NCBI GenBank assembly: GCA_041665505.1
Contig: JBAYIR010000001.1
Coordinates: 83,108-147,107, forward strand
Reading direction: 5' to 3'
DNA length: 64,000 nucleotides
From: Patescibacteria group bacterium
GTDB taxonomy: Bacteria; Patescibacteriota; Patescibacteriia; UBA1558; GWA2-36-10
Shown: one piece after another, positions 1 through 64,000 of the stretch
Numbering within the stretch: position 1 is the first letter of the stretch
Layout of the letters: each line of letters begins with the position of its first letter
Translations under genes and position numbers: made by a program
Notes under the pieces: model-generated
What the model saw: the letters and a program-made list of their open reading frames with translations, nothing else
Database searches by the model: none
What the model was told of the DNA's origin: nothing

Positions 1-53
1 ATCTAGATTATCTTAAACAAATTTTATCTACAGCCAATACATCCGCCGCTAGT

Positions 54-959
54 TTGGATTTTTTAGCTATAACAAAAAAAGAAGATGCTGATTATTATTT
101 AAATGAAGAATTAAACAGTGTTATATCATTTGAGGGTAATTTTAAAAAAATAAGTAGTGAAGAGGTTTTAATGATAGGTACTGATTATATAGTGAAATCA
201 GGTGATAAATATATGGCGATTAGTTTTAATATGTTTACTGGTAATGAAACAGCCTATCAGACTGCTCTAGCTAAAGCTCAAGAAGTAATCAAGACTTTTT
301 CTCTTTCCGCTTCTCCTCACCAAACAGAAACTGTTGTTGAAGATACAGAAAAGCCTAAAGTGCCAGCAGAAGTTACAAAACAGCCAATATATGTTCCTCC
401 TGTTAAAGTTGGTAGTTTGGCCAATAGGCTCAAAGGACGCATTCTTTTACAAGTGGAGTCCCATGGTGAGGCTTGGTATGTGAAGCCAGAAACAGGTACA
501 AGAATGTATATGAAAGATGGAAGTGCTGCTTATGGTATGATGAGAGAGTTAGGTCTGGGCATTACCAACGCTGATCTAGCCAAAATCCCAGTTGGTCTTG
601 AGTCAAGATTTGAATGCCAAGATTCTGATAGTGACGAACTATGTGACAAATTAGAGCAAGGATTAGGTTCAGATCCTAGTGATAGTGACTCGGACAATGA
701 TGGCTATAATGATGGCACAGAGATTAACACCGACCATAATCCTTTAGGAGTAGGGAAAATGTCTTATAATAATACCTTAATTAATCGTTTGCAAGGTAAA
801 ATAGTTTTACAGGTAGAATCTCGTGGAGAAGCTTGGTATATAAATCCAGTTGATGGTAAAAGATACTATATGCCAGATGGACCATCAGCTTATCAGATTA
901 TGCGTTATCTTAGTTTGGGTATTACTAATAAAGATTTAGAATCAATATCTGCAGAATAA
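54..959 (+). CDS. hypothetical repeat protein with TSP3-like acidic Ca-binding motif and two ~55-aa internal repeats
   Basis: ORF track 301 aa. DSDSDxD/DNDGYNDG acidic stretch between two near-identical modules LQVESxGEAWY..G.RYYM.DG..AY..MR.LGLGITN (DNA repeats ~421-590 and ~781-950). Low-GC native composition. May be 5'-truncated by window edge. Confidence 0.5.
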   Translation: MDFLAITKKEDADYYLNEELNSVISFEGNFKKISSEEVLMIGTDYIVKSGDKYMAISFNMFTGNETAYQTALAKAQEVIKTFSLSASPHQTETVVEDTEKPKVPAEVTKQPIYVPPVKVGSLANRLKGRILLQVESHGEAWYVKPETGTRMYMKDGSAAYGMMRELGLGITNADLAKIPVGLESRFECQDSDSDELCDKLEQGLGSDPSDSDSDNDGYNDGTEINTDHNPLGVGKMSYNNTLINRLQGKIVLQVESRGEAWYINPVDGKRYYMPDGPSAYQIMRYLSLGITNKDLESISAE

Positions 960-999
960 TAGCAAACTTGGATAGTAGTTTTAAATATTTTAGGCAAAT

Positions 1000-1029
1000 G
1001 CTCTTGGTCAAGGACCAAGAGCATTTTAT
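1000..1029. terminator. bidirectional rho-independent terminator (palindromic hairpin gctcttggtc-aa-ggaccaagagc, flanked by T/A runs)
   Basis: Perfect 10-bp inverted repeat seen in sequence directly after stop of 54..959 and downstream (minus strand) of small ORF 1054..1158. Confidence 0.6.
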
Positions 1030-1053
1030 ATGTGATCGTCTGGCTAGCTCCGT

Positions 1054-1158
1054 CTAGTGGCGAAGGCCTGCTCCCATTGTGATGGACAGGAGCAGAAAAC
1101 CAATGACCTTTGACGAAAGCCAGACTAAGGTGTATTTCCCAAATTTTTTGTGCGACAT
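1054..1158 (-). CDS. 34-aa hydrophobic peptide (MSHKKFGKYTLVWLSSKVIGFLLLSITMGAGLRH) in GC-elevated mini-cassette
   Basis: Minus strand reads AAGGAGG-aaacagc(7 nt)-ATG at 1172..1156. Upstream perfect TTGACA(1269..1264)-17-TATAAT(1246..1241). One predicted TM helix. Longer 71-aa track ORF 1054..1269 would run through its own promoter. Confidence 0.4.
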   Translation of the reverse strand: MSHKKFGKYTLVWLSSKVIGFLLLSITMGAGLRH

Positions 1159-1240
1159 GCTGTTTCCTCCTTGACTCGAGTAGCTGGCGGGTGGACAGTT
1201 GTTGGTGGCACAAATCAAATAATGAACGAAATAGTTATTT

Positions 1241-1269
1241 ATTATATTATGATTATTTTTAGCTGTCAA
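1241..1269 (-). promoter_or_regulatory. perfect consensus sigma70 promoter TTGACA-17-TATAAT (minus strand)
   Basis: Plus strand attata at 1241-1246 and tgtcaa at 1264-1269, exactly 17 nt apart; counted base by base. Confidence 0.6.
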
Positions 1270-1364
1270 TAATTTTTTATATTAGGTCTATATTTATAGT
1301 TATAGATTGATTTCCAAAAATTATTTAAAAATGTTATAATACCCCTACAGTTTAATATTAAATT

Positions 1365-1751
1365 TTGCGTATTTGTATGGTGAAAAATGACTATATAGTG
1401 AGTTTTTTGTTAATAATTGCCATAGTTTTTAGTATTATTTTTTATTTCAATGCTCGTCCACTAGTTAAGGACAAAAATGTCTTACAATATACCGCTGGTT
1501 GCAGTTCTGACAAAATAGATGCCTCAATTTATAGTTTGAGAGGGGATACTAGTTTGATCGGGGCTTTTATTAGTTTTGATAAAGTACCAATCGATGACAC
1601 TATCAGAGCAGAGTTGACCAAACTGGGAGTATTTTTAAGGGAGGACTCTTGGATATTTGATTATGTTTTGGCAGAAATTCCTACTGAGGCGCTGTGTAAT
1701 TTAGCTGATTATGATTTTGTGACGGGTGTTTTTATACCCCAAGAAAATTAA
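1365..1751 (+). CDS. hypothetical N-terminally membrane-anchored protein
   Basis: 128-aa ORF, hydrophobic N-terminus (FLLIIAIVFSIIFYF), low-GC native composition; no recognisable family. Confidence 0.35.
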   Translation: MRICMVKNDYIVSFLLIIAIVFSIIFYFNARPLVKDKNVLQYTAGCSSDKIDASIYSLRGDTSLIGAFISFDKVPIDDTIRAELTKLGVFLREDSWIFDYVLAEIPTEALCNLADYDFVTGVFIPQEN

Positions 1752-1775
1752 TATTGATTTTTCAGAAATAGAAAT

Positions 1776-2939
1776 ATGAAATTAAAAACTATTGATCAAA
1801 TAAAAAATTTAGCTGGTCAGCGAGTATTGTTGCGTTTGGATCTCAATGTGCCTTTGGATGCTAAAGGCAATGTGGAACGTCATGGAGATTGGCGACTAGA
1901 TAGGTCAATTCCAACTATTAAATATTTATTAAAACATCAGGCCAAAGTTATTATTATGGCTCATTTGGGCAGGCCACATGGTCAGCCTGACCCCAAATTA
2001 TCACTGCTACTAGTTTCTAAAGCTTTAGCCAAAAAACTCGGTCAAAATATTGAATTTTGGGCTGATGATTTTAGAGATTATCAGGAAGATAGCCACAATC
2101 TAGCCAATGCCACAGTGGCTATGTTAGAAAATGTGCGTTTTGAGCCTCGTGAGAAGCTCAATTGTAAACGTCTAGCCAAGGCTATGGCCAAATTGGGTGA
2201 TATTTATGTTGATGATGCTTTTGGCAATATCCACCGCTTGGATTCTTCTATGGAGGCTATTACACATTATCTGCCATCTTACGCTGGATTTTTAATTAGA
2301 GATGAAGTAGCTTATTTGTCACAGATATTAAATATCAAAAGAGGCTTGGTGATTATTTTTGGTGGAGCCAAAGCAGCCAGCAAGATGCAGCTCATCAAAA
2401 AATTTAAAAATAAAGCGCAAGGCGTCTTACTAGGTGGAGCTTTGGCCAATGTCATGCTCAAAGCTAGTGGTTATCCAGTGGGCAAATCTTTAGTGGATAA
2501 AGAATCTATGCCAGTGGCCAAAGAATTGTTAAATACGGTTGTAGAAATGCCTGTGGATGTGGTGGTAGCTAGCGGATTAAAGTCTAAGACTAGAAAAATT
2601 GTAGCTGTCGCTAAAGTGGCTAAAAATGAAATGATTTTGGATATTGGTCCAGCCACTGTGGCTAGTTATATTACTTTACTCAAAAAAGCCCAGTTAGTTA
2701 TTTGGAATGGGCCTTTTGGTTATTTTGAAAATCCAATTTATATGCAAGCTTCTAAACAAATCATGCAAGCTCTAGCCAAATCAAAGACTAAAGTTATTTT
2801 GGGAGGCGGTGAAACAGTCGAGTTGGCTCAGAAATTAAAATTGGATAAGAAATTTCATTTTGTATCTACTGGTGGTGGAGCCATGCTGACTTTTTTATCA
2901 GGAGACAAACTGCCAGCCTTGGAAAGGTTAAAAAAATAA
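1776..2939 (+). CDS. pgk: phosphoglycerate kinase
   Basis: 387 aa; N-terminal RLDLNVPLD motif and overall PGK architecture; followed by eno and gpmI. Confidence 0.9.
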   Translation: MKLKTIDQIKNLAGQRVLLRLDLNVPLDAKGNVERHGDWRLDRSIPTIKYLLKHQAKVIIMAHLGRPHGQPDPKLSLLLVSKALAKKLGQNIEFWADDFRDYQEDSHNLANATVAMLENVRFEPREKLNCKRLAKAMAKLGDIYVDDAFGNIHRLDSSMEAITHYLPSYAGFLIRDEVAYLSQILNIKRGLVIIFGGAKAASKMQLIKKFKNKAQGVLLGGALANVMLKASGYPVGKSLVDKESMPVAKELLNTVVEMPVDVVVASGLKSKTRKIVAVAKVAKNEMILDIGPATVASYITLLKKAQLVIWNGPFGYFENPIYMQASKQIMQALAKSKTKVILGGGETVELAQKLKLDKKFHFVSTGGGAMLTFLSGDKLPALERLKK

Positions 2940-2941
2940 TA

Positions 2942-4225
2942 ATGCCGGATAAAATAAAAAAAATTACAGCTATAGAAATACTTGATTCGCGTGGTAATCC
3001 TACTATAGAAACAACAGTAGAACTGTCAAATGGCCTTTCCGCTAGTGCGGCTGTGCCATCTGGCGCTTCCACTGGTCGTTTTGAGGCATATGAATTAAGA
3101 GATGGAGATAAAGATAGATATGGCGGTCAGGGAGTACTCAAAGCGGTCGCCAATGTCAATAATATTTTAAATGAAGAATTAAGTGGTTTATCAGCTACAG
3201 AGCAGAGCAAAATTGATAATTTGATGATTAAGATTGATGGCACTAGCAACAAAAAAAAATTGGGCGCCAATGCTATTTTGTCTGTTTCTTTAGCTGTGGC
3301 TCAGGCGGCGGCCAAGTTTAATAACCTAGAGCTTTATCAGTATTTAAGAAGACTTTATGATCCTAAGTTAAAAAAATATAGCTTGCCGACGCCAGTGGTC
3401 AATGTCATAAATGGCGGTCGTCATGCTTCTACCAATATAAATATTCAAGAGTTTTGGTTAGCACCTGAAAAAACGCCTATTTTTTCCGAAAAATTACGTC
3501 AGGCTAGTGAAATATTTCATAAACTAGGGGAACTTTTAGAAGCGGCTGGCTATGATACTGATTTGGGTAATGAAGGTGGTTATGCTCCCAATGTCAAATC
3601 TCACAAACAAGTTTTTGAATTTATTATTCAAGCCATAGAATCTAGCGGCTATAAGGCCGGTCGTGATATATTTTTGGGAATTGATGCTGGGGCTTCAGAA
3701 TTTTATGATAATAAAAATAAAAAATATAACTTAGCTTTAGAAAAGCAGATAATGACGGATGATGAGTTAATAGATTTTTATTTTGATTTGATGGAAATTT
3801 ACCCTTTGACACTAATTGAAGATCCACTAGATCAAGAAGATTGGTCAGCTTGGGCTGATATTAGTAATGACGAGTTTATTAAAAAAAATAATATAAAAAT
3901 AATTGGTGATGATCTTTTTGTAACCAATATCGAACGTCTCAAAAAAGGAGTGTCTATGGGTGTAGCCAATAGTATTTTGATAAAACCCAACCAAATTGGC
4001 ACCTTGACTGAGACCTTAGCCACTATCCACTATGCCAAGGCTAATGGCTACAAAATTATAGTTTCTCATCGCAGTGGTGAAACACTAGATACTACGATTG
4101 CTGATTTAGCAGTAGCAGTCAATGCTGATTATATCAAAACTGGTTCCACAGCTAGAGGCGAGCGTATTGTCAAATACAACAGGTTATTAAAAATTGAACA
4201 AAAATTGTCTACACAGCAGCTTTAG
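2942..4225 (+). CDS. eno: enolase (phosphopyruvate hydratase)
   Basis: 427 aa; ITAIEILDSRGNPTIE N-terminus and SHRSGETxD motif typical of enolase. Confidence 0.95.
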   Translation: MPDKIKKITAIEILDSRGNPTIETTVELSNGLSASAAVPSGASTGRFEAYELRDGDKDRYGGQGVLKAVANVNNILNEELSGLSATEQSKIDNLMIKIDGTSNKKKLGANAILSVSLAVAQAAAKFNNLELYQYLRRLYDPKLKKYSLPTPVVNVINGGRHASTNINIQEFWLAPEKTPIFSEKLRQASEIFHKLGELLEAAGYDTDLGNEGGYAPNVKSHKQVFEFIIQAIESSGYKAGRDIFLGIDAGASEFYDNKNKKYNLALEKQIMTDDELIDFYFDLMEIYPLTLIEDPLDQEDWSAWADISNDEFIKKNNIKIIGDDLFVTNIERLKKGVSMGVANSILIKPNQIGTLTETLATIHYAKANGYKIIVSHRSGETLDTTIADLAVAVNADYIKTGSTARGERIVKYNRLLKIEQKLSTQQL

Positions 4226-4242
4226 AAATTAACAAATAATAT

Positions 4243-5805
4243 ATGTCAGATATAAATAAAAAAAATATGCCTTTGGCGCTTTTGATACTGGATGGTTGGG
4301 GTATTTGGAATAAAAAAGAAGGTAATGCCATAGCTCTAGCTCATACACCGGTTATAAATAATCTTTATGAAAAATATCCTAATACCTTACTACAGGCTTC
4401 GGAAAAATATGTTGGCTTACCAGCTAATCAGCCGGGTAATTCCGAGGCTGGGCATATGAATATTGGGGCGGGTCGAGTGATTGAGCAAGACGCGGTTATA
4501 ATTTCCAAGAGTATCAACAATGGCACTTTTTTTAAAAATCCAGCTTTTTTGCAAGCAGCTCATCACGTCAGTGAATATAATTCAGATGTCCATTTGATGG
4601 GGCTTTTGTCTGATGGTTCTAGCCCTCATTCGCACGATGATCATCTTTTATCATTGATTAGTTTTTTTCTTAGTCGGACCAAGCAAAATATTTATCTTCA
4701 TCTTTTTACAGATGGACGTGATTCGCCACCCTTTGCCGCTTTAAAAATTTTGAGTCAATATACTTCAATATTCAATAGCAATAGAGTAAAAATTGCTACT
4801 GTCATGGGGCGTTTTTATGCTATGGACAGAAAAAAATCTTGGCCTAGAACAAAATTAGCTTATGAGGCTTTGGTTATGGGGAAAGGTCATCAAGTTGAAA
4901 ATCCTATTGAAGCGGTAAATCAAGCTTATAATCGAGGGGAAAGTGATGAATATATTTTACCAACAGTCATAGTTGATAAAGATAAAAGTCCGATTGCTAC
5001 TATTAATAGTAATGATGCTTTAGTATTTTTTAATTTAAGATCAGATCGAGCTCGTCAATTGACCAAAATTTTTGGGCAAGAAGATTTTAACAAAAAAAAT
5101 CCAGGTTCATTTAAGTTGATCAAAAAAATTGAAAATTTATTATTTGTGGCTTTGACTGATTTTGGTCCAGATTTAGAAAGGGTGCTAACTGCTTATCCAG
5201 GTATTGATATTTCCGATACTTTACCCATGGCGCTTAAAGATATTAGACAGTGTTATATTGCGGAAACAGAAAAATATGCTCACGTTACTTATTTTTTTAA
5301 TGGTGGTTATGATCATCCAGTTGGTGGTGAAGATTGGGTCAATATTCCATCTAAAGATGTAGCTTCTTATGCCCAAAAACCAGAGATGAGTACTTTTGAA
5401 ATTGCGGAAGAGGTGATAAAATATGTTCAAGAGGATAAATACGATTTTATTATGGTCAATTTTGCTAGTCCAGATATGGTTGGACATACGGGAGATTTGG
5501 CAGCCGGAATAAAAGCAGTAGAATTTGTAGATAAGGCTGTCGGACAAATTATTGATGCTATTTTAGCTAAGCATGGTACTATAATTATTACTGCTGACCA
5601 TGGTAATGTGGAAGAAATGATTAACTTGGAGACCAAAGAAATTGATACTGAGCATTCCAAAAATCCAGTACCACTTATTATTGTTAGCCATGATAATTTT
5701 AAATTAGTGACTAATGGCCAATTAGCAAATATTGCTCCAACTATTTTAGATATTTTAGGCCTGCCTCAACCTAAATTAATGACTGATAAATCTTTAATTG
5801 TTTAA
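4243..5805 (+). CDS. gpmI: 2,3-bisphosphoglycerate-independent phosphoglycerate mutase (copy 1)
   Basis: 520 aa; LLILDGWG, AETEKYAHVTYFFNGG, SPDMVGHTG, ITADHGN motifs of iPGM. Confidence 0.9.
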   Translation: MSDINKKNMPLALLILDGWGIWNKKEGNAIALAHTPVINNLYEKYPNTLLQASEKYVGLPANQPGNSEAGHMNIGAGRVIEQDAVIISKSINNGTFFKNPAFLQAAHHVSEYNSDVHLMGLLSDGSSPHSHDDHLLSLISFFLSRTKQNIYLHLFTDGRDSPPFAALKILSQYTSIFNSNRVKIATVMGRFYAMDRKKSWPRTKLAYEALVMGKGHQVENPIEAVNQAYNRGESDEYILPTVIVDKDKSPIATINSNDALVFFNLRSDRARQLTKIFGQEDFNKKNPGSFKLIKKIENLLFVALTDFGPDLERVLTAYPGIDISDTLPMALKDIRQCYIAETEKYAHVTYFFNGGYDHPVGGEDWVNIPSKDVASYAQKPEMSTFEIAEEVIKYVQEDKYDFIMVNFASPDMVGHTGDLAAGIKAVEFVDKAVGQIIDAILAKHGTIIITADHGNVEEMINLETKEIDTEHSKNPVPLIIVSHDNFKLVTNGQLANIAPTILDILGLPQPKLMTDKSLIV

Positions 5806-5811
5806 AACAAA

Positions 5812-7389
5812 ATGAAAAGACCTCGACCAGTAGTGCTTGTTATATTAGATGGTTTTGGTATTGCGCCTCCTTCGAGAGCCAATGCTATTTCTTTGGCTAA
5901 AACCTCAAACTTTGATAAGTATTCTCAAAATTATCCAATTATGCCACTAGCAGCTAGTGGTGAAGCAGTCGGCCTTTCTTGGGGCGAAATGGGTAATTCT
6001 CAAGTTGGTCATCTTTCTTTGGGTTCTGGGCTAATTCCTTATCAAAATTTGCCTCGTATCACCAAAGCTATTACTGACGGAGAATTTTATAAAAATGAAG
6101 CTTTTCTTAAAGCTTGTGATAATGCTAAAAAAAGCGAAGCGGCTTTGCATATTATTGGTTTAGTCAGCTCCGGTGGAGTGCATAGCTACAATGAGCATTT
6201 GTATTCGCTGATAGAATTAGCTCACCAGCAAAAAGTGGAGAGAATTTTTATCCATGCTTTTTTAGATGGCAGGGATACCCCTTATAATAGTGGTATTAAT
6301 TTTATTAGTAAGTTGCAAGAAAAATTAAAAAATATAGGGACTGGTACTATTGCTAGTTTGAGTGGTCGTTTTTGGGCTATGGATAGAGATAATCGTTGGG
6401 ATAGGGTAGAGAAAGCTTGGCGAGCTATGGTAGACGGAGTATCTGATGAGAAATTTGAAGATCCTTTAGGAGCTATTCAAAAATCTTATGATAAAAAAGT
6501 ATATGATGAGGAATTTGTGCCAACAATAATATTGAATGATTTGGGTAAGCCCAAAGGTCTTATCAAAGATGGTGATAGCGTGATATTTTTTAACTTTAGA
6601 TCAGACAGGGCCAGGCAGCTTACTCAGGCTTTGACTTTACCAGGTTTTGAAAAATTCAAAAGACAGTATTTTAAAAATTTGGTGATGGTCACTATGACCG
6701 AATACGAAAAAGATTTGCCAGTGACAGTAGCCTTTCCACCTTTGGTCATTGAGATGCCTTTGGCTAGAGTTTTGTCTGAAGCAGGATTAAAACAACTTCA
6801 TATTGCGGAAACAGAAAAATATGCTCACGTTACTTACTTTTTTAACGGTGGTCAGGAAAAAATTTATGAAGGAGAGGATAGGGTACTAGTGCCTTCACCA
6901 CAAGTGGTCTCTTATGATCAAAAACCAGCTATGTCATCTAGAGAGCTTACTTCCAAGATAAATCAAGCAGTTAAAGAAGGGCAATATGATTTTATTGTAG
7001 CCAATTATGCCAGTCCAGATATGGTTGGACATACCGGCAATATCCAAGCGACTATAGAGGCTATAGAAATATTGGATCAACTAATTGGCGAATTAGTAGA
7101 TACAGTTTTGTCATACAATGGTTTGGTGCTTATTACCGCTGACCATGGTAATGCCGAAAATCTTTATGACTTGCAGAGTGGTGAGATAAACAAAGAGCAT
7201 TCCAATAATCCAGTACCATTTTTTATTATCGGTGATGATTTTGCTGGCAAGAGTGTCTTAGCTGGTAATGTCGGGACCGATCTCAGTCACGTTACACCAG
7301 TTGGTGTTTTAGCTGATGTGCCACCAACTATACTCAAAATTATGGGTATCAAAAAACCACCAGAAATGACCGGTAGTTCTTTGATTTAA
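5812..7389 (+). CDS. gpmI: 2,3-bisphosphoglycerate-independent phosphoglycerate mutase (divergent tandem paralog)
   Basis: 525 aa; VVLVILDGFG, identical AETEKYAHVTYFFNGG and SPDMVGHTG/ITADHGN motifs; otherwise diverged from copy 1. Confidence 0.9.
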   Translation: MKRPRPVVLVILDGFGIAPPSRANAISLAKTSNFDKYSQNYPIMPLAASGEAVGLSWGEMGNSQVGHLSLGSGLIPYQNLPRITKAITDGEFYKNEAFLKACDNAKKSEAALHIIGLVSSGGVHSYNEHLYSLIELAHQQKVERIFIHAFLDGRDTPYNSGINFISKLQEKLKNIGTGTIASLSGRFWAMDRDNRWDRVEKAWRAMVDGVSDEKFEDPLGAIQKSYDKKVYDEEFVPTIILNDLGKPKGLIKDGDSVIFFNFRSDRARQLTQALTLPGFEKFKRQYFKNLVMVTMTEYEKDLPVTVAFPPLVIEMPLARVLSEAGLKQLHIAETEKYAHVTYFFNGGQEKIYEGEDRVLVPSPQVVSYDQKPAMSSRELTSKINQAVKEGQYDFIVANYASPDMVGHTGNIQATIEAIEILDQLIGELVDTVLSYNGLVLITADHGNAENLYDLQSGEINKEHSNNPVPFFIIGDDFAGKSVLAGNVGTDLSHVTPVGVLADVPPTILKIMGIKKPPEMTGSSLI

Positions 7390-7391
7390 TT

Positions 7392-7826
7392 TTATAAACC
7401 GAGATTTATTAGTAGATAGCTAGTAACTATAGAGACTAAAAATCCTATTATTATTTCCATATTACTATGACCGAAACGTTCATTTAAAACAGGAAATTTG
7501 TATTCTTCTTTGTCTGGTAGTTTTTTAATGAGGTGATTGATGATAGCAGCTTGTTGGCCTAGTTTGCGTCTAATTCCAGCGGCATCTTTGACTATAACAA
7601 TAGCCATTATAAGCACAATAGCAAACTCTGGAGAATCCAAACCCCTAAAATAGCCCATAGTAATCAGCAGGGAAGTAGCCAAGGCAGTATGAGAAGATGG
7701 CATACCACCATAAGCAAAGATTTGAGACCAAGAAAACTGGCCTTTTATTAAGAAAATGATTACTTTTACGACTTGATTGATAAGTAAGGCTAGTATGGGG
7801 ATAAGAAAAAGTGTATATTCATTCAT
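7392..7826 (-). CDS. divergent PAP2-family (YuiD/DUF212-like) membrane phosphatase
   Basis: 144 aa, multi-TM, GGMPSSHTA motif reminiscent of PAP2 PSGH signature. Confidence 0.45.
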   Translation of the reverse strand: MNEYTLFLIPILALLINQVVKVIIFLIKGQFSWSQIFAYGGMPSSHTALATSLLITMGYFRGLDSPEFAIVLIMAIVIVKDAAGIRRKLGQQAAIINHLIKKLPDKEEYKFPVLNERFGHSNMEIIIGFLVSIVTSYLLINLGL

Positions 7827-7886
7827 ATTTGATTTTTTAAATAGATTATTGTAAAGTCATTATAACAGAAAAATAAAGTAATTAAA

Positions 7887-8633
7887 ATGGAACTAACAGA
7901 AGTATTAATATTGAGTCTCGTACAAGGAATAACTGAATGGTTGCCTATTTCTAGTGATGGCCATTTGTTTTTGTTTGAGCATTGGTTTGATATCAAAGAA
8001 GCTTCTTTGTCTTTTGATGTGTTTTTACATCTAGCATCTTTGGTAGTTATTTTATTTTTCTTCCGTCGGCAGATTATAGAAATAATCAGAGCACCTTTTG
8101 ATAAACAAGAGCATTCCAAAAAAAATTGGTGGTGGCTGATAGTTGTCTCCAATATTTTTACAGCTGGTATTGGTTATTTTTTGTATCAAAGGATGGATTC
8201 TTTCCGAAATATTAACTCAGTGACCGATTGGATGATTATTACTTCTATTTTTTTATTAGCTAGTAAGTTTACCAAAGGAGAAAAGACTATTGGTTGGAAG
8301 CAGGCAATTATCTTGGGTATAGTGCAAGGTCTGGCTGTTTTACCTGGCTGGTCTAGAAGTGGCAGTGTGATTGCCATGGCTTTGATTTTAAAAATAAAAA
8401 AGACTCAGGCTTTTGAATATGGTTTTATAATGGTTATTCCAGCGATAGTTGGCTCATTTATATTGACCGTCAAAGATTTTTCTTTTGAAGCAATTTATAT
8501 TTTGGCTTTTGTTGCTACGGCTATAATTAGTTATTTATCTTTAGCTTTATTAAAGTTTATTATGAAGCGAGATTATTTTTATTTATTTTTTATCTACACA
8601 TTGCTTTTATCTTTAATTGTAAAATTAACCTAA
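7887..8633 (+). CDS. uppP: undecaprenyl-diphosphate phosphatase
   Basis: 248 aa polytopic membrane protein; N-terminal GITEWLPISSDGHL matches UppP/BacA signature. Confidence 0.8.
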   Translation: MELTEVLILSLVQGITEWLPISSDGHLFLFEHWFDIKEASLSFDVFLHLASLVVILFFFRRQIIEIIRAPFDKQEHSKKNWWWLIVVSNIFTAGIGYFLYQRMDSFRNINSVTDWMIITSIFLLASKFTKGEKTIGWKQAIILGIVQGLAVLPGWSRSGSVIAMALILKIKKTQAFEYGFIMVIPAIVGSFILTVKDFSFEAIYILAFVATAIISYLSLALLKFIMKRDYFYLFFIYTLLLSLIVKLT

Positions 8634-9689
8634 ATGCTTTATCCAGTCATATTATCAGGGGGAGTAGGTCAGAGGCTCTGGCCAGTGTCTAATCAAAATG
8701 ATCCCAAGCAGTTTAAAGCTTTTTTGGATGATAAGACATTATTACAAAATACTTACAATCGTTTACTTAGAGCTTTTGATAAAGAAAGTATTTTTTTGGT
8801 TACTGGGCTAAGTGGCTTTGATAGCGTCAAAGCGCAATTAGATATAGCTGAAAAAAATATTTTTATTGAGCCAAGTGGCAAAGGCACAGCTATAGCTATT
8901 GCTTTAGCGGCACTACGTCTGCAAAATGTTGATCCCGAAGCTAGCATAGTTACTATTTGTACGGATCATTTTGTAAAAGAAGAAGACAAATATCTTAAAA
9001 TAATAAAAAAAGCTGGAGAGATGCTAGCCAAACATCCAGATAGATTAATTGTTTTGGGTATCAAACCCAGCTATCCCGAGACAGGCTACGGCTATATAGA
9101 ATTAGCTGATACTATAGCCAAAGATGTTTATAATGTGAAATCTCTTCAGGAAAAACCAGATTTAAATACCGCCAAAAAGTATTTGGAGGCTGGTAATTAT
9201 TTGTGGAGTTCTAGTGTTTTTGTTTTTAAAGCTAAACAATTATTGGATTGGTATCAGCAATTTTTACCTGACTTATATCAAGCACTGATGCAGATAAAAG
9301 CTGATGATTCTAGAGAGAATATGGCCAAAGTTTATTCTCAAATAAAAAATATTTCTATTGACTATGGTTTGTTGGAAAAATTGACCAATATGTTGTGTCT
9401 TCCAGCCGAGGTGACTTGGGCTGACATTGGTCATTGGCGCTCTCTAAGAGACGTCTTAAAAAAAGATAATTCCAATGTTTCTAATACCAAAAATTTAGTG
9501 ACTATTGATAGTCATAATAATTTGTTATATAGTTTTAATAATAAGAAATTAGTCACAGCAGTGGGAGTAGAAGATATGATATTAGTTGAGACAGATGAAG
9601 CAATATTGCTCTGTCCAGCTGATAGAGCCCAAGATATCAAAATTTTGCTGGAGGAAATAAAAAAACAGGGTTTTGATAAATATTTATGA
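8634..9689 (+). CDS. mannose-1-phosphate guanylyltransferase-like nucleotidyltransferase
   Basis: 351 aa; YPVILSGGVGQRLWPVS N-terminal nucleotidyl-transferase motif as in GDP-mannose pyrophosphorylase. Confidence 0.65.
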   Translation: MLYPVILSGGVGQRLWPVSNQNDPKQFKAFLDDKTLLQNTYNRLLRAFDKESIFLVTGLSGFDSVKAQLDIAEKNIFIEPSGKGTAIAIALAALRLQNVDPEASIVTICTDHFVKEEDKYLKIIKKAGEMLAKHPDRLIVLGIKPSYPETGYGYIELADTIAKDVYNVKSLQEKPDLNTAKKYLEAGNYLWSSSVFVFKAKQLLDWYQQFLPDLYQALMQIKADDSRENMAKVYSQIKNISIDYGLLEKLTNMLCLPAEVTWADIGHWRSLRDVLKKDNSNVSNTKNLVTIDSHNNLLYSFNNKKLVTAVGVEDMILVETDEAILLCPADRAQDIKILLEEIKKQGFDKYL

Positions 9690-10678
9690 AAAAATTTATT
9701 ATAAAATTAATAGTATTTTTTGGTCTAGCAGTAGCCTTTTGGTTTTTCATTTTGGTCATCAATGGCAACGGTTCAGATGAAAAAACTTTTGTGATTAGAG
9801 AAGGCCAAGGGGTCAACGAAATAAGCCAAGAGCTCTATGATGTCAATCTAATTAAAAATAAATTTGTTTTTGAAACTTGGTTGTGGCTCAAAAAATCAGA
9901 AGGCAAAATAATTGCTGGTGTTTATCAAATGCCAAAAGATATTTCTATTAGACATTTATCCAATTTATTGATGATTGGGCCAGGTCAGGCTCAATATGCT
10001 GTGACATTATTAGAAGGTTGGACTAGAGAATTGATGAAAGATACTTTAGAAGCAGCTGAAATTGATGCCGATAGATTTATTAAGTTGAGCTCTCAGGCTA
10101 GCGATTGGCAAGGTATTTATGATTTTTTAGCAGATGCACCAAGTGAGGCTAGTTTGGAAGGTTATATTTTTCCAGATACTTATTTTGTAGATAAAGCTAC
10201 TAGCGAAGAAGATTTAATCAAAAAAACTCTAAATAATTTTGATAGAAAATTAAATCAGGATTTTAGAGATGAAATAAAAAAGCAAGGTAAGACAATTTTT
10301 GAAGTAGTTACTTTGGCGGCTATTATAGAAAGAGAAGTCCCAAATAAAGAGGACAAAAAAATGATAGCTGATATTTTTCTCAAAAGATTAGTAGCGGGTA
10401 TTGGTCTACAATCTGATGCTACTGTCAATTATGTGACTGGTAAAGGTTTGGCTCAACCTAGCTATGATGATTTGCAAATTGATTCACCATACAATACTTA
10501 TAAATACCGTGGTTTGCCACCAGGGCCAATAGCCAATCCTGGTTTAGATAGTATAGAGGCAGTTATTTATCCCACTAAAAATGATTATTATTATTTTTTA
10601 ACTACTAAAGAAGGGGAAGTAATTTATAGTATAGATTATGAAGAACATTTAGATAATAAAGCTAAATATTTAGATTAA
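9686..10678 (+). CDS. mltG: endolytic murein transglycosylase MltG (YceG family)
   Basis: 330 aa; N-terminal TM, YKYRGLPPGPIANPG near C-terminus typical of YceG/MltG; 4-nt ATGA overlap with upstream gene. Confidence 0.75.
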   Translation: MKKFIIKLIVFFGLAVAFWFFILVINGNGSDEKTFVIREGQGVNEISQELYDVNLIKNKFVFETWLWLKKSEGKIIAGVYQMPKDISIRHLSNLLMIGPGQAQYAVTLLEGWTRELMKDTLEAAEIDADRFIKLSSQASDWQGIYDFLADAPSEASLEGYIFPDTYFVDKATSEEDLIKKTLNNFDRKLNQDFRDEIKKQGKTIFEVVTLAAIIEREVPNKEDKKMIADIFLKRLVAGIGLQSDATVNYVTGKGLAQPSYDDLQIDSPYNTYKYRGLPPGPIANPGLDSIEAVIYPTKNDYYYFLTTKEGEVIYSIDYEEHLDNKAKYLD

Positions 10679-10687
10679 TGTAATATA

Positions 10688-10728
10688 AAAACCTTTAATC
10701 TAGCTAGATTAAAGGTTTTTTTATTTTG
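10688..10728 (+). terminator. rho-independent terminator of mltG (AT-rich hairpin plus T-run)
   Basis: aaaccttta-atctagctagatt-aaaggttttttt seen directly after stop. Confidence 0.6.
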
Positions 10729-10768
10729 AGTAAAAAAATGAGGCGGGCACCTGTGGGGGTGCCCGCCT
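10729..10768 (-). terminator. GC-rich hairpin terminator of foreign ORF 10798..11991 (minus strand)
   Basis: aggcgggcacc-tgtgggg-gtgcccgcct palindrome preceded on plus strand by A7 (T-run on minus), ~30 nt downstream of the minus-strand stop. Confidence 0.6.
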
Positions 10769-10797
10769 TTGTGCGACCTGCGGTCGTACTGCGGATG

Positions 10798-11991
10798 TCA
10801 GTCTCCGTTGACCTCACCAATGATCCGGCGATGGTCACTGGTCTGAGCGACCAGTTTTCCGGCGACGATTGATATCGCCACCAGATCTCCCAGGAGAGTC
10901 ATGTCGAGCAGCTCCTGTGAGCCGTCCCGTCGCAGGAGTACCAGTCGGCTAGCCGACTGAACTCTGATCTCCCGGTACTGACCGGGCTCAGGGGCTATCT
11001 CAGCTACCGGCAGCGTCGGCTCTTGGTCGACGACCGGGGGCCAGATCTGCTGGTTGAGATCGACCGGGGGCCAGATCTGCTGGTCGACATCGACCGGGTC
11101 GATGTCCTGCCGAAGTCGGATTTCTCCGCCCTCGGAAGTGGTGGTTCGCGTACCAACTCGGACGTCGTTGCCACACCTCATCAGTGTGAGCGACGACGTG
11201 CCATCGGAAAGATAGCACCGCCAGGCCGGTTGCCAGTCGGGAATGTTCTTCTGCTGGCTTAGACCGCCAGCATAGCTCACCACCATGGGTCCACGTACGT
11301 CGACGGCCTCAATCCGGTCGATGCTCACTTGGCCGGGGAGCTTGGTTGATTCAGCGACCGTCATTGCGTTGCGCTCTACCTCGTACTGCCGAGCGAAGTG
11401 CTCAGCCGCTGTTTGGGCGGTTAGGATGCCGCCTGGCGCCTGATCTGGCCCCGAGTAGGGGTCAGCCATCTGTCGGAGGTAGCCTTCTTCGATCTCGTTT
11501 TGTCGACGATTGTCTTCCGCATCAGCATGCTGGGCCCTCTGGATGCCTTTACCTAGCAGGTAGGCCAGCGTAAACACCGCCATGATGACCGTGATGGCCA
11601 TCATCCAGCGTACCAAGGCGGGTGCCGTGGATCTTTCGGCCTGAGTCGTCGGCAGAGGAGATACAGTGGTGTCGGCCGGAATGGTCGGCACCATAGCATC
11701 GAGGCTAGCTCTTCGGAATTCGAAGAGGCGAACCAATGATGCTGGGATGATCAGCTTGTCACCAGGAATAATCATGTCCGGATCCGCCAGTTGCGGATTG
11801 GACTTGACCAACTCGGCCCACAAGCTCTTCTCTCCGAACGCCACTTGCCACTGACCGAGACGGTCAGCATCATCAACGATATACTCGCCGGATCCGTCGG
11901 CGAGCTTGTAAAGCCCACCTTCCGGAACCTGAGCACCGCAGATGCTGACGATGGTCAGTAGTAGCATGGCGCAGGACAGAATCCGTAGCAT
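10798..11991 (-). CDS. high-GC secreted/membrane protein: signal peptide, LysM-like motif, TM helix, C-terminal domain with tandem QQIWPPV repeat (foreign cassette A1)
   Basis: Start likely ATG 11991 (GGAGG at 12003..11999, 7-nt spacer), giving 398 aa, rather than the track start 12078. MLRILSCAMLLLTIVSICGAQ signal peptide; WAELVKSNPQLADPDMIIPGDKLIIP resembles LysM C-terminal half; hydrophobic LVRWMMAITVIMAVFTLAYLL. GC far above neighbours. Confidence 0.55.
   Translation of the reverse strand: MLRILSCAMLLLTIVSICGAQVPEGGLYKLADGSGEYIVDDADRLGQWQVAFGEKSLWAELVKSNPQLADPDMIIPGDKLIIPASLVRLFEFRRASLDAMVPTIPADTTVSPLPTTQAERSTAPALVRWMMAITVIMAVFTLAYLLGKGIQRAQHADAEDNRRQNEIEEGYLRQMADPYSGPDQAPGGILTAQTAAEHFARQYEVERNAMTVAESTKLPGQVSIDRIEAVDVRGPMVVSYAGGLSQQKNIPDWQPAWRCYLSDGTSSLTLMRCGNDVRVGTRTTTSEGGEIRLRQDIDPVDVDQQIWPPVDLNQQIWPPVVDQEPTLPVAEIAPEPGQYREIRVQSASRLVLLRRDGSQELLDMTLLGDLVAISIVAGKLVAQTSDHRRIIGEVNGD
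11039..11098. repeat. perfect-ish 30-bp tandem direct repeat inside cassette A1 (ggccagatctgctggt[t/c]ga[g/c]atcgaccggg x2)
   Basis: Seen directly; encodes VDVDQQIWPP / VDLNQQIWPP on minus strand. Confidence 0.7.
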
Positions 11992-12143
11992 AATGCTACC
12001 TCCAAAATGAATAGGGGAAACTTCAGTTACAGGGATCTGTAACCGGGAAGATTGAAATGTTTTTCGCTCTTCCCCCAAATACCCTATAGATACTTGGGGT
12101 AAAAGCGAATATTAACTTATAAATTGGCACTATACAATATATA

Positions 12144-12172
12144 ATTGTAACATATTTTTATAATTATGTCAA
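12144..12172 (-). promoter_or_regulatory. near-consensus sigma70 promoter TTGACA-17-TACAAT driving cassette A1 (minus)
   Basis: plus tgtcaa 12167-12172 and attgta 12144-12149, 17-nt spacer. Confidence 0.5.
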
Positions 12173-12203
12173 TACAATAAAATTGAGCTTAAGTTGTTTA
12201 TTA

Positions 12204-12232
12204 TTGACAATTATTATATTTTATGATATAAT
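12204..12232 (+). promoter_or_regulatory. perfect consensus sigma70 promoter TTGACA-17-TATAAT driving cassette A2
   Basis: ttgaca 12204-12209, tataat 12227-12232, spacer exactly 17; AGGAGG at ~12288 then ATG 12303. Confidence 0.6.
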
Positions 12233-12302
12233 ACTATATTGGTTCGAGAACTGAAGTCTGTAAACCTGGCCAAGAAATTGGCCTTACCAGGAGGAAAGAA
12301 TC

Positions 12303-13037
12303 ATGTTGTTTAACAAGAACACTTCCAAGAAGCTTGCTCAGGGTTTTCTGATTCTGATCGGGTCGTTGTTGATTCTGGCTGTCGTCATCGCCTTGGTCGG
12401 CGAGGCCAAGGCTGGTCCGATTCCGCGCTGGGATCACAACAGTGACATTGGTATCTGGAACGAGAGCACCCACCCGCCGCGGGCAGAGGTCAGACTCAAC
12501 CTGATCAACGCCCAATCCACTGGTGTGGAATCTCGTCTCCAAGGCGTCTGCTACGACCTCCTGGAGAAGAAGGACAAACCCTACTACCTGTACTTGGGCT
12601 TCGGCTTCCAGAGCGGACACCTGGACATCGAACCGGCTCTTGGCTGGTCCTTTCGCGACAATGAGTGGGTGGCGGCCTTTCGCACTTATCCCGAGTGGGA
12701 GAAGTGGCGGGGCTACTCCAACTGCGAGTATCAACTCGAGACCAAGAGCTGGTACTATTTGGCTCAAATCGAAACCCACTTCAACCACTGGGTAGAGTGT
12801 GGTGCCGAGATGGAGGGTTGGGGCGACATCGACGACCAGTTGACCAGCAATGGTGCTGGTATCAATGTTGTTTTCAACACCCATCCGCGGTGGGGCAATC
12901 CGGACTCAAAACTCCGGATAGAAGCTGGCCTTCAGCTCCGAGAGATGGACTCGAAGTACAAACCGCAGCTCATCGTTCGATTCATATTTAGCCCGGAGAT
13001 GGAGGAGCACACGCCAGATCCTAGGAGGTGGAGATGA
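12303..13037 (+). CDS. high-GC hypothetical protein, N-terminal TM/signal anchor, Trp/Gly/Tyr-rich beta-type domain (foreign cassette A2)
   Basis: 244 aa; LAQGFLILIGSLLILAVVIALVG hydrophobic N-terminus; strong SD; first ~10 codons AT-richer than remainder; no family recognised. Confidence 0.55.
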   Translation: MLFNKNTSKKLAQGFLILIGSLLILAVVIALVGEAKAGPIPRWDHNSDIGIWNESTHPPRAEVRLNLINAQSTGVESRLQGVCYDLLEKKDKPYYLYLGFGFQSGHLDIEPALGWSFRDNEWVAAFRTYPEWEKWRGYSNCEYQLETKSWYYLAQIETHFNHWVECGAEMEGWGDIDDQLTSNGAGINVVFNTHPRWGNPDSKLRIEAGLQLREMDSKYKPQLIVRFIFSPEMEEHTPDPRRWR

Positions 13038-13042
13038 CATTT

Positions 13043-13088
13043 GGCCCGCCGCGTGCAACAGCATGCGGCGGGCCTCAACTTTTGTCTT
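13043..13088 (+). terminator. GC-rich hairpin terminator of cassette A2
   Basis: ggcccgccgc-gtgcaacagcat-gcggcgggcc followed by tcaacttttgtctt. Confidence 0.55.
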
Positions 13089-13229
13089 AGTTATAACAGG
13101 ATTGACAATATTTTATTTTTACTATATAATAATCACATAAATTCCTAGAAGGGCTAGGAAGTAAATAATTAAATAGCCAAAGACAGTAGGTTTCTAGCTA
13201 ATATTAGCCAAGAATTAAATATCCTGCCG

Positions 13230-13295
13230 AGGTAGAAAATTTTAAGTTTTTCAACTGTCTGCGCTATTTACGCAGATTTTTTTAATAAAAAATAT
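13230..13295 (+). promoter_or_regulatory. candidate rplJ (L10) leader with attenuator-like hairpin
   Basis: tctgcg-ctattta-cgcaga hairpin plus T7 run ending ~13289 just before rplJ ATG; L10 leaders are autoregulatory in many bacteria (established knowledge), identity here is inference. Confidence 0.3.
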
Positions 13296-13820
13296 ATGGC
13301 TAAAACGAAAGAACAAAAACAAGTAGCTTTAGAGCTTATACAAGATAAGCTAAAAAATAGTAAATCAGTTATTTTTAGTTCAGATACTGGTTCTAGTGTT
13401 AAAATCATTGAAGAGCTAAGAAGAGAATTAAAACAAAATGATGCTGAATATCTAGTAGTCAAAAAAACTATTCTTAGAAAAGCTACTAAAGATATGGGCG
13501 AGACAGAGCAATTTGATAATTTGGCTGGCTCAGTAGCAGTCACACTTTCTTACGGTGATGAAATAGCTGGAGCAAAAATTTTGAATAAGTATGCCAAAAC
13601 TAGTCAAACTTTAAATCTTGGTGGTGGTATTTTGGAGAATGCTTTCATTATGCCAGAAATGGTCAAAAGATTAGCCACTCTGCCATCCAGAGAAGAATTA
13701 CTAGCCAAGTTGGTGGGCTCACTAAACAGTCCAATCAGAGGTATAGTCGGAGTGTTGGCTGGTACTACTCGCAATTTTGTGGGAGTATTAAACGCTATTA
13801 AAGAAAAAAAATCTAATTAA
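13296..13820 (+). CDS. rplJ: 50S ribosomal protein L10
   Basis: 174 aa; MAKTKEQKQ start and overall L10 pattern; immediately upstream of L7/L12. Confidence 0.9.
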   Translation: MAKTKEQKQVALELIQDKLKNSKSVIFSSDTGSSVKIIEELRRELKQNDAEYLVVKKTILRKATKDMGETEQFDNLAGSVAVTLSYGDEIAGAKILNKYAKTSQTLNLGGGILENAFIMPEMVKRLATLPSREELLAKLVGSLNSPIRGIVGVLAGTTRNFVGVLNAIKEKKSN

Positions 13821-13861
13821 TAAATTTTATATAAAAAATATTTAAGAAAGGATAAAAAAAT

Positions 13862-14266
13862 ATGTCAGAAGAAAAAAAAGACGTAGTAGTGCCTGCAAAG
13901 TTTAAAAGCCTTGTAGAAGAAATTGAAAAAATGTCTGTTCTAGATCTTTCCGAATTAGTGAGTATCTTAGAAGACAAATTTGGTGTTAGCGCTGCTGCCC
14001 CAATGGCTATGATGGCTGCTCCAGCTGCCGGTGCCGGAGAAGCTGCTGAAGAAAAGACTTCATTTAATGTTGAACTTACTTCATCTGGTAGCAACAAAAT
14101 TGCTGTTATCAAAGCTGTTCGTGAAATCACCCAACTTGGCTTAAAAGAAGCCAAAGATATGGTTGATGGTGCTCCAGTTAATGTCAAAGAAGGCGTCAGC
14201 AAAGAAGAAGGTGCAGAAATCAAGAAAAAATTAGAAGAAGCTGGTGGAGCTGCCACTTTGAAATAA
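13862..14266 (+). CDS. rplL: 50S ribosomal protein L7/L12
   Basis: 134 aa; Ala/Pro-rich hinge [21 protein letters not shown] and C-terminal [22 protein letters not shown]. Confidence 0.9.
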
Positions 14267-14279
14267 AATTTACATTAAA

Positions 14280-14311
14280 AAAACACCCAGTCTATGAAGG
14301 GTGTTTTTTTG
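14280..14311 (+). terminator. rho-independent terminator after rplL
   Basis: acaccc-agtctatgaa-gggtgt followed by T7. Confidence 0.6.
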
Positions 14312-14322
14312 TTAGTAAAAAT

Positions 14323-16434
14323 TTATTCGTTTACCGCTAATAAGTATAGATGTTGGTTATTTAGTAGGTAAATAGCTTTTTCTTCAGGGTCAATAGCCAA
14401 GTCTTTCAAATTATCAAATTTTTGACTAGCATATTGATCTTTGATATTGCCATCTTTGTTTAGTATCAAGACCCGATTGTTGCTGGGGTCAATAATATAT
14501 AGATAATCAGAATCTCTAAATGTTTTGATAATAGCGTTTGGACCTATATTTGGTCGTGGAGCGTGATAATCAAATCTTTCTAAAGCGCCTTTTAGAAAAT
14601 TTTTAATAGTTCCATCATTGTCTATAGTGTAGATGCCACCATCAATAGTCAGACTAGAGCTATTTGAAGTATCGAGAGTTTCTTTTAGCCAAGGCTGTCC
14701 ATTGGCAAAGCCACCACCACTTTCGGGATATTTGAATATTTGATTATTTTTATTATCCAAGACATATAGGTTATTGCCATAAATTACCAAATCTTTGACG
14801 GCGGTATTGTCAGTGCTTTGTTTAAAATCACCAGTCATTTGTTTTTGCTCCAAATCAAAGATAATATAAGTTATTTCATTACTAGCACTCAGGCTACTGA
14901 GTACTACTTTGTTTTTTTCTGGCCAGTCAGTCATGGACTGGATTACTTGCCCACCAGCAAAATTAAATACTTCTTCAAAAAGATTATCTTTAATTTGATA
15001 AAGCTTGTTATCACCTAAGACATAAAATAGGCCATTTTTTTGAACAATATCTTGGCTTGATGTCAGCGAAGCACTCATATCAAATAATTCTACGGGAGAA
15101 GGCACTACATAGATATGGCGTATTTTATTAATTTTATGAAAAACAGTCTCAGATAAACTAGTTATTTGTTCTTGTTGGATAGGGGAGCTTGGTTTGAGTG
15201 CGGATATCAAGGCCTGGATTTCCAAAAGTATATTTTCAGCGGCTGCTTCGTCATTGTATATCAATTTAGCGTCCACTTCTTTATATTTATTATCTATTTC
15301 TATGAGTGTGTTATTATAATTTGTATCTTTGTTATCATCAGCTTTTTCTTGAGTCAAAAATACCAAACTTTGTAAAAATATTAGGACAATTACAAATAAT
15401 ATTACTACGGCAATTTTCTTTTTTAGACTTAGATTTTTAAACCAGAAATATTTTTGATGGCTTATTTGTTTTATATCATCTATAGTTTTTTCTTCTTTTT
15501 TTTGTCTAAATTTGGCAGAAAATATAAATAGAAAAAAATATTTTATCTTTCTAGCTAAAAAAGTAAAGATAGAAGCAATAGTTTTACAATATAAGACAAA
15601 CAGCGAGAAAATGGAGCTAGTTTTTTGGACTAGTGGCACGTTTTTTAATCCACTTATATCAACGACAGTTTTGGTGCGAGGCGCGTTAGCGTGAGTGGGA
15701 GAGGGGCTAGTTTTTATGGTATCTGTTGTTTCAAATTCTTCTTGGTCTATTGATTTTCGTATTTCCTCAGGGCTGAGTTCTCGGTCAGTGGGACTTGGTT
15801 TTTTGATAATCAAAGAATTAAATGTTACAAAATCAGGCACTGTTTCTAGCAATTCGTTTATTTTTATCGCTGCTGCTGAAGGCGAGTAATGGTTGACCAA
15901 TTGTCGGACTTTTTCTTTGGAAATATAATCAAATAATGAGTTGGTTGATATAATCAAAGCATCTCCATCATCTAACTCACCACTAATAATATCAGAGAAA
16001 ACCTTACTGGGGTTGATATTATTATTTTTGGCCATAATAGTGGTAATCTGTTTGTTGTGCATCAAAAGACCATTAATATTGCCAATGCCAGCCATATAGA
16101 TACTACTATCATATATAATACCTACAGTCAGGTCTATAGTGTTTATCCAATTGTGTATTTTAATGGCCGCAGCCATTTCTGGTAAGACTTGATTAGCTTG
16201 CTGGAGTATTTCTTCTAGTAGTATTTCCGGATTATCTTGGCCACTGGTATCAAAATATGTGGCTAATTCATTGATCAATTGATCAAGGTAGGGCTGTTGG
16301 TCTATCTTTTGTTTGGGCAATTCCAAAATAATAAACAAACGACCATGATCAGAGGAGTCGCTAGTATATACTTCCGAGAGCTCCCGAGCATTGAGATGGT
16401 CGTGTGTGAATATTTTATGATATTTTAGGCCCAT
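14323..16434 (-). CDS. membrane-anchored PP2C/SpoIIE-type Ser/Thr phosphatase fused to an extracytoplasmic beta-propeller-like repeat domain
   Basis: 703 aa; N-terminal part has LDDGDALIISTNSLFDYIS resembling PP2C GDxxLLxTDGLxD; single TM (KIAVVILFVIVLIFLQSLVFL); C-terminal half with repeated YVLDN/YIIDP-type beta-strand motifs. Confidence 0.5.
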   Translation of the reverse strand: MGLKYHKIFTHDHLNARELSEVYTSDSSDHGRLFIILELPKQKIDQQPYLDQLINELATYFDTSGQDNPEILLEEILQQANQVLPEMAAAIKIHNWINTIDLTVGIIYDSSIYMAGIGNINGLLMHNKQITTIMAKNNNINPSKVFSDIISGELDDGDALIISTNSLFDYISKEKVRQLVNHYSPSAAAIKINELLETVPDFVTFNSLIIKKPSPTDRELSPEEIRKSIDQEEFETTDTIKTSPSPTHANAPRTKTVVDISGLKNVPLVQKTSSIFSLFVLYCKTIASIFTFLARKIKYFFLFIFSAKFRQKKEEKTIDDIKQISHQKYFWFKNLSLKKKIAVVILFVIVLIFLQSLVFLTQEKADDNKDTNYNNTLIEIDNKYKEVDAKLIYNDEAAAENILLEIQALISALKPSSPIQQEQITSLSETVFHKINKIRHIYVVPSPVELFDMSASLTSSQDIVQKNGLFYVLGDNKLYQIKDNLFEEVFNFAGGQVIQSMTDWPEKNKVVLSSLSASNEITYIIFDLEQKQMTGDFKQSTDNTAVKDLVIYGNNLYVLDNKNNQIFKYPESGGGFANGQPWLKETLDTSNSSSLTIDGGIYTIDNDGTIKNFLKGALERFDYHAPRPNIGPNAIIKTFRDSDYLYIIDPSNNRVLILNKDGNIKDQYASQKFDNLKDLAIDPEEKAIYLLNNQHLYLLAVNE

Positions 16435-16507
16435 GATTTTACTTTTATAGTAATTAATATTATACTATATTTGGGTATTTTAGTAAATAAATTCTTAGTT
16501 CAGTTTT

Positions 16508-17122
16508 ATGCTTGAACAAATTCTTAGTTCAGTAGCTAGAACCAAAATATTAAAGTTTTTTTGTGTCCATGCACAGGAGAGATTTTTTGTTAGAGAATTA
16601 TCTAGAGCCTTAAATTTACAGCTCAATTCTATCAGACGAGAGCTAGCTAATTTAGAAAAATTTGGTTTTTTGAAATCGGAAGAAGAAAATGGTAAAAAGT
16701 ACTACTATACCAATCAGGACTTCCCTTTATTTAATGAAATTAAAAATTTGGTTTTTAAATCTTTAGTTTTAGAAGAAATGACTATTGCTGGCAAGATGTC
16801 TCAAATACTTGGTTTGAAACTATTAGTATTCACCGGTGTGTTGACTGGATCACTGGCAGCTACTGATGTTTTGATAGTCGGTAATGTCAATAAAAGTAAG
16901 TTTGATAGCTATTTGAAAAAAATTGCTGATGGTTTGCCAGAAGATTTACGTTATACATTTTTATCAGTCAAAGAATATTTGTATAGAATAGATGTCACCG
17001 ATAAGTTTGTTTACAATATCTGGGCCAACAATCATGTAGTAGTAGTTGATAAATTATCAAAAGATATAGAGCAAAAGAGATTTAGTGATTATCAATTCAA
17101 ACATTTTAAAGAAGAGAAATAA
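16508..17122 (+). CDS. winged-helix (ArsR-like) transcriptional regulator, putative
   Basis: 204 aa; ARTKILKFF...FFVRELSRALNLQLNSIRRELANLEKFGFL resembles HTH of ArsR/MarR-like CPR regulators. Confidence 0.4.
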   Translation: MLEQILSSVARTKILKFFCVHAQERFFVRELSRALNLQLNSIRRELANLEKFGFLKSEEENGKKYYYTNQDFPLFNEIKNLVFKSLVLEEMTIAGKMSQILGLKLLVFTGVLTGSLAATDVLIVGNVNKSKFDSYLKKIADGLPEDLRYTFLSVKEYLYRIDVTDKFVYNIWANNHVVVVDKLSKDIEQKRFSDYQFKHFKEEK

Positions 17123-17136
17123 TTAATATTAAAATT

Positions 17137-17340
17137 ATGGAAAAAGTAAAAAACATTTTAACAATCAGTGCTATTATAGCGGTGGTGGTTTCAGCTATTA
17201 TTTTGGTGATGATAATTTTGGAAGTTGGCAGCAGTGTGGAAATGCAAGAATCACTATTGAAAGTTTTACAGGTGATTGGAGTGTTTGCCGCTACAGCTAT
17301 GGTGATTGTGGGTATTATAAATTTGTCCAATAAAAAATAA
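17137..17340 (+). CDS. small hydrophobic membrane protein
   Basis: 67 aa, two predicted TM helices; no homology recognised. Confidence 0.3.
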   Translation: MEKVKNILTISAIIAVVVSAIILVMIILEVGSSVEMQESLLKVLQVIGVFAATAMVIVGIINLSNKK

Positions 17341-17769
17341 ATGGTTTTAGTTTTAAGTATTTCTAGTAAGGAGCAGGGTGCTTGGTTGGTTGTGCAGGCC
17401 AATAAAATTTTTTTAACTCATAGTTTTGATGTTATCAGAGGAGAGGATAAAAGCTTATTACAGCTACAAGAGATGCTGGATAATAATAATTTAAAGCTAA
17501 AAGATTTCTCCAGTTTTGTTTTGCTGGTTAAAGAGGCTAGTATGACCCAAGTTAAAATATTTACTATCACGGCCAATACTTTAGCTTGGCAATTTAATTG
17601 GCCAATAGTAGCTGATTATTATTTTAAGGAGGACAATACTAAAGTATTACTTAAATTATTAAAAAAATTAGCTAAATTAAAAAAATTTAAAGCTCTTAGT
17701 CCCAAATATAGTCGTCAGGTAGATATTACTATCTCCAAAAAACAAGCTAAATATAAGTTAGTTAAATAA
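17341..17769 (+). CDS. TsaB/YeaZ-like (truncated) protein, putative
   Basis: 142 aa; VLVLSISSKEQGAWLV and FTITANTLAWQFNWPIV loosely match TsaB N-terminal and GxxRIG-like regions; weak. Confidence 0.3.
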   Translation: MVLVLSISSKEQGAWLVVQANKIFLTHSFDVIRGEDKSLLQLQEMLDNNNLKLKDFSSFVLLVKEASMTQVKIFTITANTLAWQFNWPIVADYYFKEDNTKVLLKLLKKLAKLKKFKALSPKYSRQVDITISKKQAKYKLVK

Positions 17770-17884
17770 TTGGTTTTTTATAGCTAAGAAACACTACTTG
17801 GAAAATAGTAGTGTTTCTTGATTTACTTTAGGGAATTATGTTGTACTTATGCACATAATTGGGGATAACTAGGGTTTGTATTTG

Positions 17885-17965
17885 TGTTGACTCTTTGGCT
17901 AATGGTGGGGTATAATGTATTCAAATGATACAATAGTGGGAAAAAGTGGGGAATTTATAAAAATA
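17885..17965 (+). promoter_or_regulatory. Pmra promoter (TTGACT-18-TATAAT) with MraZ-type GTGGG direct repeats
   Basis: ttgactctttggctaatggtggggtataat then agtgggaaaaagtggggaatt...gtgga: three GTGG(G/A) repeats (two 5 nt apart) as described for MraZ operators upstream of mraZ. Confidence 0.5.
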
Positions 17966-17987
17966 ACTGTGGATAAGTCTTCTGCCT

Positions 17988-18419
17988 ATGTTTATTGGTG
18001 AATACAAATATACTTTAGACGATAAGAATCGTTTGGCCTTACCTAGCAAGTTTAGGAATCTTTTTACATCCGGCGCAGTTATTACCAAGGGTTTAGATAA
18101 TTGTTTATTTATATATACAGATAAAGAATGGAAAAAGTTAGCTGATAAATTGGCTAACTTACCTTTTTCTCAAGCTAAGTCTCGAGCTTTTTCTCGTATG
18201 ATGTTAGCTGGAGCTATGGATGTCAGTCTAGATAAGCAAGGTAGAATTATTTTACCGGATTATCTAAAAGAATTTGGAGCTTTGGATAAGAAAGTAGTTA
18301 TTGCTGGTTTATATAATCGTCTGGAAGTTTGGGATGAAAAGATGTGGTCTAAATATCAACGTACTTCCGAGAAAGATTCCAATCAGATAGCTGAAGGTTT
18401 AGTAGATTTAGGAATTTAA
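17988..18419 (+). CDS. mraZ: transcriptional regulator MraZ
   Basis: 143 aa; MFIGEYKYTLDDKNRLALPSKFR; two SpoVT/AbrB-like halves. Confidence 0.9.
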   Translation: MFIGEYKYTLDDKNRLALPSKFRNLFTSGAVITKGLDNCLFIYTDKEWKKLADKLANLPFSQAKSRAFSRMMLAGAMDVSLDKQGRIILPDYLKEFGALDKKVVIAGLYNRLEVWDEKMWSKYQRTSEKDSNQIAEGLVDLGI

Positions 18420-18420
18420 T

Positions 18421-19410
18421 ATGAGTCAAGATTATAAGCACATTAGCGTGCTACTTGATGAAGTTATAGAATTTTTAAATCCTAGTAGCAACCAAAATTA
18501 TATTGACCTTACTTTAGGAGGTGGAGGACACAGTGGTGCTATTTTAGCTAAGACAGGTCCAAAGGGTAAAGTATTGGCCTTTGAGATGGACACTAGGGCT
18601 ATTAACGCGGCTAAAAATAATTTGTCAGAATACCTGCCTACCGGACAGGCAGGTAGAGATAGACTGATTATTGTAAATAGTAGTTATATAAATTTAGAAA
18701 CAGAAGTAAAAAATAAAGATATTAAAAATATTTCTGGTATTGTTGCAGATTTAGGTTTGTCGTCTGACCAATTGGATAAAGCAGATAGGGGATTCTCATT
18801 CAAAGATCATGGACCACTGGACATGAGATTTGATCCAAATGGTCAGACTCCGACAGCTTCAGATATAGTCATGAACTCAACTGAGGCACAAATTTTAAAA
18901 ATATTTCGTGAGTATGGTGAAGTAAAACAGGCCAAGCGCCTGGCTAGAGGACTTGTCCTCTGGCGAAAAGATTTAGGTAAACAAAAACAAAAATCTATAA
19001 AAACTTCCATGCTTGTCAACGCCATACTCCGAATATTGAATATAAAAGAAGAGAGTTTGAAACGATTTCGTATCCATCCAGCCACGCAAGTGTTCCAAGC
19101 TCTACGTATAGCAGTCAACGATGAACTTAATAATTTACAAAAAGTTTTGCCACAAGCTTATAATATTCTATCTCCAGGCGGGCGTCTGGCGATCATCACT
19201 TTCCATTCTCTTGAAGATCGTATAGTCAAACACTATTTCAAGAATCTAAGCAAAGGATGTATTTGCCCGCCAGAGACTCCAGTCTGTCGCTGTAATAATC
19301 AAGCCAAGGTAAAACTTATTACTAAGAAAGCTATTAAAGCTTTACCAAAAGAAGTGGATAAAAATTTTCGTAGCCGCAGTGCTATATTAAGAGTAATAGA
19401 AAAAATATAA
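18421..19410 (+). CDS. rsmH: 16S rRNA (cytosine1402-N4)-methyltransferase RsmH
   Basis: 329 aa; HISVLLDEVIEFL...YIDLTLGGGGHS motif. Confidence 0.9.
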   Translation: MSQDYKHISVLLDEVIEFLNPSSNQNYIDLTLGGGGHSGAILAKTGPKGKVLAFEMDTRAINAAKNNLSEYLPTGQAGRDRLIIVNSSYINLETEVKNKDIKNISGIVADLGLSSDQLDKADRGFSFKDHGPLDMRFDPNGQTPTASDIVMNSTEAQILKIFREYGEVKQAKRLARGLVLWRKDLGKQKQKSIKTSMLVNAILRILNIKEESLKRFRIHPATQVFQALRIAVNDELNNLQKVLPQAYNILSPGGRLAIITFHSLEDRIVKHYFKNLSKGCICPPETPVCRCNNQAKVKLITKKAIKALPKEVDKNFRSRSAILRVIEKI

Positions 19411-19422
19411 AATTCCCATTTT

Positions 19423-19773
19423 GTGGGTATAAAAAATAAAAAAGAAGAAATGTCAAAAACAAAAACAAAATTAATTAGTGCTTGGCAGATCATCAAAAAA
19501 GGTAATACCTTTATGGTGTTTAGCTTGGTGTTACTACTAATGACAATGCTAGTTTCTACCAATTATGCCAATAGTCAATCATTAGAGAGGAATGAGCTTG
19601 GTGAGCAAATCAAGACGGCTGAAGATGAATTGAGACTTTTTAATGCTAATGTGGGTGAATTGCAAACCACAGAGAGGATCAAGCAAGAGAGTCAGAGATT
19701 AAATTTAGTAAAAATTCAAACTGAGAATATTTACTATGTAGATGGAGATCGTGATTTGGTTGCTTTAAAATAA
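19423..19773 (+). CDS. ftsL: cell division protein FtsL-like
   Basis: 116 aa, single TM then coiled-coil; position between rsmH and ftsI in dcw cluster. Confidence 0.5.
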   Translation: MGIKNKKEEMSKTKTKLISAWQIIKKGNTFMVFSLVLLLMTMLVSTNYANSQSLERNELGEQIKTAEDELRLFNANVGELQTTERIKQESQRLNLVKIQTENIYYVDGDRDLVALK

Positions 19774-19875
19774 AGGTTATTTGAAACTTATATTAGCTCC
19801 TCGGTTAGAAAATATAAAAGCTAGGCTTTCATATTTCGCTGGCTTTATATTGCTAATAAAATCAATTGCTTATTT

Positions 19876-21690
19876 ATGAATTTTTTTAGGTCTCAGAATG
19901 TGCAAATATCTGGTTTTAGAATAAATGCCCTCTGGTGGGGTATTTTTTTCTTAATACTTATCATTATTGGGAGACTTTTTTGTATTCAAATTTTAGATAA
20001 TGAATATTATTTTAAATTGGGCTTAAGCCAGAGATCAATAGTGAGAGAAATTAAACCGGAGCGAGGACGCATTTTTGCTGTGGCCAATGATGATGCTAGC
20101 GCCGAACTGTATCCTTTGGCTATTAATAAAGTTTACTATGAAATTAGTGTGGATCCTTCCAAAATTAGCCGCCCACAAAATATTGCAGATATTCTTATAG
20201 AAGTTTTAGGCATAGAAGATCAGGCAGCTAAAGATGATATTTTAAATAAAATTAAGAAAGAAAATAGATTTTATGAACTAATAGCTAAAGATGTACCAAA
20301 AGAAAAGGTAGATATTTTGATTGCTAAGTTAGAAGAAGTACGTTTTGATATGAATAAAGATAAATCAGAAAAAGATAGGGTCAGAGATTTATCAGGTTTA
20401 GGTGTTAATTTTGTAAAAAACGTATTGCGTTATTATCCTGATAAAGAGATAGGAGCCCATATTTTGGGATTCTTGGGTTATGATGATACGGGCGTAGATA
20501 GAGTAGGTAAATATGGTTTAGAAGGATATTTTGACAATGCTTTAGCTGGTTTAGGAGGGCAAGTAGTAGGCGAAGCTGATGTGGCTGGTCGGCTTTTGAC
20601 TGGCAATGATGGTAAGGCGGTGGAAAATGGGGCAGATATTATTTTGACTATTGATCGGACAGTGCAATACGCCGTTTGTAAATCTTTGGAAAAGTCTGTC
20701 GCCAATTATATGGCCAAGTCAGGCACAGTCATTGTCATGGAAACAACAACTGGCGCTATCAGAGCGATGTGTACTTATCCTAGCTTTGATCCAAATAATT
20801 ATAGTGATGTAGCCAGTGGTGATGTTTATAATAATCTGGCAGTTTATGATAATTATGAGCCAGGCTCAGTGATGAAGTCTATTTCTCTGGCTATTGCTAT
20901 AGATCAAAATAAAATAACGCCAAATACTGTTTATGAAGACAAAGGGGAGGTAAAATTTTCTAGTGGACAAACCATTAGAAATTCTGATTTGAAAGCTCAC
21001 GGTATGGTAGATATGAAAGAAGTACTAGCTGCTTCTTTAAACACTGGTGTTGTCTTTGCCACTTCAGATATTAATAATAAAATTTTTGAAGATTATATGA
21101 AAAAATTTGGTTTTGGCCAAAAAAGTGATTTGGCCATTAGCCAAGATTCAGAAGGTAATATTTCTTCTTTATCTAAAAGTGGAGATATTTATAAAGCTAC
21201 TGCTTCTTATGGGCAGGGTGTGACGGTATCACCTATGCAGATGTTAAATGCTATAAATGTCCTAGCCAACAGTGGGAACTTGGTGAAGCCTTATATTGTT
21301 TCTAGAATAGTTTATGCCAATGGTACAGAAGAAAAATTTTCTCCTAAAGTACTTCGTCAGGTAATAGATAAAGCTACTGCTACCCAATTATCAGCTATGA
21401 TGGTTAACGTAGTAGATAATGGTCATTCTAAGAAAGCTGGAGTAGAGGGATATTATGTGGCTGCTAAAACTGGTACCGCTCAGGTAGCCAATCCAGATAC
21501 TGGTCGTTATTATACTGATAGAACTATACATACTTTGACTGGTTTTGCTCCCAATGAAAATCCAAAGTTTACTATGCTGGCAAAATTAGATTATCCAAAA
21601 GCGGCTTTTGCCGAATCCACAGCCGCTCCATTATTTGGTGAAATTAGCAAATTTCTGTTAGAATATTATCAGATAGCACCCACAAGATAA
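19876..21690 (+). CDS. ftsI: penicillin-binding protein 2 / FtsI transpeptidase
   Basis: 604 aa; N-terminal TM, SVMKS (SxxK), SLN (SxN), KTGTA (KTG) motifs. Confidence 0.85.
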   Translation: MNFFRSQNVQISGFRINALWWGIFFLILIIIGRLFCIQILDNEYYFKLGLSQRSIVREIKPERGRIFAVANDDASAELYPLAINKVYYEISVDPSKISRPQNIADILIEVLGIEDQAAKDDILNKIKKENRFYELIAKDVPKEKVDILIAKLEEVRFDMNKDKSEKDRVRDLSGLGVNFVKNVLRYYPDKEIGAHILGFLGYDDTGVDRVGKYGLEGYFDNALAGLGGQVVGEADVAGRLLTGNDGKAVENGADIILTIDRTVQYAVCKSLEKSVANYMAKSGTVIVMETTTGAIRAMCTYPSFDPNNYSDVASGDVYNNLAVYDNYEPGSVMKSISLAIAIDQNKITPNTVYEDKGEVKFSSGQTIRNSDLKAHGMVDMKEVLAASLNTGVVFATSDINNKIFEDYMKKFGFGQKSDLAISQDSEGNISSLSKSGDIYKATASYGQGVTVSPMQMLNAINVLANSGNLVKPYIVSRIVYANGTEEKFSPKVLRQVIDKATATQLSAMMVNVVDNGHSKKAGVEGYYVAAKTGTAQVANPDTGRYYTDRTIHTLTGFAPNENPKFTMLAKLDYPKAAFAESTAAPLFGEISKFLLEYYQIAPTR

Positions 21691-21698
21691 ATTTAAAA

Positions 21699-22964
21699 AT
21701 GAAAAAAATATTACATATTATTTTAAGATTATTAGCTAAAGCCGTAGTTGATAAATATCAACCCAAGGTGATTGCTATTACTGGCTCGGTGGGTAAAACT
21801 TCAGCTAAAGAGGCTATTTTTGTAGTTTTAAAGGATAAATTTAATACTAGGGCTCCTAGCAAGAATTTTAATAATGAAATCGGCACACCTTTGACTATTT
21901 TAGGTCGCCAAAACTCACCAGGTAAAAATATTTTAGCTTGGCTTTGGATATTTATTTTGGCTATAAAATTATTGATTATTAAAGATAAAAATTATCCTCA
22001 AGTATTGGTTCTAGAGATGGGGGCTGATAAAGTAGGGGATATAAAATATTTGACCTCTATTGCTCGTCCACAAATTGGCCTTATTACTGCTATTGGCACT
22101 AGCCATCTAGAATTTTTTAAAACAATAGAAAATATTGTCAAAGAAAAAAGTTCTATATTGGATAGATTGCATAAAGATGAATTGGCAGTTTTAAATAATG
22201 ATGATGTCAATTTAGAAAAAGTAATAGCCAATTGTCAAAGCAAAGTTTTGACTTATGGCCGAAAAGAAAATTCTAATATTAGAATTTCAGATATCAATAT
22301 TGTTAAAAAAGAGGATGCTTATGGTACAAATTTTAAATTGACTTATCAGGGAGCAGAAGTGCCAATGTTTTTGCCTTATGTCTTGGGCTGGCAGCATACT
22401 TACGCCGCTGCTAGCGCAGTAGCAATAGCTTTGTCTATGGGCATGAATTTGGTAGAAATTGGTCAAAGATTATTGGATTATCGGCCAGCCCGTGGCAGGA
22501 CCAATCTTATCAAAGGAATAAAAGATACTTGGATAATTGATGATTCTTACAATGCCTCTCCACAGTCTGCTAAAGCAGCTTTGGATCTTTTGGTAGCTAT
22601 GCCTATAGCTGGCAGGAAAATAGCAGTCTTAGGTGATATGCTGGAGCTAGGCTCTTTAAGTGTTGAAGCTCATCAAGAAGTGGGTAGAGAATTAGTAAAG
22701 TTGGGTGTTGATTATTTGTTTGTAGTGGGAGAGAGATCATGTGATATTGCTAGAGGAGCTAGGACAGCTGGTATGGATGAAGATAATATTTATCATTTTG
22801 CTTTTACTACTGAAGCTGGTTTATTTTTGCAAGAACGTCTTAAGGAAAATGATGTCATACTAGTTAAAGGTTCTCGGGGAGCTAAGATGGAGCAAATTGT
22901 TTATGAGATAATGGCTAAACCATGGTCAGCCAAGGATTTATTAGTCGGACAAATAGTCAAATAG
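21699..22964 (+). CDS. murF: UDP-N-acetylmuramoyl-tripeptide--D-alanyl-D-alanine ligase
   Basis: 421 aa; Mur ligase P-loop ITGSVGKTS; dcw position after ftsI. Confidence 0.7.
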   Translation: MKKILHIILRLLAKAVVDKYQPKVIAITGSVGKTSAKEAIFVVLKDKFNTRAPSKNFNNEIGTPLTILGRQNSPGKNILAWLWIFILAIKLLIIKDKNYPQVLVLEMGADKVGDIKYLTSIARPQIGLITAIGTSHLEFFKTIENIVKEKSSILDRLHKDELAVLNNDDVNLEKVIANCQSKVLTYGRKENSNIRISDINIVKKEDAYGTNFKLTYQGAEVPMFLPYVLGWQHTYAAASAVAIALSMGMNLVEIGQRLLDYRPARGRTNLIKGIKDTWIIDDSYNASPQSAKAALDLLVAMPIAGRKIAVLGDMLELGSLSVEAHQEVGRELVKLGVDYLFVVGERSCDIARGARTAGMDEDNIYHFAFTTEAGLFLQERLKENDVILVKGSRGAKMEQIVYEIMAKPWSAKDLLVGQIVK

Positions 22965-23075
22965 CTTGACTATAGTTTAAATATTTGTTAGAAATATATC
23001 TGTTTTATAGTCCCATACCGTTATTAGGCGGATGGGAGTTTAATAATTATGTTGTTAATATTTATAATATTTTAT

Positions 23076-23150
23076 GGCCCCATCGTCTAACGGTTAGGAC
23101 GTCAGGTTCTCAACCTGGCAATCAGGGTTCGATTCCCTGTGGGGTCACCA
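23076..23150 (+). tRNA. tRNA-Glu (anticodon CTC), CCA encoded
   Basis: Cloverleaf folded by hand: acceptor GGCCCCA/TGGGGTC, D-loop AACGGTTA, anticodon loop TTCTCAA, T-loop TTCGATT. Confidence 0.75.
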
Positions 23151-23151
23151 A

Positions 23152-23228
23152 GGGCATGTAGCTCAGTTGGTTAGAGCACTACATTCACATTGTAGGGGTC
23201 GAAGGTTCGAATCCCTCCATGCCCACCA
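23152..23228 (+). tRNA. tRNA-Val (anticodon CAC), CCA encoded
   Basis: Acceptor GGGCATG/CATGCCC, anticodon stem CTACA/TGTAG with loop TTCACAT, T-loop TTCGAAT. Confidence 0.75.
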
Positions 23229-23354
23229 TTCGACTCCGTTCTGCTCTGCAGAACTTCGCTCATGGTCTGCGACCACAAAAGTAAATTAAAATATAAGGTG
23301 TCGAATGTCCTGAGCGGAGTCCTGAGTTTATCGGAGGACGAAGTCGAAGGACAT
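23226..23354 (+). ncRNA. conserved structured tRNA 3'-trailer element, copy 1 (unknown family)
   Basis: Starts at the tRNA-Val CCA with TTCGACTCCG. Shares hairpin, ACTTCGCTCA/TGAGCGRAGT long-range pair, TGGTC/GACCA stem and CATTCGACTCC/GG(A/T)GTCGAATG closing helix with copies at 28003..27891(-) and 58824..58946(+). Followed by weak hairpin plus T7. Confidence 0.5.
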
Positions 23355-23383
23355 TAAAAATCAGTTTTATTTAAGGACTGTTT

Positions 23384-23430
23384 TTTTGTTGAAAAAAGAA
23401 GGCCGCCGCCACGTCAGACGTGGCGGCGGC
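23384..23430 (-). terminator. GC-rich palindromic terminator of cassette B1
   Basis: gccgccgccacg-tcaga-cgtggcggcggc 12-bp stem; A-run on plus (T-run on minus) at 23391-23397. Confidence 0.6.
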
Positions 23431-23445
23431 ATGAAGCGATATGAC

Positions 23446-24111
23446 CTAGCCGAGGTCGGCTTGGTCGAGGAGGCTCTTCTCGTATCTCTCGGCCACTTCG
23501 AGCTGATGCATCAGCCCATCGATGGCCATCTGGATGAGGTCTTCCCGGCAGGTCGGGACAGCTACAAAGCGTCTAGCCGCTTTGTCAGTTGGGAACATCA
23601 CAACCATCCACCAGCCTGCGGTAATTCCGCCGATTCCTTTGACCTTGCTACCGTAGGTGGTTGCCTTACCATCGACGATATCGTCGGGATTCTCCAAGCC
23701 GTAGCCATGGAAGCAGCGATAGTCGGGACCATGACGCTTGAATCGCAGGACCGCCACGACGGGTATTCTCACGTATTGATGGTACGTGGCAGCAGAGCAG
23801 CTGGTCGCCCTGACGATCTCGTTGTAGAACCCATCTTTGCGCTGAATTCTGATCAGCTGGTCAGAGAGGTCTCCCAGGACCGTCTTGATCTCCGAGCTGT
23901 CTGCAATCGGCCGTGCTATGACCGTGGTGGCCTGGGGGTTGACCTTGATGTCCAGCAGTGCAAAGCCGGCTTTTGCCAAGCTGATGGGGGACTCCGGATC
24001 GAGGGTGCCAGTAGCTACATCGTCTCTACCGATTCCCCAACGAAAACAATGATTGCCGTCGAGCCGTACCACACCAGTGGTGTAGATGGGGTCACAATTT
24101 TGTGCCTGCAT
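23446..24111 (-). CDS. high-GC hypothetical cytoplasmic protein (foreign cassette B1)
   Basis: Preferred start ATG 24111 with GGAGG(24123..24119)-7 nt-ATG, giving 221 aa; track start 24147 lacks SD. Natural-looking composition, unlike the plus-strand antisense ORF 23386..24153. No family recognised. Confidence 0.5.
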   Translation of the reverse strand: MQAQNCDPIYTTGVVRLDGNHCFRWGIGRDDVATGTLDPESPISLAKAGFALLDIKVNPQATTVIARPIADSSEIKTVLGDLSDQLIRIQRKDGFYNEIVRATSCSAATYHQYVRIPVVAVLRFKRHGPDYRCFHGYGLENPDDIVDGKATTYGSKVKGIGGITAGWWMVVMFPTDKAARRFVAVPTCREDLIQMAIDGLMHQLEVAERYEKSLLDQADLG

Positions 24112-24193
24112 TGGGAATCCTCCAGATTTAGTTGCATTTGTCTGCATTTATGATGCCTGCTGGCACCATTGTTCCTAGAGTTAGGAACAAAGT

Positions 24194-24222
24194 ATTATAC
24201 TATTATTTATTTTTTTTGTCAA
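24194..24222 (-). promoter_or_regulatory. perfect consensus sigma70 promoter TTGACA-17-TATAAT driving B1 (minus)
   Basis: plus attata 24194-24199, tgtcaa 24217-24222, 17-nt spacer counted. 5' UTR begins with 7-bp hairpin gttccta-actc-taggaac. Confidence 0.6.
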
Positions 24223-24235
24223 TGGTTGTTATATT

Positions 24236-24278
24236 TAAAGAAAATTAAGACCGCCGCGCATCCAGGGACGCGCGGCGG
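24236..24278 (-). terminator. GC-rich hairpin terminator of cassette B2
   Basis: ccgccgcgc-atccagggac-gcgcggcgg 9-bp stem, A/T-rich tract on minus side after hairpin. Confidence 0.55.
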
Positions 24279-24290
24279 CTACGGAGGATA

Positions 24291-24791
24291 CTACGGAAGT
24301 ATCTTCCAGACGGTAGGATTTCTTTTCCGGAAACTCTTGATGCTCTGCTCTCGGTGCATATTTTTGGCCAACACTACGGCCAAGATCAGAAGCATCAGAG
24401 CCATGAGGCTCTTGAACAGAGCCAAAATCCCTTGACCTAAAGGAGCGTGGATGGTGTGGACGGACATCGTCGCAACCAGTTTGTCTCCTTTGGTCTCGTA
24501 GACCATGAACTGGTACTGACCGAAGACGATCAGTGCTTCTTCGCCACTTTTGATGGTGGCGAGGTGCCGGCTGTTCTTGATGACCTTGAAGTAACACTCC
24601 TTGGAGTCGATGGTGACCAGCGCATGTTCGCTAATCTTGAAATCGACACTGTCGCCGTCCCGAAGGACAGCTCCAGTCACAGGAATCCGGTCATTCTCCG
24701 AACGAATATGGAGCTCGATAGCTCCTTCGCTCGCACGGACGACGGTGGTGGCACAGATCAGAATGGCGATGGTCAGAAGAAGAGTCTTCAT
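24291..24791 (-). CDS. high-GC secreted protein with N-terminal signal peptide and C-terminal TM anchor (foreign cassette B2)
   Basis: 166 aa; MKTLLLTIAILICATTVVRASEG signal peptide; C-terminal LMALMLLILAVVLA hydrophobic helix; AAAGGA SD 8 nt before ATG. Confidence 0.5.
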   Translation of the reverse strand: MKTLLLTIAILICATTVVRASEGAIELHIRSENDRIPVTGAVLRDGDSVDFKISEHALVTIDSKECYFKVIKNSRHLATIKSGEEALIVFGQYQFMVYETKGDKLVATMSVHTIHAPLGQGILALFKSLMALMLLILAVVLAKNMHREQSIKSFRKRNPTVWKILP

Positions 24792-24894
24792 GTCGCGAGT
24801 CCTTTCGCTTGCAGTTTCAGGTTCCTTCCCTCTTTATTTTAAAGGCTTTTGAGCCTTTTGTGACGTCAATGAGCTTGCTTTAAGCAATTATCTA

Positions 24895-24923
24895 ATTATA
24901 GCACTTTTTATCTTTTTTGTCAA
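24895..24923 (-). promoter_or_regulatory. perfect consensus sigma70 promoter TTGACA-17-TATAAT driving B2 (minus)
   Basis: plus attata 24895-24900, tgtcaa 24918-24923; ~95-nt leader to ATG 24791. Confidence 0.6.
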
Positions 24924-25021
24924 TGTATATTATTAAAATATATAAATATGTTTGAAAGCGCCATTATAGTTGACAATATTGATTATTTTTGTTAATATTT
25001 ACCCTGTTAAATAAAGAAAAT

Positions 25022-25336
25022 ATGAAAGCAGTTATAAAAACAGGTGGAAAACAATATCAAGTCGTCAAAGGTGATATTATTAAGATTGAAAAATTACCAA
25101 AGACTGAAGAAGGACAAAAGGTAATTTTTGATACAGTTTTACTTTTAGTAGATAAAGATAAAGCAACTTTGGGTAATCCGACTGTGGCTAAGGCCAAAGT
25201 GGAAGCTACTTTATTGCGTAATTTTAAAACCAAAAAAGTAGATGTCTTTAAATATAAAAATAAGACTAGATACAGAAAAAATTATGGTCATCGTCAACAG
25301 TTAGCTGAAGTAAAGATTGATAACATTGTTGCCTAA
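25022..25336 (+). CDS. rplU: 50S ribosomal protein L21
   Basis: MKAVIKTGGKQYQVVKGD start; the track ORF 24989 starts 11 codons earlier but the conserved L21 N-terminus begins at 25022. Confidence 0.85.
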   Translation: MKAVIKTGGKQYQVVKGDIIKIEKLPKTEEGQKVIFDTVLLLVDKDKATLGNPTVAKAKVEATLLRNFKTKKVDVFKYKNKTRYRKNYGHRQQLAEVKIDNIVA

Positions 25337-25349
25337 AAAATTTCAATAA

Positions 25350-25382
25350 TAAAAAAAGAACTAGCTAGCTAGTTCTTTTTTG
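25350..25382. terminator. bidirectional terminator between rplU and recR
   Basis: aaaaaaagaactagc-tag-ctagttctttttt palindrome with A-run before and T-run after. Confidence 0.6.
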
Positions 25383-25411
25383 TTTGTAGTTTAATTTTTT
25401 TTGAAACTGCT

Positions 25412-26008
25412 TTATAATTTTTTTCTATTTTTTAAAGCCGAGCTCAAGGTAACTTCATCAGTATATTCTATATTAGCTCCCATTGGTATACCTCTAGCTA
25501 GTTGGGTAACTGCTACTGGGTAGTCTTGTAAAAATTTGGCCAGGTAAATAGTAGTTGCTTCTCCTTCCATACTTTGATCAAGAGCGATAATCATTTCACT
25601 GACGCCATTATTTTTTATTCTCGCGGCTAGTTCTTTTATTTTTAATTTGTCAGGAGTAATACCTTCTAGCGGACTCAGTAAGCCATTTAATAGATGATAG
25701 ACACCATTAAATTCTCTGGTTTTTTCTATTGCTTCGACATCTTGATTGTTGGCTACTACACAGATAGTAGTCTTATCTCTCTGAGGATTAGCACAAATAC
25801 TGCATAGGCCATCGTCTGTCAAATCGTAGCACTCTGGACAAAGGTGGATATTTTTATAAGCATCGGCCAAGGCTTCTGATAATTCTTTGATATCTTCTTT
25901 TCTATGCATCAAATTAAAAACTAACCTGGCGGAAGTTTTTGGTCCAATGCCAGGTAGTTTATCAAATTCATTGATTAGTCTTTGTAGGAAAGCTGGTAAA
26001 TGCTTCAT
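25412..26008 (-). CDS. recR: recombination protein RecR
   Basis: 198 aa; LINEFDKLPGIGPKTSARLVF HhH and CPECY...CSIC zinc finger, Toprim-like C-terminus. Confidence 0.9.
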   Translation of the reverse strand: MKHLPAFLQRLINEFDKLPGIGPKTSARLVFNLMHRKEDIKELSEALADAYKNIHLCPECYDLTDDGLCSICANPQRDKTTICVVANNQDVEAIEKTREFNGVYHLLNGLLSPLEGITPDKLKIKELAARIKNNGVSEMIIALDQSMEGEATTIYLAKFLQDYPVAVTQLARGIPMGANIEYTDEVTLSSALKNRKKL

Positions 26009-26015
26009 AAGGAGT

Positions 26016-26306
26016 TTATTTTAAAAGACTATCGAAGCCGCCCATTTGTTGCATCTTCATAGCCATCTTGCGTTGGACTTTTTTGATAGCCTCGGAAATG
26101 CCACTGATAATTTCTTTTTCTAGTTCATTTTTTTTGTCTTTAGCCAAGAAATCATCACTAATATCTAAACTTTTTATTTCTTGATTACCATCCATCACTA
26201 TTTTGACAGCACGGTTACTAACCTCAACACTTTCTTCAGCCATAGCATTTTTGATGGTGCTAGCTTGTTTTCTTAGGTCGTTGTATTGTTTTAATTTGTT
26301 GAACAT
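26016..26306 (-). CDS. ybaB: nucleoid-associated protein YbaB/EbfC
   Basis: 96 aa; MFNKLKQYNDLRKQA...MQQMGG typical YbaB. Confidence 0.85.
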   Translation of the reverse strand: MFNKLKQYNDLRKQASTIKNAMAEESVEVSNRAVKIVMDGNQEIKSLDISDDFLAKDKKNELEKEIISGISEAIKKVQRKMAMKMQQMGGFDSLLK

Positions 26307-26327
26307 ATTTTGTTTTAATTAATTATT

Positions 26328-27782
26328 TTAAGGTATATCTTGCCAACCAATTTTGGCTGGTGGTCTATTATTTTTAAAATTATCAGCATTAGGAATTGGT
26401 ATAGCATCTTCACTTATTTCTGGCGGGGGAAGGGTATTTTGATATTCTCGATCTAGGTTTTTAAAAGATACTTTACTTTCATCAAAAAACAATCGACAAA
26501 TACCAGTTGGACCATTTCTATGCTTATCAATATGTATTTCAGCTATATTTCTTTCTTCATCAGGGCAATCACGTGATTTGTCTTTGGATTTTCTGTATAT
26601 AAACATCACAATATCAGCATCTTGCTCAATAGATCCAGATTCACGAAGATCAGCTAGTTTTGGTATGGCTGGGCTTCTAGATTCTACAGCACGAGAAAGC
26701 TGAGAAAGAGCCAAAACAGGGATATCTAGTTCACGAGCAATTTGTTTGAGAGAACGAGAGATTTTGGAAATTTCTTGGACTCTATTTTCAGAATTGGTAT
26801 CACCTTCCATAAGTTGTAGATAGTCAATCACCAAAAAGCCAAGATTGTGTTCCATTTTTAAGCGTCTGGCTTTGGTGCGGATTTCCATGACATTGGCATT
26901 GGCACTGTCGTCAATAAATATTGGTGCTTCTGACAATATGCCCATAGCCCGACCAATGCGCGGGAAATCATCATCTTCTTCTTTATCAGACAATTTTCCA
27001 GTGCGCATTTTCCAAAGATCTACCTCAGCTTCAGCGGCCAGTAATCTATCAACTAATTGTTCTTTACTCATTTCCAAAGAAAATATACCAACTGGTACTT
27101 TGGCTTTAACGGCAATATTTCTAGCAATATCTAAAGCAAAAGTCGTTTTACCTAAAGATGGACGAGCAGCCAAGATAATCAAATCAGAGTTTTGAAAACC
27201 AGATAGTCTACTATCTAGGTCGTTAAAACCACTAGGAATGCCGCGAGTGCCGTGGCCACCTGATTTGTGTAGTTCATCTATACGATTGAAAGTTTCAGTC
27301 AAAACACTTTTGATTGGTATAAAATTTTTCTTGAGTGATTCTTGGGAAATAGCAAAAAGTTTTTGTTCAGCTTTATCTAATAATTGGCTGACATCTTGGT
27401 CTTCAGAAAAACTAAACTCAGATATTTCGCTAGCGGCACGTTCTAGTTTTCTTAGAGTAGATTTTTTGCGGATAATATCAGCGTAGGATACAGCGTGAGA
27501 TGAATTTGGTACGCCGGCAGTAAGTTCGGCTAAATAAGCTTTACCGCCTACATTGTTTAACTGTTTTTTTTCAGCTAGTCTATTACCAACAGATAAAATA
27601 TCAGCCGGTTCATGCTTTTCAAATAAGTCCAAAATAGCCTGATAGATCAGACCGTTGGCTTCTTTGTAGAAATCACTGGTGCGTAAAGTATCACCAATCT
27701 TGATAATAGTTTCTTTATCAAGTAGTAAGGCGCCCAAAAGTGAACTCTCGGCTTCTAAATTTTGAGGAGGTATTTTACTCAT
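26328..27782 (-). CDS. dnaB: replicative DNA helicase DnaB
   Basis: 484 aa; PQNLEAESSLLGALLL N-terminus, Walker A ARPSLGKTT, RecA-like C-terminal domain. Confidence 0.9.
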   Translation of the reverse strand: MSKIPPQNLEAESSLLGALLLDKETIIKIGDTLRTSDFYKEANGLIYQAILDLFEKHEPADILSVGNRLAEKKQLNNVGGKAYLAELTAGVPNSSHAVSYADIIRKKSTLRKLERAASEISEFSFSEDQDVSQLLDKAEQKLFAISQESLKKNFIPIKSVLTETFNRIDELHKSGGHGTRGIPSGFNDLDSRLSGFQNSDLIILAARPSLGKTTFALDIARNIAVKAKVPVGIFSLEMSKEQLVDRLLAAEAEVDLWKMRTGKLSDKEEDDDFPRIGRAMGILSEAPIFIDDSANANVMEIRTKARRLKMEHNLGFLVIDYLQLMEGDTNSENRVQEISKISRSLKQIARELDIPVLALSQLSRAVESRSPAIPKLADLRESGSIEQDADIVMFIYRKSKDKSRDCPDEERNIAEIHIDKHRNGPTGICRLFFDESKVSFKNLDREYQNTLPPPEISEDAIPIPNADNFKNNRPPAKIGWQDIP

Positions 27783-27855
27783 GCCTGTATTAATTCGTAG
27801 GCTTAGCTTAACTCATTTTTCCTTATTTTTCAAGCTTTTTTATAGACAGTTTATG

Positions 27856-27885
27856 CCCAAATAAAAAACAGCCTTTTGGCTGATA
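27856..27885 (-). terminator. terminator following trailer copy 2 (minus strand)
   Basis: minus strand reads cagcc-aaaa-ggctg followed by ttttttatttg. Confidence 0.45.
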
Positions 27886-27890
27886 TTTAA

Positions 27891-28003
27891 GTGTCCTTCG
27901 GTTCGCTATGCTCACTCAGGACATTCGACACCTTATATTTTAATTTACTTTTGTGGTCGAAGACCATGAGCGAAGTTCTGCAAAGCAGAACGGAGTCGAA
28001 TGG
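27891..28003 (-). ncRNA. conserved structured tRNA 3'-trailer element, copy 2 (inverted relative to copy 1)
   Basis: Reverse complement is identical to copy 1 over ~95 nt except two substitutions, both in hairpin loops (tc->tt, tgc->ttc); begins at the tRNA-Lys CCA. Confidence 0.5.
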
Positions 28004-28077
28004 TGCGCCCAGAGGGATTCGAACCCCCGACCGTTTGCTTAAAAGGCAACTGCTCTACCAGGCTGAGCTATAGGCGC
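28001..28077 (-). tRNA. tRNA-Lys (anticodon TTT), CCA encoded
   Basis: Reverse complement GCGCCTATAGCTCAGCCTGGTAGAGCAGTTGCCTTTTAAGCAAACGGTCGGGGGTTCGAATCCCTCTGGGCGCACCA folds as cloverleaf, anticodon loop CTTTTAA. Confidence 0.85.
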
Positions 28078-28206
28078 GTATGAAAAATTAAAATTTGTAA
28101 ATTATCAATGATCTGGCCTATCTATCTTGGAGGCGAAGCCTGGAAGGCTGCCTGTCCCGCGTAGCTTTAGCGAAGCGGGGAGCTATAGGCGCATGTTTTT
28201 TTGAGC

Positions 28207-28232
28207 TACCTGCCTGCCGGCAGGCAGGTAGG
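28207..28232. repeat. perfect 26-bp palindrome ctacctgcctgc-cg-gcaggcaggtag, flanked by partial copies of the tRNA-Lys 5' end
   Basis: Seen directly; taggcgcgtatgaaaaattaaa at 28232-28253 repeats 28071-28092; gagctataggcgca at 28182-28195 repeats tRNA positions 1-13. Confidence 0.6.
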
Positions 28233-28298
28233 CGCGTATGAAAAATTAAATGTAAAATACGGAGATTAGTATATACATTTTTGTTTGTATTGTCAATA

Positions 28299-30110
28299 TT
28301 ACATTATCTCTGGTGCTTTGATACCAAGTAGAGCTAGACCATCTTTTAAGACATTTTTGGTGAGTTTAGAAATAGCTAGTCTAATTTGTTTGCTTGACTG
28401 GCCTTCGGCATTTAAAACGCTATGTTGTTGGTAAAAATTATTATATGTTTTAGCTAAATCAAATAAATATTGAGAAATCAAAGAAGGGTTTTTATCAATA
28501 GCTGCTTTTTGAATAATATTGGTAAATATTAATAAAGTTTTGACTAATTTTCGTTCTTCTTTATTAAAATTAAAATCTTTTATTTTAGTCAAATTATTTA
28601 TTTTGTCACCTTTTTTTAGCATCGTTGAAATTCTAGCATGGGTATATTGAATAAAAGTACCAGTGTAACCGTCAAAAGAGATGGACTGAGCTGGTTTGAA
28701 AACTATATTTTTTTGTGGATTGGTAGCTAGCATAAAAAATTTAAGAGCTCCTAAACCCACAATTTTTGAGATATCTTCTTTTTGCTCTTCAGAACTATCA
28801 ACTTTTTTCTCGGCTTTACTCATAATTTCTTTGGCCGAATTTATCATCGTTGTTATCAGCTCATCAGCGTCAGCTGTCTTGCCTTCACGGGATTTTATTT
28901 TGCCACCAGGTAAAGAAACCATGCCGTATGATAGGTGATATAAATTTTTGGCCCAGTCAAAGCCTAATTTTTGTAAAGTCAAAAATAATACTTTAAAGTG
29001 ATATTCTTGTTCATTGGCTACCACATAGATAGCTTGGTCAAATTTGAATTTTTTGTATCTACTTTCAGCTGTGCCCAAATCTTGAGTAATATAAACTGAT
29101 GTGCCATCAGAGCGCAAGACTATTTTTTGATCCAAACCATCACTAGTCAAGTCTATCCAAATAGAGCCATCATCTTTTTGAAAAAATACTTTTTGTTTTA
29201 GACCTTTGGTTATTATATCTTTGCCTAGTAGATAATTTTCAGATTCAAAATCCAAATGGTCAAATTCAATGCCTAAATCATGATAAGTTTTGTCATAACC
29301 AATATAAACCCAATCATTCATAGTCTTCCAGAGCTGATATACTTGAGGATCGTTGTTCTCCCAAGCCAATAACATGGCTCTAGCTTTTTTCATCCAACTG
29401 GAGTGATCTAAAAATTTTTCTTCAGTTTTTTTGCGTTCTAAATTATCCAATTTATCTAAGTCAATATTATTTTTAGCATAATATTTTTCGGCTTCCTCTT
29501 TGAGTAATTGACCAAACTTTACATAATATTTACCGACCAAATGGTCTCCTTTAATACCAGATGATTGGGGAGTTTCACCATTACCAAATTCTTGCCAGGC
29601 CAGCATACTTTTTACAATATGAATGCCGCGGTCATTGATAATATTGACAGCCGTAGTTTTGTAGCCAGCGGCTCTAAAGATATTGACTAGCGCTTGGCCG
29701 ATACAATCATTACGGACATGACCGACATGTTGAGGTTTGTTGGTGTTTGGTCCAGAAAATTCGATTAGTATTTTTTTATTTTGTCCGTATTTGCTTTGAC
29801 CAAATTTTTTGTTTTTAGCTATTTGGTCAATAGATTCTTTGATAAAATCATTACTGACAAAAATATTGAGATAAGGGCCAATATTTTTTACTTGAGTTAT
29901 AGCTGCTCCAATTTGATATTTATCAGCTAGTTCTTTGGCAATGGTGACTGGATTTTGACCTAATTTTTCGGCTAAGTCAAAACAGGGGAAAGCATAATCT
30001 CCTAATTCTTCTTGTGGGGGATAGTCTAAATCAAAATCATCTATTTTTTGCTGATAGATAGCTTTTAAATTAATCCTAATGTCTTGTTTGATTTTAGCAA
30101 TAGCGTCCAT
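28299..30110 (-). CDS. argS: arginyl-tRNA synthetase
   Basis: 603 aa class I aaRS; PNTNKPQHVGHVRN HIGH-region as in ArgS. Confidence 0.8.
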   Translation of the reverse strand: MDAIAKIKQDIRINLKAIYQQKIDDFDLDYPPQEELGDYAFPCFDLAEKLGQNPVTIAKELADKYQIGAAITQVKNIGPYLNIFVSNDFIKESIDQIAKNKKFGQSKYGQNKKILIEFSGPNTNKPQHVGHVRNDCIGQALVNIFRAAGYKTTAVNIINDRGIHIVKSMLAWQEFGNGETPQSSGIKGDHLVGKYYVKFGQLLKEEAEKYYAKNNIDLDKLDNLERKKTEEKFLDHSSWMKKARAMLLAWENNDPQVYQLWKTMNDWVYIGYDKTYHDLGIEFDHLDFESENYLLGKDIITKGLKQKVFFQKDDGSIWIDLTSDGLDQKIVLRSDGTSVYITQDLGTAESRYKKFKFDQAIYVVANEQEYHFKVLFLTLQKLGFDWAKNLYHLSYGMVSLPGGKIKSREGKTADADELITTMINSAKEIMSKAEKKVDSSEEQKEDISKIVGLGALKFFMLATNPQKNIVFKPAQSISFDGYTGTFIQYTHARISTMLKKGDKINNLTKIKDFNFNKEERKLVKTLLIFTNIIQKAAIDKNPSLISQYLFDLAKTYNNFYQQHSVLNAEGQSSKQIRLAISKLTKNVLKDGLALLGIKAPEIM

Positions 30111-30224
30111 TTATTTGGGGATTTTTATTATATAAAATAATTATAACAAAATTTGAATTTATTTAATAGGGTAAATTTTACTCTGATAGCAATAAAATTC
30201 CAGCTTAGATTTTTGGATTTTTTA

Positions 30225-30233
30225 TGTTATAAT
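30225..30233 (+). promoter_or_regulatory. extended -10 promoter (TGtTATAAT) placing TSS at or next to the ATG of the P-type ATPase (leaderless)
   Basis: tgttataat at 30225-30233; ATG at 30240 is 7 nt downstream; no SD possible. Confidence 0.45.
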
Positions 30234-30239
30234 ATAGAC

Positions 30240-32906
30240 ATGTCAAAAAATGATATTACTTGGCACAATTTGAATTCAGCCAAAGTTTTTAAGTTATTAA
30301 ATTCTTCTCCTAAAGGCCTTAATCATTCTGAAGCAAAAAAGAGTTTGGATAAGATTGGATTTAATACTTTGGCTTCGGCTGATAAATTTTCGGTGGCGAC
30401 TTTATTTTTTTCTCAATTTAAGAGTGCTTTAGTTTATGTACTGGTTATTGCTGGTATAATATCAATTATTTTTGGTGAATATATAGATGCTTATGTTATT
30501 TTTGCGGCGGTCATGATAAATGTAGTGGTTGGTTTTGTTCAAGAATTTAAAGCCAATAAATCTCTAGAAAAATTAAATAAAATTGTTAAAAAAGAAATTT
30601 TGGTACTAAGAGATGGCCAGAAAAATAAAATAGAAGCTAAATATTTGGTACCAGGTGATATCATCATACTGGAGTCAGGTAATAGAATACCAGCTGATGC
30701 CAGACTGATTGAAATTAATGATTTTGAAGTAAATGAAGCTACTTTGACTGGAGAATCTTGGCCAGTCAAAAAAAGTTTAGAGATTTTGGATGTGGGGACA
30801 GTTCTAGCAGAAAGAAATAATATGGTTTTTATGGGTACTTTGGTAGTGGAAGGTAGAGCTCAGGCAATGGTGGTCAGTACCGGTTTTGCTACTGAGATGG
30901 GTAAAATCACAGTAATGCTCAAAGAGACTAAAGAGGAAAAAACGCCATTACAGCAAAAATTAGATGATTTTGCCAAGAGTATTACTAAAATAATTGTGTT
31001 TATTTCCTTGTTGTTATTTATTTTTGGTTTACTAAAAGGTTATTCTTGGGTGGAGATGTTTACTTTGGCTGTAGCCGTGACTGTTTCAGCTATTCCAGAG
31101 GGGCTGGTGATTAGTATGACGATGATACTGACAGTCGGTATGCAGAGAATTCTAAAACACAAAGGCTTGGTTAGACGTTTGGTATCAGCTGAAACGCTTG
31201 GTTCAACTACGGTAATTTGTACAGATAAAACCGGCACTTTGACAGAGGGGGAAATGAGAGTGACAAGTGTCGTAACTAATAAAATTCAATTTGATTTATC
31301 AGCTGGATCTTTGAGGGATTTGGAGTCTAATAATGAATTAAAATATATTATCCAAATTGCCTTTTTTTGTAATGATGCCATAGTACAAAATCCTAACGCT
31401 TCTGGTGAGGATTGGGTAGTAATAGGTTCTCCTACTGAAAAAGCTTTGATGATATTTGGTGCCAATAACCCAAATATTTCTGAGGAGCAAAAGAAGATGA
31501 AACGTTTGGGAGAAATTCCTTTTGATCATCAAAGGAAATTTATGATGACTAGATATCATCATAATAGTGAATATGATATTGTTTTTATCAAAGGCGCGCC
31601 GGAGAGAGTTTTGTCTTATGCCAGTCAGTATTTGCATGATGATAAAGCTGTCAAAATGTCTAACACCAAGGAAGTTTATTTTGATACTCAATGGCAAGCA
31701 CTTAGCAAACAAGGTTTGAGAGTTTTAGCTGGCGCTTATAAATTAGTACCAAAAAATTATAATCTAGATGATTTAAAAGACAGTCCTCGAGATTTTGTTT
31801 TTGTTGGTATTTGGGGCTTGTCTGATCCGCTCCGCAAAGAGGCTAAAAGAAGTTTACAAGATACTTTGAGTGCTGGTATTAATACAGTAATTATTACTGG
31901 GGATAATAAATTTACTGCTAGAAGTATTGCCAAAGATTTGGGTCTAAGTTTTGAAGATGACAGTGTAATAACTGGTGATGAACTATTAAAAATGACTGAC
32001 GAAGAGTTAAATAAAAGAGTCAGAAATATAAAAGTCTATGCTCGGGTCAGCCCTAGTGATAAGTTGCGTATTATCAAGGCTTGGCAAAGTAAAGGCGAAA
32101 TAGTGTCAATGACTGGTGACGGAGTAAATGATGCTCCAGCCCTTAAAGCCGCTGATATTGGTGTGGCAGTGTCTAGTGGTTCGGATGTGGCCAAAGAAAC
32201 AGCTGACTTGGTTCTATTGGATAATAATTTTGAAACTATAGTCATGGCCATTAAAGAGGGGCGAGTAATTTTTGATAATTTACGCAAAGTGATATTATAT
32301 CTTTTATCCAATGGTCTATCTGAAGTGATTATTTTGGTTGGAGGCATGGTATTACAATTGCCATTGCCTTTATTGGCTGCTCAGATTTTATGGGTCAATT
32401 TGATTAGTGATGGTTTTCCAGCTTTGTCTTTGACTATGGAGCCAGAAGATGAAGATATTATGAATAGAAAACCTAGAAAACAAAATTCTTTGCTAGATTT
32501 TAAGGGTAAATTTTTGATTATTTTGATTAGTTTAGTGACTGGTTTTTCTAATTTATGGCTCTTCTGTTATGTCTATAAAAGCACAGGTGATGAAGAATTA
32601 GCTAGGACAGTGACTTTTACCGCTTTAGGTTTAAATACTTTATTCTACGTCTTTAGTATTAAAAATTTGGAGAAAAATATTTTAAACTCCAAGCCCTTTA
32701 AAAATAAATATTTGAATGGGGCGGTCTTGGTAGGTATTATAGTTCAAGTTTTAGCTATTTATTTACCAGTGTTAAATAAATTTCTTCATACAGTTCCTCT
32801 AGGTATTAAAGAATGGCAGTTGGTGCTAGCAGCAGTAGTCGGTGTGGTAGTGCTTATTGAAATAGTTAAGATGATATTTATTTATTTTCAGAGAAGAAAA
32901 AAATAA
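30240..32906 (+). CDS. P-type cation-transporting ATPase (type IIA Ca2+/Mg2+-like)
   Basis: 888 aa from MSKND (track ORF starts 30153 but upstream residues read through the promoter); ICTDKTGTLTEGEM phosphorylation motif, TGDGVNDAPAL hinge, ~10 TM segments. Confidence 0.85.
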   Translation: MSKNDITWHNLNSAKVFKLLNSSPKGLNHSEAKKSLDKIGFNTLASADKFSVATLFFSQFKSALVYVLVIAGIISIIFGEYIDAYVIFAAVMINVVVGFVQEFKANKSLEKLNKIVKKEILVLRDGQKNKIEAKYLVPGDIIILESGNRIPADARLIEINDFEVNEATLTGESWPVKKSLEILDVGTVLAERNNMVFMGTLVVEGRAQAMVVSTGFATEMGKITVMLKETKEEKTPLQQKLDDFAKSITKIIVFISLLLFIFGLLKGYSWVEMFTLAVAVTVSAIPEGLVISMTMILTVGMQRILKHKGLVRRLVSAETLGSTTVICTDKTGTLTEGEMRVTSVVTNKIQFDLSAGSLRDLESNNELKYIIQIAFFCNDAIVQNPNASGEDWVVIGSPTEKALMIFGANNPNISEEQKKMKRLGEIPFDHQRKFMMTRYHHNSEYDIVFIKGAPERVLSYASQYLHDDKAVKMSNTKEVYFDTQWQALSKQGLRVLAGAYKLVPKNYNLDDLKDSPRDFVFVGIWGLSDPLRKEAKRSLQDTLSAGINTVIITGDNKFTARSIAKDLGLSFEDDSVITGDELLKMTDEELNKRVRNIKVYARVSPSDKLRIIKAWQSKGEIVSMTGDGVNDAPALKAADIGVAVSSGSDVAKETADLVLLDNNFETIVMAIKEGRVIFDNLRKVILYLLSNGLSEVIILVGGMVLQLPLPLLAAQILWVNLISDGFPALSLTMEPEDEDIMNRKPRKQNSLLDFKGKFLIILISLVTGFSNLWLFCYVYKSTGDEELARTVTFTALGLNTLFYVFSIKNLEKNILNSKPFKNKYLNGAVLVGIIVQVLAIYLPVLNKFLHTVPLGIKEWQLVLAAVVGVVVLIEIVKMIFIYFQRRKK

Positions 32907-32907
32907 C

Positions 32908-33663
32908 ATGGAAAGTTTATTTATAAAAAATAGAAAAGGTCAAAATATTTCAGTTGATTTGAGCAGAAGTGCTAATCAAAAAGCTTTGGCTTTTGTCATG
33001 CCTGGTTTAGGAAATATAAAAGAAGAAATTCACATTCAAACTTTTGTAGAAAGTTTTTTGACTAAGGATTTTACAGTTGTGACTTTTGATGTGACAAATG
33101 GCGTAGGCCAGAGCGATGGTGATTATAGTCAAGCTACTTTCACTGGTTATTATAATGATTTAGTTGATGTTATAACTTGGGCCAAGTCACAAGATTGGTA
33201 TCAGGAGCCTTTTGTTTTGCTAGGACATAGTATGGGTGGCGGTTGTATTTTACGTTACGCCGCTGATCAGCCAAAAAAAGTATTTGGCTTAGCACCAATT
33301 TCTACTGTGATTGGTGGTCATCAGACTTTGGCCAAATTTGGTCGAGATGACTTACCAGCTACTAAGATAGAAAAAGGGAAAAAAATAATTAAAAAAATAG
33401 ACTGGGAGCCATTTGAAAAAGATATCTTACAATATGATATAGTGCCAGAAGCTCACAAGTTTGTGATGCCGGTTTTGATGATGGTAGGAGAAAATGATAG
33501 AGGCACGCCTTTGGAAGACCAAATTAAACTTTATGAAGGTCTGCCTGGTGATAAAGAAATTCATGTTATAAAAAATGCCCCACACACTTTTGTAGAGGCC
33601 AAGCATTTAGCAGAAATAAAAGAAATTTTTCATAATTGGATAGATACTAAGATATTAAAATAA
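32908..33663 (+). CDS. alpha/beta-fold hydrolase (esterase/dienelactone-hydrolase-like)
   Basis: 251 aa; nucleophile elbow LLGHSMGGG; C-terminal His region. Confidence 0.55.
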   Translation: MESLFIKNRKGQNISVDLSRSANQKALAFVMPGLGNIKEEIHIQTFVESFLTKDFTVVTFDVTNGVGQSDGDYSQATFTGYYNDLVDVITWAKSQDWYQEPFVLLGHSMGGGCILRYAADQPKKVFGLAPISTVIGGHQTLAKFGRDDLPATKIEKGKKIIKKIDWEPFEKDILQYDIVPEAHKFVMPVLMMVGENDRGTPLEDQIKLYEGLPGDKEIHVIKNAPHTFVEAKHLAEIKEIFHNWIDTKILK

Positions 33664-33685
33664 TAATTATATTTTTATAGCTCTC

Positions 33686-33730
33686 AATATACAGTGAGGG
33701 CTATTTTTGTTTTGTTTATTTTTTTAAGAT
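33686..33730 (+). terminator. rho-independent terminator after hydrolase gene
   Basis: gctctca-atataca-gtgagggc stem (one G.U) followed by long T-rich run. Confidence 0.45.
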
Positions 33731-33890
33731 AAATATATTTGATTCAGCCATTCGCGAAGGGCTGGATTGACAAAATGGGGTTTTTGTGTTAAAAATTATA
33801 GTTATTCGCGATTCATAGGCTTTGGGCTTATGGGTCACTGTTCCCCAGGCAAGTTGAAGCACCCCGAACCGAACATGGAGGTTTTAAGTC

Positions 33891-34613
33891 ATGACTCGCA
33901 AGCCCGTGATTCAAACAGCTCTCGAAAGCCTTGACCGTCAGATTGATGACAGAGTGGTCATCGACATTGACGGCGATGTGGATGAGGCCCAGCACATGCT
34001 TTACGCGTTTCGCACTTCGGTGGAAGAGGTGATCTTCGAAGGAGACAACACCGAAGAGTGTCGTCGGCAGTGCCTGGCCAACCTGACCAAGGTCGGCTAC
34101 CTGGAAGAGGCCATCAAGGAGTTGATGACTTTCTCCAAGCGGAGTCGGCGAGCGGTTCGTCGGTGGCTCTATGGGGAAGTTGTTCCTCAGCGAGTTGATT
34201 GGCTGCGGTGGCAGTACTGGCTTCGCGCCAAGGGGTACTACACGCGCGAGCTTGACCACATGCCCAACAGCTTCTTCCAGTTGCGCAAGCACATCCTCTG
34301 TGGCGATATCAGCTTCGCGGTTGCCGCCAAGGAGCTTGGTTGCACTCAGAAGGTTCTTCGGGGCATTCTGAACAATGAGGTGGACAGAGCTGTGATCATC
34401 AGTATCATCGGCAATGTCCACCATCTGGTGGCCAAGATCAACCGGCAGATCAGCCATCGGGAGATTGTCGGTTACATGGAGGTCTATTTGGATTCCGACG
34501 GCGAGTTTGCCGAAGTGAATCGGCGCTACAACCTGGACAACCAGAAGCGTCGTCGTAAGGTGGCTCACAAAGCTGCCAAGGCTCGCCGCAAGGCCAGGTC
34601 TTCCAAGAGCTAG
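33891..34613 (+). CDS. high-GC hypothetical protein with strongly basic C-terminal tail (foreign cassette C)
   Basis: 240 aa; GGAGG 9 nt upstream of ATG; C-terminus KRRRKVAHKAAKARRKARSSKS suggests nucleic-acid binding; TTGACA at 33767 with weak TAAAAA -10 at 17 nt; GC-rich hairpin 34638-34670 downstream. Opposite-strand ORF 33828..34568 judged antisense artefact. Confidence 0.5.
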   Translation: MTRKPVIQTALESLDRQIDDRVVIDIDGDVDEAQHMLYAFRTSVEEVIFEGDNTEECRRQCLANLTKVGYLEEAIKELMTFSKRSRRAVRRWLYGEVVPQRVDWLRWQYWLRAKGYYTRELDHMPNSFFQLRKHILCGDISFAVAAKELGCTQKVLRGILNNEVDRAVIISIIGNVHHLVAKINRQISHREIVGYMEVYLDSDGEFAEVNRRYNLDNQKRRRKVAHKAAKARRKARSSKS

Positions 34614-34760
34614 GCCACCACGGCCAGCGGCTAGATTTACCCCGGACTGCGTCCAAGCAGCCCGGGGTAAAAAATTGTAAAAATTAAGGCAAAATTAGCC
34701 AGAATTATTAAGTTATGATATTATATATCAACAAATACACCTTAAATCAGGCTTTAGATT

Positions 34761-37118
34761 ATGAAGTATAATTTTCAAGACAGAGAAAAATATTGGAGAG
34801 AATTTTGGGATAATAAAGAAATTTATAAATTTGACTCAAGCAGTCAAAAGCCTTTTTATTTGGTAGATACTCCGCCACCTTATGTTTCGGCTGATCATCT
34901 CCATGTTGGACATATCATGAGCTATTCTCAAGCGGAATTTATAGTGCGCTACAAAAGAATGCGTGGCTATGAAGTTTTTTATCCAATGGGTTTTGATGAC
35001 AATGGTTTACCAACTGAAAGATTTGTAGAGAAAAAATATAAAATAAATAAAAATGAAATCAGCCGAAGTGATTTTATAAAAAAATGTCTGGAAGAAACAA
35101 AGATTGGCTCGCAGACTTATAAAAATCTGTGGCAGGAAATGGGTATTTCTATTGATTGGTCCAAAACTTATAGCACCATCAATGAACATAGCCAAAGAGT
35201 ATCACAGTGGTCATTTATTGATTTGTATAAAAAGGGAAAGATGACCAGAAAAGATGAGCCTTCTTATTGGTGTACAACTTGTCAGACAGCGGTAGCTCAA
35301 GCCGATTTGGAAGACAAAGAAGAGGATAGCTTTTTAAATTATATTAATTTTAAATCAGCCGATTCTGATAAAAATTATTTGATATCTACATCTCGACCAG
35401 AATTACTAGCAGCTTGCGTAGCACTCTTTGTCAATCCAGAAGATAAGAGATATCAAGATGTTATTGGTAGAAAAGCTATAGTACCTATATTTGATTATGA
35501 AGTACCAATTTTAAGTGACGAAGATGTAGATATTGATTTTGGTACTGGTATGATGATGGTTTGTACTTGGGGAGATGGCGAAGATGTCAAAAAATCCAAA
35601 AAACATAATCTAGAAATTAGATCAATTTTACAAAAAAATGGCCGTTTGAATGAACTAGCTGGTGAATTTGCTAATTATAAAATTAAAGAGGCCCGTCAAG
35701 AAATTATTGAAAAATTAAAAGCCAGTGGGCATTTGCAAAAACAAGAAAGTATTAATCATGTTTTAAATGTTCATGAGAGATGTTCTACACCAGTAGAGTT
35801 GATAAAAGCTAAACAGTGGTTTATTAATGTTTTAGAGTCTAAAGAAGAGCTCATCAAACAAGCGGATAAAATGAATTGGTATCCAGAGTTTATGAAGCAG
35901 CGGTATATTGACTGGGTGCAAGCTTTAAAATGGGACTGGTGTATTTCTAGACAGAGATACTATGGTGTGCCTTTTCCAATTTGGTATTGTCAAAAATGTG
36001 GAGAAGTGATTTTGCCCAAAGAAGAATCTTTGCCAGTTGATCCGATAAATTCACAGCCAGATATCAGTAGCTGTCCCAAATGTGGTGCTCATGATTTTGT
36101 GCCAGAAAACGATGTCATGGACACTTGGATGACTTCTTCTTGCACTCCGATTATCATTTCCAAATTGTTTGCTGATAAAAAAATTCAAGACAAATTGTAT
36201 CCTAGCAGTCTTAGACCGCAAGCTTTTGAGATTATTCGGACTTGGTTGTTTTATACGGTAGTCAAATCTTTTTATCATTTTAATGATGTGCCTTTCAAAG
36301 ATATTATGATTTCTGGTCATGGTTTGGATGATAGCGGACAAAAAATTTCCAAGCGTTTGGGAAATTTTGTACCACCAGAAAAAATTATAGAACGTTATGG
36401 AGCTGATTCTCTAAGATATTGGGCTACCGGGGCCAATTTGGGAGAAAATTTGAGATACAATGAAGATGAAGTAAAAAAAGGCAATCGGACCATCACCAAA
36501 TTACACAATGCTTCAGAGTTTTGTTTTAGCCATTTCAAAGGAGAGGATTATTCTCAGATTAAAATAGAAAATTTAGAGCCAGCCGATAAATGGATTTTGC
36601 ATTATTTGAATGAGACATTAACTAAAGTTACAGAGCATTTTGATGCTTATCAATATGCCAAAGCTAAAGGGGAGATAGACAATTTTTTCTGGGCTTATTT
36701 TTGTGATAATTATTTGGAATTTATCAAACATAGACTCTACAGAGAAGAGTCAGATCAAGTAGCTAAAAGTGTTTTATATCAGGTCATGCTGGGTATTATA
36801 AAAATGTATGCTCCAATCATGCCTTATATTACTGAAGAAATTTATCATTCATATTTTGATAAATTTGAAAAAGATATTAGTATTCACTTATCTAAATGGC
36901 CAGAAGTGATTAAAAAGCTTAATTTTTCACAGGCTGAATTGGATGAATTTAGCCAGGCCGTTGAGCTGATTAAGGAAATTAGAAAATTTAAATCAGCCAA
37001 TCAATTTTCTTTGGCAGTAGAATTGGATGATTTTCAAAGTCCAATCGCGATTTCAGAAAAGCATAGGGAATTTGTCTCTTTAGTTGGCCGAGTAAAGAAT
37101 ATAATAATTAAAAGCTAG
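34761..37118 (+). CDS. valS: class I aminoacyl-tRNA synthetase, most likely valyl-tRNA synthetase (compact form)
   Basis: 785 aa; PPPYVSADHLHVGH HIGH region like ValRS PPPNVTGxLHMGH; TSRPELLAACVALFVNPEDKRY like ValRS editing-domain TTRPET...NPEDERY; DWCISRQRYYGVP; KISKRLGN KMSKS motif. Lacks long C-terminal coiled coil. Leu/Ile family not fully excluded. Confidence 0.55.
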   Translation: MKYNFQDREKYWREFWDNKEIYKFDSSSQKPFYLVDTPPPYVSADHLHVGHIMSYSQAEFIVRYKRMRGYEVFYPMGFDDNGLPTERFVEKKYKINKNEISRSDFIKKCLEETKIGSQTYKNLWQEMGISIDWSKTYSTINEHSQRVSQWSFIDLYKKGKMTRKDEPSYWCTTCQTAVAQADLEDKEEDSFLNYINFKSADSDKNYLISTSRPELLAACVALFVNPEDKRYQDVIGRKAIVPIFDYEVPILSDEDVDIDFGTGMMMVCTWGDGEDVKKSKKHNLEIRSILQKNGRLNELAGEFANYKIKEARQEIIEKLKASGHLQKQESINHVLNVHERCSTPVELIKAKQWFINVLESKEELIKQADKMNWYPEFMKQRYIDWVQALKWDWCISRQRYYGVPFPIWYCQKCGEVILPKEESLPVDPINSQPDISSCPKCGAHDFVPENDVMDTWMTSSCTPIIISKLFADKKIQDKLYPSSLRPQAFEIIRTWLFYTVVKSFYHFNDVPFKDIMISGHGLDDSGQKISKRLGNFVPPEKIIERYGADSLRYWATGANLGENLRYNEDEVKKGNRTITKLHNASEFCFSHFKGEDYSQIKIENLEPADKWILHYLNETLTKVTEHFDAYQYAKAKGEIDNFFWAYFCDNYLEFIKHRLYREESDQVAKSVLYQVMLGIIKMYAPIMPYITEEIYHSYFDKFEKDISIHLSKWPEVIKKLNFSQAELDEFSQAVELIKEIRKFKSANQFSLAVELDDFQSPIAISEKHREFVSLVGRVKNIIIKS

Positions 37119-37176
37119 AATTACCAGGCTCCGTTTCATGTCTAATTTAATATAAATATATTATAATTAAAAATTC

Positions 37177-38937
37177 ATGGAGTATTTAACTAAACAAACA
37201 TTTAAAATCTTTTGGAGGCACTTGCTAAAATACAAATGGCAGGCCTTATTTATTTTACTCTCGGTGATTATTGCTTCTATTGGCAATATTATTGCGCCAT
37301 TTTTTTATAAAGATTTTTTTAATATTTTGACTAGTGGTGGTGAGAGTATTGATAAAGTAGCTACACTCAAAATTATTTTGATGAAAGTATTGGCTGTTTA
37401 TTTGGTCTCTTGGGTTTTTTGGAGAATTTCTACTTTTTTGACAGCCTATTTTCAGACACACGCTATGGCTGATATATCAAATTCTTCTTTCGCCTATTTA
37501 CATAAACATTCTATTTCTTTTTTTAATAATAATTTTGTTGGCTCATTGGTAAAAAAAGTAAATAGATTTTCCAGAGCTTTTGAAGTTATCACTGATTTAT
37601 TATTTTGGGATTTTTTACCAATTTTTGTTAATGTATTTTTAATTATCATAGTTTTGGGTAAAAAAAATTTATGGTTAGGAGTGGGTATTTTGCTTTGGAC
37701 CATAGTCTACATGTTAATAAATTATTATTTTTCTTTATATAAATTAAAATATGATGTTCAAAGAGCTAGCTTAAATTCTAAAGTAACTGGAGTGTTGGCT
37801 GACACTATTACCAATCATCTCAATGTCAAATTATTTTCAGGCTACACTAGAGAAAGAAATCGTTTTAAACAAGTGAATGATCAATTTAGAAAGTTACATC
37901 AATTTACTTGGAATTTGGCTAATTATTTTGAAGCTGGTCAAACACTACTGATGATGCTTTTGGAAATTGGAGTGATGTATTATGGTATTTCCCTTTGGCA
38001 AAAAGGAATCATCAGCGTGGGAGATTTTGTTTTGATTCAAACTTACCTTATCAATATTATGATGAGGCTTTGGAATTTTGGCCGCATTATTAGGAAATAT
38101 TATGAAGCTATGGCTGAAGCAGAAGAAATGACTGAAATTTTAGAAATTCCTCATGAAATTCAAGATGTTAAAAATGCTAAAATTTTGAAAGTAAGCAATG
38201 GCCAAATAGAATTTAAAGAAGTAGATTTTTCTTATCATAAGACTAGACAAATTATTTCTAATCTTAATTTAAATATCAAAGCTAAAGAGAAAATAGCTGT
38301 CATTGGACCCTCTGGTAGCGGTAAATCAACCTTGGTCAGTTTGTTACTTAGAAATTATGACATTGATAAGGGTAAAATAATGATAGATAATCAAAAAATA
38401 ATCAGTGTGACACAAGATTCTCTCTGGCAAAATATATCTTTGGTTAATCAAGATCCAATTTTATTTCATCGGACCTTAAAAGAAAATATTTCTTATGGTA
38501 AGCCAAAAGCTAGTGATGCGGAGATTAAAAAAGCAGCCAAACTAGCTCACGCTGACGATTTTATAACAAATTTTCCTGAGAAATATGAAACTTATGTTGG
38601 AGAAAGAGGAGTAAAACTCTCTGGTGGTGAAAGACAGCGTGTGGCTATGGCTCGAGCCATACTCAAAAATGCGCCGATTTTGGTATTAGATGAAGCTACT
38701 TCTTCTCTGGATTCGCAGTCAGAAGAGCTGATTCAAGAAGCTTTGGCTAATCTAATGAAAAATAAAACAGTTATAGTAATTGCTCACAGGTTGTCTACTA
38801 TCATGAGAATGGATAGGATAATAGTCTTTGATCAAGGGAAAATAGTAGAACAGGGCACACATCAGGAATTGATAAACAAAACTGGTGGCTTGTACAAAAA
38901 ACTTTGGGAAAAACAAGTTGGTGGATTTATTGCTTAA
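37177..38937 (+). CDS. ABC transporter, fused permease/ATPase (MsbA-like exporter)
   Basis: 586 aa; 6 N-terminal TM helices, Walker A GPSGSGKST, signature LSGGERQR, Walker B ILVLDEATS. Confidence 0.85.
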   Translation: MEYLTKQTFKIFWRHLLKYKWQALFILLSVIIASIGNIIAPFFYKDFFNILTSGGESIDKVATLKIILMKVLAVYLVSWVFWRISTFLTAYFQTHAMADISNSSFAYLHKHSISFFNNNFVGSLVKKVNRFSRAFEVITDLLFWDFLPIFVNVFLIIIVLGKKNLWLGVGILLWTIVYMLINYYFSLYKLKYDVQRASLNSKVTGVLADTITNHLNVKLFSGYTRERNRFKQVNDQFRKLHQFTWNLANYFEAGQTLLMMLLEIGVMYYGISLWQKGIISVGDFVLIQTYLINIMMRLWNFGRIIRKYYEAMAEAEEMTEILEIPHEIQDVKNAKILKVSNGQIEFKEVDFSYHKTRQIISNLNLNIKAKEKIAVIGPSGSGKSTLVSLLLRNYDIDKGKIMIDNQKIISVTQDSLWQNISLVNQDPILFHRTLKENISYGKPKASDAEIKKAAKLAHADDFITNFPEKYETYVGERGVKLSGGERQRVAMARAILKNAPILVLDEATSSLDSQSEELIQEALANLMKNKTVIVIAHRLSTIMRMDRIIVFDQGKIVEQGTHQELINKTGGLYKKLWEKQVGGFIA

Positions 38938-38940
38938 TAT

Positions 38941-38975
38941 TTTTGGCCGCCGCGTCTGACGCGGCGGTTTTTGTT
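38941..38975 (+). terminator. GC-rich hairpin terminator after ABC exporter
   Basis: gccgccgcg-tctga-cgcggcggt followed by ttttgttt. Confidence 0.55.
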
Positions 38976-39118
38976 TATAGGCATTTTTGTAAAAATATTG
39001 TATAATAAACATATTCCTTTAGGTGTTAATAAATTTATATATAAAAACTAAAAAAATTTTTCCGTTGTAATACAGCAGCGTGATTTTTTGTATATAATAT
39101 TAGAGAATATTTAAGGGA

Positions 39119-40099
39119 ATGAAAAATAAAAATATAATAGCCAAATTAAAAATAGCTGATTTGCGCGGACGAGGGGGCGCTGATTTTCCTACTTATCTAA
39201 AATGGGAAATGATGGCGAGTACTAAGGCTAAAAATAAATATATTGTAGCTAATGGTAGTGAAGGAGAACCAAATGTTCTCAAAGATGGCTATATTTTAAA
39301 AAATCATCCAGAGTTGTTGATAGAGGGAATAAAAATTGCTTTAGAGACTTTTAAAGGATCTGAAGCTTTTATTTTTTTAAGGCGAGATTATTTCAAAAAA
39401 TATAAAAAGCAATTAGATAAATTAGTGGGTGATTTACCAATTACTGTTTTTAGAGAACATGGTGGATATTTGTCTGGTGAGGAAACTGTGCTTTGTGAAG
39501 AAATTGAAAAAAGTCTGCCAGCCCGTCCTAGAACCAAGCCGCCTTTTCCAGGTCAAGCTGGTATATATGGATTGCCGACTTTGATAAATAATATAGAAAC
39601 TTTTTATTATATTGCTAAAATTGCTAGAGATGATTATCAGCAGACAAGATTGTATAGTATCACTGGTAAAGTCCTACATAAAGGAGTTTTTGAACTGCCG
39701 GTAGTTTGGTCTATTAAAAAGATTTTAGAAGCTACTAAAAATAGTCCAGACTTTGATTATTTTGTCCAAGTCGGTGGTGGAGCCAGTGGTGATATATTAT
39801 TGCCTGCAGAAACTACGCAAAAAGTATCTGGTAGTGGGGCTATTGTTGTTTATGACAAAGAGCAGACAGATCCCTGGGTCTTGATGCGCACTTGGATTGA
39901 TTTTTTCATGCGAGAAAATTGTGACAAATGCACACCTTGTCGGGAAGGCACTTATCGGATACTAGAGATGATTAGAAACAGACAATTTGATAAAAAGATT
40001 TTGGATGATTTATTTTTTGTTTTAGAAAATACTAGTTTTTGCGCGTTGGGTAAATCTATACCATTGCCTTTTAGATCAGTTATTAAAAAATTATTATGA
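39119..40099 (+). CDS. NuoF-like NADH-binding flavoprotein subunit (hydrogenase diaphorase / HndC-like)
   Basis: 326 aa; LRGRGGADFPTYLKW matches NuoF GLRGRGGAGFPTGLKW; C-terminal CDKCTPCREG 4Fe-4S motif. Confidence 0.75.
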   Translation: MKNKNIIAKLKIADLRGRGGADFPTYLKWEMMASTKAKNKYIVANGSEGEPNVLKDGYILKNHPELLIEGIKIALETFKGSEAFIFLRRDYFKKYKKQLDKLVGDLPITVFREHGGYLSGEETVLCEEIEKSLPARPRTKPPFPGQAGIYGLPTLINNIETFYYIAKIARDDYQQTRLYSITGKVLHKGVFELPVVWSIKKILEATKNSPDFDYFVQVGGGASGDILLPAETTQKVSGSGAIVVYDKEQTDPWVLMRTWIDFFMRENCDKCTPCREGTYRILEMIRNRQFDKKILDDLFFVLENTSFCALGKSIPLPFRSVIKKLL

Positions 40100-41823
40100 A
40101 CGCTAAGAAAATTTCAATTTTTATCAATAAGCAGAAATATTCCGCTCAGCTAGGCGAAAGTGTTTTGGATGTGGCTAGAAGAAACAATATACATATTACT
40201 ACCTTATGTCATCATCCCGATGTAAAAATTCAGGGTTCTTGTCGTTTATGTTTGGTAGAAATAACAGGTCGTAAAGGTTTATTTACAGCTTGCAGTACCA
40301 AAGTGGAAGAGGCTATGAAAGTGGTCACTGATTCCAAAGATATCTCTAGAGCTAAACAAACAAATTTAGAGTTAATATTTGCTGAGCATTGTGAAGAATG
40401 TGGAGATTGTATTTATAGTCAAAATTGTACTATCAAAGAATATGCCAAAAAGTATAATATTAAAATAACTAAATATCCTGATCGCAAAAAAGGCTATCCT
40501 GTACACAAATTTGGTCCAGCTCTACAGTTTGATAGCTCTAAGTGTATTGATTGTGGTTTGTGTGTAGAAATTTGTAAAAAAGAAGGTGTAGATTTTTTGG
40601 AGTTTAAGAAAAACAGAAAGTTTTATGAAGTTAGTCCATCTTGTAAAAAGTCTAAAGATTGTATTTATTGTGGGCAATGTTTAACTCATTGTCCAGTGGG
40701 AGCTTTTGAAGGTATAGGGGAATTTGAAGATGTGGATAAGTATATAAATATCAAAGGTAAAACAGTGGTTTTTCAGTTTGCACCATCTATTCGCTCTACT
40801 ATTGGTGAAGAGTTTGGCCTGCCAGTTGGATCAGTTGTGACCGGTAAACTGGTGGCTGCTATCAAAGCTTTAGGTATTAAGCATGTTTTTGATGTTTCAG
40901 TTGGCGCTGATATTACTACTATGGAAGAAGCTACCGAACTCCTAGAGAGGTTAAAAGAAAATAAAGCACTACCGATGTTTACTTCTTGTTGTCCAGCCTG
41001 GGTTAAATATGTAGAATTTTTTCGGCCAGATATGATAGCCAATTTAACTACAGTGCGTAGTCCACAAATTATTATGGGCGGTCTTATCAAGACCTACTGG
41101 GCCAAAGAAATGAATATTAACCCTAAAGATATTGTAGTAGTGGCAATTATGCCTTGTGTGGCCAAAAAATATGAAATTGACAGAAGTCAAAACAAAATAA
41201 ATGGTTTAAAAGCTGTTGATCAAGTATTAACCACTAGAGAATTAGCCCATTTACTGCGTAAGAAAAAAATTGATTTAGCTACTATCAAAGCTGAGGTGGC
41301 TAAATCACCACTACTTAAACCAAGCGGAGCCGGAGTGATTTATGGAGCCTCGGGTGGTGTAATGGAGTCAGCTCTTCGAGCTGCTTATAGAAAAATAACT
41401 GGACGTAGAATGCCCCAGTTACAACTGCAGGCAGTGCGCGGTATCGCAGGCTTTAAAAAAGCTAAGATTAAAATAACTGGACGGACTATTAAAGTGGGAG
41501 TAGTCAATGGTATTGCCAATGCCAAGAGAATTTTGGCAGAGTTAGAAAAAAATCCTCAGGCTTATGATTATATAGAAGTAATGGCTTGTTTTGGTGGTTG
41601 TATTGGCGGTGGAGGACAGCCAGTGCCAGTTGATGATGAAATTAGGAGAAAACGTTCAGCTGGACTTTATAATGAAGACAATAAAAATATTTTGCGTAGT
41701 GCTGATGAAAATCCAATTATCAAAAAATTATATCAAGATTTTTTCAGTGACCACAAAAATATCCATAACGTTTGTCACACTAGTTTTATAAAAAAGAAAA
41801 AAGAAGTTTTTCCAGCTAAATAA
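40096..41823 (+). CDS. hydA: [FeFe]-hydrogenase catalytic subunit HydA
   Basis: 575 aa; N-terminal 2Fe-2S ferredoxin-like fold (NuoG-like), two CxxCxxCxxxCP ferredoxin motifs, and H-cluster motifs L1 FTSCCPAWV, L2 MPCVAKKYE, L3 EVMACFGGCIGGGGQP. Confidence 0.85.
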   Translation: MNAKKISIFINKQKYSAQLGESVLDVARRNNIHITTLCHHPDVKIQGSCRLCLVEITGRKGLFTACSTKVEEAMKVVTDSKDISRAKQTNLELIFAEHCEECGDCIYSQNCTIKEYAKKYNIKITKYPDRKKGYPVHKFGPALQFDSSKCIDCGLCVEICKKEGVDFLEFKKNRKFYEVSPSCKKSKDCIYCGQCLTHCPVGAFEGIGEFEDVDKYINIKGKTVVFQFAPSIRSTIGEEFGLPVGSVVTGKLVAAIKALGIKHVFDVSVGADITTMEEATELLERLKENKALPMFTSCCPAWVKYVEFFRPDMIANLTTVRSPQIIMGGLIKTYWAKEMNINPKDIVVVAIMPCVAKKYEIDRSQNKINGLKAVDQVLTTRELAHLLRKKKIDLATIKAEVAKSPLLKPSGAGVIYGASGGVMESALRAAYRKITGRRMPQLQLQAVRGIAGFKKAKIKITGRTIKVGVVNGIANAKRILAELEKNPQAYDYIEVMACFGGCIGGGGQPVPVDDEIRRKRSAGLYNEDNKNILRSADENPIIKKLYQDFFSDHKNIHNVCHTSFIKKKKEVFPAK

Positions 41824-41845
41824 TTAAATTTTTAATTAAAAAAAT

Positions 41846-42358
41846 ATGGCTTTAACACAAACTTTAACTTGGGACAGGACTAAAACCATAAGTGCTGTGC
41901 AGTTTGTATCTTTACTTAGTATTGCTACTATTGCTCCATTATTTCATCAACAATGGTTGACTGGCCCCATAGTCAACGCTATGTTTTTAATAGCAGTGGT
42001 ATTACTTGGTAGTCAAAACGCTATTATTTTGGCTTTACTGCCTAGCACTATTGCTCTGGGTGTGGGACTTTTACCAGCTTTGCTAGCACCCATGGTACCT
42101 TTTATTATTATTTCCAATGTCATATTTATTTTGGGTTTTAGCTATTTAAGGGAAAAGAATTTTTTCTTAGCAGTTATAGTAGCTAGTGTTTTAAAATTTA
42201 TTTTTTTATGGTCAACTAGTTTTGTAGTGATAAATCTACTGCTTAAAAAAGAATTAGCTACTAGTGTTTCTGGTATAATGTCTTGGCCACAGTTGGCTAC
42301 AGCTCTAATAGGTGGAATGCTAGCTTACATATTTCTCAAAGGAATTAAAAAGATATAA
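41846..42358 (+). CDS. polytopic membrane protein (possible ECF-type substrate-binding component)
   Basis: 170 aa, 5-6 hydrophobic helices; no confident family. Confidence 0.35.
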   Translation: MALTQTLTWDRTKTISAVQFVSLLSIATIAPLFHQQWLTGPIVNAMFLIAVVLLGSQNAIILALLPSTIALGVGLLPALLAPMVPFIIISNVIFILGFSYLREKNFFLAVIVASVLKFIFLWSTSFVVINLLLKKELATSVSGIMSWPQLATALIGGMLAYIFLKGIKKI

Positions 42359-42363
42359 AAAAT

Positions 42364-42402
42364 AGCCCCTGACACTAAAATTTGTAGGGGCTTTTTTATT
42401 TT
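42364..42402 (+). terminator. rho-independent terminator
   Basis: agcccctgacactaaaatttgtaggggct hairpin followed by tttttatttt. Confidence 0.6.
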
Positions 42403-42427
42403 GACTAATTTGGCTGATTGGTATACT
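42401..42427 (+). promoter_or_regulatory. promoter TTGACT-15-TATACT upstream of cassette D
   Basis: ttgact 42401-42406, tatact 42422-42427; 15-nt spacer is short. Confidence 0.35.
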
Positions 42428-42465
42428 TTTAGTTTACACCCATCCCTGTGAAAGGAGGGAAAACC

Positions 42466-42717
42466 ATGTCTAGAGGCAGCATCGACAGAAGAGAAATCTT
42501 CATTGACATCACAGTGCCTGTCGAGCACTCTCAGGCATTTCTGGCCCGCCTCACAGCGGACAAGCAGTACAGTGTAGACGAGCTACACTGCCACCAAGCC
42601 CAGGATGGGTATCACATCAGGATTACCGCCCAGGTAATCGACCAGGTAAAATGCCTCCAATTTATCAAAGCTCTGGCCATAGAGCTTGGTATGGACGGCA
42701 TGACCAACAAGGCCTAG
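42466..42717 (+). CDS. high-GC small cytoplasmic protein, 83 aa (foreign cassette D)
   Basis: AGGAGG(42453-42458)-gaaaacc(7 nt)-ATG 42466; track ORF 42448 begins at a GTG inside the SD. MSRGSIDRREIFIDITVPVEH...; no family recognised. Confidence 0.5.
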   Translation: MSRGSIDRREIFIDITVPVEHSQAFLARLTADKQYSVDELHCHQAQDGYHIRITAQVIDQVKCLQFIKALAIELGMDGMTNKA

Positions 42718-42726
42718 TTTGATGAG

Positions 42727-42757
42727 AAGACCAGCACGGAGGCTGGTCTTTAATTTT
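42727..42757 (+). terminator. hairpin terminator of cassette D
   Basis: agaccagc-acgga-ggctggtct followed by ttaatttt. Confidence 0.6.
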
Positions 42758-42818
42758 GACAAAAATAGCAATTTATGTTAATTTGAGCAGAATTGTTTTG
42801 AATCATTAATCCATTAAT

Positions 42819-44438
42819 ATGAATAAAAAAGTCATCAAATTTGTCTATTTTAGCTTTCTACTCCTTACACTGATGTCAGTGTCTGCTTGTGGCAAGAAGG
42901 ATAAAGAGGAAGATAAAGTAGAAATAAAGAAAAAAGTGCAAGTACAGAATATTGTTAAGCAGAATGAAGTCACTTCTAACTTACTATTAAGTGCCACAGT
43001 AGTACCTCAAGAATATAGTATTATTCGTTCACTTAGTCCTGGCACAGTAGAGTTTTTAGCACCAGTGGGTTCAGAAATATCTGCTGGGCAAGCTTTATTT
43101 TCCATTAGAGATTCAGGTATAGAAAATAATTATTTTAATACTTTACAGAGTTTTCAACAGACTCAGATTGTCAGTAGTCAAGGTATTTCTCAAGCTGAAC
43201 TTAGTCTAAATAGTGCCAAGGCTAGGTTAGATTTATCCAGGATACAATACAATAATACGATTATTCAAACTGAGCAGGCTCTAGCTAACACTCAAGATTC
43301 AGCGGTGGCAAATTATAATTCGGCTTATAATACTTTAAAACAGTTTTATTTATTTTTAAATAAAGATTTGGATTTAAGAGATAAAGAATATGTATATAAT
43401 GACCTTTTAACTCCTCAAATTCAATTAAAGTCAGATTTAAATCTAAAATTTAATAATTCGCTGGATTATTTTAATGGAATAGCTAATACAGTAACGGTTG
43501 ATGATGTTAGAGAAAATATGCCAAGATTACAACAAGCCTTGGCGCTCAGCAAAGACGTAGTAGATGATACTGTAATTTTACTCCAGAGCGCAGTGAGTAG
43601 TAATATGTTTCCTACTCTGACTATAGAATCTGATAAAGGCACTATGATTAGTTATCAAGCCACTATTAATACTCATTTATCAGGAATAATTGCCGCTATC
43701 AATTCTATAGTAAACACAGGCTCTTCAAATAATTTAGCCATTAATAATGCTCAATCACAGTTAGATTTAGCGGAAATAGAATATAAGAATTCAGAGATTG
43801 CTTTGCAGAACTCCAAAGATGGAGCTAATCTTCAAACTAGTGCTATGCAATCACAGCTTGATCAAGCCGCTTACAATTATAATAATTTGACATTATCATC
43901 ACCTTTTTCTGGGACTATATTGTCTCATTTCGTCGCTATAGGAGAGCAAGTCTCAATGGGCCGTGAACTAATAGAGATAGGTAATCTTTCGTTAGTGGAA
44001 ATGACCGTTGATATGGATGTTGAATTTGCTAAAGCAGTTAAATTGGCTGATGAAGTAAAGATTAATAATAAATATACTGGCCTGATAACTGAAATAGAAC
44101 CTATTGGAGATCTGACTAGCGGTAAAGTCAGTGTTACAGTTCAAAGTCAACCAGGCGATGAAGATTTATCAGCTGGTAGTATTGCGGAATTGGAATTTAT
44201 TTTACATTATGAAAGTGTTGAAGCTATAGTTATTCCTATAAAATCAGCCACTATTGAATCTTCTGGTAATTATGTCTATGTAGTAGTAGACGGCAAAATT
44301 TCTAGAAAAAATGTTACTTTAGGTCAGATTTTTGGAGATAAGGTGTCTGTTTTAAGTGGTTTAACAGAGGGGGATAAATTGGTAATTTTAAATGGCGTAT
44401 TTGTATCTAATGACGAAGCAGTAGATATTATTGAATAA
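42819..44438 (+). CDS. RND efflux periplasmic adaptor (membrane-fusion protein, HlyD family) lipoprotein
   Basis: 539 aa; signal peptide with lipobox LMSVSAC; long coiled-coil; C-terminal beta-barrel region LSSPFSGTILSHFVAIGEQVSMG. Confidence 0.7.
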   Translation: MNKKVIKFVYFSFLLLTLMSVSACGKKDKEEDKVEIKKKVQVQNIVKQNEVTSNLLLSATVVPQEYSIIRSLSPGTVEFLAPVGSEISAGQALFSIRDSGIENNYFNTLQSFQQTQIVSSQGISQAELSLNSAKARLDLSRIQYNNTIIQTEQALANTQDSAVANYNSAYNTLKQFYLFLNKDLDLRDKEYVYNDLLTPQIQLKSDLNLKFNNSLDYFNGIANTVTVDDVRENMPRLQQALALSKDVVDDTVILLQSAVSSNMFPTLTIESDKGTMISYQATINTHLSGIIAAINSIVNTGSSNNLAINNAQSQLDLAEIEYKNSEIALQNSKDGANLQTSAMQSQLDQAAYNYNNLTLSSPFSGTILSHFVAIGEQVSMGRELIEIGNLSLVEMTVDMDVEFAKAVKLADEVKINNKYTGLITEIEPIGDLTSGKVSVTVQSQPGDEDLSAGSIAELEFILHYESVEAIVIPIKSATIESSGNYVYVVVDGKISRKNVTLGQIFGDKVSVLSGLTEGDKLVILNGVFVSNDEAVDIIE

Positions 44439-47400
44439 TTTTATGGAAGATAGAGATATTAAAAAAGAGCCACAAGCTAAAGATCATTTTGCCCAAAAGG
44501 CCATTGCCAAAACTCGCCAGAATTTTATGGGTTATTTTGTAACTCATTTTAGAGTAGTGACTTTAGTTATAGCCGCTATTATTATTTTGGGTAGTTTTGC
44601 TTTGTTTAATATTCCCCGTGAGTCAGATCCAGAAGTCAAGATTCCTATTGCTGTGGTTAGTACTTTCTATCCAGGTGCCAGTCCCTTGGATGTGGAAAAT
44701 TTATTGACTGACGAAATAGAAAATAAATTAGAAGAATTGGATAATATAAAATTAATTACCTCTACTTCTAGAAATAGTCTTTCTTCTATAGTAGTAGAAT
44801 TTGAAGCAGAAGCGAATTTAGAAGATAGTATTCGGGAATTAAAAGATAAGGTAGGAGAGATTGCTGCTTTACCTGATGAGGCTGAAGAGCCAGTAGTTAC
44901 TCAAATCAGAGCTAATGATTATCCAGTTATTACTTTTTCTTTATCTGGTGATTTGACAGATAATCAGTTTAAGCAATTAGGAGAAATAGTACAAGATGAA
45001 TTGGAGGGAATTTCTGGAGTTTCAAAAGTACCTCTGCTAGGAGTGAGAAATAAGGAATTTTCTGTTTTGGTCAATAAAACTGCTTTGTCACGGCTCAATA
45101 TTTCTTTGTCACAAGTAGTAGGGGCTATTAGAGCTTCTAATCTGGACTTGCCTTTAGGAGATATAGATATAGACTCTTTGCATTATAATATTAGATCAAT
45201 AGGTAAATTAAATTCTATTGAAGATTTAAATAAAGTAGTCATAGCTAGTGACCAGGGGCGGGCTATCTTTTTGCAAGATATTGCTCAAGTTAGTGAACAA
45301 TTTGTTGAGAGGAAAAACATTTCTCGTATTTCTATAAATGGGGAGAAGGCTCAAGAAAATATTTCTTTACAAATTTATAAAAAAACAGGTGGAAATATTT
45401 TGGATATTGTAGACTCGGCCAAAAATAAAGTACAAGAGCTGCAAACAAAAAAAATCATACCAGCGGAAGTAAAAATAGAAATTAATAGTGATTATTCTTC
45501 TTTTATCCGTGAGGATTTAAATACTTTAGGTAGTAGTGGTATACAATCTACAGTTTTGATATTTATAGTAATGTTTATTGCCTTGAGTTTTAAGGAAGCT
45601 ATTATTGCTCTGTTTGCCATTCCAGTGACTTTATTGGTCACTATTATGGCTTTATATTTTTCCGACTATACCTTAAATAGTATGTCTTTATATGCCTTGG
45701 TGCTTTCTTTGGGCCTCTTAGTGGATACTTTTATAGTGGTGTTAGAAGGAATATTTCATAATATTAGGGAAGGGTATTCTTCTACCAAAGCTGCTCTTTT
45801 GTCGCTAGCTCATTATAGTGGACCAGTGACCTCAGGTATGTTGACTACTGTAGCGGCCTTTTTCCCAATGCTTTTAGTTAGTGGAATTTTGGGTGAATAT
45901 CTAAAGATTTTTCCTATTACTATTGGTATTACTTTGACCGCTTCTTTGTTTGTCTCTTTGATTTTAGTACCTTCATTTGCCGCTGTTTTCTTGAAAAAGG
46001 GTCAATTTGTGGGTGGCACAAAAGAGAGTATTTTGGAAAGGTATTTTACTAATCGTTTGAGAAAAGTATATAAGAAAAATATTGCTATATTTTTACGAAG
46101 TAAAAAATTGAAACTAAAATTTTCTATTGTTTTGACAATATTGTTTATCAGCTCTTTAGGACTTTTAGTTACTCAAGTTATACCAGTTCAATTATTCCCC
46201 AAAATGGATGCTGATTTTGCTTATATAGATATCAAAATGCCCATTGGTAGCAATTTAGAAAGTACTAGCCAGATACTTAGCAAGGTTGAAGAAAAACTTT
46301 ATCAGTATCCAGAAATTAAAAATTTTGTTAGTACAGTTGGCCAATCATCTAGTATGGGTTCCTTTGAGGCAGGTAGTTCCAGTGAGCACTTAGCTAGTAT
46401 TTCTATAGATTTTGTCAAGAAAGAAGACAGAGGAAAGAAAAGTTATGATATTGTTGAAGAAATTAGAGAAGACATCAAAACTATCAATGAGGGTGAAATA
46501 AGTATTGCTGAATTGTCCGGGGGACCACCTACTGGTTCGCCTATAGAAGCCAGAATTAGTGGTGAAGATCTTCAGGTCTTGGATCAAATCTCCACTAGGG
46601 TTAAAACTATTTTAGCCAATACACCTGGCGTCATCAATGTTGATAGTAATCAAGATTTATCACCAGCTGATTTGACCTTCCGTTTGAATAAAGAGACAAT
46701 AGCCAAGTCAGGCCTCACTGTCAGTGAAGTGTCAAATCTTTTGAGAACAGCTATTTTTGGAGTGACGGCTACAGAAATATCTCAAGATAATAAAGATCTT
46801 GATGTGGTAGTTAAGTTTGATAAAAATAAAATTGACTCCATAGAACAGATTAAAAATTTATCTTTGGTAAATAATTTGGGGCAAGAAGTAAAGTTGTCTT
46901 ATCTAGCTGATTTTTCTTTGGAGCCAGCTTTGGCAATTATCAATCATAGAGAATTTGAAAGGACTATTAGTATTACTGCTGATTTAGAATCTGGGTATAC
47001 AGCTGCCAAAATAGTGCCAGTAGTGGAAGCAGCTATTAAGCAAGAGGGCATAGCTCAGGGCTATACAGTCAATTTTGGTGGAGAAGTAGAGGATATTGAA
47101 CAGTCTTTTTCAGAATTATGGAGTGCTATGATAGTAGCAGTGTTGTTAATTCTGATTATTTTGGTATTGGAGTTTGATTCATTCATTAGAACTGGCATCA
47201 TATTATTTACTTTGCCACTGATGTTGATTGGTGTGGTAACTGGTATGTTGATATTTGATTTGCCATTTAGTTTTATGGTTTTCCTAGGCTTGGTATCACT
47301 AGCAGGTATTGGGGTAAATGACGCTATAGTCTTAATGGATAAAACCAAGAGAAATATTGAAGAAATGGGTATGTCATCTATTGAGGCAGTGATAGATGCT

Positions 47401-47640
47401 GGAGATACTAGATTGCAACCAATTATGCTTACTACTATTACTACTATTATTGGTGTGGTACCTTTGGCCTTTGCTAATGAATTTTGGGTAGGGCTTTCTA
47501 TTTCTATAATTTTTGGTTTGGCCTTTGCTACAGTGCTTCAACTTTTTGTGGTGCCAATGCTTTTTGTCAAATTTGAAGGGTCTAAACTTGATAAAAAAAG
47601 AGCAGAAGCAGATGAGAGTATTATTAAGTATCAAAAATAA
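44431..47640 (+). CDS. RND superfamily efflux permease (AcrB/MMPL-like)
   Basis: 1069 aa; 12 TM pattern with two large periplasmic loops; 8-nt overlap with adaptor gene. Confidence 0.85.
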   Translation: MNNFMEDRDIKKEPQAKDHFAQKAIAKTRQNFMGYFVTHFRVVTLVIAAIIILGSFALFNIPRESDPEVKIPIAVVSTFYPGASPLDVENLLTDEIENKLEELDNIKLITSTSRNSLSSIVVEFEAEANLEDSIRELKDKVGEIAALPDEAEEPVVTQIRANDYPVITFSLSGDLTDNQFKQLGEIVQDELEGISGVSKVPLLGVRNKEFSVLVNKTALSRLNISLSQVVGAIRASNLDLPLGDIDIDSLHYNIRSIGKLNSIEDLNKVVIASDQGRAIFLQDIAQVSEQFVERKNISRISINGEKAQENISLQIYKKTGGNILDIVDSAKNKVQELQTKKIIPAEVKIEINSDYSSFIREDLNTLGSSGIQSTVLIFIVMFIALSFKEAIIALFAIPVTLLVTIMALYFSDYTLNSMSLYALVLSLGLLVDTFIVVLEGIFHNIREGYSSTKAALLSLAHYSGPVTSGMLTTVAAFFPMLLVSGILGEYLKIFPITIGITLTASLFVSLILVPSFAAVFLKKGQFVGGTKESILERYFTNRLRKVYKKNIAIFLRSKKLKLKFSIVLTILFISSLGLLVTQVIPVQLFPKMDADFAYIDIKMPIGSNLESTSQILSKVEEKLYQYPEIKNFVSTVGQSSSMGSFEAGSSSEHLASISIDFVKKEDRGKKSYDIVEEIREDIKTINEGEISIAELSGGPPTGSPIEARISGEDLQVLDQISTRVKTILANTPGVINVDSNQDLSPADLTFRLNKETIAKSGLTVSEVSNLLRTAIFGVTATEISQDNKDLDVVVKFDKNKIDSIEQIKNLSLVNNLGQEVKLSYLADFSLEPALAIINHREFERTISITADLESGYTAAKIVPVVEAAIKQEGIAQGYTVNFGGEVEDIEQSFSELWSAMIVAVLLILIILVLEFDSFIRTGIILFTLPLMLIGVVTGMLIFDLPFSFMVFLGLVSLAGIGVNDAIVLMDKTKRNIEEMGMSSIEAVIDAGDTRLQPIMLTTITTIIGVVPLAFANEFWVGLSISIIFGLAFATVLQLFVVPMLFVKFEGSKLDKKRAEADESIIKYQK

Positions 47641-47818
47641 GCTCAATAATTTTCTTTCTAGATAAATAAATGGGATTAAATAAAAAGCATTAGCTAGAGC
47701 TAAGGCTTTTTATTTTGTTAAATAGCTTTTATTAGGACATTTATACTTTATTTAGTCAAATTTGAGCTTGTAAAATTTGATTATTTTAGTTATTATTTAA
47801 ACTAGTTAATATATAATT

Positions 47819-49108
47819 ATGGAAAATATTTTTATTAAAGATTTAAAGGATTTTGTTGATCAGGAAGTAGTCATCAAAGGCTGGGTGGCTAATTTCCGTT
47901 CTTCTGGCAAAATTGCTTTTTGGCAAATTAGAGATGGCAGTGGCTTTGTCCAAGCTATTTTGAATTCCAATGATTTATCAGAGACTCAGTGGTCAGAGGC
48001 TCAAAAAGTGACTTTGGAGACTTCTGTTAAATTAATAGCTAAGGTAGCCAAACATCCAAAAAAAGACGAGTATGAATTACAGGTAAAGGATTTTAGTTAT
48101 TATCAAATTTCCGATGAATATCCCATTGGTAAAAAAGATCATGGTGTAGATTTTTTGATGGATAATAGACATTTGTGGCTTAGATCTACTAAGCAAATTG
48201 CTATTCAGAAAATTAGAAATACACTTATCCAAGCCAACTATGATTATATGGCCAAAAATTCCTTTACCAAGATTGATGCACCAATTTTGACACCCAATGC
48301 TTGTGAAGGCACTACAGAATTATTTGAAATAAATTATTTTGACGAAAAGGCTTATTTATCACAAAGCGGACAATTATATATAGAGTCGGCTATTTTTGCT
48401 CACAACAGAGTCTTTGATTTTGGTCCAGTTTTCCGCGCTGAAAAATCAAAAACGCGTCGTCATTTGACTGAGTTTTGGATGATGGATGCTGAAATGGCTT
48501 TTGTGGACCTTCAAGAAAATATGGCTATTCAAGAAGCATTAATCCGTCATATGGTCACAGTTGTTTTGGAAAAAAATCAAACAGAGCTGGCAGTTTTAGA
48601 AAGAGATATAAAACCTCTTGAAAATATTATCAAGCCATTTCATAAAATTACACATACAGAGGCTGTTAAAATGCTGCAAGAGATGGGTAGTGATATCAAA
48701 GAGGGGGATGATTTGGGAGCAGATGATGAGACAATACTAACCAAAAAATTTGATAATCCATTGTTTGTTACTCATTATCCAGCCAAGATTAAAGCTTTTT
48801 ATATGAAGCGTAATGCTACTGATCAGTCATTGGCTGAATGTAGTGATTTATTAGCCCCAGAGGGTTATGGAGAAATTATTGGTGGTTCACAACGTGAAGA
48901 TGATTATGATATTTTATTAGAGCGTATTAAAGAGCAAAAATTACCAGTTGATGAGTTTCAGTGGTATTTAGATCTCAGAAAATATGGCAGTGTACCTCAT
49001 GGTGGTTTTGGTTTTGGATTGGAGAGAATAGTAGCCTGGGTTTGTGGTATTAGCCATGTCAGAGAAACCATTCCCTTTCCTAGAACAATTAATAGATTAA
49101 AACCTTAA
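47819..49108 (+). CDS. asnS: asparaginyl-tRNA synthetase
   Basis: 429 aa class IIb aaRS; OB-fold N-terminus, motif 2 FRAEKSKTRRHLTEFWMMDAE, EIIGGSQRE motif typical of AsnRS. Confidence 0.75.
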   Translation: MENIFIKDLKDFVDQEVVIKGWVANFRSSGKIAFWQIRDGSGFVQAILNSNDLSETQWSEAQKVTLETSVKLIAKVAKHPKKDEYELQVKDFSYYQISDEYPIGKKDHGVDFLMDNRHLWLRSTKQIAIQKIRNTLIQANYDYMAKNSFTKIDAPILTPNACEGTTELFEINYFDEKAYLSQSGQLYIESAIFAHNRVFDFGPVFRAEKSKTRRHLTEFWMMDAEMAFVDLQENMAIQEALIRHMVTVVLEKNQTELAVLERDIKPLENIIKPFHKITHTEAVKMLQEMGSDIKEGDDLGADDETILTKKFDNPLFVTHYPAKIKAFYMKRNATDQSLAECSDLLAPEGYGEIIGGSQREDDYDILLERIKEQKLPVDEFQWYLDLRKYGSVPHGGFGFGLERIVAWVCGISHVRETIPFPRTINRLKP

Positions 49109-49118
49109 TTATAAAAAT

Positions 49119-49325
49119 ATGGCATTTGATCCAGAACATCCTCGTACTGAGGATAGGGCATTTCATCCCGAACAAGCTAGTTTAAATAGAATTACTACAG
49201 ATTTAGCCAGAGTAGAATCTCGCGATGATTTTGAGTTTCCAGATGATAACGCTAGAGAGACTTTTGTGAGGTCATTGGAAGTAGCAAAAGATCAGATTGA
49301 AAGAATTAGAGAAAAGATTGGTTAA
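49119..49325 (+). CDS. small hypothetical acidic protein (68 aa)
   Basis: ORF 10 nt after asnS stop, no SD, native-like composition; coding status uncertain. Confidence 0.25.
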   Translation: MAFDPEHPRTEDRAFHPEQASLNRITTDLARVESRDDFEFPDDNARETFVRSLEVAKDQIERIREKIG

Positions 49326-49366
49326 TTGTTGATTGGTAGATCAATAGGCAGGCAGGGAGCAGCTTG

Positions 49367-49442
49367 GCCGGAATAGCTCAATTGGTAGAGCAGTGGCATC
49401 GTAAGTCATTGGTTGGGGGTTCAAGTCCTCTTTCCGGCTCCA
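49367..49442 (+). tRNA. tRNA-Thr (anticodon CGT), CCA encoded
   Basis: GCCGGAATAGCTCAATTGGTAGAGCAGTGGCATCGTAAGTCATTGGTTGGGGGTTCAAGTCCTCTTTCCGGCTCCA; anticodon loop ATCGTAA; stems include G.U pairs. Confidence 0.7.
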
Positions 49443-49453
49443 TAAATTAAAAT

Positions 49454-50113
49454 ATGAAATTACTTCTTACATCAAATGGTCTTTGTAACGAAACGATTGC
49501 AGCTAGGTTTGTAGAAATGATTGGCAAGCCAATAAGTGAAGCAATAATTGCTTTTATACCAACAGCTGTAAATGTTACAAGCAGTAATAAAAGTTGGTTT
49601 GTTAATGATCTAGTTAATATAGAAAAATTAAAACCAAAAATGTTGGATATAGTTGATATTTCTGCTTTACCTCAAGAGCTATGGCAAGCACGTTTGGAAG
49701 CTGCTGATGTATTATTTTTTTCTGGCGGTAACTCTTTTTACTTGATGTATCACATTAGAAAATCAGGTTTAGATAAATTATTGCCAAAATTACTTGAAAC
49801 TAGATTATATACAGGAATTAGTGCCGGGAGTATTGTTGCTACCAAATCTTTGGCATTAACCAGTGAGTATAATAGAGCTTTTGCTAAGCAATATAATGAA
49901 TATGCAGGAGAAGAGGGTTTAGCGTTAGTAGATTTTCATATTATACCGCATCTGAATTCATCTAAATTTCCAGATGCGTGTGATGAAAAGATTAAAGAAG
50001 TAGCTAAAGATATTCTAGGACCAATTTATGCTCTAGATAATGAAAGCGCCATTTCTATAATTGATGGGCAGCTAGATATAGTATCTGAAGGAAAATGGAA
50101 AAAATATAATTAA
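49454..50113 (+). CDS. peptidase E / S51-family dipeptidase
   Basis: 219 aa; LFFSGGNSFYLMY and GISAGSIVA (Ser nucleophile) motifs of peptidase S51. Confidence 0.65.
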   Translation: MKLLLTSNGLCNETIAARFVEMIGKPISEAIIAFIPTAVNVTSSNKSWFVNDLVNIEKLKPKMLDIVDISALPQELWQARLEAADVLFFSGGNSFYLMYHIRKSGLDKLLPKLLETRLYTGISAGSIVATKSLALTSEYNRAFAKQYNEYAGEEGLALVDFHIIPHLNSSKFPDACDEKIKEVAKDILGPIYALDNESAISIIDGQLDIVSEGKWKKYN

Positions 50114-50149
50114 CAAGATATTCAAATAAATTTAGTATAATAAAGCTAT

Positions 50150-51565
50150 ATGACAAGAATAAAAACAATAGAAACAGTAAATAAAGTAGGTGAAACAGTT
50201 TTGGTCAAAGGCTGGGTCAATGTCCGTAGAAATATGGGTAAAATTGCTTTCTTGGATTTACGTGACCGTTTTGGCATACTGCAAGTAGTGGCTGTACCAG
50301 CTGAGCTGGATGAAGCATCACAGGCTTTATTAAATACTATCCGTCCAGAGTTTGTCTTGGCTATAGAAGGTCTAGTCCAAGCTCGGGGGGCTAAACAAAT
50401 CAATAATGACTTAGCTACCGGCACAGTTGAACTTTTGGCCAAAAAAATACAGATATTATCTGAGGCTGAAACACCACCATTTGAAATAGATAATGAAGAA
50501 CGGCAAGCCAATGAAGAATTGCGTTTGAAATATAGATACCTTGATCTTCGCCATGAGCGCATGAAAAATAATATTGTGGCTCGTGATAAAGTGATTATGT
50601 TTTTTAGAGAGTGGTTGCATAAAAATGATTTTATAGAAGTGCAGACTCCAATTCTTTCCAAATCTACCCCTGAGGGAGCTAGAGATTATCTAGTGCCCTC
50701 ACGTCTTCATCCGGGACAGTTTTTTGCTCTGCCACAAGCTCCACAGCAATACAAACAGCTACTGATGGTAGCTGGCCTTGATCGTTATTTTCAAGTGGCT
50801 CCTTGTTTTAGAGACGAGGATGCTAGAGCTGATAGAAGTCCAGGAGAATTTTATCAATTGGATATGGAAATGAGCTTCATGACTCAAGAAGAGATTCTTG
50901 TTTTGGTAGAAACAATGTTTACAGAAATGGTAGAAACTCTATTCCCAGAGAAAAAAATTACGAAAAAGCCTTGGCCAAGAATTGATCATGATGAAGCTAT
51001 AGCCAAATACGGCAGTGATAAGCCTGATTTGAGAGAAAACAAAAATGATCCCAATGAATTAGCTTTTGCTTGGATAATTAATTTTCCATTATTTGCCAAA
51101 CAAACTGATGAAGATAGATTTATTGGTGCTGGCGACACTTGGGGACCAAGTCACAATATGTTTACTGCTCCCAAAGAAGAAGATGTACCATTACTAGATA
51201 GTGATCCAGGCAAAGTCAGAGCCTACCAACATGATTTGGCTTTAAATGGTTTTGAAGTAGGAGGAGGAGCTATTCGTATTCATGACATGAAAATTCAAGA
51301 AAAAGTTTGGAATTTAATTGGCTTTTCTGATGAGCAGAAAAAACAGTTTAAGCATTATTTTGAAGCTTTCAAATATGGTGTACCACCTCATGGCGGTATT
51401 GCTCCAGGCTTAGACAGACTAATGATGGTTTTGTTGGGAGAAAAAAATCTCAAGGAAGTGACTGCTTTTCCTTTGACTTCTGATGGTAGAGATCCAATGA
51501 TGGAATCTCCAGCTAATGTTAGCCAAGAACAGCTGGATGAATTACATCTGTCTATTAAGAAATAA
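50150..51565 (+). CDS. aspS: aspartyl-tRNA synthetase (short, archaeal/eukaryal-type length)
   Basis: 471 aa class IIb; FRDEDARADRSPGEFYQLDMEMSF motif 2, GGGAIRIHD motif 3. Confidence 0.8.
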   Translation: MTRIKTIETVNKVGETVLVKGWVNVRRNMGKIAFLDLRDRFGILQVVAVPAELDEASQALLNTIRPEFVLAIEGLVQARGAKQINNDLATGTVELLAKKIQILSEAETPPFEIDNEERQANEELRLKYRYLDLRHERMKNNIVARDKVIMFFREWLHKNDFIEVQTPILSKSTPEGARDYLVPSRLHPGQFFALPQAPQQYKQLLMVAGLDRYFQVAPCFRDEDARADRSPGEFYQLDMEMSFMTQEEILVLVETMFTEMVETLFPEKKITKKPWPRIDHDEAIAKYGSDKPDLRENKNDPNELAFAWIINFPLFAKQTDEDRFIGAGDTWGPSHNMFTAPKEEDVPLLDSDPGKVRAYQHDLALNGFEVGGGAIRIHDMKIQEKVWNLIGFSDEQKKQFKHYFEAFKYGVPPHGGIAPGLDRLMMVLLGEKNLKEVTAFPLTSDGRDPMMESPANVSQEQLDELHLSIKK

Positions 51566-51582
51566 TATATTTAAGTATTTTA

Positions 51583-51617
51583 AAACACTCTGGGCACAAG
51601 CTCAGGGTGTTTTTTTG
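51583..51617 (+). terminator. terminator after aspS
   Basis: acactctgggcacaagctcagggtgt hairpin followed by T7. Confidence 0.5.
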
Positions 51618-51649
51618 ACCGGCCTTTTTGTTTGTAGTATAATAAAATA

Positions 51650-51806
51650 AATATAAAGTTCTTCCAGCTATTCACGTCTTGATAAACATCATTTATCATG
51701 ATGGCGTGGAAACCGTCAGCCCAAATGCGCCTCAGGTGTCTCCTAGCGCTTGCGCGCTGACGGAATAGGGGGCCGGCGTTCGTCGGCCCCCGTCCTTTTT
51801 TACTGC
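51650..51806 (+). ncRNA. candidate GC-rich small RNA with own promoter (TTGACC-17-TATAAT at 51615-51643) and strong intrinsic terminator
   Basis: Long-range pairing ccgtcagc(51712-51719)/gctgacgg(51758-51765) encloses gcgc-rich hairpins; terminator gggggccg-gcgttcgt-cggccccc plus T6 at 51769-51805. Only a 20-aa SD-less ORF inside. Confidence 0.35.
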
Positions 51807-51898
51807 TAAATACGTTTTTTATATTGGGCAAAATGAATTGAAAAAAAAGACTTTAAATGCTATAATAAAAACGCGTTTTTTATTACTTTATTCTATAA

Positions 51899-52603
51899 AT
51901 GCATCAAATCCAATTGGAACAATTTGAAGGTCCGCTGGATCTTTTACTTAAATTGATAGAAAAAAATCAGTTACAAGTCACAGAAATTTCTTTGGCCAAA
52001 ATTACTGATCAATATCTATCATACATAGAACAAGGCGAAAATATTGCTTCCACCGAGATAGCTGATTTTTTATTGATAGCTTCCAAGCTTATTTATCTAA
52101 AATCAAAATATTTATTGCCAGATTTTGATATTGAAGATGAAGAAGATGCTGCTTCTTTGGAAAATCAGTTAAAAATATACAGGCAATATTATGAAGCTAG
52201 CAAATTATTAGCCAAGCAATTTGGTGATTTTAATAAATTTTCATACCCTCGTATTACTCCTTATAAATTACCTAGTGAAAAAGGTTTTGCACCAGCTGAT
52301 AATGTGAATAAAGATATTATGAGAGAGTTATTTGCCAATGTAATTTCCAAAATAGAGAGAATAGTCAGTTTGCCAAAGATGATTATGACGCGAGCAGTTT
52401 CTATTAGTGAAAAAATTAGAGATTTGCAGGAGATTATAAAAATTCATAGTAAAATAAGTTTTAATAAAATGTTTAGGAGACAAGATAAGATTGAAACAGT
52501 GGTCAATTTTTTGGCCATGTTGGAACTCATCAAGCGTAAAGAAATAGATGTAGAGCAGGATATTTTATTTGGCGACCTAAATATATTAAGAAATCAAAAA
52601 TAA
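51899..52603 (+). CDS. scpA: segregation and condensation protein A
   Basis: 234 aa; LEQFEGPLDLLLKLIEKNQLQVTEISLAKITDQYL typical ScpA N-terminus. Confidence 0.85.
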   Translation: MHQIQLEQFEGPLDLLLKLIEKNQLQVTEISLAKITDQYLSYIEQGENIASTEIADFLLIASKLIYLKSKYLLPDFDIEDEEDAASLENQLKIYRQYYEASKLLAKQFGDFNKFSYPRITPYKLPSEKGFAPADNVNKDIMRELFANVISKIERIVSLPKMIMTRAVSISEKIRDLQEIIKIHSKISFNKMFRRQDKIETVVNFLAMLELIKRKEIDVEQDILFGDLNILRNQK

Positions 52604-52604
52604 T

Positions 52605-53165
52605 ATGCTAAAAAATAGTTTATCAATCTTAGAGTCTCTACTTTTAGCTTCGGGCAAAGCGTTGACTTACAAAGAAGCTAGTAAATTATTGGAGTGTCAA
52701 GAAGATGATATCAAAAAAATATTGCCACAGCTAGAAGAAAAATTTAATAAAGCAGACAGTGGTATTCATATTTTAGTTAATAATCAAAAAATACAATTTG
52801 TTTCTAATCCGGATAATATCCAAGTGTTAAAAAATTATTTTCAAGATGAGCTAAGCGGTGATCTTAGTAAGCCATCTTTGGAGACTTTGACTATTATTGC
52901 TTATCGTCAGCCAGTCAGCAAAGAAGAATTAGAACAAATCAGAGGCGTCAATTGTTCCATGATCATACGCAATTTATTGATTAGAGGCCTGATAGAAGAG
53001 AGTACGGAGAAAGACAGTCTAACTACCAATTATTCAATTACTATGGATTTTTTAAGGCATATGGGTTTGTCTTCAGTCAAAGAATTACCAGATTATGATA
53101 AGTTAAATAGCGATGAAAATTTAGCCAAACTTTTAGAAACTACTGGTCATGAAGAAAACAAGTAA
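52605..53165 (+). CDS. scpB: segregation and condensation protein B
   Basis: 186 aa; two winged-helix repeats, IAYRQPVSKEELEQIRGV motif. Confidence 0.8.
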   Translation: MLKNSLSILESLLLASGKALTYKEASKLLECQEDDIKKILPQLEEKFNKADSGIHILVNNQKIQFVSNPDNIQVLKNYFQDELSGDLSKPSLETLTIIAYRQPVSKEELEQIRGVNCSMIIRNLLIRGLIEESTEKDSLTTNYSITMDFLRHMGLSSVKELPDYDKLNSDENLAKLLETTGHEENK

Positions 53166-53847
53166 AAATACTATACGGCTAGCCAAATTTTTGGCTGAAG
53201 CTGGCTTGGCTTCACGACGTAAGTCAGAGGAGCTTATTAGAGCTGGCAGAGTTAAAATAGCTGGTGTAGTTACTGATGATGTAGCTACCAATGTCTTGGC
53301 TAGTCAATCTGATATTTCAGTAGATAATAAAAAAGTAATATTAGAGGAAAAAGTTTATTATTTGTTGAATAAACCAGAGGGCTATATCTGTTCTGTTAGT
53401 GATCCACATAATGATAAATCAGTCATTGATTTGGTACCCAAGCATCCGAGAGTAGTACCAGTAGGCAGATTAGATAAAGATTCAGCAGGTTTGCTTTTAC
53501 TGACTAATGATGGGGAATTAATTTATCAATTGACTCATCCAAAATTTGAGATAAGTAAAACTTACGTGGCGACAGTCAATCAGGAATTGGATAGAGGCAT
53601 TGTGGATATATTGAAAAAGGGTGTTCTCTTGCCAGAGGGTTTAGCTCGAGCTGACAAGATAAGAATCTTGGACAAAAATAAATTGGAAATAGTAATTCAC
53701 CAAGGTTGGAATAGACAAATTAGGCGCATGATAGGATCAGAGGGTTTACGAGTGACAGAATTAGTCAGACTAGCTGAAGGTAAATTAAAATTAGGTGATT
53801 TAGCCAGTGGTAATTATAGACAGTTAAGACGAGAGGAAATTTTATGA
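53149..53847 (+). CDS. rluB: pseudouridine synthase, RsuA/RluB family
   Basis: 232 aa; S4 domain (LAKFLAEAGLASRRKSEELI), catalytic VGRLDKDSAGLLLLTNDG. Confidence 0.8.
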   Translation: MKKTSKNTIRLAKFLAEAGLASRRKSEELIRAGRVKIAGVVTDDVATNVLASQSDISVDNKKVILEEKVYYLLNKPEGYICSVSDPHNDKSVIDLVPKHPRVVPVGRLDKDSAGLLLLTNDGELIYQLTHPKFEISKTYVATVNQELDRGIVDILKKGVLLPEGLARADKIRILDKNKLEIVIHQGWNRQIRRMIGSEGLRVTELVRLAEGKLKLGDLASGNYRQLRREEIL

Positions 53848-54371
53848 AACTTTTAGTCACTATCAAAGATAAAGATATTCGTCCAGATTATATATTACCA
53901 AAGGAGCTAAATTATAATCCAAGAATTTCTCCGCGAGCGGTTCTATTTGATGAAGATAACAAAATAGCTTTATTACATGTTAGTAAACATCATTATTATA
54001 AATTACCAGGCGGTGGAGCTGAAAAAGAGGAGGATATTAAAAGTGCTTTAGCTAGAGAATGCTTAGAAGAAACTGGTTGTGAGATTAAAATAATAGGTGA
54101 AATTGGTCAAACTATAGAGTATAGAGCCGGCTGGCAAACACTTCAGACTTCTTATAATTTTCTAGCTAAAGTTGAGGGGAAAAAGGGTCAGACAAATTTT
54201 GAAGGTGACGAAATCGATTATGGTTTTAAACTTATCTGGGTAGATCTTGAGCAGGCTTTAGAGCTAATAAAAAATTCTAGACCAAATGATGATACATACG
54301 ATGGCAAATTTATTGTTAAGAGAGATAGAATTATTTTGGAAGAAGCAAAAAATATAATGGATAATTTATGA
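53844..54371 (+). CDS. NUDIX hydrolase
   Basis: 175 aa; Nudix box GGGAEKEEDIKSALARECLEETG. Confidence 0.75.
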   Translation: MKLLVTIKDKDIRPDYILPKELNYNPRISPRAVLFDEDNKIALLHVSKHHYYKLPGGGAEKEEDIKSALARECLEETGCEIKIIGEIGQTIEYRAGWQTLQTSYNFLAKVEGKKGQTNFEGDEIDYGFKLIWVDLEQALELIKNSRPNDDTYDGKFIVKRDRIILEEAKNIMDNL

Positions 54372-55294
54372 ATCTTTGGATATTAGTATCAACAATAATT
54401 TTTAGCTGGGGTTTAAATAGCCATGCTATTTATCAATTGCCACTTGTGAGTATTTTTAACAGTGAGCAAGGCACAATGGCTAATCTAGAAAAAGTAGTAG
54501 TGGCTGATGAGAAAAAAATAGTGCCTCATAAAATAGATAACAAATCTTTAGGTGTAAAGATTCAGGCTGTTTCAGCAGCTAGTATGGATAAAGATACTGG
54601 CATTATTTTGTGGCAAAAAAATGCCACTGAACAGAGGTCTATTGCTAGTATTACAAAATTGATGACTACTTTGGTATTTTTGGAACATAATCCAGGTTGG
54701 GAAAATGAAGTCACTATGGAAGAAACTGATGAAGTCAGCGGAGGTACCAATAGGATACTAAGAGGGGAAATAGTCACAGTGCGAGATCTTTTTTATACTG
54801 CTCTGATTGCCTCAGACAACAATGCTACTGAAGCTTTAGCTCGTAGTACTGGATTGTCAAAAGAGGAATTTATAAAAAAAATGAATAGCAAAGCCAGAGA
54901 TTTATCTTTGAATAATACTAGTTTTAAAGGTTTGACTGGTCTGCAAGATGATAATAAATCCACAGCCCTAGATATTTTATCGCTAGCGAAAGTAGCTTTT
55001 GCTAATCAGCATATTAGTGATGCTGTTTCGCGCTCGGCTTATAATTTTCAAGCTAAAAGCGGACAGAATCATGAGATAAAGACCACTAATAAATTATTTA
55101 ATAGCTTTTTGGATATCAAAGCTGGTAAAACTGGTTTTACCAATGCAGCTGGCTATTGTCTAGTAGCTGAAGTAGGAAATAAGGACGGTCACGATATTAT
55201 ATCAGTAGTTCTAGGCTCTGATACACATGATGGTCGCTTTCAAGATTTGAAAATATTGTCAGCTTGGGTCTTAAATAATTTTATCTGGTCTTAA
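54368..55294 (+). CDS. D-alanyl-D-alanine carboxypeptidase (S11, PBP5-like)
   Basis: 308 aa; signal anchor, SIASITKLMT (SxxK), SDNNATEAL (SxN), KTGFT (KTG). Confidence 0.75.
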   Translation: MNLWILVSTIIFSWGLNSHAIYQLPLVSIFNSEQGTMANLEKVVVADEKKIVPHKIDNKSLGVKIQAVSAASMDKDTGIILWQKNATEQRSIASITKLMTTLVFLEHNPGWENEVTMEETDEVSGGTNRILRGEIVTVRDLFYTALIASDNNATEALARSTGLSKEEFIKKMNSKARDLSLNNTSFKGLTGLQDDNKSTALDILSLAKVAFANQHISDAVSRSAYNFQAKSGQNHEIKTTNKLFNSFLDIKAGKTGFTNAAGYCLVAEVGNKDGHDIISVVLGSDTHDGRFQDLKILSAWVLNNFIWS

Positions 55295-55326
55295 ATAGCA
55301 TTTTGTTTTATACTTAATTCATAATT

Positions 55327-55818
55327 ATGGAAATATCTTGGATTTATAATATTCATCCTTTAGTAGCTACATTTTTATTATCTATTTTACCTGTTTTTGA
55401 ACTCCGAGCAGCTATTCCTATGGTCATGGCCAATTTTGATACGCCACTATGGCAAATATTTGTGGTAGCAGTTTTGTCTAGCATTATTCCAGGTATATTA
55501 ATTGTTTATTTTTTGGGGCCAATATCCAATTGGCTGAGAAGGTGGAAAATATTTGATAGATTTTTTGATGCTTTGTTTGCTAGAACTAGAGCAAAATATG
55601 ATAAAAAATATGCGGTTTTAAGTAAAGTGGCGCTTATGCTTTTTGTAGCTATTCCTTTACCAGGTACAGGAGTTTGGACAGGATCTTTGATTGCTTGGTT
55701 ATTTAATTTTGATAAGCAACAATCATTAATATATATTGGTCTAGGTTCTTTTTTAGCAGGTGTTTTGGTTATGATGATCTCATTAGGAGCATTTAAGATT
55801 TTTGAGATAATACTATGA
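55327..55818 (+). CDS. small polytopic membrane protein (COG2426-like putative small export protein)
   Basis: 163 aa, 4 TM helices; weak family assignment. Confidence 0.35.
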   Translation: MEISWIYNIHPLVATFLLSILPVFELRAAIPMVMANFDTPLWQIFVVAVLSSIIPGILIVYFLGPISNWLRRWKIFDRFFDALFARTRAKYDKKYAVLSKVALMLFVAIPLPGTGVWTGSLIAWLFNFDKQQSLIYIGLGSFLAGVLVMMISLGAFKIFEIIL

Positions 55819-56555
55819 AAAAATATAAACAAATTTTAGTGGCTAATTGGAAGATGAATTTAGATGTTGGTGAAACTACTGTTTTAGCTAAGAAATTAAA
55901 ATTAATGCTAGCCAAGGAAAAACTAGCTGACAAAAAAGTAGTGTTTTGTCCTAGTTTTTTAGCAATAGCTGAAGTATCTAAAATTTTAAAGGGTTCAGGC
56001 ATATCTTTGGGAGCTCAAGATGTCTTCTATGAAAAAAATGGTGCTTTTACCGGTGAGATATCTGCTTCTAGTTTAAAAAAATTAGCTTGTGATTATGTTA
56101 TTGTTGGCCACAGCGAGAGAAGAGCGCTGGGTGAAACTGATGAAATGGTCAACAAAAAAGCCAAAGCAGTTTTGGAAAATAATATAACACCTATTATTTG
56201 TGTGGGTGAAACTTTGGCAGAATATAAAGCTGGTGCCACTAAAAAAGTTTTAGCTAGACAAGTAACTAAAGCTTTAAAAAAATTAGATAACAAATATTTT
56301 ATATTAGCTTATGAACCTGTTTGGTCTATCAGCACCAGTGGTAGTGGTAAAGTCATCAGTCCAGCTGAAGCCATAGCTCAGATTGCAGTACTTAAAAAAA
56401 ATATTCCAGCGCATTTGAATAATTTTGATATTATCTATGGTGGTAGTGTTAAGGCTGACACAGTAGCTAATTTTAGCACAGATTTTAAAGGTGCTTTGGT
56501 CGGTGGCGATAGTTTAAAGGCGCAATCATTTTTTAAGTTAATTAAAAATTCATAA
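55815..56555 (+). CDS. tpiA: triosephosphate isomerase
   Basis: 246 aa; ILVANWKMN, VIVGHSERR, active-site E in YEPVWSIS region. Confidence 0.9.
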   Translation: MKKYKQILVANWKMNLDVGETTVLAKKLKLMLAKEKLADKKVVFCPSFLAIAEVSKILKGSGISLGAQDVFYEKNGAFTGEISASSLKKLACDYVIVGHSERRALGETDEMVNKKAKAVLENNITPIICVGETLAEYKAGATKKVLARQVTKALKKLDNKYFILAYEPVWSISTSGSGKVISPAEAIAQIAVLKKNIPAHLNNFDIIYGGSVKADTVANFSTDFKGALVGGDSLKAQSFFKLIKNS

Positions 56556-56673
56556 AAATATATTTATTTAAATTTATTGTTCATACTTTGAATTATCTGT
56601 TCCGTTGTTGTTACAAAGTCACATCTAAATCAAAGTTCTCACAATAAATTTAAATATTGTAAAATAAAAACAT

Positions 56674-57543
56674 ATGATAGTGCCAATCAAGCAAATAGTA
56701 TTAAAAGCCCAACAAGGTCGCTACGCGGTGGGAGCTTTTAATACTTCAAATTTAGAAACTACTTTGGCTATTATTAGAGCGGCAATCAAGCAAAAATCAC
56801 CAGTCATAATTCAGACATCAGAATCAGCTATTAGCTATTCCAATTTACAAACTTTATTTGCTATCATGACGAGCCTTGGAAATACTGTTGGTAAAAAAGT
56901 GCCTATTGCCATACACCTTGATCATGGCAAAAATACCCAGATAGTCAAAGATTGTATTAATATTGGTTACAATTCAGTGCATATGGATGCTTCCGAAAAA
57001 GATTATGCCACTAATCTTAAATTGTCCAAACAAATGGCTATTTTGGCGCACAATAAGAAAATATGGATTCAGGCAGAGCTGGGTTCAATTTTGGGTAAAG
57101 AAGGCTTAGTTAAGCTTGAAACAGGGGAGATAAATATGAAAGATTTAATGACTAACCCTCATCAAGCTAAGGATTTTGTGGAACATACTAAAATAGACAC
57201 CCTAGCTATTTCAGTCGGCACTATTCATGGTCATTTCAAAGGCGTGGAAAGAGTTGATCAGCCCCGCTTGAAAAAAATAAGAGAATTGGTTAAGATACCT
57301 CTTGTTTTGCATGGTGGCTCAGGACTTAGCCCTCAAACTTTCAAGCAGGCTATCAAAAATGGTATTAGTATAATAAATATAGATACAAATTTGCGTTTAG
57401 CCTTTAAAAAAGCCTTGAGTGATACTATTTCTAAAGAAAGTGATATTATAGATCCTCGTAAGATTCTTAATCCTTCTACCGAGGCTATGCAAAAAGAAGT
57501 AGAAAAAATGATTAGAATTTTTGGTAGTTATAACAAAGCATAA
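56674..57543 (+). CDS. fba: fructose-bisphosphate aldolase class II
   Basis: 289 aa; AVGAFNTSNLE, IHLDHG, LVLHGGSG zinc/aldolase II motifs. Confidence 0.85.
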   Translation: MIVPIKQIVLKAQQGRYAVGAFNTSNLETTLAIIRAAIKQKSPVIIQTSESAISYSNLQTLFAIMTSLGNTVGKKVPIAIHLDHGKNTQIVKDCINIGYNSVHMDASEKDYATNLKLSKQMAILAHNKKIWIQAELGSILGKEGLVKLETGEINMKDLMTNPHQAKDFVEHTKIDTLAISVGTIHGHFKGVERVDQPRLKKIRELVKIPLVLHGGSGLSPQTFKQAIKNGISIINIDTNLRLAFKKALSDTISKESDIIDPRKILNPSTEAMQKEVEKMIRIFGSYNKA

Positions 57544-57546
57544 TAT

Positions 57547-58431
57547 ATGTTGGATGTATTTTTAGTAATTATCATACTTTTATCTCTGGGCTTTATTATT
57601 TGGAGAGTAATAAAGAAGTTTTCGCTTTTGACAAATATCAACGTTGATAATTTGCCAGAAGTAAAAATACAAAGACAAAAAGAAGCTATTTTAAAAACTC
57701 GTTTAGAAAGATCCTGGATGGAAATTTTTGCTAAGCTTCAGGTCTTAGCGGGGCCAGCTAAGACCAAGTTAAAAGGTAGTTTAAAACAGTATTATAAAAA
57801 ATTAAAAGATATAGAAAAAGACATCAAGCATCGTGGTTTTGAAAAGCTTAGTTCTTCGGTAGATAAATCTCAAGCTATTGATGAGATTTTAACTACTGCC
57901 AAACAACAGATAAATAATGAAGAATATAATCAAGCTGAAGAAATTATATTAGACGCTATTGGCCTTGATCAGCATAATATAGAAGCTTATAGATTATTAG
58001 CTGAGGTTTATAGATTAAAAAAAGAATATTCTCAAGCTAGGGAAACTTTAGAATATTTATTAAAATTGACTCACGCTGAAGATCCAGATGTTTATTATTC
58101 TTTAGCTGACATTGCTAGAGAAAGAGGTAATCTCAAACAAGCAGAGGAGGAATATATAAAATCAATATCTTTATCAGATGACAATTATCTCTATCTTTTG
58201 TCACTGGCCGAAGTATATATTGATTTAGAAGAAGAAGAAAAAGCTTTAGAAACAGCCAAAAGAGCTTTACTTTTAGCCCCAAATAATCCCAAGATTCTTG
58301 ACTTTTTGATAAATATTAGTATAATTATGTCTGATAAAGAATTAGCTTCTGATTATTTAGACAAGCTAAAAGAAGTAAATCCAGCTAATCAGAAGATAGC
58401 GGAATTTATTGAACGTATTGATAGTTTATAA
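57547..58431 (+). CDS. TPR-repeat protein with N-terminal membrane anchor
   Basis: 294 aa; N-terminal TM; multiple AxxxY/LxxA TPR-like 34-aa repeats. Confidence 0.55.
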   Translation: MLDVFLVIIILLSLGFIIWRVIKKFSLLTNINVDNLPEVKIQRQKEAILKTRLERSWMEIFAKLQVLAGPAKTKLKGSLKQYYKKLKDIEKDIKHRGFEKLSSSVDKSQAIDEILTTAKQQINNEEYNQAEEIILDAIGLDQHNIEAYRLLAEVYRLKKEYSQARETLEYLLKLTHAEDPDVYYSLADIARERGNLKQAEEEYIKSISLSDDNYLYLLSLAEVYIDLEEEEKALETAKRALLLAPNNPKILDFLINISIIMSDKELASDYLDKLKEVNPANQKIAEFIERIDSL

Positions 58432-58515
58432 TAATTTGAAAATATAATTGTCTTACAGTTGGTGAAGATTTTTCTGCTTACCGGCAGTTAGCTACCAGCT
58501 GTTAATTTTTTATAT

Positions 58516-58601
58516 GGGTCGGTACCGAAGCGGTCAAACGGGGCAGACTGTAAATCTGCTGGCATATGCCTTCGGGGGTTCGAATCCCTCCCGGCCCACC
58601 A
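58516..58601 (+). tRNA. tRNA-Tyr (anticodon GTA) with long variable arm, CCA encoded
   Basis: Anticodon stem GCAGA/TCTGC loop CTGTAAA; variable arm tggcatatgcc; T-loop TTCGAAT. Confidence 0.75.
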
Positions 58602-58751
58602 TCCTTTTTGTATTTTAGTAGTTAGAAATTAATTTGTCGTCTGCCGTCATAGCTCCCCGCACAGTCCTGCGGACTTGACGGGGCGAGTGTTGGTAAAATA
58701 AAGAGTAATAGGCACTTTCTTAGTTTAGTATATAAAATAAGTTTATTATCT

Positions 58752-58823
<72 letters not shown>

Positions 58824-58826
<3 letters not shown>

Positions 58827-58946
58827 TTCGACTCCGTCCCGCTAAAGCGGGACTTCGCTCATGGTCTTCATCCTCACCGCCATAGGCGGTTCGGATTGCG
58901 ACCACTTTTCTAGGAGTCGAATGCCCTGAGCGAAGTCGAGGGGCAT
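58824..58946 (+). ncRNA. conserved structured tRNA 3'-trailer element, copy 3 (divergent, with compensatory stem changes)
   Basis: TTCGACTCCG then hairpin gtcccgc-taaa-gcgggac (vs gttctgc-tc-gcagaac in copies 1/2), conserved ACTTCGCTCA...TGAGCGAAGT pair, TGGTC/GACCA stem carrying an inserted ccgcc-ata-ggcgg hairpin, perfect 11-bp closing helix CATTCGACTCC/GGAGTCGAATG. Confidence 0.5.
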
Positions 58947-58952
58947 AATAAA

Positions 58953-58978
58953 ACCACCCTTGGGGGTGTTTTTTTGTT
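58953..58978 (+). terminator. terminator ending the tRNA-Thr plus trailer transcript
   Basis: ccaccc-ttg-ggggtg followed by T7. Confidence 0.55.
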
Positions 58979-58990
58979 TGTTGTATTCAT

Positions 58991-59019
58991 TTGACAAAAT
59001 ATATAAAATATGTTATTAT
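58991..59019 (+). promoter_or_regulatory. near-consensus promoter TTGACA-17-TATTAT driving cassette E
   Basis: ttgaca 58991-58996, tattat 59014-59019, 17-nt spacer; ~100-nt GC-moderate leader with gggg-N13-cccc hairpin. Confidence 0.5.
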
Positions 59020-59123
59020 ATATAGTTCGTAATTCCTATTCGTATGAGTAGGTGGCTCTGAATGAGCAACGGGGTTTAGGCTTCTTTCCCCAACCAAGGA
59101 AGCGTGTTCTTTGAGGAGGCTGT

Positions 59124-59414
59124 ATGGCCAAGCAATTTGATATCACTGGTGGTCCCTCGCGGGAAGAGCTCTTTGACGCTCTGCGCCTGAGGCATGAGAA
59201 CAGGAAGCCTGTCTTCCACGTGCCGTACATCAGAGGAGGCTGTTTCGTAGTCAGTGTCGATGCCATCGGCATCGAAGACGGCAGTGGCGACAACTGGCTG
59301 TTGCAGCTACATGACCCTAATGGTCTTCTCGGGGCCAATCATTTGAAGGCCTACTTCAACACTGTCACGCGCAGGGGTTGGATGAAGCCCTTGGACTTGA
59401 AGCCCTTGGACTGA
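59124..59414 (+). CDS. high-GC small protein, 96 aa (foreign cassette E)
   Basis: GAGGAGG 4 nt before ATG; MAKQFDITGGPSREELFDALRLRHENRKPVFHVPYIRGGCFVVSVDAIGIEDGSGDNWLLQLHDPNGLL; no family recognised; antisense ORF 59036..59338 rejected. Confidence 0.5.
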   Translation: MAKQFDITGGPSREELFDALRLRHENRKPVFHVPYIRGGCFVVSVDAIGIEDGSGDNWLLQLHDPNGLLGANHLKAYFNTVTRRGWMKPLDLKPLD

Positions 59415-59428
59415 CGACAACATTGGTG

Positions 59429-59483
59429 CCGCGCGCAGAAGTCATCGGACTTCTGCGCGCGGGCCACAATTACTTTTTTTTTC
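59429..59483 (+). terminator. long GC-rich hairpin terminator of cassette E
   Basis: gccgcgcgcagaagtc-atcg-gacttctgcgcgcgggc then T9 about 8 nt later. Confidence 0.5.
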
Positions 59484-59620
59484 AGCTATTTTAGCTGTTT
59501 TTTTGTTTGTTGGACCTATATCTTGACAATTTCTCTGAAATAGAGTATATTCTGCTTTGTTTTAATATAAACAATATTTTATATATAAAAGCGATTAATT
59601 ATTTAAAAAGGTGAAAATTT

Positions 59621-60928
59621 ATGTTTAAAATGAACTTAAACAAGTACTTAATTCTTTCTTTAGTCATTCTAACGGGCTTTGGCTCATTAGTAGCTAATGC
59701 CAAGGAAGATTTAATTATTTCTGGTGATACAATAGCCGAAGTATTGACTGATGAACCTACTTTAGCAATTTGTGACCATAATGGTGATGGTTTTAGGAAT
59801 TTAAGTGATGTGAGTCTATTTGCCGAAGTTAAGGATTCCTTCTCTCTTTCTGAAATTGCTGAATATGCTGAACACAATCAAGATAACGATTGGTGTGAAG
59901 CACATTTTTGGCCTTCTGAAAGAGTAGAGGAAACTACAGCTACTTTGGCTATCTGTGACCACAATGGAGACCATGTCAGAAATTTAAGCGATGTAGCTAT
60001 GTTTGCTGAATGTGCTGAGACATTTGATGTCGATGGTAATGGTATCCATGATTTGTCTGATATATCTTTGTATACTTCAAACAACCAAGACGACACTTGG
60101 TGTGCTAGTGATTTTGATTGTGAGGCTATTCCCAATGCTGAGCCAGCTTATGTTACTGAAAATCTAGATGTAGTTTCTAGCACTTTAGCTATTTGTGACC
60201 ACAATGGTGATGGTTTAAGAAATCTAAGTGATGTCAGTGAATTTGCTTCTTGTGTTGATACTTTTGATGCCAATGGTGATAATAGACACGATCTATTAGA
60301 TACTAGTGCTTATGCTTCAAATAACCAAGATAACATTTGGTGTAGAGATAGCTTTGTTTGTGATGTGGCTACTAGTACAGAAGCTCTTTATAGTACTGAA
60401 GTGGTAGAAGAACCAGTTACTCCTTTAGCTATTTGTGACCACAATGGTGATGGTTTAAGAAATCTAAGTGATGTCAGTGAATTTGCTTCTTGTGTTGATA
60501 CTTTTGATGCCAATGGAGATGGTGTGCATAACTTAGAAGATGTAAGTGAATATGCTACAAATAAGTTTAGAACTGATACTTGGTGTACTACAACTTTTGA
60601 ATGTGTAGCTACTCCTAAATCTGTTTTAGCTGGTGGATCAACTTTTTTCAACCAACCAATATCTGAAATTGAAGGCGAAGTTTTAGGTGAAAAAATTGAA
60701 GCAGAAGAAGATGTTTTAGAAACAGAAGTTTGTACTTATAATACTCCAGATGCTGATATATTAGGAAAAACTGATTGGTCTGACGGTAGTTTGATTAGAG
60801 GTTGCGGACCAGAAATTTATGTTATTGAGAATCAACAAAAGCGTCATATCAGATCTTTAGAAGAATTATTCAATTATATTGGTCAAAGAATTAATAATGT
60901 TACTAACGATATATTGAGTTTATTCTAA
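59621..60928 (+). CDS. secreted protein with four dockerin/EF-hand-like Ca-binding repeat modules
   Basis: 435 aa; signal peptide MFKMNLNKYLILSLVILTGFGSLVANA; four ~80-aa modules LAICDHNGDGxRNLSDV...DxNGDGxHxLxD...NNQDxxWC; two modules identical at DNA level over >110 bp (60181-60300 vs 60421-60540). Confidence 0.6.
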   Translation: MFKMNLNKYLILSLVILTGFGSLVANAKEDLIISGDTIAEVLTDEPTLAICDHNGDGFRNLSDVSLFAEVKDSFSLSEIAEYAEHNQDNDWCEAHFWPSERVEETTATLAICDHNGDHVRNLSDVAMFAECAETFDVDGNGIHDLSDISLYTSNNQDDTWCASDFDCEAIPNAEPAYVTENLDVVSSTLAICDHNGDGLRNLSDVSEFASCVDTFDANGDNRHDLLDTSAYASNNQDNIWCRDSFVCDVATSTEALYSTEVVEEPVTPLAICDHNGDGLRNLSDVSEFASCVDTFDANGDGVHNLEDVSEYATNKFRTDTWCTTTFECVATPKSVLAGGSTFFNQPISEIEGEVLGEKIEAEEDVLETEVCTYNTPDADILGKTDWSDGSLIRGCGPEIYVIENQQKRHIRSLEELFNYIGQRINNVTNDILSLF

Positions 60929-61091
60929 AAGATAATAAATTTATATTTTTTTAAAAACTACCTTGGATTCAGGGTAGTTTTTTTGTAGCTTTTTGTGTTA
61001 TAATAAAGTCAATAAAATTATTTTATTTATTTACTATTGACAAAATCATAGGTATATGATTTAATTGATTATTAATATTTGTCTATAAAAT

Positions 61092-62918
61092 ATGTCAAAA
61101 GACAAGCAGGACAAAAAATTCTTAGACTCTGATGCTGATGGTTTATTGGATTATGAGGAAAAGGCTTTAGGTACAGATCCTTATAGTGTTGATACTGATA
61201 AAGATGGTCTAGGTGATTATCAAGAAGTAAAGGTCTATAAGACAGATCCTCTTAGACCTGATACTGATTGTGATGGCATGAATGATGGTAATGAAGTAAA
61301 ATCTGGTAGCAACCCCAGAGGTAGTGGTAGTTTAAGGAATCTTTTTATACCTAATCAGTGTAATGATTTTAAACCTCGTGCTCTACATCCAAAAAGAATA
61401 GCATTTTATGCTGCTTCGGCTGTAGTTATAAAAGTAACTATAGTAGTTTTTGCTTTGTCATTTCCAGTCCAAGCTTGGTTATCTCCAGATATTTTAGCTC
61501 AGCAAGCTAAAAAAATTGTGACTTTAACTAATAATATTAGAAATGAATTAGGCATTAACCAACTTAAAGAAAATCAAGTTTTAAATCAAGCGGCTTTAAA
61601 TAAAGCTCAAGATATGTTGCTTAATCAATATTTTGCCCATGTTAGTCCTGATGATAGGGCTTTAAGACATTGGTTGTATGACTTAAGCTATAATTTTAGA
61701 TTTGCTGGAGAAAATTTGGCTATTGGTTTTTCTGATGCCAATGATGTAGTAGCTGCTTGGAAAGAATCGCCAACCCACTATAGTAATATTATTGATCCAG
61801 ATTTTACAGAAATAGGTGTCGGTGTAGTCAGTGGTGATTACAATGGCTATGAAACTACTTTAATAGCCCAGTATTTTGGCGATCCTTATGCCAAAGTAGT
61901 CCCAGTGGTGATTGAAGAAACTATTCCAGAAATTCAAGAAAATTTAGCCAAAGCCCAAGATTATAATACAAAAGTAGAACAAGCTATTATAGAATCAGAG
62001 CCAGAACCAGAGGAAATACCAGAGGAAATAGTAGCCACAGAAAATAAGCCAGAGGAAATAGTAGAGGAACTACCAATACCCGAAGTGTCAAATGATTTAA
62101 TATTACCTGAGCAGGAAGCAATTGTTTTACAAACGCCAGTGTTGATTAGCCCAGAAAATAATTATATTTCAAAGGAAAATATAAACACTTTTACTTTTTT
62201 GGCCAAAGGAGCACAAAGAATAACTACTTATGTTGACGGAGACCTAGAGGTCAGCAAAGTAATTGATAATGAAAAATTTGATGTAACAATTAAACTTACT
62301 GAAGGTCAACATAGTTTACAGCTAATAGCTTATCAAGGAGACGAAAGTCTTAGTTCATCTTATTATACCGTGACTGTGGACAACACGGCACCAATTTTAG
62401 ATCAAAACGAAACTAATATTTTGGTCAATCAACCTAGTGGCAGTAAAGATTTAGTTTTAAAAGCTACTGCTTATCTAAGTGACGACACGGTGGATGCTTT
62501 TGTTAATTTCGCTGATAATAAAATAGTTTTGGCTAAAGATTATAGCCAAGCAGGCAGATGGACAGGCCATCAAATTATATCAGGAGTGGACTATGATACT
62601 TTATTTAATCCCGTAGTTTTAGCTACTTTGACTGCTCGTGATAGTGCCGAAAATGTCTTAGTTCAGGATATCAGTTGGCAAGATATCAAGCCAGTGGCTG
62701 GTTCTACTATTAGCCAATATTCTTTCTTAAAACAGAGCAATTCAGAGCTAATAAGGCCTTTGTTTAAAATAGGTAATATTTACTACCAAATAATGTTGAT
62801 AATAGCTTTTATTGCCTTACTTTTGAATATTTTTATCCAAATCAAAAAACAACATCTTAGTACTATAGCCTCTACTTTAGGCTTAATAGCCTTACTGAGT
62901 TTCTTGACTATTTTTTAA
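61092..62918 (+). CDS. membrane-anchored CAP/SCP (PR-1-like) domain protein with N-terminal TSP3-like Ca-binding repeats and C-terminal Ig-like region plus TM anchor
   Basis: 608 aa; DSDADGLLDYEE/DTDKDGLGDYQE/DTDCDGMNDGNE repeats; CAP motifs (GENLAIGF, HYSNIIDPDFTEIGVGVV); C-terminal hydrophobic anchor. Confidence 0.6.
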   Translation: MSKDKQDKKFLDSDADGLLDYEEKALGTDPYSVDTDKDGLGDYQEVKVYKTDPLRPDTDCDGMNDGNEVKSGSNPRGSGSLRNLFIPNQCNDFKPRALHPKRIAFYAASAVVIKVTIVVFALSFPVQAWLSPDILAQQAKKIVTLTNNIRNELGINQLKENQVLNQAALNKAQDMLLNQYFAHVSPDDRALRHWLYDLSYNFRFAGENLAIGFSDANDVVAAWKESPTHYSNIIDPDFTEIGVGVVSGDYNGYETTLIAQYFGDPYAKVVPVVIEETIPEIQENLAKAQDYNTKVEQAIIESEPEPEEIPEEIVATENKPEEIVEELPIPEVSNDLILPEQEAIVLQTPVLISPENNYISKENINTFTFLAKGAQRITTYVDGDLEVSKVIDNEKFDVTIKLTEGQHSLQLIAYQGDESLSSSYYTVTVDNTAPILDQNETNILVNQPSGSKDLVLKATAYLSDDTVDAFVNFADNKIVLAKDYSQAGRWTGHQIISGVDYDTLFNPVVLATLTARDSAENVLVQDISWQDIKPVAGSTISQYSFLKQSNSELIRPLFKIGNIYYQIMLIIAFIALLLNIFIQIKKQHLSTIASTLGLIALLSFLTIF

Positions 62919-63081
62919 ATAAATAGTAAGTTTGAATTGCAGAATTAATATAGTATTTTTTTGTTGACAAACTATCAGACATCTTGTTATAATTATTAGT
63001 TATATAATAATTTATTATTTAAATATAAGATTGTAATTTTTATTACAGCTAAAAAATTAATTAACTAATTTAAGATAAAAT

Positions 63082-64000
63082 ATGAAAAAAGTTTTTAAAA
63101 CTGGTTTTTTCTACTTTGTCGCACTAACTATGTTAGTTGGGAATTCTGGCTTGCAAATCAAGCTAGCTTCTTTTAGTAATATAGCGCATGCCACATCTAG
63201 TGGAAAAGTAACAGTATGCCATGCAACTGGCAGTCAGTCTAATCCTTGGGAAAGGATAAATGTCGATGCTAGTGCTGTTGGTGCTCATACAGATCATGGT
63301 TCAGATATTATTTCTCCTGATGAGGATAATACATATCAATGTCCACAACCTCAGCCAGAACCAGAGCCAAGTTGTGACGGTGCTGATTTAGAATTTCCAG
63401 TAGATTTATATGTGGCAGGTGCTAATTGTGATATTTCTTTGCCTATTTATGACTCACAAGTAGTCAATTTAGTTAATGGAGGTAATTATGATGTTTATAC
63501 TGTAGCCAATCGCGATGCTTTAAATGAAGATACTACTTATGGCCAAGATAATGAAGAATTTACTATTAGAGTAAATAGTAGTATAGCTGGTGATGTTGTT
63601 TTGGATCAACCAGCTGGTCAAGTCTGGAGTATTCAAAATGCTGGTAATTTTGATTTTGTGAGCGGTGATAATACTGTTCATATGGATACAGCTTTTGATT
63701 GTATAGAAGCTGATAACTCGATGGCTAGAAATAGTGTGACAGTTACTAAACTTTGTCTATATGAAATTGATGAACAAGAGCCATTTTGTGGTGATTATAA
63801 TATAGATCCAGGCGAAGATTGTGACGCCGGCCCAACTGGTTCAGAGTCATGCACAAATGATTGTACTAATATTGAAGACCAAGAAAATTCAATTGCTACT
63901 GTAATTGCTCATAAGATTGTCTGTGATAAAGAAAGTGATTTACCAAATTGGTCTGGCAGTACAAATATTACTGCTGACACAGCTCAAAATTATGTAGATA
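63082..64000 (+). CDS. secreted Cys-rich repeat protein (3'-truncated by window end)
   Basis: Open frame from ATG 63082 to window end with no stop; signal peptide MKKVFKTGFFYFVALTMLVGNSGL; CGDYNIDPGEDCDAGP...C..DC resembles Cys-rich CxxCxxDxxE-type repeats. Confidence 0.5.
   Translation, partial: MKKVFKTGFFYFVALTMLVGNSGLQIKLASFSNIAHATSSGKVTVCHATGSQSNPWERINVDASAVGAHTDHGSDIISPDEDNTYQCPQPQPEPEPSCDGADLEFPVDLYVAGANCDISLPIYDSQVVNLVNGGNYDVYTVANRDALNEDTTYGQDNEEFTIRVNSSIAGDVVLDQPAGQVWSIQNAGNFDFVSGDNTVHMDTAFDCIEADNSMARNSVTVTKLCLYEIDEQEPFCGDYNIDPGEDCDAGPTGSESCTNDCTNIEDQENSIATVIAHKIVCDKESDLPNWSGSTNITADTAQNYVD

Follow-up and report, generated by a model that had tools for sequence, protein, structure and literature searches.

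A stretch of atypical composition that borders on a tRNA gene is the textbook sign of recent horizontal transfer. Island B, a stretch of 1.65 kb at 45–58% GC inside a genome of ~33% GC, lies between the genes for tRNA-Glu/tRNA-Val and rplU, and it raises the question of whether that sign can be trusted here. A first-pass annotation had read the island as foreign DNA inserted 3' of the tRNAs. Within the window (the whole 64,000-nucleotide stretch of DNA that was analysed), GC content taken over 300 nt at a time is 0.45–0.58 from ~23250 to 24900 and 0.27–0.38 on both sides. Two genes lie in the island, both on the minus strand: B1 (221 aa) and B2 (166 aa); Table 1 lists their surroundings. The length of B1 is counted from the ATG behind GGAGG; the mechanical open reading frame (ORF) reaches 24147.

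Table 1. Features of island B and its borders, in coordinates of the window
Feature	Position	Strand	Remarks
tRNA-Glu (anticodon CTC)	23076..23150	+	ARAGORN; Rfam 61 bits
tRNA-Val (anticodon CAC)	23152..23228	+	ARAGORN; Rfam 70 bits
tRNA "trailer" element	23229..23375	+	repeated tRNA-3'-flanking sequence
Opposite-strand ORF, 255 aa, no gene	23386..24153	+	not conserved; by-product of high GC
B1 intrinsic terminator, 13-bp GC hairpin then CTTCTTTTTT	23402..23430	-	nearly invariant in L003, L004 and L005
B1 coding sequence, 221 aa	23446..24111	-	starts at ATG after GGAGG
B1 leader	24112..24193	-	palindrome, second 8-bp hairpin, then GGAGG ribosome-binding site
B1 promoter, TTGACA-17-TATAAT (12/12)	24194..24222	-	conserved in L003–L005
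B2 intrinsic terminator, 13-bp GC hairpin	24250..24279	-	B1-type hairpin instead in L004
B2 coding sequence, 166 aa	24291..24791	-	13-member family at same locus
B2 leader, about 100 nt	24792..24894	-	two small hairpins and TGACGTCA palindrome
B2 promoter, TTGACA-17-TATAAT (12/12, TG extension)	24895..24923	-	
rplU promoter, TTGACA-17-TAATAT	24970..24998	+	kept in relatives
rplU (ribosomal protein L21)	25022..25336	+	Pfam Ribosomal_L21p; conserved anchor gene of the locus

The anatomy first proposed for the locus was confirmed. The two genes are promoted and terminated separately: each has a perfect TTGACA-17-TATAAT site on the minus strand (-35 boxes at 24923 and 24222) and ends in a 13-bp GC-rich hairpin with a T-tail. 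Five such 12/12 sites occur in the window, against 0.00 expected from shuffled sequence. The rplU promoter is adjacent to and divergent from that of B2, as described; 46 nt separate it from the -35 box of B2. On the other side, tRNA-Glu occupies the same boundary (the murF side of the locus) in 20/20 relatives scanned, and tRNA-Val is found at its site in some relatives only. The tRNA trailer is not part of the B1/B2 cassettes. It starts with the T-loop-like TTCGACTCC and is itself repeated after three different tRNA loci; its first 86 nt recur in a 97.7% identical copy after tRNA-Lys (28000–27915) and in a partial copy after tRNA-Thr near 58852–58937. The element folds as a long hairpin (z = −3.4) and matched no Rfam family. 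Rfam searches of the whole window (gathering threshold) and of 22900–25100 (E up to 1) returned only tRNAs and chance matches.

B1 and B2 are protein-coding, because their dN/dS values are 0.26–0.46 (0.27–0.45 for B2) and changes are in excess at third positions. The long ORF on the opposite strand is an artefact, as had been supposed: substitutions between strains concentrate at the third codon positions of B1, and the ORF is broken in relatives, with counterparts of 71–187 aa in L003–L005. Since high GC yields long ORFs on both strands, one might argue that there are no genes here at all, and that the island arose by chimeric assembly or encodes a structured, GC-rich RNA with chance ORFs. 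That is hardly credible in view of the frame-specific substitutions, with dN/dS below 0.5, of protein-level homology traceable to about 20% identity, and of the same arrangement in independent assemblies from many samples; no Rfam family was matched either. The idea of a recent island, acquired horizontally and inserted beside the tRNA genes of this genome, is prompted by the adjoining pair of tRNA genes, by the atypical GC content and codon usage, and by the ORFan status of the genes. The evidence from relatives is against it. B1 homologues were located in 23 related genome groups (four sister strains, fourteen species genomes in GTDB and another five metagenomic lineages), and B1 and B2 homologues adjoin rplU in all 23; rplU was adjacent to each B1 homologue whose context was read. 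The order dnaB-ybaB-recR-rplU-module-tRNA-Glu-murF-pbp is conserved, with B1 and B2 swapped in L014, L017 and L023, and the hairpin terminator is present in most copies of the cassettes. The same families, site and GC excess are thus shared by a clade with RecR only 61–85% mutually identical, and the regulatory DNA is AT-rich, native in style and conserved among strains. The expected empty site was seen in none of about 30 loci, which are filled by homologous or other small genes. By the criterion that the first-pass annotation had itself set, the proposal of a foreign insertion is refuted: the same genes, GC-rich everywhere, stand at the same locus across the Komeilibacteria-like clade, and we regard recent arrival in this genome as very improbable. 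The closest GTDB relatives, L006–L009 (RecR 85–88% identical), are without B1 and carry other small secreted-protein genes in the slot; loss or replacement of the module can therefore occur, and its inheritance is not strictly "vertical." In L008, the promoter of the slot gene matches that of B2 over 46 nt at 80% identity.

The tests for mobile elements gave the same answer, and the statement that the locus has neither integrase nor att duplication holds. Integrase, recombinase, transposase and reverse transcriptase are absent from the Pfam table of called genes ~10 kb to each side, and a repeat search revealed no tRNA-derived direct repeat (attL/attR) bracketing the island. The sole flanking repeat is the 13-mer TTGTTAATATTTA, at 23052 and 24989. 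It was rejected as an att site: one copy falls in the -10 region of the tRNA promoter and the other in that of the rplU promoter, the similarity of these two regions explains the repeat, and the copies bracket the tRNAs too. With no enzymes and no repeats at the locus, a transposon was set aside. So was a diversity-generating retroelement, which would have a reverse transcriptase and a template/variable repeat pair differing specifically at adenines; there is no reverse-transcriptase domain within ~10 kb on each side and no template-like repeat of the coding sequences, and B1/B2 divergence covers the entire genes. An integron was rejected as well, there being no integron integrase (~10 kb on each side) and, in the general repeat search, no shared recombination-site-like repeat. 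Phage origin was dropped after a tblastn search of 50,697 phage records with B1 and B2 as queries gave no match. PADLOC assigned no defence model to B1, B2 or the other GC-rich ORFs. JGI metagenomes contained no match to an exact 25-mer of the B2 leader or to a B1 peptide pattern.

Although fixed in position, the module has diverged far more than its flanks. Between this genome and L003, DnaB, YbaB, RecR and L21 are 96–99% identical, compared to 85% for B2 and 60% for B1; dS is 1.02 for B1 versus 0.13–0.34 for the flanks. Genome pairs with RecR 93% identical have B1 proteins only 19–28% identical. The divergence is also mosaic. L004 and L005 have identical B2 genes and B1 proteins that are 58% identical, B2 and B1 group the strains differently, and in sliding windows the closest partner strain switches within B1.

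The regulatory DNA behaves differently. Among four strains, promoter-plus-leader stretches and terminators are 79–100% identical (mostly at least 90%), against 58–79% for the B1 proteins. A promoter matching the consensus at 11–12 of 12 positions was found upstream of the B1 homologue in 19/20 cases examined, and one scoring at least 10/12 upstream of the B2-slot gene in 16/16. The B2 leader is 97–99% identical in four strains whose coding sequences differ by 13–35%. Its variable positions sit in hairpin loops, and its fold energy is not exceptional (z = −1.1). The B1 leader RNA folds with z = −3.8 and carries the palindrome TTGTTCCTA-N4-TAGGAACAA at 24169–24190, overlapping the expected transcription start. 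The arms of this palindrome are conserved and its 4-nt centre differs among strains; two single-nucleotide differences separate the centres in two assemblies of one sample, the one hint that several alleles may coexist in a population.

The GC-richness is as widespread as the genes. GC at third codon positions (GC3) is 0.55–0.96 in B1 versus 0.23–0.49 in the neighbouring recR; B1 is higher in all 18 genomes compared, by +0.16 to +0.70, an excess much larger than is known from biased gene conversion in bacteria. For the window itself, the values are 0.67–0.68 for B1 and B2 versus 0.20–0.27 for native genes. Codon choice is inverted (Leu TTA, 0.01 in GC-rich genes versus 0.36 in native ones; Lys AAG, 0.74 versus 0.17). 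GC1, GC2 and amino acid composition are shifted too, with more Arg and less Lys. GC3 and local divergence within B1/B2 showed no correlation (rho = −0.09, p = 0.68), so that this within-gene test lent no support to GC enrichment driven by recombination. Because the GC anomaly outlasts complete turnover of synonymous sites, some force must sustain it. GC-biased gene conversion reportedly affects recombining bacterial genes (Lassalle et al. 2015, PMC4450053), and like the module it couples elevated GC3 to recombination; the GC3 excess of the module has sharp, gene-sized boundaries. Elsewhere in the window, another GC-rich ORF (59124–59414) follows tRNA-Tyr and tRNA-Thr.

Two other accounts of the GC-richness were weighed against active maintenance within the lineage. 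The cassettes could be replaced repeatedly from an unsampled GC-rich pool (phage, plasmid or the host of these episymbionts); recombination at the conserved promoter and terminator would exchange the coding sequences, whose GC-richness would simply mirror that of the donors. Mosaic genes and swapped terminators are what such exchange would leave, B1 does not lose identity in step with RecR, as the pairs with 93% identical RecR illustrate, and B1 GC3 varies widely without tracking that of recR. The slot moreover holds other small secreted families elsewhere, in L008 behind the B2-like promoter. We nevertheless think it unlikely that an outside pool supplies these genes. An exhaustive profile search matched B1 to just 22 clusters among 1.84e9 representative proteins, and all those with context read are chromosomal and linked to rplU. 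There were no phage matches, a similar B1 was found in no pair of distant genomes, and recombination with an outside donor would require that donor to have the AT-rich promoter and terminator too. Alternatively, the cassettes might form an expression class segregated by codon usage, through selection for little-used C/G-wobble tRNAs or for mRNA resistant to AU-directed decay; by either route their output would be uncoupled from that of housekeeping genes under particular conditions. The inverted codon usage common to 5/5 GC-rich genes analysed from the window is consistent with this, as are the window's perfect promoters, of which three out of five drive GC-rich genes, the C-wobble type of the adjacent tRNA-Glu(CUC) and tRNA-Val(CAC), and the GC-rich ORF behind tRNA-Tyr/tRNA-Thr. 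Linkage of tRNA-Glu(CUC) to the locus in all the relatives scanned points the same way, but may be plain synteny. The shift in GC1, GC2 and amino acids indicates that the pressure acts on nucleotides and not on codons alone, and an expression class of this kind is in our judgment rather improbable.

B1 and B2 are two previously undescribed protein families. Neither gave a match in Pfam, NCBIfam, PHROGs or PADLOC, and neither has a paralogue within the window. B1 is cytoplasmic, as first annotated, and is a tandem duplication of a β-barrel-plus-helix domain: hhalign aligned its N-terminal half to its C-terminal half with a probability of 99.4% (E = 6e-22). In the AF2 model (pLDDT 77, pTM 0.79), each repeat takes the form of a β-barrel of five strands with a long helix after it. 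Structure searches against two libraries repeatedly returned OB, S1 and RPA folds, all as weak matches (E at least 1e-3, TM-score about 0.2), and a sequence-profile search of the PDB gave only a marginal match to a prefoldin coiled coil. Among known proteins, those with an OB fold (S1/cold-shock domains, IF1/eIF1A and the RPA14/RPA32 OB-plus-helix dimer) are the nearest comparison for the modelled repeat, although B1 has sequence similarity to none of the Pfam OB families. The modelled fold suggests that B1 may bind nucleic acid. An earlier suggestion of a hydrolase-like fold was abandoned, since the model is not that of a hydrolase and the conserved columns of the family contain Gly, Leu, Phe, Val and Gln only, none of them of catalytic type. 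B2 had been called secreted and C-terminally anchored, and its layout agrees: behind the signal peptide come a β-domain (~95 aa), a transmembrane helix at the C-terminal end and a basic tail with PVWKIL as its last residues. The AF2 secondary structure consists of a helix at 2–19, nine strands and a helix at 118–157 (pLDDT 68). B2 is probably exposed at the cell surface.

Taken as a whole, the data are probably best explained by an old, lineage-specific module of two genes that is fixed at its locus, recombining and hypervariable, and whose GC-richness is actively maintained. Komeilibacteria-like Patescibacteria keep this module at a single chromosomal site, where it diverges from rplU and has tRNA-Glu and murF as its boundary, in the form of two self-contained monocistronic units with very strong consensus promoters. 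Judged by that consensus, both genes would be highly expressed. B2 would be a small secreted protein tethered by its C-terminal membrane helix, and B1 a cytoplasmic, non-enzymatic binding protein that is weakly OB/S1-like and may resemble an RPA14/32 pair joined into one chain. Its coding sequence and that of B2 evolve very fast and would be shuffled by homologous recombination among diverged alleles, for which the near-constant promoters, leaders and terminators could serve as anchors. GC-richness and inverted codon usage would then be long-standing family traits and not a mark of recent import, sustained either by GC-biased repair of mismatches when diverged alleles recombine or by selection on DNA or mRNA. 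The evolutionary pattern would fit a role at a conflict interface (contact with phage or with host cells), which might explain the diversification.

The module resembles several known systems in part. It shares with tRNA-linked genomic islands the adjacency to tRNA genes, the atypical composition and codon usage and the genes of unknown function; it differs in its lack of an integrase, of tRNA-derived att repeats and of an empty site in relatives, and also in its size, its clade-wide homologous content and its native-style regulatory DNA. Replacement-type flexible islands, of which O-antigen loci, loci for surface proteins and hypervariable regions in marine bacteria are examples, are usually AT-rich or neutral. 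Like them, as generally described, the module has a fixed place between conserved core genes, alleles that are mosaic and more diverged than the flanks even in close strains, recombination in conserved flanking sequence and one exported product. Unlike them, it is tiny (two monocistronic cassettes) and GC-rich, its putative anchors are its own promoters and terminators, and the same families persist across deep divergence. Integron gene cassettes are also compact single-gene units that can be reordered and replaced, but they are promoterless and go with an IntI integrase and attI and attC sites, whereas the B1 and B2 units each carry a 12/12 promoter and a terminator. In the literature on GC-rich or hypervariable islands of Patescibacteria and Komeilibacteria, we did not find this phenomenon described.

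At this locus the textbook sign misleads: the anomaly dates back as far as the clade itself, and composition-based island calls in Patescibacteria genomes should be treated with caution. With about 1.6 kb, clear boundaries and many alleles, the module offers a compact natural system for separating biased gene conversion from selection for GC in bacteria. Two new families come with it, one a duplicated barrel-helix protein and the other small, secreted and anchored; both seem to have very strong promoters, in organisms with a surface and host-interaction biology about which next to nothing is known. Much more tentatively, Komeilibacteria-like genomes might maintain a whole compositionally "orthogonal" class of genes, comprising autonomous, near-perfectly promoted, GC-rich ORFan cassettes with inverted codon usage that hold fixed slots (several adjoining tRNA genes) clade-long through near-complete sequence turnover; we put this forward as a possibility on which we would be doubtful. 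In that case, selection for GC-richness through codon- or mRNA-stability-based uncoupling from housekeeping expression would amount to a regulatory principle not described before, and maintenance by runaway GC-biased repair at hypervariable loci would surpass by a wide margin every other bacterial example of biased gene conversion.

Island B, the GC-rich stretch between a tRNA-Glu/tRNA-Val pair and rplU, is best explained as a hypervariable two-gene module that is ancient, fixed at its locus, recombining and kept GC-rich by an active force; no published description of such a module was found in the literature searched. GC is 0.45–0.58 from ~23250 to ~24900, compared with ~0.33 in the surroundings. 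The first-pass annotation described two promoted and terminated minus-strand genes beside the tRNAs, and all parts were recovered. The ORFs of B1 and B2 are bounded by two minus-strand promoters, both 12/12 matches to the consensus as claimed, and two 13-bp GC-hairpin terminators. Perfect TTGACA-17-TATAAT sites number five across the window, where none is expected. The rplU promoter lies on the opposite strand, 46 nt from that of B2, again as annotated. Consistent with the reported lack of integration features, no integrase, transposase or reverse transcriptase was seen within ~10 kb on either side and no att-like duplication flanks the island; Rfam gave no RNA family within it. A hairpin resembling the B1 and B2 terminators in style (GCCGCCGC...GCGGCGG, 38946-38967, plus strand) occurs in ordinary AT-rich context, indicating that this terminator style is native to the genome. 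The window differs from ENA record ERZ27249449 of the same contig, which is 350 kb long and belongs to a Patescibacteria MAG (reverse complement; NCBI locus tags WCV71_), by three SNPs (24179, 24181 and 26508). The first two fall within the 4-nt centre of a palindrome in the B1 leader, and among sister strains this centre is variable and the arms are constant.

Coordinates of Island B and related features (L-numbers, loci of related genomes)
Feature	Position	Strand	Remarks
tRNA-Glu(CTC) + tRNA-Val(CAC)	23076-23228		
B1 ORF	23446-24111	minus	221 aa; start is the ATG 3' of a conserved GGAGG
B2 ORF	24291-24791	minus	166 aa
Island A gene 1	10798-11994	minus	GC-rich ORFan, GC3 0.67; marginal LysM-like stretch, membrane helix; no Pfam family
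Island A gene 2	12303-13037	plus	GC-rich ORFan, GC3 0.71; no Pfam family
Island C ORFan	33891-34613	plus	GC3 0.71; helix-turn-helix-like segment, basic tail
Small GC-rich ORF	59124-59414	plus	96 aa, ~55% GC; just 3' of tRNA-Tyr, tRNA-Thr and trailer-like sequence
Trailer element	23229-23314	plus	after tRNA-Val
Trailer element	28000-27915	minus	after tRNA-Lys
Trailer element, diverged	~58852-58937	plus	after tRNA-Thr(GGT)
Hot spot upstream of dnaB	L022 4951-5850; L023 4051-5900; L029 5051-6200; L030 5551-6250; L034 301-1150		
INPSPQ-family slot genes	L007 9069-9488; L009 1248-1601; L019 9111-9485; L086 7439-7807; L090 5072-5443		

B1 and B2 are true minus-strand genes. In codon alignments with three sister strains their differences pile up at third positions, and dN/dS is 0.26–0.46 (0.02–0.10 for dnaB, ybaB, recR and rplU). 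GC3 values are 0.68 (B1) and 0.67 (B2); neighbouring genes have 0.20–0.27. The 255-aa ORF on the opposite strand is disrupted in the sister strains and was rejected as a gene; it is a high-GC artefact, as the annotation had proposed. Neither product matched Pfam, NCBIfam, PHROGs, PADLOC, PDB sequences or phage genomes. The AF2 model of B1 (pLDDT 77, pTM 0.79) contains a unit of five β-strands and a subsequent long helix twice over, and a profile of the N-terminal half matches one of the C-terminal half (99.4% probability, E = 6e-22), which identifies an internal duplication. B1 is best read as a duplicated cytoplasmic binding protein, possibly OB-like. B2 is best described as a tethered secreted protein, in which a predicted signal peptide leads into a nine-strand β-domain, and after this come a transmembrane helix near the C terminus and a short basic tail; the annotation's secreted, C-terminally anchored layout stands.

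Among 5.8 billion proteins, close homologues numbered only four for B1 and three for B2, all adjoining rplU on sister contigs with equally high GC. Relatives of this genome are labelled Candidatus Komeilibacteria or Parcubacteria. Scanning GTDB species genomes with recR as the anchor yielded ~35 relatives that retain the order dnaB-ybaB-recR-rplU-[variable]-tRNA-Glu-murF-pbp; in most, a GC-rich stretch begins ~200 nt from rplU. Iterative profile searches assigned 18 ORFs in these loci to B1 and 13 to B2, and B1 GC3 (0.55–0.96) exceeded recR GC3 (0.23–0.49) in 18/18 genomes. When 1.84 billion representative proteins were searched exhaustively by profile, only 22 B1 clusters emerged, and all five further clusters looked up were linked to rplU. 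No empty site was found among the relatives' loci examined: the nearest reference genomes (L006–L009) lack B1 and carry other small secreted-protein genes in this slot beside rplU, the L008 gene having a promoter 80% identical to that of B2 over 46 nt. The annotation's observation was confirmed, whereas its interpretation as foreign DNA inserted at a tRNA fails: the outcome that the annotation itself had named as a refutation was found, with this gene pair, similarly GC-rich, sitting beside rplU in related genomes. In many relatives the slot holds another small secreted family sharing the motif INPSPQ, with no detectable similarity to B2. Several GTDB records (L016, L017, L019, L020, L024–L026, L028, L033 and L036) are titled 'uncultured Gammaproteobacteria bacterium', labels that look wrong given Patescibacteria gene order and RecR 69–73% identical to that of this genome.

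Against sister strain L003, flanking proteins are 96–99% identical (dS 0.13–0.34), B2 is 85% identical (dS 0.36) and B1 60% (dS 1.0). The B2 gene is identical in sister strains L004 and L005, whose B1 proteins are only 58% identical. The L003 B1 is closest to L005 at its start and to L004 in its middle and end, and the L004 B2 carries a B1-type terminator. Clade-wide, B1 identity falls to 19–30% below ~93% RecR identity; no similar B1 is common to distant genomes among those compared, so no recent long-range transfer is seen. Promoter-plus-leader stretches and terminators are 79–100% identical across four strains (mostly ≥90%), and with L003 are conserved at least as well as flanking-gene synonymous sites (proportion of differences there 0.12–0.28). 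Promoters of 11–12/12 precede 19 of 20 B1 homologues, promoters of at least 10/12 precede 16/16 B2-slot genes, and most copies of both units have their own hairpin terminator, which indicates that the layout itself, a pair of autonomous units each with a strong promoter, is conserved. The order of the units is reversed in three relatives (L014, L017 and L023). From this evolutionary pattern we infer a role at a conflict interface, in contact with phage or host.

Codon usage in the GC-rich genes is the inverse of the native pattern (Leu TTA 0.01 versus 0.36; Lys AAG 0.74 versus 0.17; Ile ATC 0.65 versus 0.12), and GC1, GC2 and amino-acid content are likewise shifted (Arg up, Lys down). Synonymous sites are saturated already between close strains and the GC excess persists in all lineages; the standard amelioration argument of Lawrence and Ochman then requires active maintenance of the excess. 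Candidate causes are selection on DNA/mRNA composition or codon choice, recurrent acquisition from a GC-rich pool not yet sampled, and GC-biased heteroduplex repair between strongly diverged alleles. The last would extend the bacterial biased-gene-conversion hypothesis (PMC4450053). A single test, of GC3 against local divergence within B1/B2, was null.

At least four further GC-rich ORFans without Pfam matches occur in the window, one with a 12/12 promoter, making Island B one case of a genome-wide, clade-wide class. The Island A genes are divergently transcribed from their own promoters (that at 12204 is the 12/12 match) and have GC hairpins. The Island C homologue at the syntenic edge of L008 is 50% identical despite RecR at 88%, the same fast-evolving pattern as Island B. 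The context of the 96-aa ORF shows that the arrangement of tRNA, trailer and GC-rich cassette recurs. A second GC-rich hot spot in relatives lies upstream of dnaB near tRNA-Lys, with one small ORF family common to L017, L019, L022 and L023. The trailer element (~86 nt; 97.7% identity between the tRNA-Val and tRNA-Lys copies) begins with a T-loop-like TTCGACTCC and has no Rfam family; a long hairpin forms in the copy spanning 23229-23375 (z = -3.4). The fifth perfect promoter (1241-1269, minus strand), which has no convincing downstream ORF, may drive a non-coding RNA.

Follow-up and report, generated by a model that had tools for sequence, protein, structure and literature searches.

Structured elements fused to the CCA of tRNA and tmRNA genes in Patescibacteria and their association with small GIY-YIG reading frames

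The seg genes of phage T4 are free-standing GIY-YIG homing endonuclease genes, and one of them, segB, lies within the T4 tRNA gene cluster. Homing-endonuclease genes are also often embedded in RNAs that remove themselves, for example group I introns. Group I introns, some of them with homing endonuclease genes, have been described in the tRNA genes of Patescibacteria (PMC13011429), and the prokaryotic Slx1-like proteins, which carry the same type of nuclease domain, have been treated as vertically inherited repair proteins (PMC1564403). Here we describe an element of ~110–135 nt that starts at the encoded CCA of tRNA and tmRNA genes in Patescibacteria (CPR) and that leads, in a part of its copies, into a GIY-YIG open reading frame (ORF).

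Like the T4 seg genes, the cassette formed by element and ORF is a small, apparently selfish ORF between genes in a tRNA region, with a patchy distribution and no obvious host function. Unlike them, it encodes an Slx1-like/UPF0213 catalytic domain of ~85 aa with no DNA-binding domain, always has a conserved structured leader of ~120 nt upstream of the ORF, and takes the exact CCA of any tRNA or tmRNA as its left junction, and its ORF-less copies predominate. Such an excess of short, non-coding, hairpin-rich repeats over the protein-coding version is known from MITEs, REP/RAYT and IS200/IS605 palindrome elements. With IS200/IS605 the element also shares insertion 3’ of a short fixed sequence (CCA) with no evident target duplication, and flanking sequence that can pair inside the element (CA with TG). 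However, its partner at the inspected loci is a GIY-YIG nuclease ORF rather than a Y1/HUH or DDE transposase, its inverted repeat (helix P1) is not terminal on the right side, and its targets are tRNA/tmRNA ends rather than any CCA. Tyrosine-integrase islands have the same target class, tRNA/tmRNA 3’ ends, and likewise leave the tRNA gene intact, but the element has neither an integrase nor att repeats of the tRNA 3’ part, and one element type of 0.1–0.45 kb occupies 38 tRNA anticodon classes and tmRNA. As with the Patescibacteria group I introns (PMC13011429), the element appears to be a structured, tRNA-associated, co-transcribed RNA that sometimes carries a nuclease ORF; in contrast to them, it lies outside the tRNA, has no group I core (no Rfam match) and needs no splicing, only a 3’ end to be freed. 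The ORFs that follow it in relatives belong with the stand-alone UPF0213/prokaryotic Slx1-like proteins (1zg2, 1ywl; PMC1564403), a family described as a vertically inherited putative repair nuclease, whereas here the ORFs are linked to an element.

The 64-kb window, by which we mean the whole stretch of Patescibacteria DNA analysed, contains three copies, all solo, and in each of them the encoded CCA of the tRNA gene directly precedes TTCGACTCCG. Copy 1 (23227..23354, + strand; covariance model R1, 109.4 bits, E 2.9e-22), which has no ORF, is fused to tRNA-Val(CAC) (23152..23228, + strand, CCA 23226-23228; ARAGORN, Rfam tRNA 70 bits), and tRNA-Glu(CTC) (23076-23150) sits upstream of this tRNA with a spacer of 1 nt. 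Copy 2 (27891..28002, - strand; R1 122.8 bits, E 2.6e-25) follows tRNA-Lys(TTT) (28001..28077, - strand, CCA 28003-28001; ARAGORN, Rfam), and copy 3 (58825..58946, + strand; R1 92 bits, E 2.7e-18) follows tRNA-Thr(GGT) (58752..58826, + strand, CCA 58824-58826; ARAGORN, Rfam). An earlier note had placed three copies at these positions, fused to the encoded CCA of Val, Lys and Thr tRNAs, and the sequence, ARAGORN and Rfam agree with it. The covariance model returned no further sense-strand copies in the window. All six tRNA genes of the window encode CCA, and two of its five tRNA unit ends have no element.

The three copies have a common fold, consisting of a three-way junction (P1–P3) and a 3’ hairpin (P4). 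P1 pairs CATTCGACTCC with GG(T/A)GTCGAATG (23227-23237 with 23297-23307 in copy 1, 28002-27992 with 27932-27922 in copy 2 and 58825-58835 with 58913-58923 in copy 3), and C75 and A76 of the tRNA, as read from the sequence, lie inside it as its outermost two base pairs. P2 (23238-23254, 27991-27975 and 58836-58853) is fully compensatory, with GTTCTGC/GCAGAAC versus GTCCCGC/GCGGGAC and loops TCT, TTT and TAAA (3, 3 and 4 nt). The joining segment J2/3 (TTCGCTCA at 23255-23262 in copy 1; 27974-27967 and 58854-58861 in copies 2 and 3) leads to P3, TGGTC/GACCA (23263-23275, 27966-27954, and 58862-58866 with 58900-58904), whose loop is 3 nt long in copies 1 and 2; in copy 3 a hairpin of 33 nt (58867-58899) is inserted. 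In copy 1 an AT-rich linker occupies 23276-23296, and P4 (23305-23354) has an extra hairpin inserted in its loop; the P4 hairpins of copies 2 and 3 occupy 27923-27891 and 58921-58946. P1 and P2 stack continuously on the 5’ strand, and this structure reads as the mirror image of the acceptor/T-arm stack. A pseudoknot is possible, in which ACTTCGCTCA could pair with TGAGCGGAGT in copy 1 (23311-23320, one G-U) and with TGAGCGAAGT in copy 3 (58927-58936), while copy 2 allows no more than 8 bp with TGAGTGAG, two of them G-U. Over the first ~93 nt, copies 1 and 2 show two differences, both in loops, although the tRNAs upstream are different, and their last ~35 nt (P4) are substantially different. 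The folding z-scores were -3.8, -4.1 and -5.7 for copies 1, 2 and 3, respectively, with none of 200 shuffles equally stable, and the covariance-model E-values for the three copies lay between 1e-18 and 1e-25. These data confirm that the three-copy observation is beyond chance.

Several details of the earlier note bear on this fold. Its compensatory P2 was borne out, and so was its structured element with covariation, by the folding z-scores and by the covariation across 104 sequences given below. For the P2 loops it had written ‘tc/tt/taaa’, of which TAAA is right and the first two are TCT and TTT, a trivial error. The downstream pairing of ACTTCGCTCA holds for copies 1 and 3 but shrinks in copy 2, and the 98% identity of copies 1 and 2 with differences in loops applies to the 5’ three quarters but not to P4. 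It had also given each copy its own intrinsic terminator. A consensus scan called terminators after copy 2 (27863..27882, - strand; CAGCCAAAAGGCTG plus T-run, stem 27882-27869) and after copy 3 (58955..58975, + strand; stem 58955-58968 plus T-run), but did not call the weak terminator-like site after copy 1 (23362..23387, + strand), where a 4-bp stem, CAGT...ACTG, is followed by T7. The terminators of copies 2 and 3 are directly followed by housekeeping genes. The element is always in sense orientation, between CCA and terminator, and because of this location it is presumably transcribed as a trailer of the tRNA. No direct repeat of flanking DNA was found around the three window copies.

Directly after copy 1 lies an island of 55% GC with two ORFs, in flanking sequence of roughly 28–40% GC. 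The two ORFs gave no Pfam, PHROG or PADLOC match. Neither an integrase nor a direct repeat of the tRNA 3’ segment was found around this island, and no such repeat follows any window copy.

Covariation was evaluated on 104 distinct sequences, with shuffles and slid controls for comparison. Paired cells made up 89.3% compared with 78.4 ± 0.4% in shuffles, double-change cells numbered 411 compared with 117 ± 12, and the covariation score was 0.331 compared with 0.147 in shuffles and 0.035–0.086 in the slid controls. Compensatory changes were present in all six P2 pairs and all four P4 pairs, and covariation extended to parts of P1 and P3. In 102 of the 104 sequences C75-A76 are paired within P1, and a divergent lineage (CCACTCGA) keeps P1 as CACTCGATTC/GAATCGAGTG. 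On the sense strand, pairing was kept via G-U more often than A-C (37:19 in P3, 26:6 in P4), and changes in the possible pseudoknot were mostly wobble-preserving; both point to selection at the RNA level, since a purely DNA-level parasite would need neither. An alternative helix between the tRNA 3’ end (N73-CCA-N) and the (R)TGG(Y) at the start of P3 was considered and rejected, as no covariation links N73 to the base that follows TGG; the co-change of T+1 with A rests on five sequences, possibly of one lineage.

With pattern scans and the covariance model, genomes and metagenomes of Patescibacteria/CPR yielded over 130 additional copies. Of 120 metagenome copies, 90 adjoin a tRNA or tmRNA called by ARAGORN, covering 38 tRNA anticodon types and tmRNA; the remainder mostly lie after tRNAs truncated at a contig end, after tmRNAs not called by ARAGORN, or after another element. 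When CCA was not required in the search, all 15 copies of the ‘CGCTCATGG’ subfamily were still preceded by it. Public data hold hundreds of copies, most without ORF. The earlier note had held that hundreds of degenerate copies would speak for a MITE rather than a structured RNA: the number and the general lack of an ORF are as in a MITE, but the copies are placed at tRNA/tmRNA 3’ ends and are not scattered. Among terminal tRNAs at loci chosen for at least one copy, 86 have an element and 81 are bare. Some copies are nested or in tandem. In a related MAG with tRNA-Tyr and then tRNA-Thr(GGT), as in the window, tRNA-Thr(GGT) bears a different variant, and tRNA-Tyr bears a copy that the window tRNA-Tyr lacks. 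Viral contigs gave no match to the tRNA-fused pattern. At gathering threshold, Rfam 15 returned only tRNA, tmRNA and the L10 leader from the window and 42 loci, and scans of copies 1 and 3 at E ≤ 10 gave only matches far below threshold; the classes without a match included hammerhead, HDV-like, hatchet, pistol, twister, group I intron, tRNA-like and Drum. Literature searches with sequence strings, with GIY-YIG combined with tRNA, repeat or Patescibacteria, and with YhbQ/COG2827/UPF0213 found no published description of the element, and the report on group I introns in Patescibacteria tRNAs (PMC13011429) does not mention it. The note’s statement that it could name no fitting family is in line with these searches.

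Among 108 copies with enough downstream sequence, 33 have a GIY-YIG ORF directly downstream on the same strand, and the others are solo. The ORF product is ~80–105 aa long (typically ~85 aa) and consists of a minimal GIY-YIG nuclease domain only, of the UPF0213/prokaryotic Slx1-like type; it matches Pfam PF01541 (GIY-YIG) with E 1e-12 to 1e-18, and its nearest solved structures are the UPF0213 proteins 1zg2 and 1ywl. In the reverse test, all eight sampled homologues of one ORF (65–77% identical to the query) had the element upstream (R1 32–75 bits), starting at the CCA of tRNA-Ser(GCT), tRNA-Ser(GGA), tRNA-Ser(TGA) or tmRNA and ending just before the ORF. The neighbours of these eight loci differ (recG, dnaG, a phosphoribosyltransferase gene, smpB...infC). 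The order tmRNA-element-GIY-YIG-infC is kept in four genomes with proteins only 65–70% identical to the query, and this conservation could represent long-term retention or domestication. Downstream of the ORF no conserved right end was found, and the next tRNA can follow the ORF directly. In full copies, P4 covers a purine-rich GAAGG(G/A); in roughly half of the cassettes the ORF has its putative ribosome-binding site there. A general role of P4 in trapping this site was rejected, the start codon lying 2–12 nt past P4 in some cassettes and 30–260 nt past it in others. Motif search, tblastn and HMM detected no GIY-YIG ORF or remnant in the 64-kb window, so the window copies are linked to the cassette by homology of the element only. 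The element is no stand-alone RNA gene confined to this genome: elsewhere it is a cassette leader, with a GIY-YIG ORF in about a third of copies. Among the options offered in the earlier note, the ‘recognition end of a tRNA-targeting element’ comes closest to the wider data.

We consider that the window copies are probably ORF-less, MITE-like solo leaders of a small selfish GIY-YIG cassette residing at tRNA 3’ ends. The observations behind this reading are the exact CCA junction at many tRNA species, the covarying fold, the GIY-YIG association seen from both sides, the related cassettes at different tRNA/tmRNA loci with unrelated flanks, and the near-identical copies within the window. The cassette would consist of the element (~110–135 nt) and the GIY-YIG ORF, with its left end exactly on CCA, and would have spread among tRNA/tmRNA gene ends at the DNA level. 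A GIY-YIG nuclease specific for structure would probably cut the DNA of the tRNA gene end, its putative substrate, or close by, and the cassette would be copied in while the break is repaired. ORF-less copies may use the nuclease in trans or may be remnants after ORF loss, and the fold may be the cis-acting part, as a nuclease recognition site, as an insulator permitting tRNA 3’ maturation, or as both. As expected for a homing cassette, there is a defined CCA target, different sites are occupied, and unoccupied terminal tRNAs exist in the same contigs; an ORF of a homing-endonuclease superfamily is present in relatives and absent from the three window copies and the whole window. The copies resemble MITEs in that they are short, non-coding and numerous and have a related partner that encodes a protein, but they have no terminal inverted repeats (an 11-bp P1 is followed by P4) and no target-site duplication. 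The integrase gene and the tRNA 3’ direct repeat of a tyrosine-integrase island are both lacking at the window copies. No target-site duplication, filled/empty pair for one site or defined right end was found; a blast screen of flanks for filled and empty sites gave only identical duplicates and two cases of unrelated downstream DNA.

Other readings place the function of the element in the host or in the RNA. We regard it as unlikely that the element is a host-serving RNA module for tRNA 3’-end formation or stability, on whose conserved multi-copy sequence GIY-YIG genes merely land. The trailer fold would then mark or protect the CCA; it might, for instance, be cleaved by an endonuclease such as RNase P, RNase III or RNase Z, or hinder 3’ exonucleases. 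The constant sense orientation and CCA-to-terminator placement, the pairing of C75-A76 in P1, the covariation with sense-strand G-U pairs and the excess of ORF-less over ORF-bearing copies would all suit such a module. RNase P cleavage at a downstream structure can create an upstream CCA end, and the CPR tRNA pairs with 0–1-nt spacers (Glu-Val in the window, Ala-Val in locus L038) are compatible with this route. However, the element does not resemble a tRNA: neither ARAGORN nor the Rfam tRNA model matched it, as they should a cloverleaf or acceptor/T-arm mimic that serves as an RNase P substrate. Most other terminal tRNAs in the same contigs have no element, as is the case at the two bare unit ends of the window. 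The tRNA that carries a copy, and the variant it carries, differ between related genomes, near-identical copies at different tRNAs imply recent spread, and the finding of an element with the ORF in every protein-side sample exceeds the expectation for a landing pad. A new self-cleaving ribozyme class whose cleavage site is its own 5’ end (CCA|U) and which frees the tRNA from its trailer or from the GIY-YIG mRNA is highly unlikely. It would account for the compact, pseudoknot-capable, conserved architecture with invariant joining sequences (ACTTCGCTCA, TGAGCG) and for a fold that begins exactly at the junction needing cleavage, and it has an analogy in the homing-endonuclease genes inside self-removing RNAs. 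Against it, the element showed no likeness to hammerhead, HDV-like, hatchet, pistol, twister or other Rfam models even at E ≤ 10, self-cleavage would leave a 2’,3’-cyclic phosphate on A76 and preclude aminoacylation without further repair, and the invariant stretches also occur in a non-tRNA repeat superfamily, where they are merely the arms of a long hairpin. Between these two readings and the DNA-level cassette stands a tentative one, also unlikely in our judgement, in which the element works together with the UPF0213 GIY-YIG protein on RNA: the nuclease recognises the folded trailer and cuts the transcript at CCA|U. As GIY-YIG chemistry leaves a 3’-OH, such a cut would free the tRNA or tmRNA from the mRNA in a form that can be charged at once. 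In that case the cassette would amount to a ‘self-removing trailer’, the 3’-end counterpart of a self-splicing intron with its maturase, the tRNAs with solo copies, including the three of the window, would depend on the nuclease in trans, and the UPF0213 family would gain a first function.

Two further possibilities are less probable still. That the element marks an attachment site or recombination hotspot, at which unrelated cargo is captured downstream of tRNA genes, has a very slight probability. The GC-rich island after copy 1 would fit, and so would a stretch of about 480 nt that adjoins the element in locus L161 and is absent from L043, a close relative of that locus; but the island has neither an integrase nor direct repeats of the tRNA 3’ end around it, what comes immediately after copies 2 and 3 is a terminator and housekeeping genes, and variable DNA is not consistently present. 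It is extremely improbable that a reverse transcriptase acting on the element RNA switched template to the CCA-3’OH of a mature tRNA or tmRNA. This route has a precedent in Neurospora retroplasmid variants, and the junctions fall at the ends of mature RNAs: the element adjoins CCA76, and most of the 16 tRNA 5’ fragments found upstream of tRNA genes begin at +1, which it would also explain. However, no reverse transcriptase was seen in the cassettes or the inspected loci, the CCA junction is uninformative on this point because all window tRNA genes encode CCA, and repair-mediated homing between genomes would also give apparent duplication starts at +1, because only the tRNA part is conserved.

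If the selfish-cassette reading is true, the tRNA and tmRNA gene ends of CPR bacteria have been colonised, in highly reduced genomes, by an apparently undescribed selfish element made up of a conserved folded leader and a bare GIY-YIG catalytic domain. For UPF0213, the papers searched yielded no assigned function and no reported tie to tRNA/tmRNA gene ends or to a conserved leader; the cassette would give these Slx1-like proteins with solved structures (1zg2, 1ywl) a genomic context and a candidate substrate. It would also pose the question of how tRNAs mature when a stable helix starts on the CCA. The element is part of a far larger, cross-phylum superfamily of GC-rich repeats built on TTCGAC...GCTCAGG, and GIY-YIG ORFs are likewise flanked by repeats of the general type in Spirochaetota, Geobacter, Bacteroidota and other phyla. 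The cassette could provide a lead on the origin of these very widespread repeats and their reverse complement. Repeats of this class, in either orientation, give rise to spurious ORFs in annotations. A covariance model of the element should improve the annotation of tRNA trailers, tmRNA ends and small-ORF start codons in CPR genomes.

A second type of small insertion, with tRNA 5’ fragments upstream of the tRNA gene, was seen at 16 of 248 tRNAs. Most of these fragments begin at +1, and they end in the D loop or the anticodon loop. They had been considered as deleted units of tRNA plus element, an idea replaced by their match to this separate insertion type. Upstream of tRNA-Thr(GGT), an exact copy of its positions 1–13 (58643-58655) is followed by the GC-rich, hairpin-like stretch CCCGCACAGTCCTGCGGACTTGACGGGG (58643..58684, + strand). 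A feature of the same kind lies upstream of tRNA-Lys (28156..28192, - strand), where an exact copy of tRNA-Lys positions 1–13 (28192-28180) is followed by a GC-rich hairpin, CCCGC..GCGGG(AC), which resembles P2 of copy 3. We read it as a small insertion of the second kind, flanked by a tRNA 5’-end duplication; whether it is linked with the main element is uncertain. The third 5’ fragment of tRNA-Lys (GCGCCTA ... TAGCTC; 28203..28235, - strand) is interrupted by the perfect 20-nt palindrome cctgcctgccggcaggcagg (28228-28209). The motif CCNCCTTCGCTAAAGCTANGGNGGG of the insertion at 28156..28192 recurs after a tRNA-Val fragment in locus L182.

Three of the six tRNA genes detected by ARAGORN in the window carry TTCGACTCCG and ~110–125 nt of related sequence directly 3' of the encoded CCA: tRNA-Val(CAC) (23152–23228, + strand; copy 1), tRNA-Lys(TTT) (28077–28001, − strand; copy 2) and tRNA-Thr(GGT) (58752–58826, + strand; copy 3). 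All three copies share a common fold. Helix P1 is formed by CATTCGACTCC and GG(T/A)GTCGAATG, with C75 and A76 of the tRNA taking part, and P2, a 7-bp hairpin directly after the 5' strand of P1, shows compensatory changes between copies 1/2 and copy 3. The single strand J2/3, ACTTCGCTCA, lies 3' of P2; P3 is TGGTC/GACCA with a loop of 3 nt or a 33-nt inserted hairpin, and an AT-rich linker separates it from the 3' strand of P1. The loop of the 3' hairpin P4, ATG(T/C)CC...GG(A/G)(A/G)CA(T/C), starts with TGAG(C/T)G and could pair with ACTTCGCTCA. Each copy folded more stably than all 200 shuffles (z-scores of −3.8 to −5.7). The description in the earlier note was accurate apart from small details, among them the P2 loop lengths. 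Of the intrinsic terminators that it placed after every copy, those after copies 2 and 3 are clear and that after copy 1 is weak. The near-identity that it reported for copies 1 and 2 holds over the first ~93 nt, with two loop differences despite the different host tRNAs, and not beyond. No GIY-YIG ORF or remnant was found in the 64-kb window, and all three copies are solo copies, that is, elements without the nuclease ORF present in cassettes.

Rfam 15 identified only the tRNAs and one ribosomal protein L10 leader (13159–13291, + strand; 59.7 bits) in the window. Permissive Rfam scans of copies 1 and 3 returned sub-threshold noise only, and gathering-threshold scans of 42 related loci returned only tRNA and tmRNA, in agreement with the earlier view that the element fits no nameable family. 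When a species-representative genome collection was scanned with a three-part pattern of invariant stretches, at least 117 loci from many phyla matched. The element is a member of a very large superfamily of GC-rich repeats, whose unit, TTCGAC-(2–4 nt)-GCTCAGG(RTGAC) plus its reverse complement, usually forms one long hairpin. Its hosts include Acidobacteriota, Cyanobacteria, Clostridia, Bacteroidota, Bifidobacterium, Spirochaetota, Planctomycetota and others, where the repeats lie mostly away from tRNAs. Across the scanned loci L001–L117, TTCGAC-N(2–4)-GCTCAGG(RTGAC) and (GTCAY)CCTGAGC-N(2–4)-GTCGAA are near-unchanged between very distant phyla and are frequently arrayed in tandem. Many tRNAs have TTCGACTCC as their T-loop/T-stem sequence, and GCTCAG corresponds to the D arm; the superfamily may be derived from tRNA genes or mimic them.

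The window copies belong to a distinct subfamily marked by CGCTCATGG, P3 and a second copy of GGAGTCGAATG. It was found in Patescibacteria/CPR MAGs (Doudna-, Uhr-, Komeili-, Parcu- and Peribacteria) and in a few Gammaproteobacteria-labelled bins, and CCA preceded it in 15 of 15 cases under a pattern that did not require CCA. A covariance model trained on 15 copies scored the subfamily at 42–123 bits versus < 40 bits for general repeats. The covariance-model search, which the earlier note had proposed, yielded additional copies in related genomes, including more divergent ones behind further tRNAs. One example is the 8-kb locus L038, which holds four copies; three directly abut the CCA end of a tRNA, and the fourth begins 76 nt past tRNA-Leu. 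At least 118 loci with at least 120 copies emerged when metagenomes were scanned for the subfamily; ARAGORN placed a tRNA or tmRNA next to 90 of the 120 copies listed, covering 38 tRNA anticodon types and tmRNA. Most of the remaining listed copies adjoin tRNAs cut by contig ends, tmRNAs missed by ARAGORN, or another element or duplicated tRNA 3' end upstream, and a few lie behind other CCA-ending sequences. A scan of viral contigs detected no copies.

The structure of the element is under selection. Among 104 distinct sequences, 89.3% of cells in the full structure were paired versus 78.4 ± 0.4% in shuffles, double-change cells numbered 411 versus 117 ± 12, and the covariation score was 0.331 versus 0.147 in shuffles and at most 0.086 in slid controls. 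Compensatory changes were present at 6/6 P2 pairs and 4/4 P4 pairs and were partial in P3 and in inner and outer P1; one lineage has CACTCGATTC/GAATCGAGTG as P1. G-U outnumbered A-C in P3 (37:19) and P4 (26:6), and did not in P1 or P2. The pairing of J2/3 with the P4 loop persisted in 88% of cells, with wobble-preserving changes predominating; this helix is plausible rather than proven because J2/3 is nearly invariant in the sample.

Using an HMM seeded with the GIY-YIG ORFs first spotted beside a few copies, we identified such an ORF, in the same orientation and immediately 3' of the element, for 33 of the 108 copies having sufficient sequence. The ORFs encode 80–105 aa and match Pfam GIY-YIG; for the one tested, the closest proteins are 1zg2 and 1ywl of UPF0213, whose group constitutes the stand-alone prokaryotic Slx1-like branch (PMC1564403). 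All organism-named homologues of one ORF were from CPR. In the reverse test from the protein side, contigs of eight homologues were inspected, and in all eight the element lay between the ORF and the CCA of tRNA-Ser (GCT, GGA or TGA) or tmRNA. The flanks of these loci differ (recG, dnaG or a phosphoribosyltransferase gene, and smpB-tmRNA-element-ORF-infC in four). The element thus serves as the leader of the GIY-YIG ORF, and the two have moved together among tRNA and tmRNA loci. The element provides a first genomic context for UPF0213 proteins. In some cassettes the purine-rich 3' strand of P4 precedes the start codon by 2–12 nt; in others the distance is far greater. Downstream of the stop codon no sequence is conserved, and some of the ORFs run on into the next tRNA. 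Repeats of the general type in other phyla likewise flank GIY-YIG ORFs (loci L017, L040, L058, L059, L065, L103 and L115).

Other observations also point to mobility and to breakage of DNA at tRNA genes: besides the likeness of copies 1 and 2, these are differences from a related MAG (L036), empty terminal tRNAs and partial tRNA copies. L036 has the same Tyr-Thr gene order, with a copy on tRNA-Tyr that the window's tRNA-Tyr lacks and a divergent variant on tRNA-Thr(GGT). On contigs ascertained for one copy, 86 terminal tRNAs carried the element and 81 did not. Exact copies of the tRNA 5' part lie 40–360 nt upstream of 16 of 248 tRNAs, the window's tRNA-Lys and tRNA-Thr(GGT) among them. They mostly start at or within a few nucleotides of +1, with the 5' leader also duplicated in at least two, end in the D loop or anticodon loop, and are fused to other GC-rich hairpins and, in some cases, to a second GIY-YIG subtype. 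No site was found in both filled and empty form, nor was any target duplication or right end.

The element is real, widespread and apparently undescribed; its CCA junction, covarying fold, two-way association with the ORF and occupation of different loci are established. The best fit is a selfish cassette, consisting of a structured leader and a minimal GIY-YIG nuclease, that targets the 3' ends of tRNA and tmRNA genes, with ORF-less derivatives in the window. Element and cassette would be of the same kind as homing-endonuclease-type selfish DNA with MITE-like derivatives, from which the element differs in its unusually exact target and conserved RNA-capable fold. Spread at the DNA level would proceed through nuclease-induced breaks and copying during repair. 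The element would be transcribed as a tRNA trailer, its fold might act as a nuclease recognition site and/or an insulator for tRNA maturation, and P4 could partially control translation. In view of the sense-strand G-U bias and of the conserved arrangement tmRNA-element-ORF-infC, the element or cassette may have an RNA-level or domesticated role. The nuclease might cleave the transcript at CCA|U, leaving a chargeable 3'-OH, in which case the cassette would be a self-removing trailer; the element might conceivably be a ribozyme.

Other features also lie near tRNA genes. The spacer of some tRNA pairs is 1 nt (Glu-Val, window 23150–23152) or 0 nt (Ala-Val, L038 7266–7267), so that the upstream CCA end would arise directly when the downstream tRNA is processed at its 5' end. 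Directly after copy 1 is a GC-rich island (23380–24850; ~55% GC versus roughly 28–40% in the flanks) with two minus-strand ORFs of 233 aa (23446–24147) and 166 aa (24291–24791), the latter having a signal-peptide-like N-terminus. Each ORF has a perfect TTGACA-17-TATAAT promoter within a repeated AT-rich 39-mer (24222–24194 and 24923–24895) and a strong GC hairpin terminator (23430–23402 and 24279–24250). Neither matched Pfam, PHROG or PADLOC, and the island looks like recently acquired DNA beside a tRNA. Locus L161 (1773–2250) differs from its close relative L043 (2835–2880) by ~480 nt inserted directly after the element; the insert contains a minus-strand ORF of 95 aa outside the GIY-YIG family. 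This difference suggests that the downstream flank is a hotspot for variable DNA.

Upstream of intact tRNA-Lys (28156–28235, − strand) and tRNA-Thr(GGT) (58643–58684, + strand), tRNA positions 1–13 are exactly duplicated and joined to a GC-rich hairpin; CCCGCTTCGCTAAAGCTACGCGGG of the Lys duplicate matches CCTCCTTCGCTAAAGCTATGGAGGG upstream of tRNA-Val in locus L182. They look like members of a second small-insertion family, located in or beside tRNA genes and flanked by tRNA 5'-part duplications. A perfect 20-nt palindrome, cctgcctgccggcaggcagg (28209–28228, − strand), is inserted at TA within a third tRNA-Lys 5' fragment, and ggcaggcagg-like strings upstream of tRNA-Thr(CGT) near 49340 resemble it. 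Relatives carry a 35-nt double hairpin, CCACCGCC..GGCGGGGTGCCGCC..GGCGGCA, in the anticodon loop or D arm of tRNA copies that are truncated or disrupted (L036 6130–6240, − strand; L093 838–905; L208 4490–4920, − strand); in some cases a different GIY-YIG subtype (C-terminus ...IKKYKGGEAF..) comes next, and after it an intact copy of the same tRNA. Elsewhere in the window, 59757–60564 holds 4–5 tandem coding repeats of 240-nt period with CDHNGDG-like (calcium-binding or dockerin-like) motifs, and a 58-nt stretch recurs 1.5 kb apart with 93% identity (5255–5312 and 6800–6857), which may reflect two adjacent paralogous genes.

Follow-up and report, generated by a model that had tools for sequence, protein, structure and literature searches.

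A recurrent hairpin-forming element upstream of tRNA genes carries copies of the tRNA 5' end

Upstream of tRNA-Lys(UUU) and tRNA-Thr(GGU), two of the six tRNA genes in the window (the whole 64-kb stretch of DNA that was analyzed, which belongs to a 350-kb metagenomic contig of a small-genome Patescibacteria bacterium near Candidatus Komeilibacteria), lies a copy of the 5' end of the tRNA itself joined to a GC-rich hairpin. A metagenome scan found 28 nonredundant copies of one such architecture 5' of tRNA genes, most of them from metagenomes in which Patescibacteria (candidate phyla radiation, CPR) are abundant. This insertion family is recurrent, structured, and apparently undescribed: no description of the architecture was found in the literature, where papers on the SegB endonuclease were the only related ones, and Rfam contained no family matching the element. 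Anatomy, family recurrence, covariation in the structure, empty sites in relatives, and an orthologous promoter were all observed; candidate mechanisms for the duplication would be a mobile hairpin, snap-back template switching, and nuclease-induced repair. Insertion and duplication within the ancestral tRNA gene could well account for each pseudo-5' end, as the left flank of such an event.

Copies of the tRNA 5' end in the window

The first 13 nt of tRNA-Lys (GCGCCTATAGCTC) are duplicated exactly, 115 nt upstream of the gene, and the copy is followed by the hairpin CCCGC..GCGGG (Table 1). The first 13 nt of tRNA-Thr(GGU) recur at 58643-58655, 109 nt upstream, with identity over 16 nt from 58640 (TCTGCCGTCATAGCTC). 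Each 13-mer had exactly two occurrences in 64 kb versus 0.00 expected from 100 dinucleotide-preserving shuffles, which ruled out a chance origin of the matches. The repeats are separated by 102 nt (28078-28179) at the Lys locus and by 96 nt (58656-58751) at the Thr locus, in both cases without a protein-coding ORF, and the junction ATAGCTC/CCCGC (slashes mark junctions) is common to the two sites and occurs nowhere else in the window. A first-pass annotation of this DNA had pointed to both copies and their GC hairpins, which are indeed present and beyond chance. It had proposed that 13-mers at chance level and a lack of matches at other tRNAs would speak against it; the copies recur at other tRNAs, and so its claim passed that test.

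Table 1. Coordinates of the element-bearing loci and associated features in the window
Feature	Position	Strand	Description
tRNA-Val 3' trailer	23229-23345	+	~110 nt, structured
tRNA-Lys 3' trailer	27890-28000	-	~110 nt, structured
Intact tRNA-Lys(UUU)	28001-28077	-	tRNA gene call
Proximal leader copy	28078-28101	-	tttacaaattttaatttttcatac; immediately 5' of intact tRNA-Lys
P0 3' strand	28116-28121	-	AUAGGC; complements nt 3-8 of the pseudo-5' end
H2 segment	28133-28149	-	AGCCT (nt 14-18 copy) plus CCAGGCT (inverted nt 20-14), forming hairpin H2, then UCGC
Hairpin module H1	28150-28179	-	CCCGC-UUCG-CUAAAG-CUACG-CGGG-A-CAGGC, at tRNA position 13/14
Middle pseudo-5' end	28180-28192	-	tRNA-Lys nt 1-13 exactly; 5' strand of helix P0 plus base of hairpin H1
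Distal Lys copy	28203-28250	-	Leader tttaatttttcatac, GCGCCTA, 20-bp palindrome, TAGCTC; ancestral tRNA start
Palindrome CCTGCCTGCCGGCAGGCAGG	28209-28228		Perfect, 20 bp; interrupts the distal Lys copy at nt 7/8
Predicted promoter, sigma-70 type	28268-28296	-	TTGACA-17-TATACT; 11/12 consensus positions; overlaps the end of the ArgRS gene
Candidate remnant 5' of tRNA-Thr(CGU)	49332-49366	+	9-nt D-loop copy ATTGGTAGA plus AGGCAGGCAGGGAGCAGCTTG, ending 1 nt before the tRNA
Distal Thr copy	58606-58655	+	tRNA-Tyr-to-tRNA-Thr spacer plus tRNA-Thr(GGU) nt 1-13; repeats 58716-58764
Thr hairpin module	58656-58685	+	30 nt, GC-rich; at position 13/14 of the distal Thr copy
AGTG	58686-58689	+	tRNA-Thr nt 14-17 resuming past the module; single 4-nt match, read directly
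Intact tRNA-Thr(GGU)	58752-58826	+	tRNA gene call
tRNA-Thr(GGU) 3' trailer	58827-58945	+	~110 nt, structured

At the Lys locus, the direct repeat begins near the predicted transcript start and extends to nt 13. A 22-nt repeat, TAGGCGCGTATGAAAAATTAAA, comprising leader and the first 7 nt of tRNA-Lys, occurs at 28071-28092 and 28229-28250, and a third copy of the 13-mer is interrupted exactly between A7 and T8 by a perfect 20-bp palindrome, which its natural CTA/TAG flanks lengthen to 26 bp. It had been annotated as a perfect 26-bp palindrome at 28207-28232; it exists, at 28206-28231, and its perfect core is 20 bp. When the hairpin module is taken out, the Lys copy continues to tRNA nt 17 (AGCC at 28149-28146). 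The whole element (28125-28192) scored 65.4 bits with the covariance model R1, and its hairpin H1 is ~80% identical to a hairpin copy nested in the tRNA-Lys 3' trailer of a relative (L135). An origin of the element as a relic of the tRNA-Lys body was ruled out, there being no similarity (P = 0.94). The Rfam scan of the window matched only tRNAs and the L10 leader, and a permissive scan (E values up to 10) of 27800-28330 gave nothing credible. A further R1 match in the window, at 24712-24816, lies within coding sequence, is weak (E = 0.42), and was judged spurious.

A near-palindrome, TACCTGCCTACCGGACAGGCAGGTA, resembling the 20-bp palindrome of the tRNA-Lys leader was seen at 18631-18655 inside rsmH (18421-19410). 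It is in frame and coincides with an insertion of ~9 residues (SEYLPTGQA) relative to Escherichia coli RsmH (3TKA); protein genes may tolerate such tiny palindromic insertions.

At the Thr locus, the direct repeat runs from ~5 nt past the CCA of tRNA-Tyr to nt 13; between the distal copy and its counterpart, the leader part is 73 to 83% identical and TCTGCCGTCATAGCTC matches at 16/16 positions. The Thr element is without the conserved core block of the family, and R1 gave no match to it. Its AGTG agrees with the rule for nt 14 to 17 seen in 28/28 family members. The possibility that the Thr hairpin is a relic of the tRNA's own T-arm was also considered, and the local alignment score (21, versus 15.5 ± 3.2 for shuffled sequences; P ~ 0.08) was not significant; a module at position 13/14 with AGTG resuming afterwards fits better. 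A related motif that the first-pass annotation had placed 5' of tRNA-Thr(CGU), GGCAGGCAGG, is present at 49347-49356, and the candidate remnant that contains it is probably, though on weak evidence, a degenerate member of the same kind of event.

Several other stretches of the window attracted attention. The sequence CTTACCGGCAGTTAGCTACCAGCTG (58478-58505), upstream of tRNA-Tyr, resembles the family block GGCAG..AGCT.CCAGCT; the closest relative (L139) has AT-rich sequence in its place, and CTTACCGGCAGTTAGCTACCAGCTG may have changed recently or be a further remnant. Upstream of tRNA-Glu, at 22998-23040, is a GC-richer hairpin (TCCCATACC..GGCGGATGGGA) with no clear copy of the tRNA 5' end. Directly 3' of the tRNA-Glu/Val operon and its trailer, the stretch 23386-24850 has a GC content of ~55% versus ~35% elsewhere. 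It contains two ORFs on the minus strand (233 and 166 aa), both of which have a terminator-like hairpin of their own, and it resembles an acquired island beside a tRNA. In addition, 240-nt repeats at 59757-60564, within a 435-aa ORF, encode a recurring LAICDHNGDG..NLSDVS motif.

A family of elements at tRNA position 13/14

The query of the metagenome scan was the block common to the window and two further loci (L004 and L006). The element was found at tRNAs for Val, Ile, Lys, Arg, Asp, and Trp, representing ~10 tRNA species (anticodon types), and the 28 nonredundant copies scored 50 to 82 bits with R1, as a multicopy hairpin family. The parts of the element are arranged in the following order: tRNA nt 1 to 13, the GC hairpin module, nt 14 to 17, an inverted copy of the tRNA's own 5' end, a spacer, and the intact tRNA. 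In its family form, H1 reads CC(G)CC-UUCG-variable inner stem-CUACG-GG(C)GG-G-CAGGC, and the base of H1 is paired with tRNA-like nt 10 to 13. The 4 nt after CAGGC are the tRNA's own nt 14 to 17 in 28/28 copies (24 AGCT and 4 AGCC); this copy and the complement of nt 14 to 19/20 make up hairpin H2, past which come UCGC and then a stretch complementary to nt 1 to 9 (helix P0).

The 13-mer was identical to the tRNA in 19/30 tabulated instances, among which tandem units of one locus (L104) were counted separately, and it was 1 to 2 nt off in 10 more. The flanking direct repeats vary from 13 to ~50 nt, with the right boundary fixed at nt 13/14, and the distance from the conserved core block to tRNA position +1 is 43 to 46 nt in most copies (the largest group). 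The sequence TAGCTC stands at nt 8 to 13 in 24/24 element-bearing tRNAs versus 31/56 other tRNAs. Furthermore, a scan of species-representative genomes for the 3' trailer motif gave 26 loci, where several tRNAs were preceded, at -92 to -130 nt, by a duplicate of their own 5' end. In the collected loci as a whole, a set enriched by the way it was found, 23 of 75 nonredundant tRNAs had an upstream own-5' copy of at least 10 nt.

Traces of repeated events were found in individual genomes. In one Peregrinibacteria genome, the H1 of the tRNA-Val(CAC) element is near-identical to that of an older copy 5' of tRNA-Arg(UCU), and the latter has Arg-specific flanks, with nt 14 to 19 resuming after CAGGC. 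Three identical tandem 75-nt units are present at L104, and L016 has tandem arrays along with older, decayed copies where tRNA sequence carries on past the module. An older pseudo-tRNA-Lys(CUU) at L094 has the module at 13/14 and the tRNA body continuing past it.

Upstream copies of another kind were seen at L009 (7060-7190, Ala-UGC) and L025 (838-942, Thr-UGU). They reach the anticodon loop (nt 38 and nt 35, respectively) and are broken by different GC-rich hairpin inserts, after which the tRNA sequence resumes; the phenomenon therefore also occurs with other break points. Carriage of the element on viruses was rejected, as viral contigs gave only weak, core-only matches and no trailer.

Conservation of the RNA fold

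Pairing in H1 and H2 was kept in 95.4% of alignment cells (a cell being one sequence at one base pair), compared with 19 to 53% in slid-partner controls. Double-sided pair-keeping changes in H1 and H2 amounted to 22 cells versus 6.0 ± 1.8 after shuffling (0/500 shuffles reached 22), and a compensatory pair change is present in H2. For P0, the pairing score summed over elements with their own 9-mers was 139, versus 119.9 ± 4.1 when the 9-mers were permuted among elements (0/5,000). The deviations of P0 from a perfect complement are mainly G·U pairs, which points to selection on the tRNA-sense RNA, and drifted distal copies with T8 changed to G (L039, L045, and L089) form new base pairs with the P0 partner. 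As for pseudo-tRNA decoys, which the first-pass annotation had suggested as a possible reading, the pseudo-5' copy pairs with an internal self-complement, and there is no whole-tRNA mimicry. The minimum-free-energy fold of the Lys element of the window is a three-way junction with a z score of only -1.2, and the thermodynamic z scores (-1.2 and -0.6) are unremarkable. Covariation and G·U wobbles support a predicted three-way junction (P0, H1, and H2) as the fold of the copy. The self-pairing of the pseudo-5' end may persist because it avoids interference with tRNA folding; the covariation and compensatory changes represent selection on the RNA fold and are equally compatible with a positive function.

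One such function would be a cis-regulatory leader that gates tRNA maturation by attenuator logic, an explanation considered unlikely. Four regions would take part: the pseudo-5' strand (region 1), the P0 3' strand (region 2), the real tRNA 5' strand (region 3), and the 3' acceptor strand (region 4). The pairings 1:2 and 3:4 would be productive, and 2:3 would sequester the tRNA 5' end and leave no RNase P substrate; region 2 is able to pair with either partner because regions 1 and 3 are the same in sequence. Gating would agree with a fold kept on the tRNA-sense strand with covariation and G·U pairs, with the compensatory changes between drifted pseudo-copies and their partners, with the constant core-to-tRNA distance in the largest copy group, and with a core that outconserves the spacer between orthologues. 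However, the element is dispensable, being absent from the same tRNA in four close relatives; there is no evident ligand or sensing partner; the tandem arrays and decayed copies resemble mutational products; and no terminator or other expression platform lies 3' of the element. The likeness to an attenuator, with segments pairing 1:2/3:4 or 2:3, is one of possible working and not of family membership: in contrast to attenuator leaders, the element has no terminator, leader peptide, or specifier and precedes a tRNA, not an mRNA.

Occupied and empty sites among relatives

At the ArgRS-tRNA-Lys-DnaB locus, empty sites were found in the following relatives: L135/136 (81% ArgRS identity), L131 (77%, from the same sample as the window), L138 (77%), and L132 (76%). 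All share the promoter and leader of the window, and an intact tRNA-Lys comes immediately after the leader. When seven relatives are aligned, the start of the intact tRNA coincides exactly with that of the palindrome-interrupted distal copy of the window, and the pseudo-5' ends are therefore read as flanks of an insertion and duplication in the ancestral tRNA gene. The element is present in L133 (69% ArgRS identity) and L096, where the 3' trailer, the third copy, and the palindrome are all missing. Occupied (window and L133) and empty orthologous sites together constitute a presence/absence polymorphism among close relatives.

The closest relative at this locus (L130/L137) has GCACCTA/CCTGCCTGC and then a different, longer sequence where the window has the bare palindrome. 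Its contig ends 30 nt after CCTGCCTGC (at 3412), and that of L139 ends in the T-arm of tRNA-Tyr (at 2541); both were left out of the comparison because their contigs end inside these loci. Such contig ends inside tRNA loci suggest repeats or population heterogeneity, and the element would account for the assembly breaks at the tRNA loci of relatives. At the Thr locus, one relative (L140) has an 85-aa GIY-YIG ORF between tRNA-Tyr and tRNA-Thr(GGU) and no pseudo-copy, and another (L007) has a trailer there.

The predicted promoter of tRNA-Lys is the sole promoter-like site in the region, lies upstream of all copies, and is orthologous in the seven relatives; TTGACA-17-TATACT is read as the ancestral tRNA-Lys promoter. 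Strong promoters, with 11 to 12 of 12 consensus positions, were predicted 5' of the pseudo-copy in the window, L096, L133, and L037. No convincing site for a further promoter was found in the interval from the element to the tRNA; the strong ones lie upstream of the element. Because the only good promoter is upstream of all copies, transcription from this old promoter probably includes the pseudo-5' ends in a long structured leader. An intrinsic terminator is predicted 3' of the tRNA-Lys trailer.

3' trailers and GIY-YIG ORFs

The 3' trailers of tRNA-Val, tRNA-Lys, and tRNA-Thr(GGU) in the window start within the CCA and share the motif CA/UUCGACUCC..hairpin..CUUCGCUCAUGG..GGAGUCGAAUG..CUGAGCGAAG, with pseudoknot-like pairing. 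This motif, which is not in Rfam, follows many different tRNAs and tmRNAs in the 26 genome loci, which are labeled as metagenome-assembled genomes of very different phyla, and in four of these loci it is followed by an 82- to 91-aa GIY-YIG ORF; the trailer may be a homing cassette resembling that of SegB, or it may be a processing element. In relatives, 3' trailers contain the same type of hairpin built on the CCA end (in L138, CCA-UCC-UUCG-..-CUACG-GAUGG). The element could have been linked to the large 3' trailer (CCA/TTCGACTCC...), but this was rejected, since each occurs independently: the trailer is found without the element at tRNA-Val in the window and at many fetched loci, and the element is found without the trailer in L096 and L133 and at most element-bearing tRNAs.

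GIY-YIG ORFs near tRNAs were found in the relatives L140, L004, and L005 (83 to 85 aa) and in L019 and L022; none was found in the 64-kb window by a crude motif scan. The phage T4/T6 homing endonuclease SegB, of the GIY-YIG type, recognizes a T-loop motif in tRNA genes and cuts after CCAR (PMC2330249), and, by way of microhomology, it causes tRNA segments to amplify in unstable tandem arrays (PMC13096335). The copies could accordingly be scars of breaks made in tRNA genes by such endonucleases, with segments duplicated by misaligned or microhomology-mediated repair and decaying later, a scenario held to be quite unlikely. It shares with the SegB case the use of tRNA genes as targets and unstable tandem repeats with junctions in tRNA sequence, as in the arrays of L104 and L016, and in relatives small GIY-YIG ORFs come directly after tRNA or tmRNA genes, in L140 at the very place where the window has its pseudo-copy. 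However, SegB cuts at the tRNA 3' end, whereas the junctions here are in the D-loop at nt 13/14; the window loci contain no nuclease gene; the conserved hairpin module has no SegB counterpart and is left unexplained; and the 3' trailers found with GIY-YIG ORFs show no link to the element.

Comparison with known mobile and duplicated sequences

Partial tRNA duplications are an established hallmark of integrative elements, and tRNA genes are usually viewed as passive landing pads whose 3' ends are duplicated by integrases. As at the attL/attR sites of tyrosine integrases, a partial tRNA direct repeat flanks inserted DNA here and the tRNA stays intact, and trailer, element, and tRNA occur together at two window loci. 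Even so, integrase attL/attR footprints or a mobile cassette of promoter, tRNA, and trailer are highly improbable and already contradicted. Just ~100 nt lie between the repeats, without an integrase; the insert itself is only ~60 to 110 nt and also includes an inverted target copy; the repeated part is the 5' end (nt 1 to 13/17 plus leader) and not the 3' part from the crossover to the gene end; the promoter is ancestral; and element and trailer are independent of each other. What had been proposed from the window, a footprint of site-specific insertion, holds insofar as the event lay inside the tRNA gene and duplicated its 5' end; the spacing of ~100 nt and the lack of a recombinase gene do not fit a classical integrase. 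The further idea of a mobile promoter-tRNA-trailer unit fails, as element and trailer are independent, and the promoter and leader are ancestral in seven relatives.

Among known kinds of sequence, palindromic mini-elements and tRNA-gene target duplications come closest. Rickettsia palindromic elements, REP/BIME sequences, and yeast mitochondrial GC clusters are small palindromic mobile elements. They resemble the element as short GC-rich, hairpin-forming insertions in an AT-rich genome and at the flanks of RNA genes, and the likeness extends to a similar palindrome in frame in a protein gene (here rsmH), to presence/absence polymorphism, and to nesting (L135 and L126). In contrast to these, the element is bound to one exact position (13/14) of the tRNA gene and comes with locus-specific direct and inverted target copies, and the 64-kb window holds only one full family copy. 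To our knowledge, no transposase is cognate to the element; none was seen in the fetched loci, which are genome fragments, nor was an autonomous partner, and the DNA between the repeats is free of genes for a transposase, recombinase, or reverse transcriptase.

Tandem inversion duplications in Salmonella arise by snap-back at quasi-palindromes. The likeness consists in the direct-inverted-direct order, in one junction at a palindromic site (CAGCTG in the D-loop), and in the later remodeling by deletion that would be expected. Here the order holds for short segments, as seen in the 3' strands of H2 and P0, and this mechanism leaves the conserved non-tRNA parts unexplained. Unlike the Salmonella duplications, which span kilobases, those here span tens of bases, an RNA-level structure is maintained, and non-tRNA parts are conserved across loci.

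Proposed origin of the element

The generator favored here, to which about an even chance is given, is a mobile hairpin module whose insertion copies the flanking target in both orientations. If the element were mobile in the generic way, an inverted copy of the target specific to each locus would not be expected in it, and pure template switching would not explain the non-tRNA parts (the UUCG/CUACG frame, CAGGC, and UCGC) conserved across tRNAs and lineages. Because generic mobility leaves the inverted copies unaccounted for and snap-back at the D-loop CAGCTG does the same for the non-tRNA parts, the module that copies in both orientations is preferred.

In the proposed sequence of events, a small GC-rich hairpin module, CC..-UUCG-inner stem-CUACG-..GG-CAGGC, would insert exactly between tRNA nt 13 and 14, by mobility of the module or by snap-back template switching at the palindromic D-arm. 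A direct copy of the tRNA 5' segment (from about the transcript start to nt 13 to 17) would regenerate an intact gene downstream, and an inverted copy of the same segment would provide the 3' strands of H2 and P0. The original promoter would still drive the locus, so that the scar would be transcribed as a 5' leader of ~115 to 190 nt. In this leader the pseudo-5' strand would pair with its own inverted copy into the P0/H1/H2 three-way junction, without competition for the 3' acceptor strand, and RNase P would then remove the leader.

A more far-reaching reading joins this origin to gating. It posits a mini-element specific to tRNA genes of Patescibacteria (CPR) that inserts at D-loop position 13/14, recopies the tRNA 5' end, and persists as a self-folding three-way-junction leader domain able to capture the real 5' strand, in effect a mobile RNA-level gate on tRNA maturation; as a whole, this is a doubtful proposition. 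The 3' trailers of these lineages have hairpins in which the CCA end is sequestered, and the mini-element may be related to them.

Implications

In place of the usual 3'-end duplications, the 5' end is duplicated here at one exact nucleotide, with a conserved hairpin and an inverted target copy. The product would be a pre-tRNA leader, long and structured, that recurs at many tRNAs and in many lineages of a radiation that is uncultured and poorly understood. The covariance model can be used to annotate these regions, and such fragments should not be called pseudo-tRNAs or att sites. A mobile module would represent a new means by which an essential gene is invaded and yet survives; a functional one would add a new layer of control, or of quality control, over tRNA maturation.
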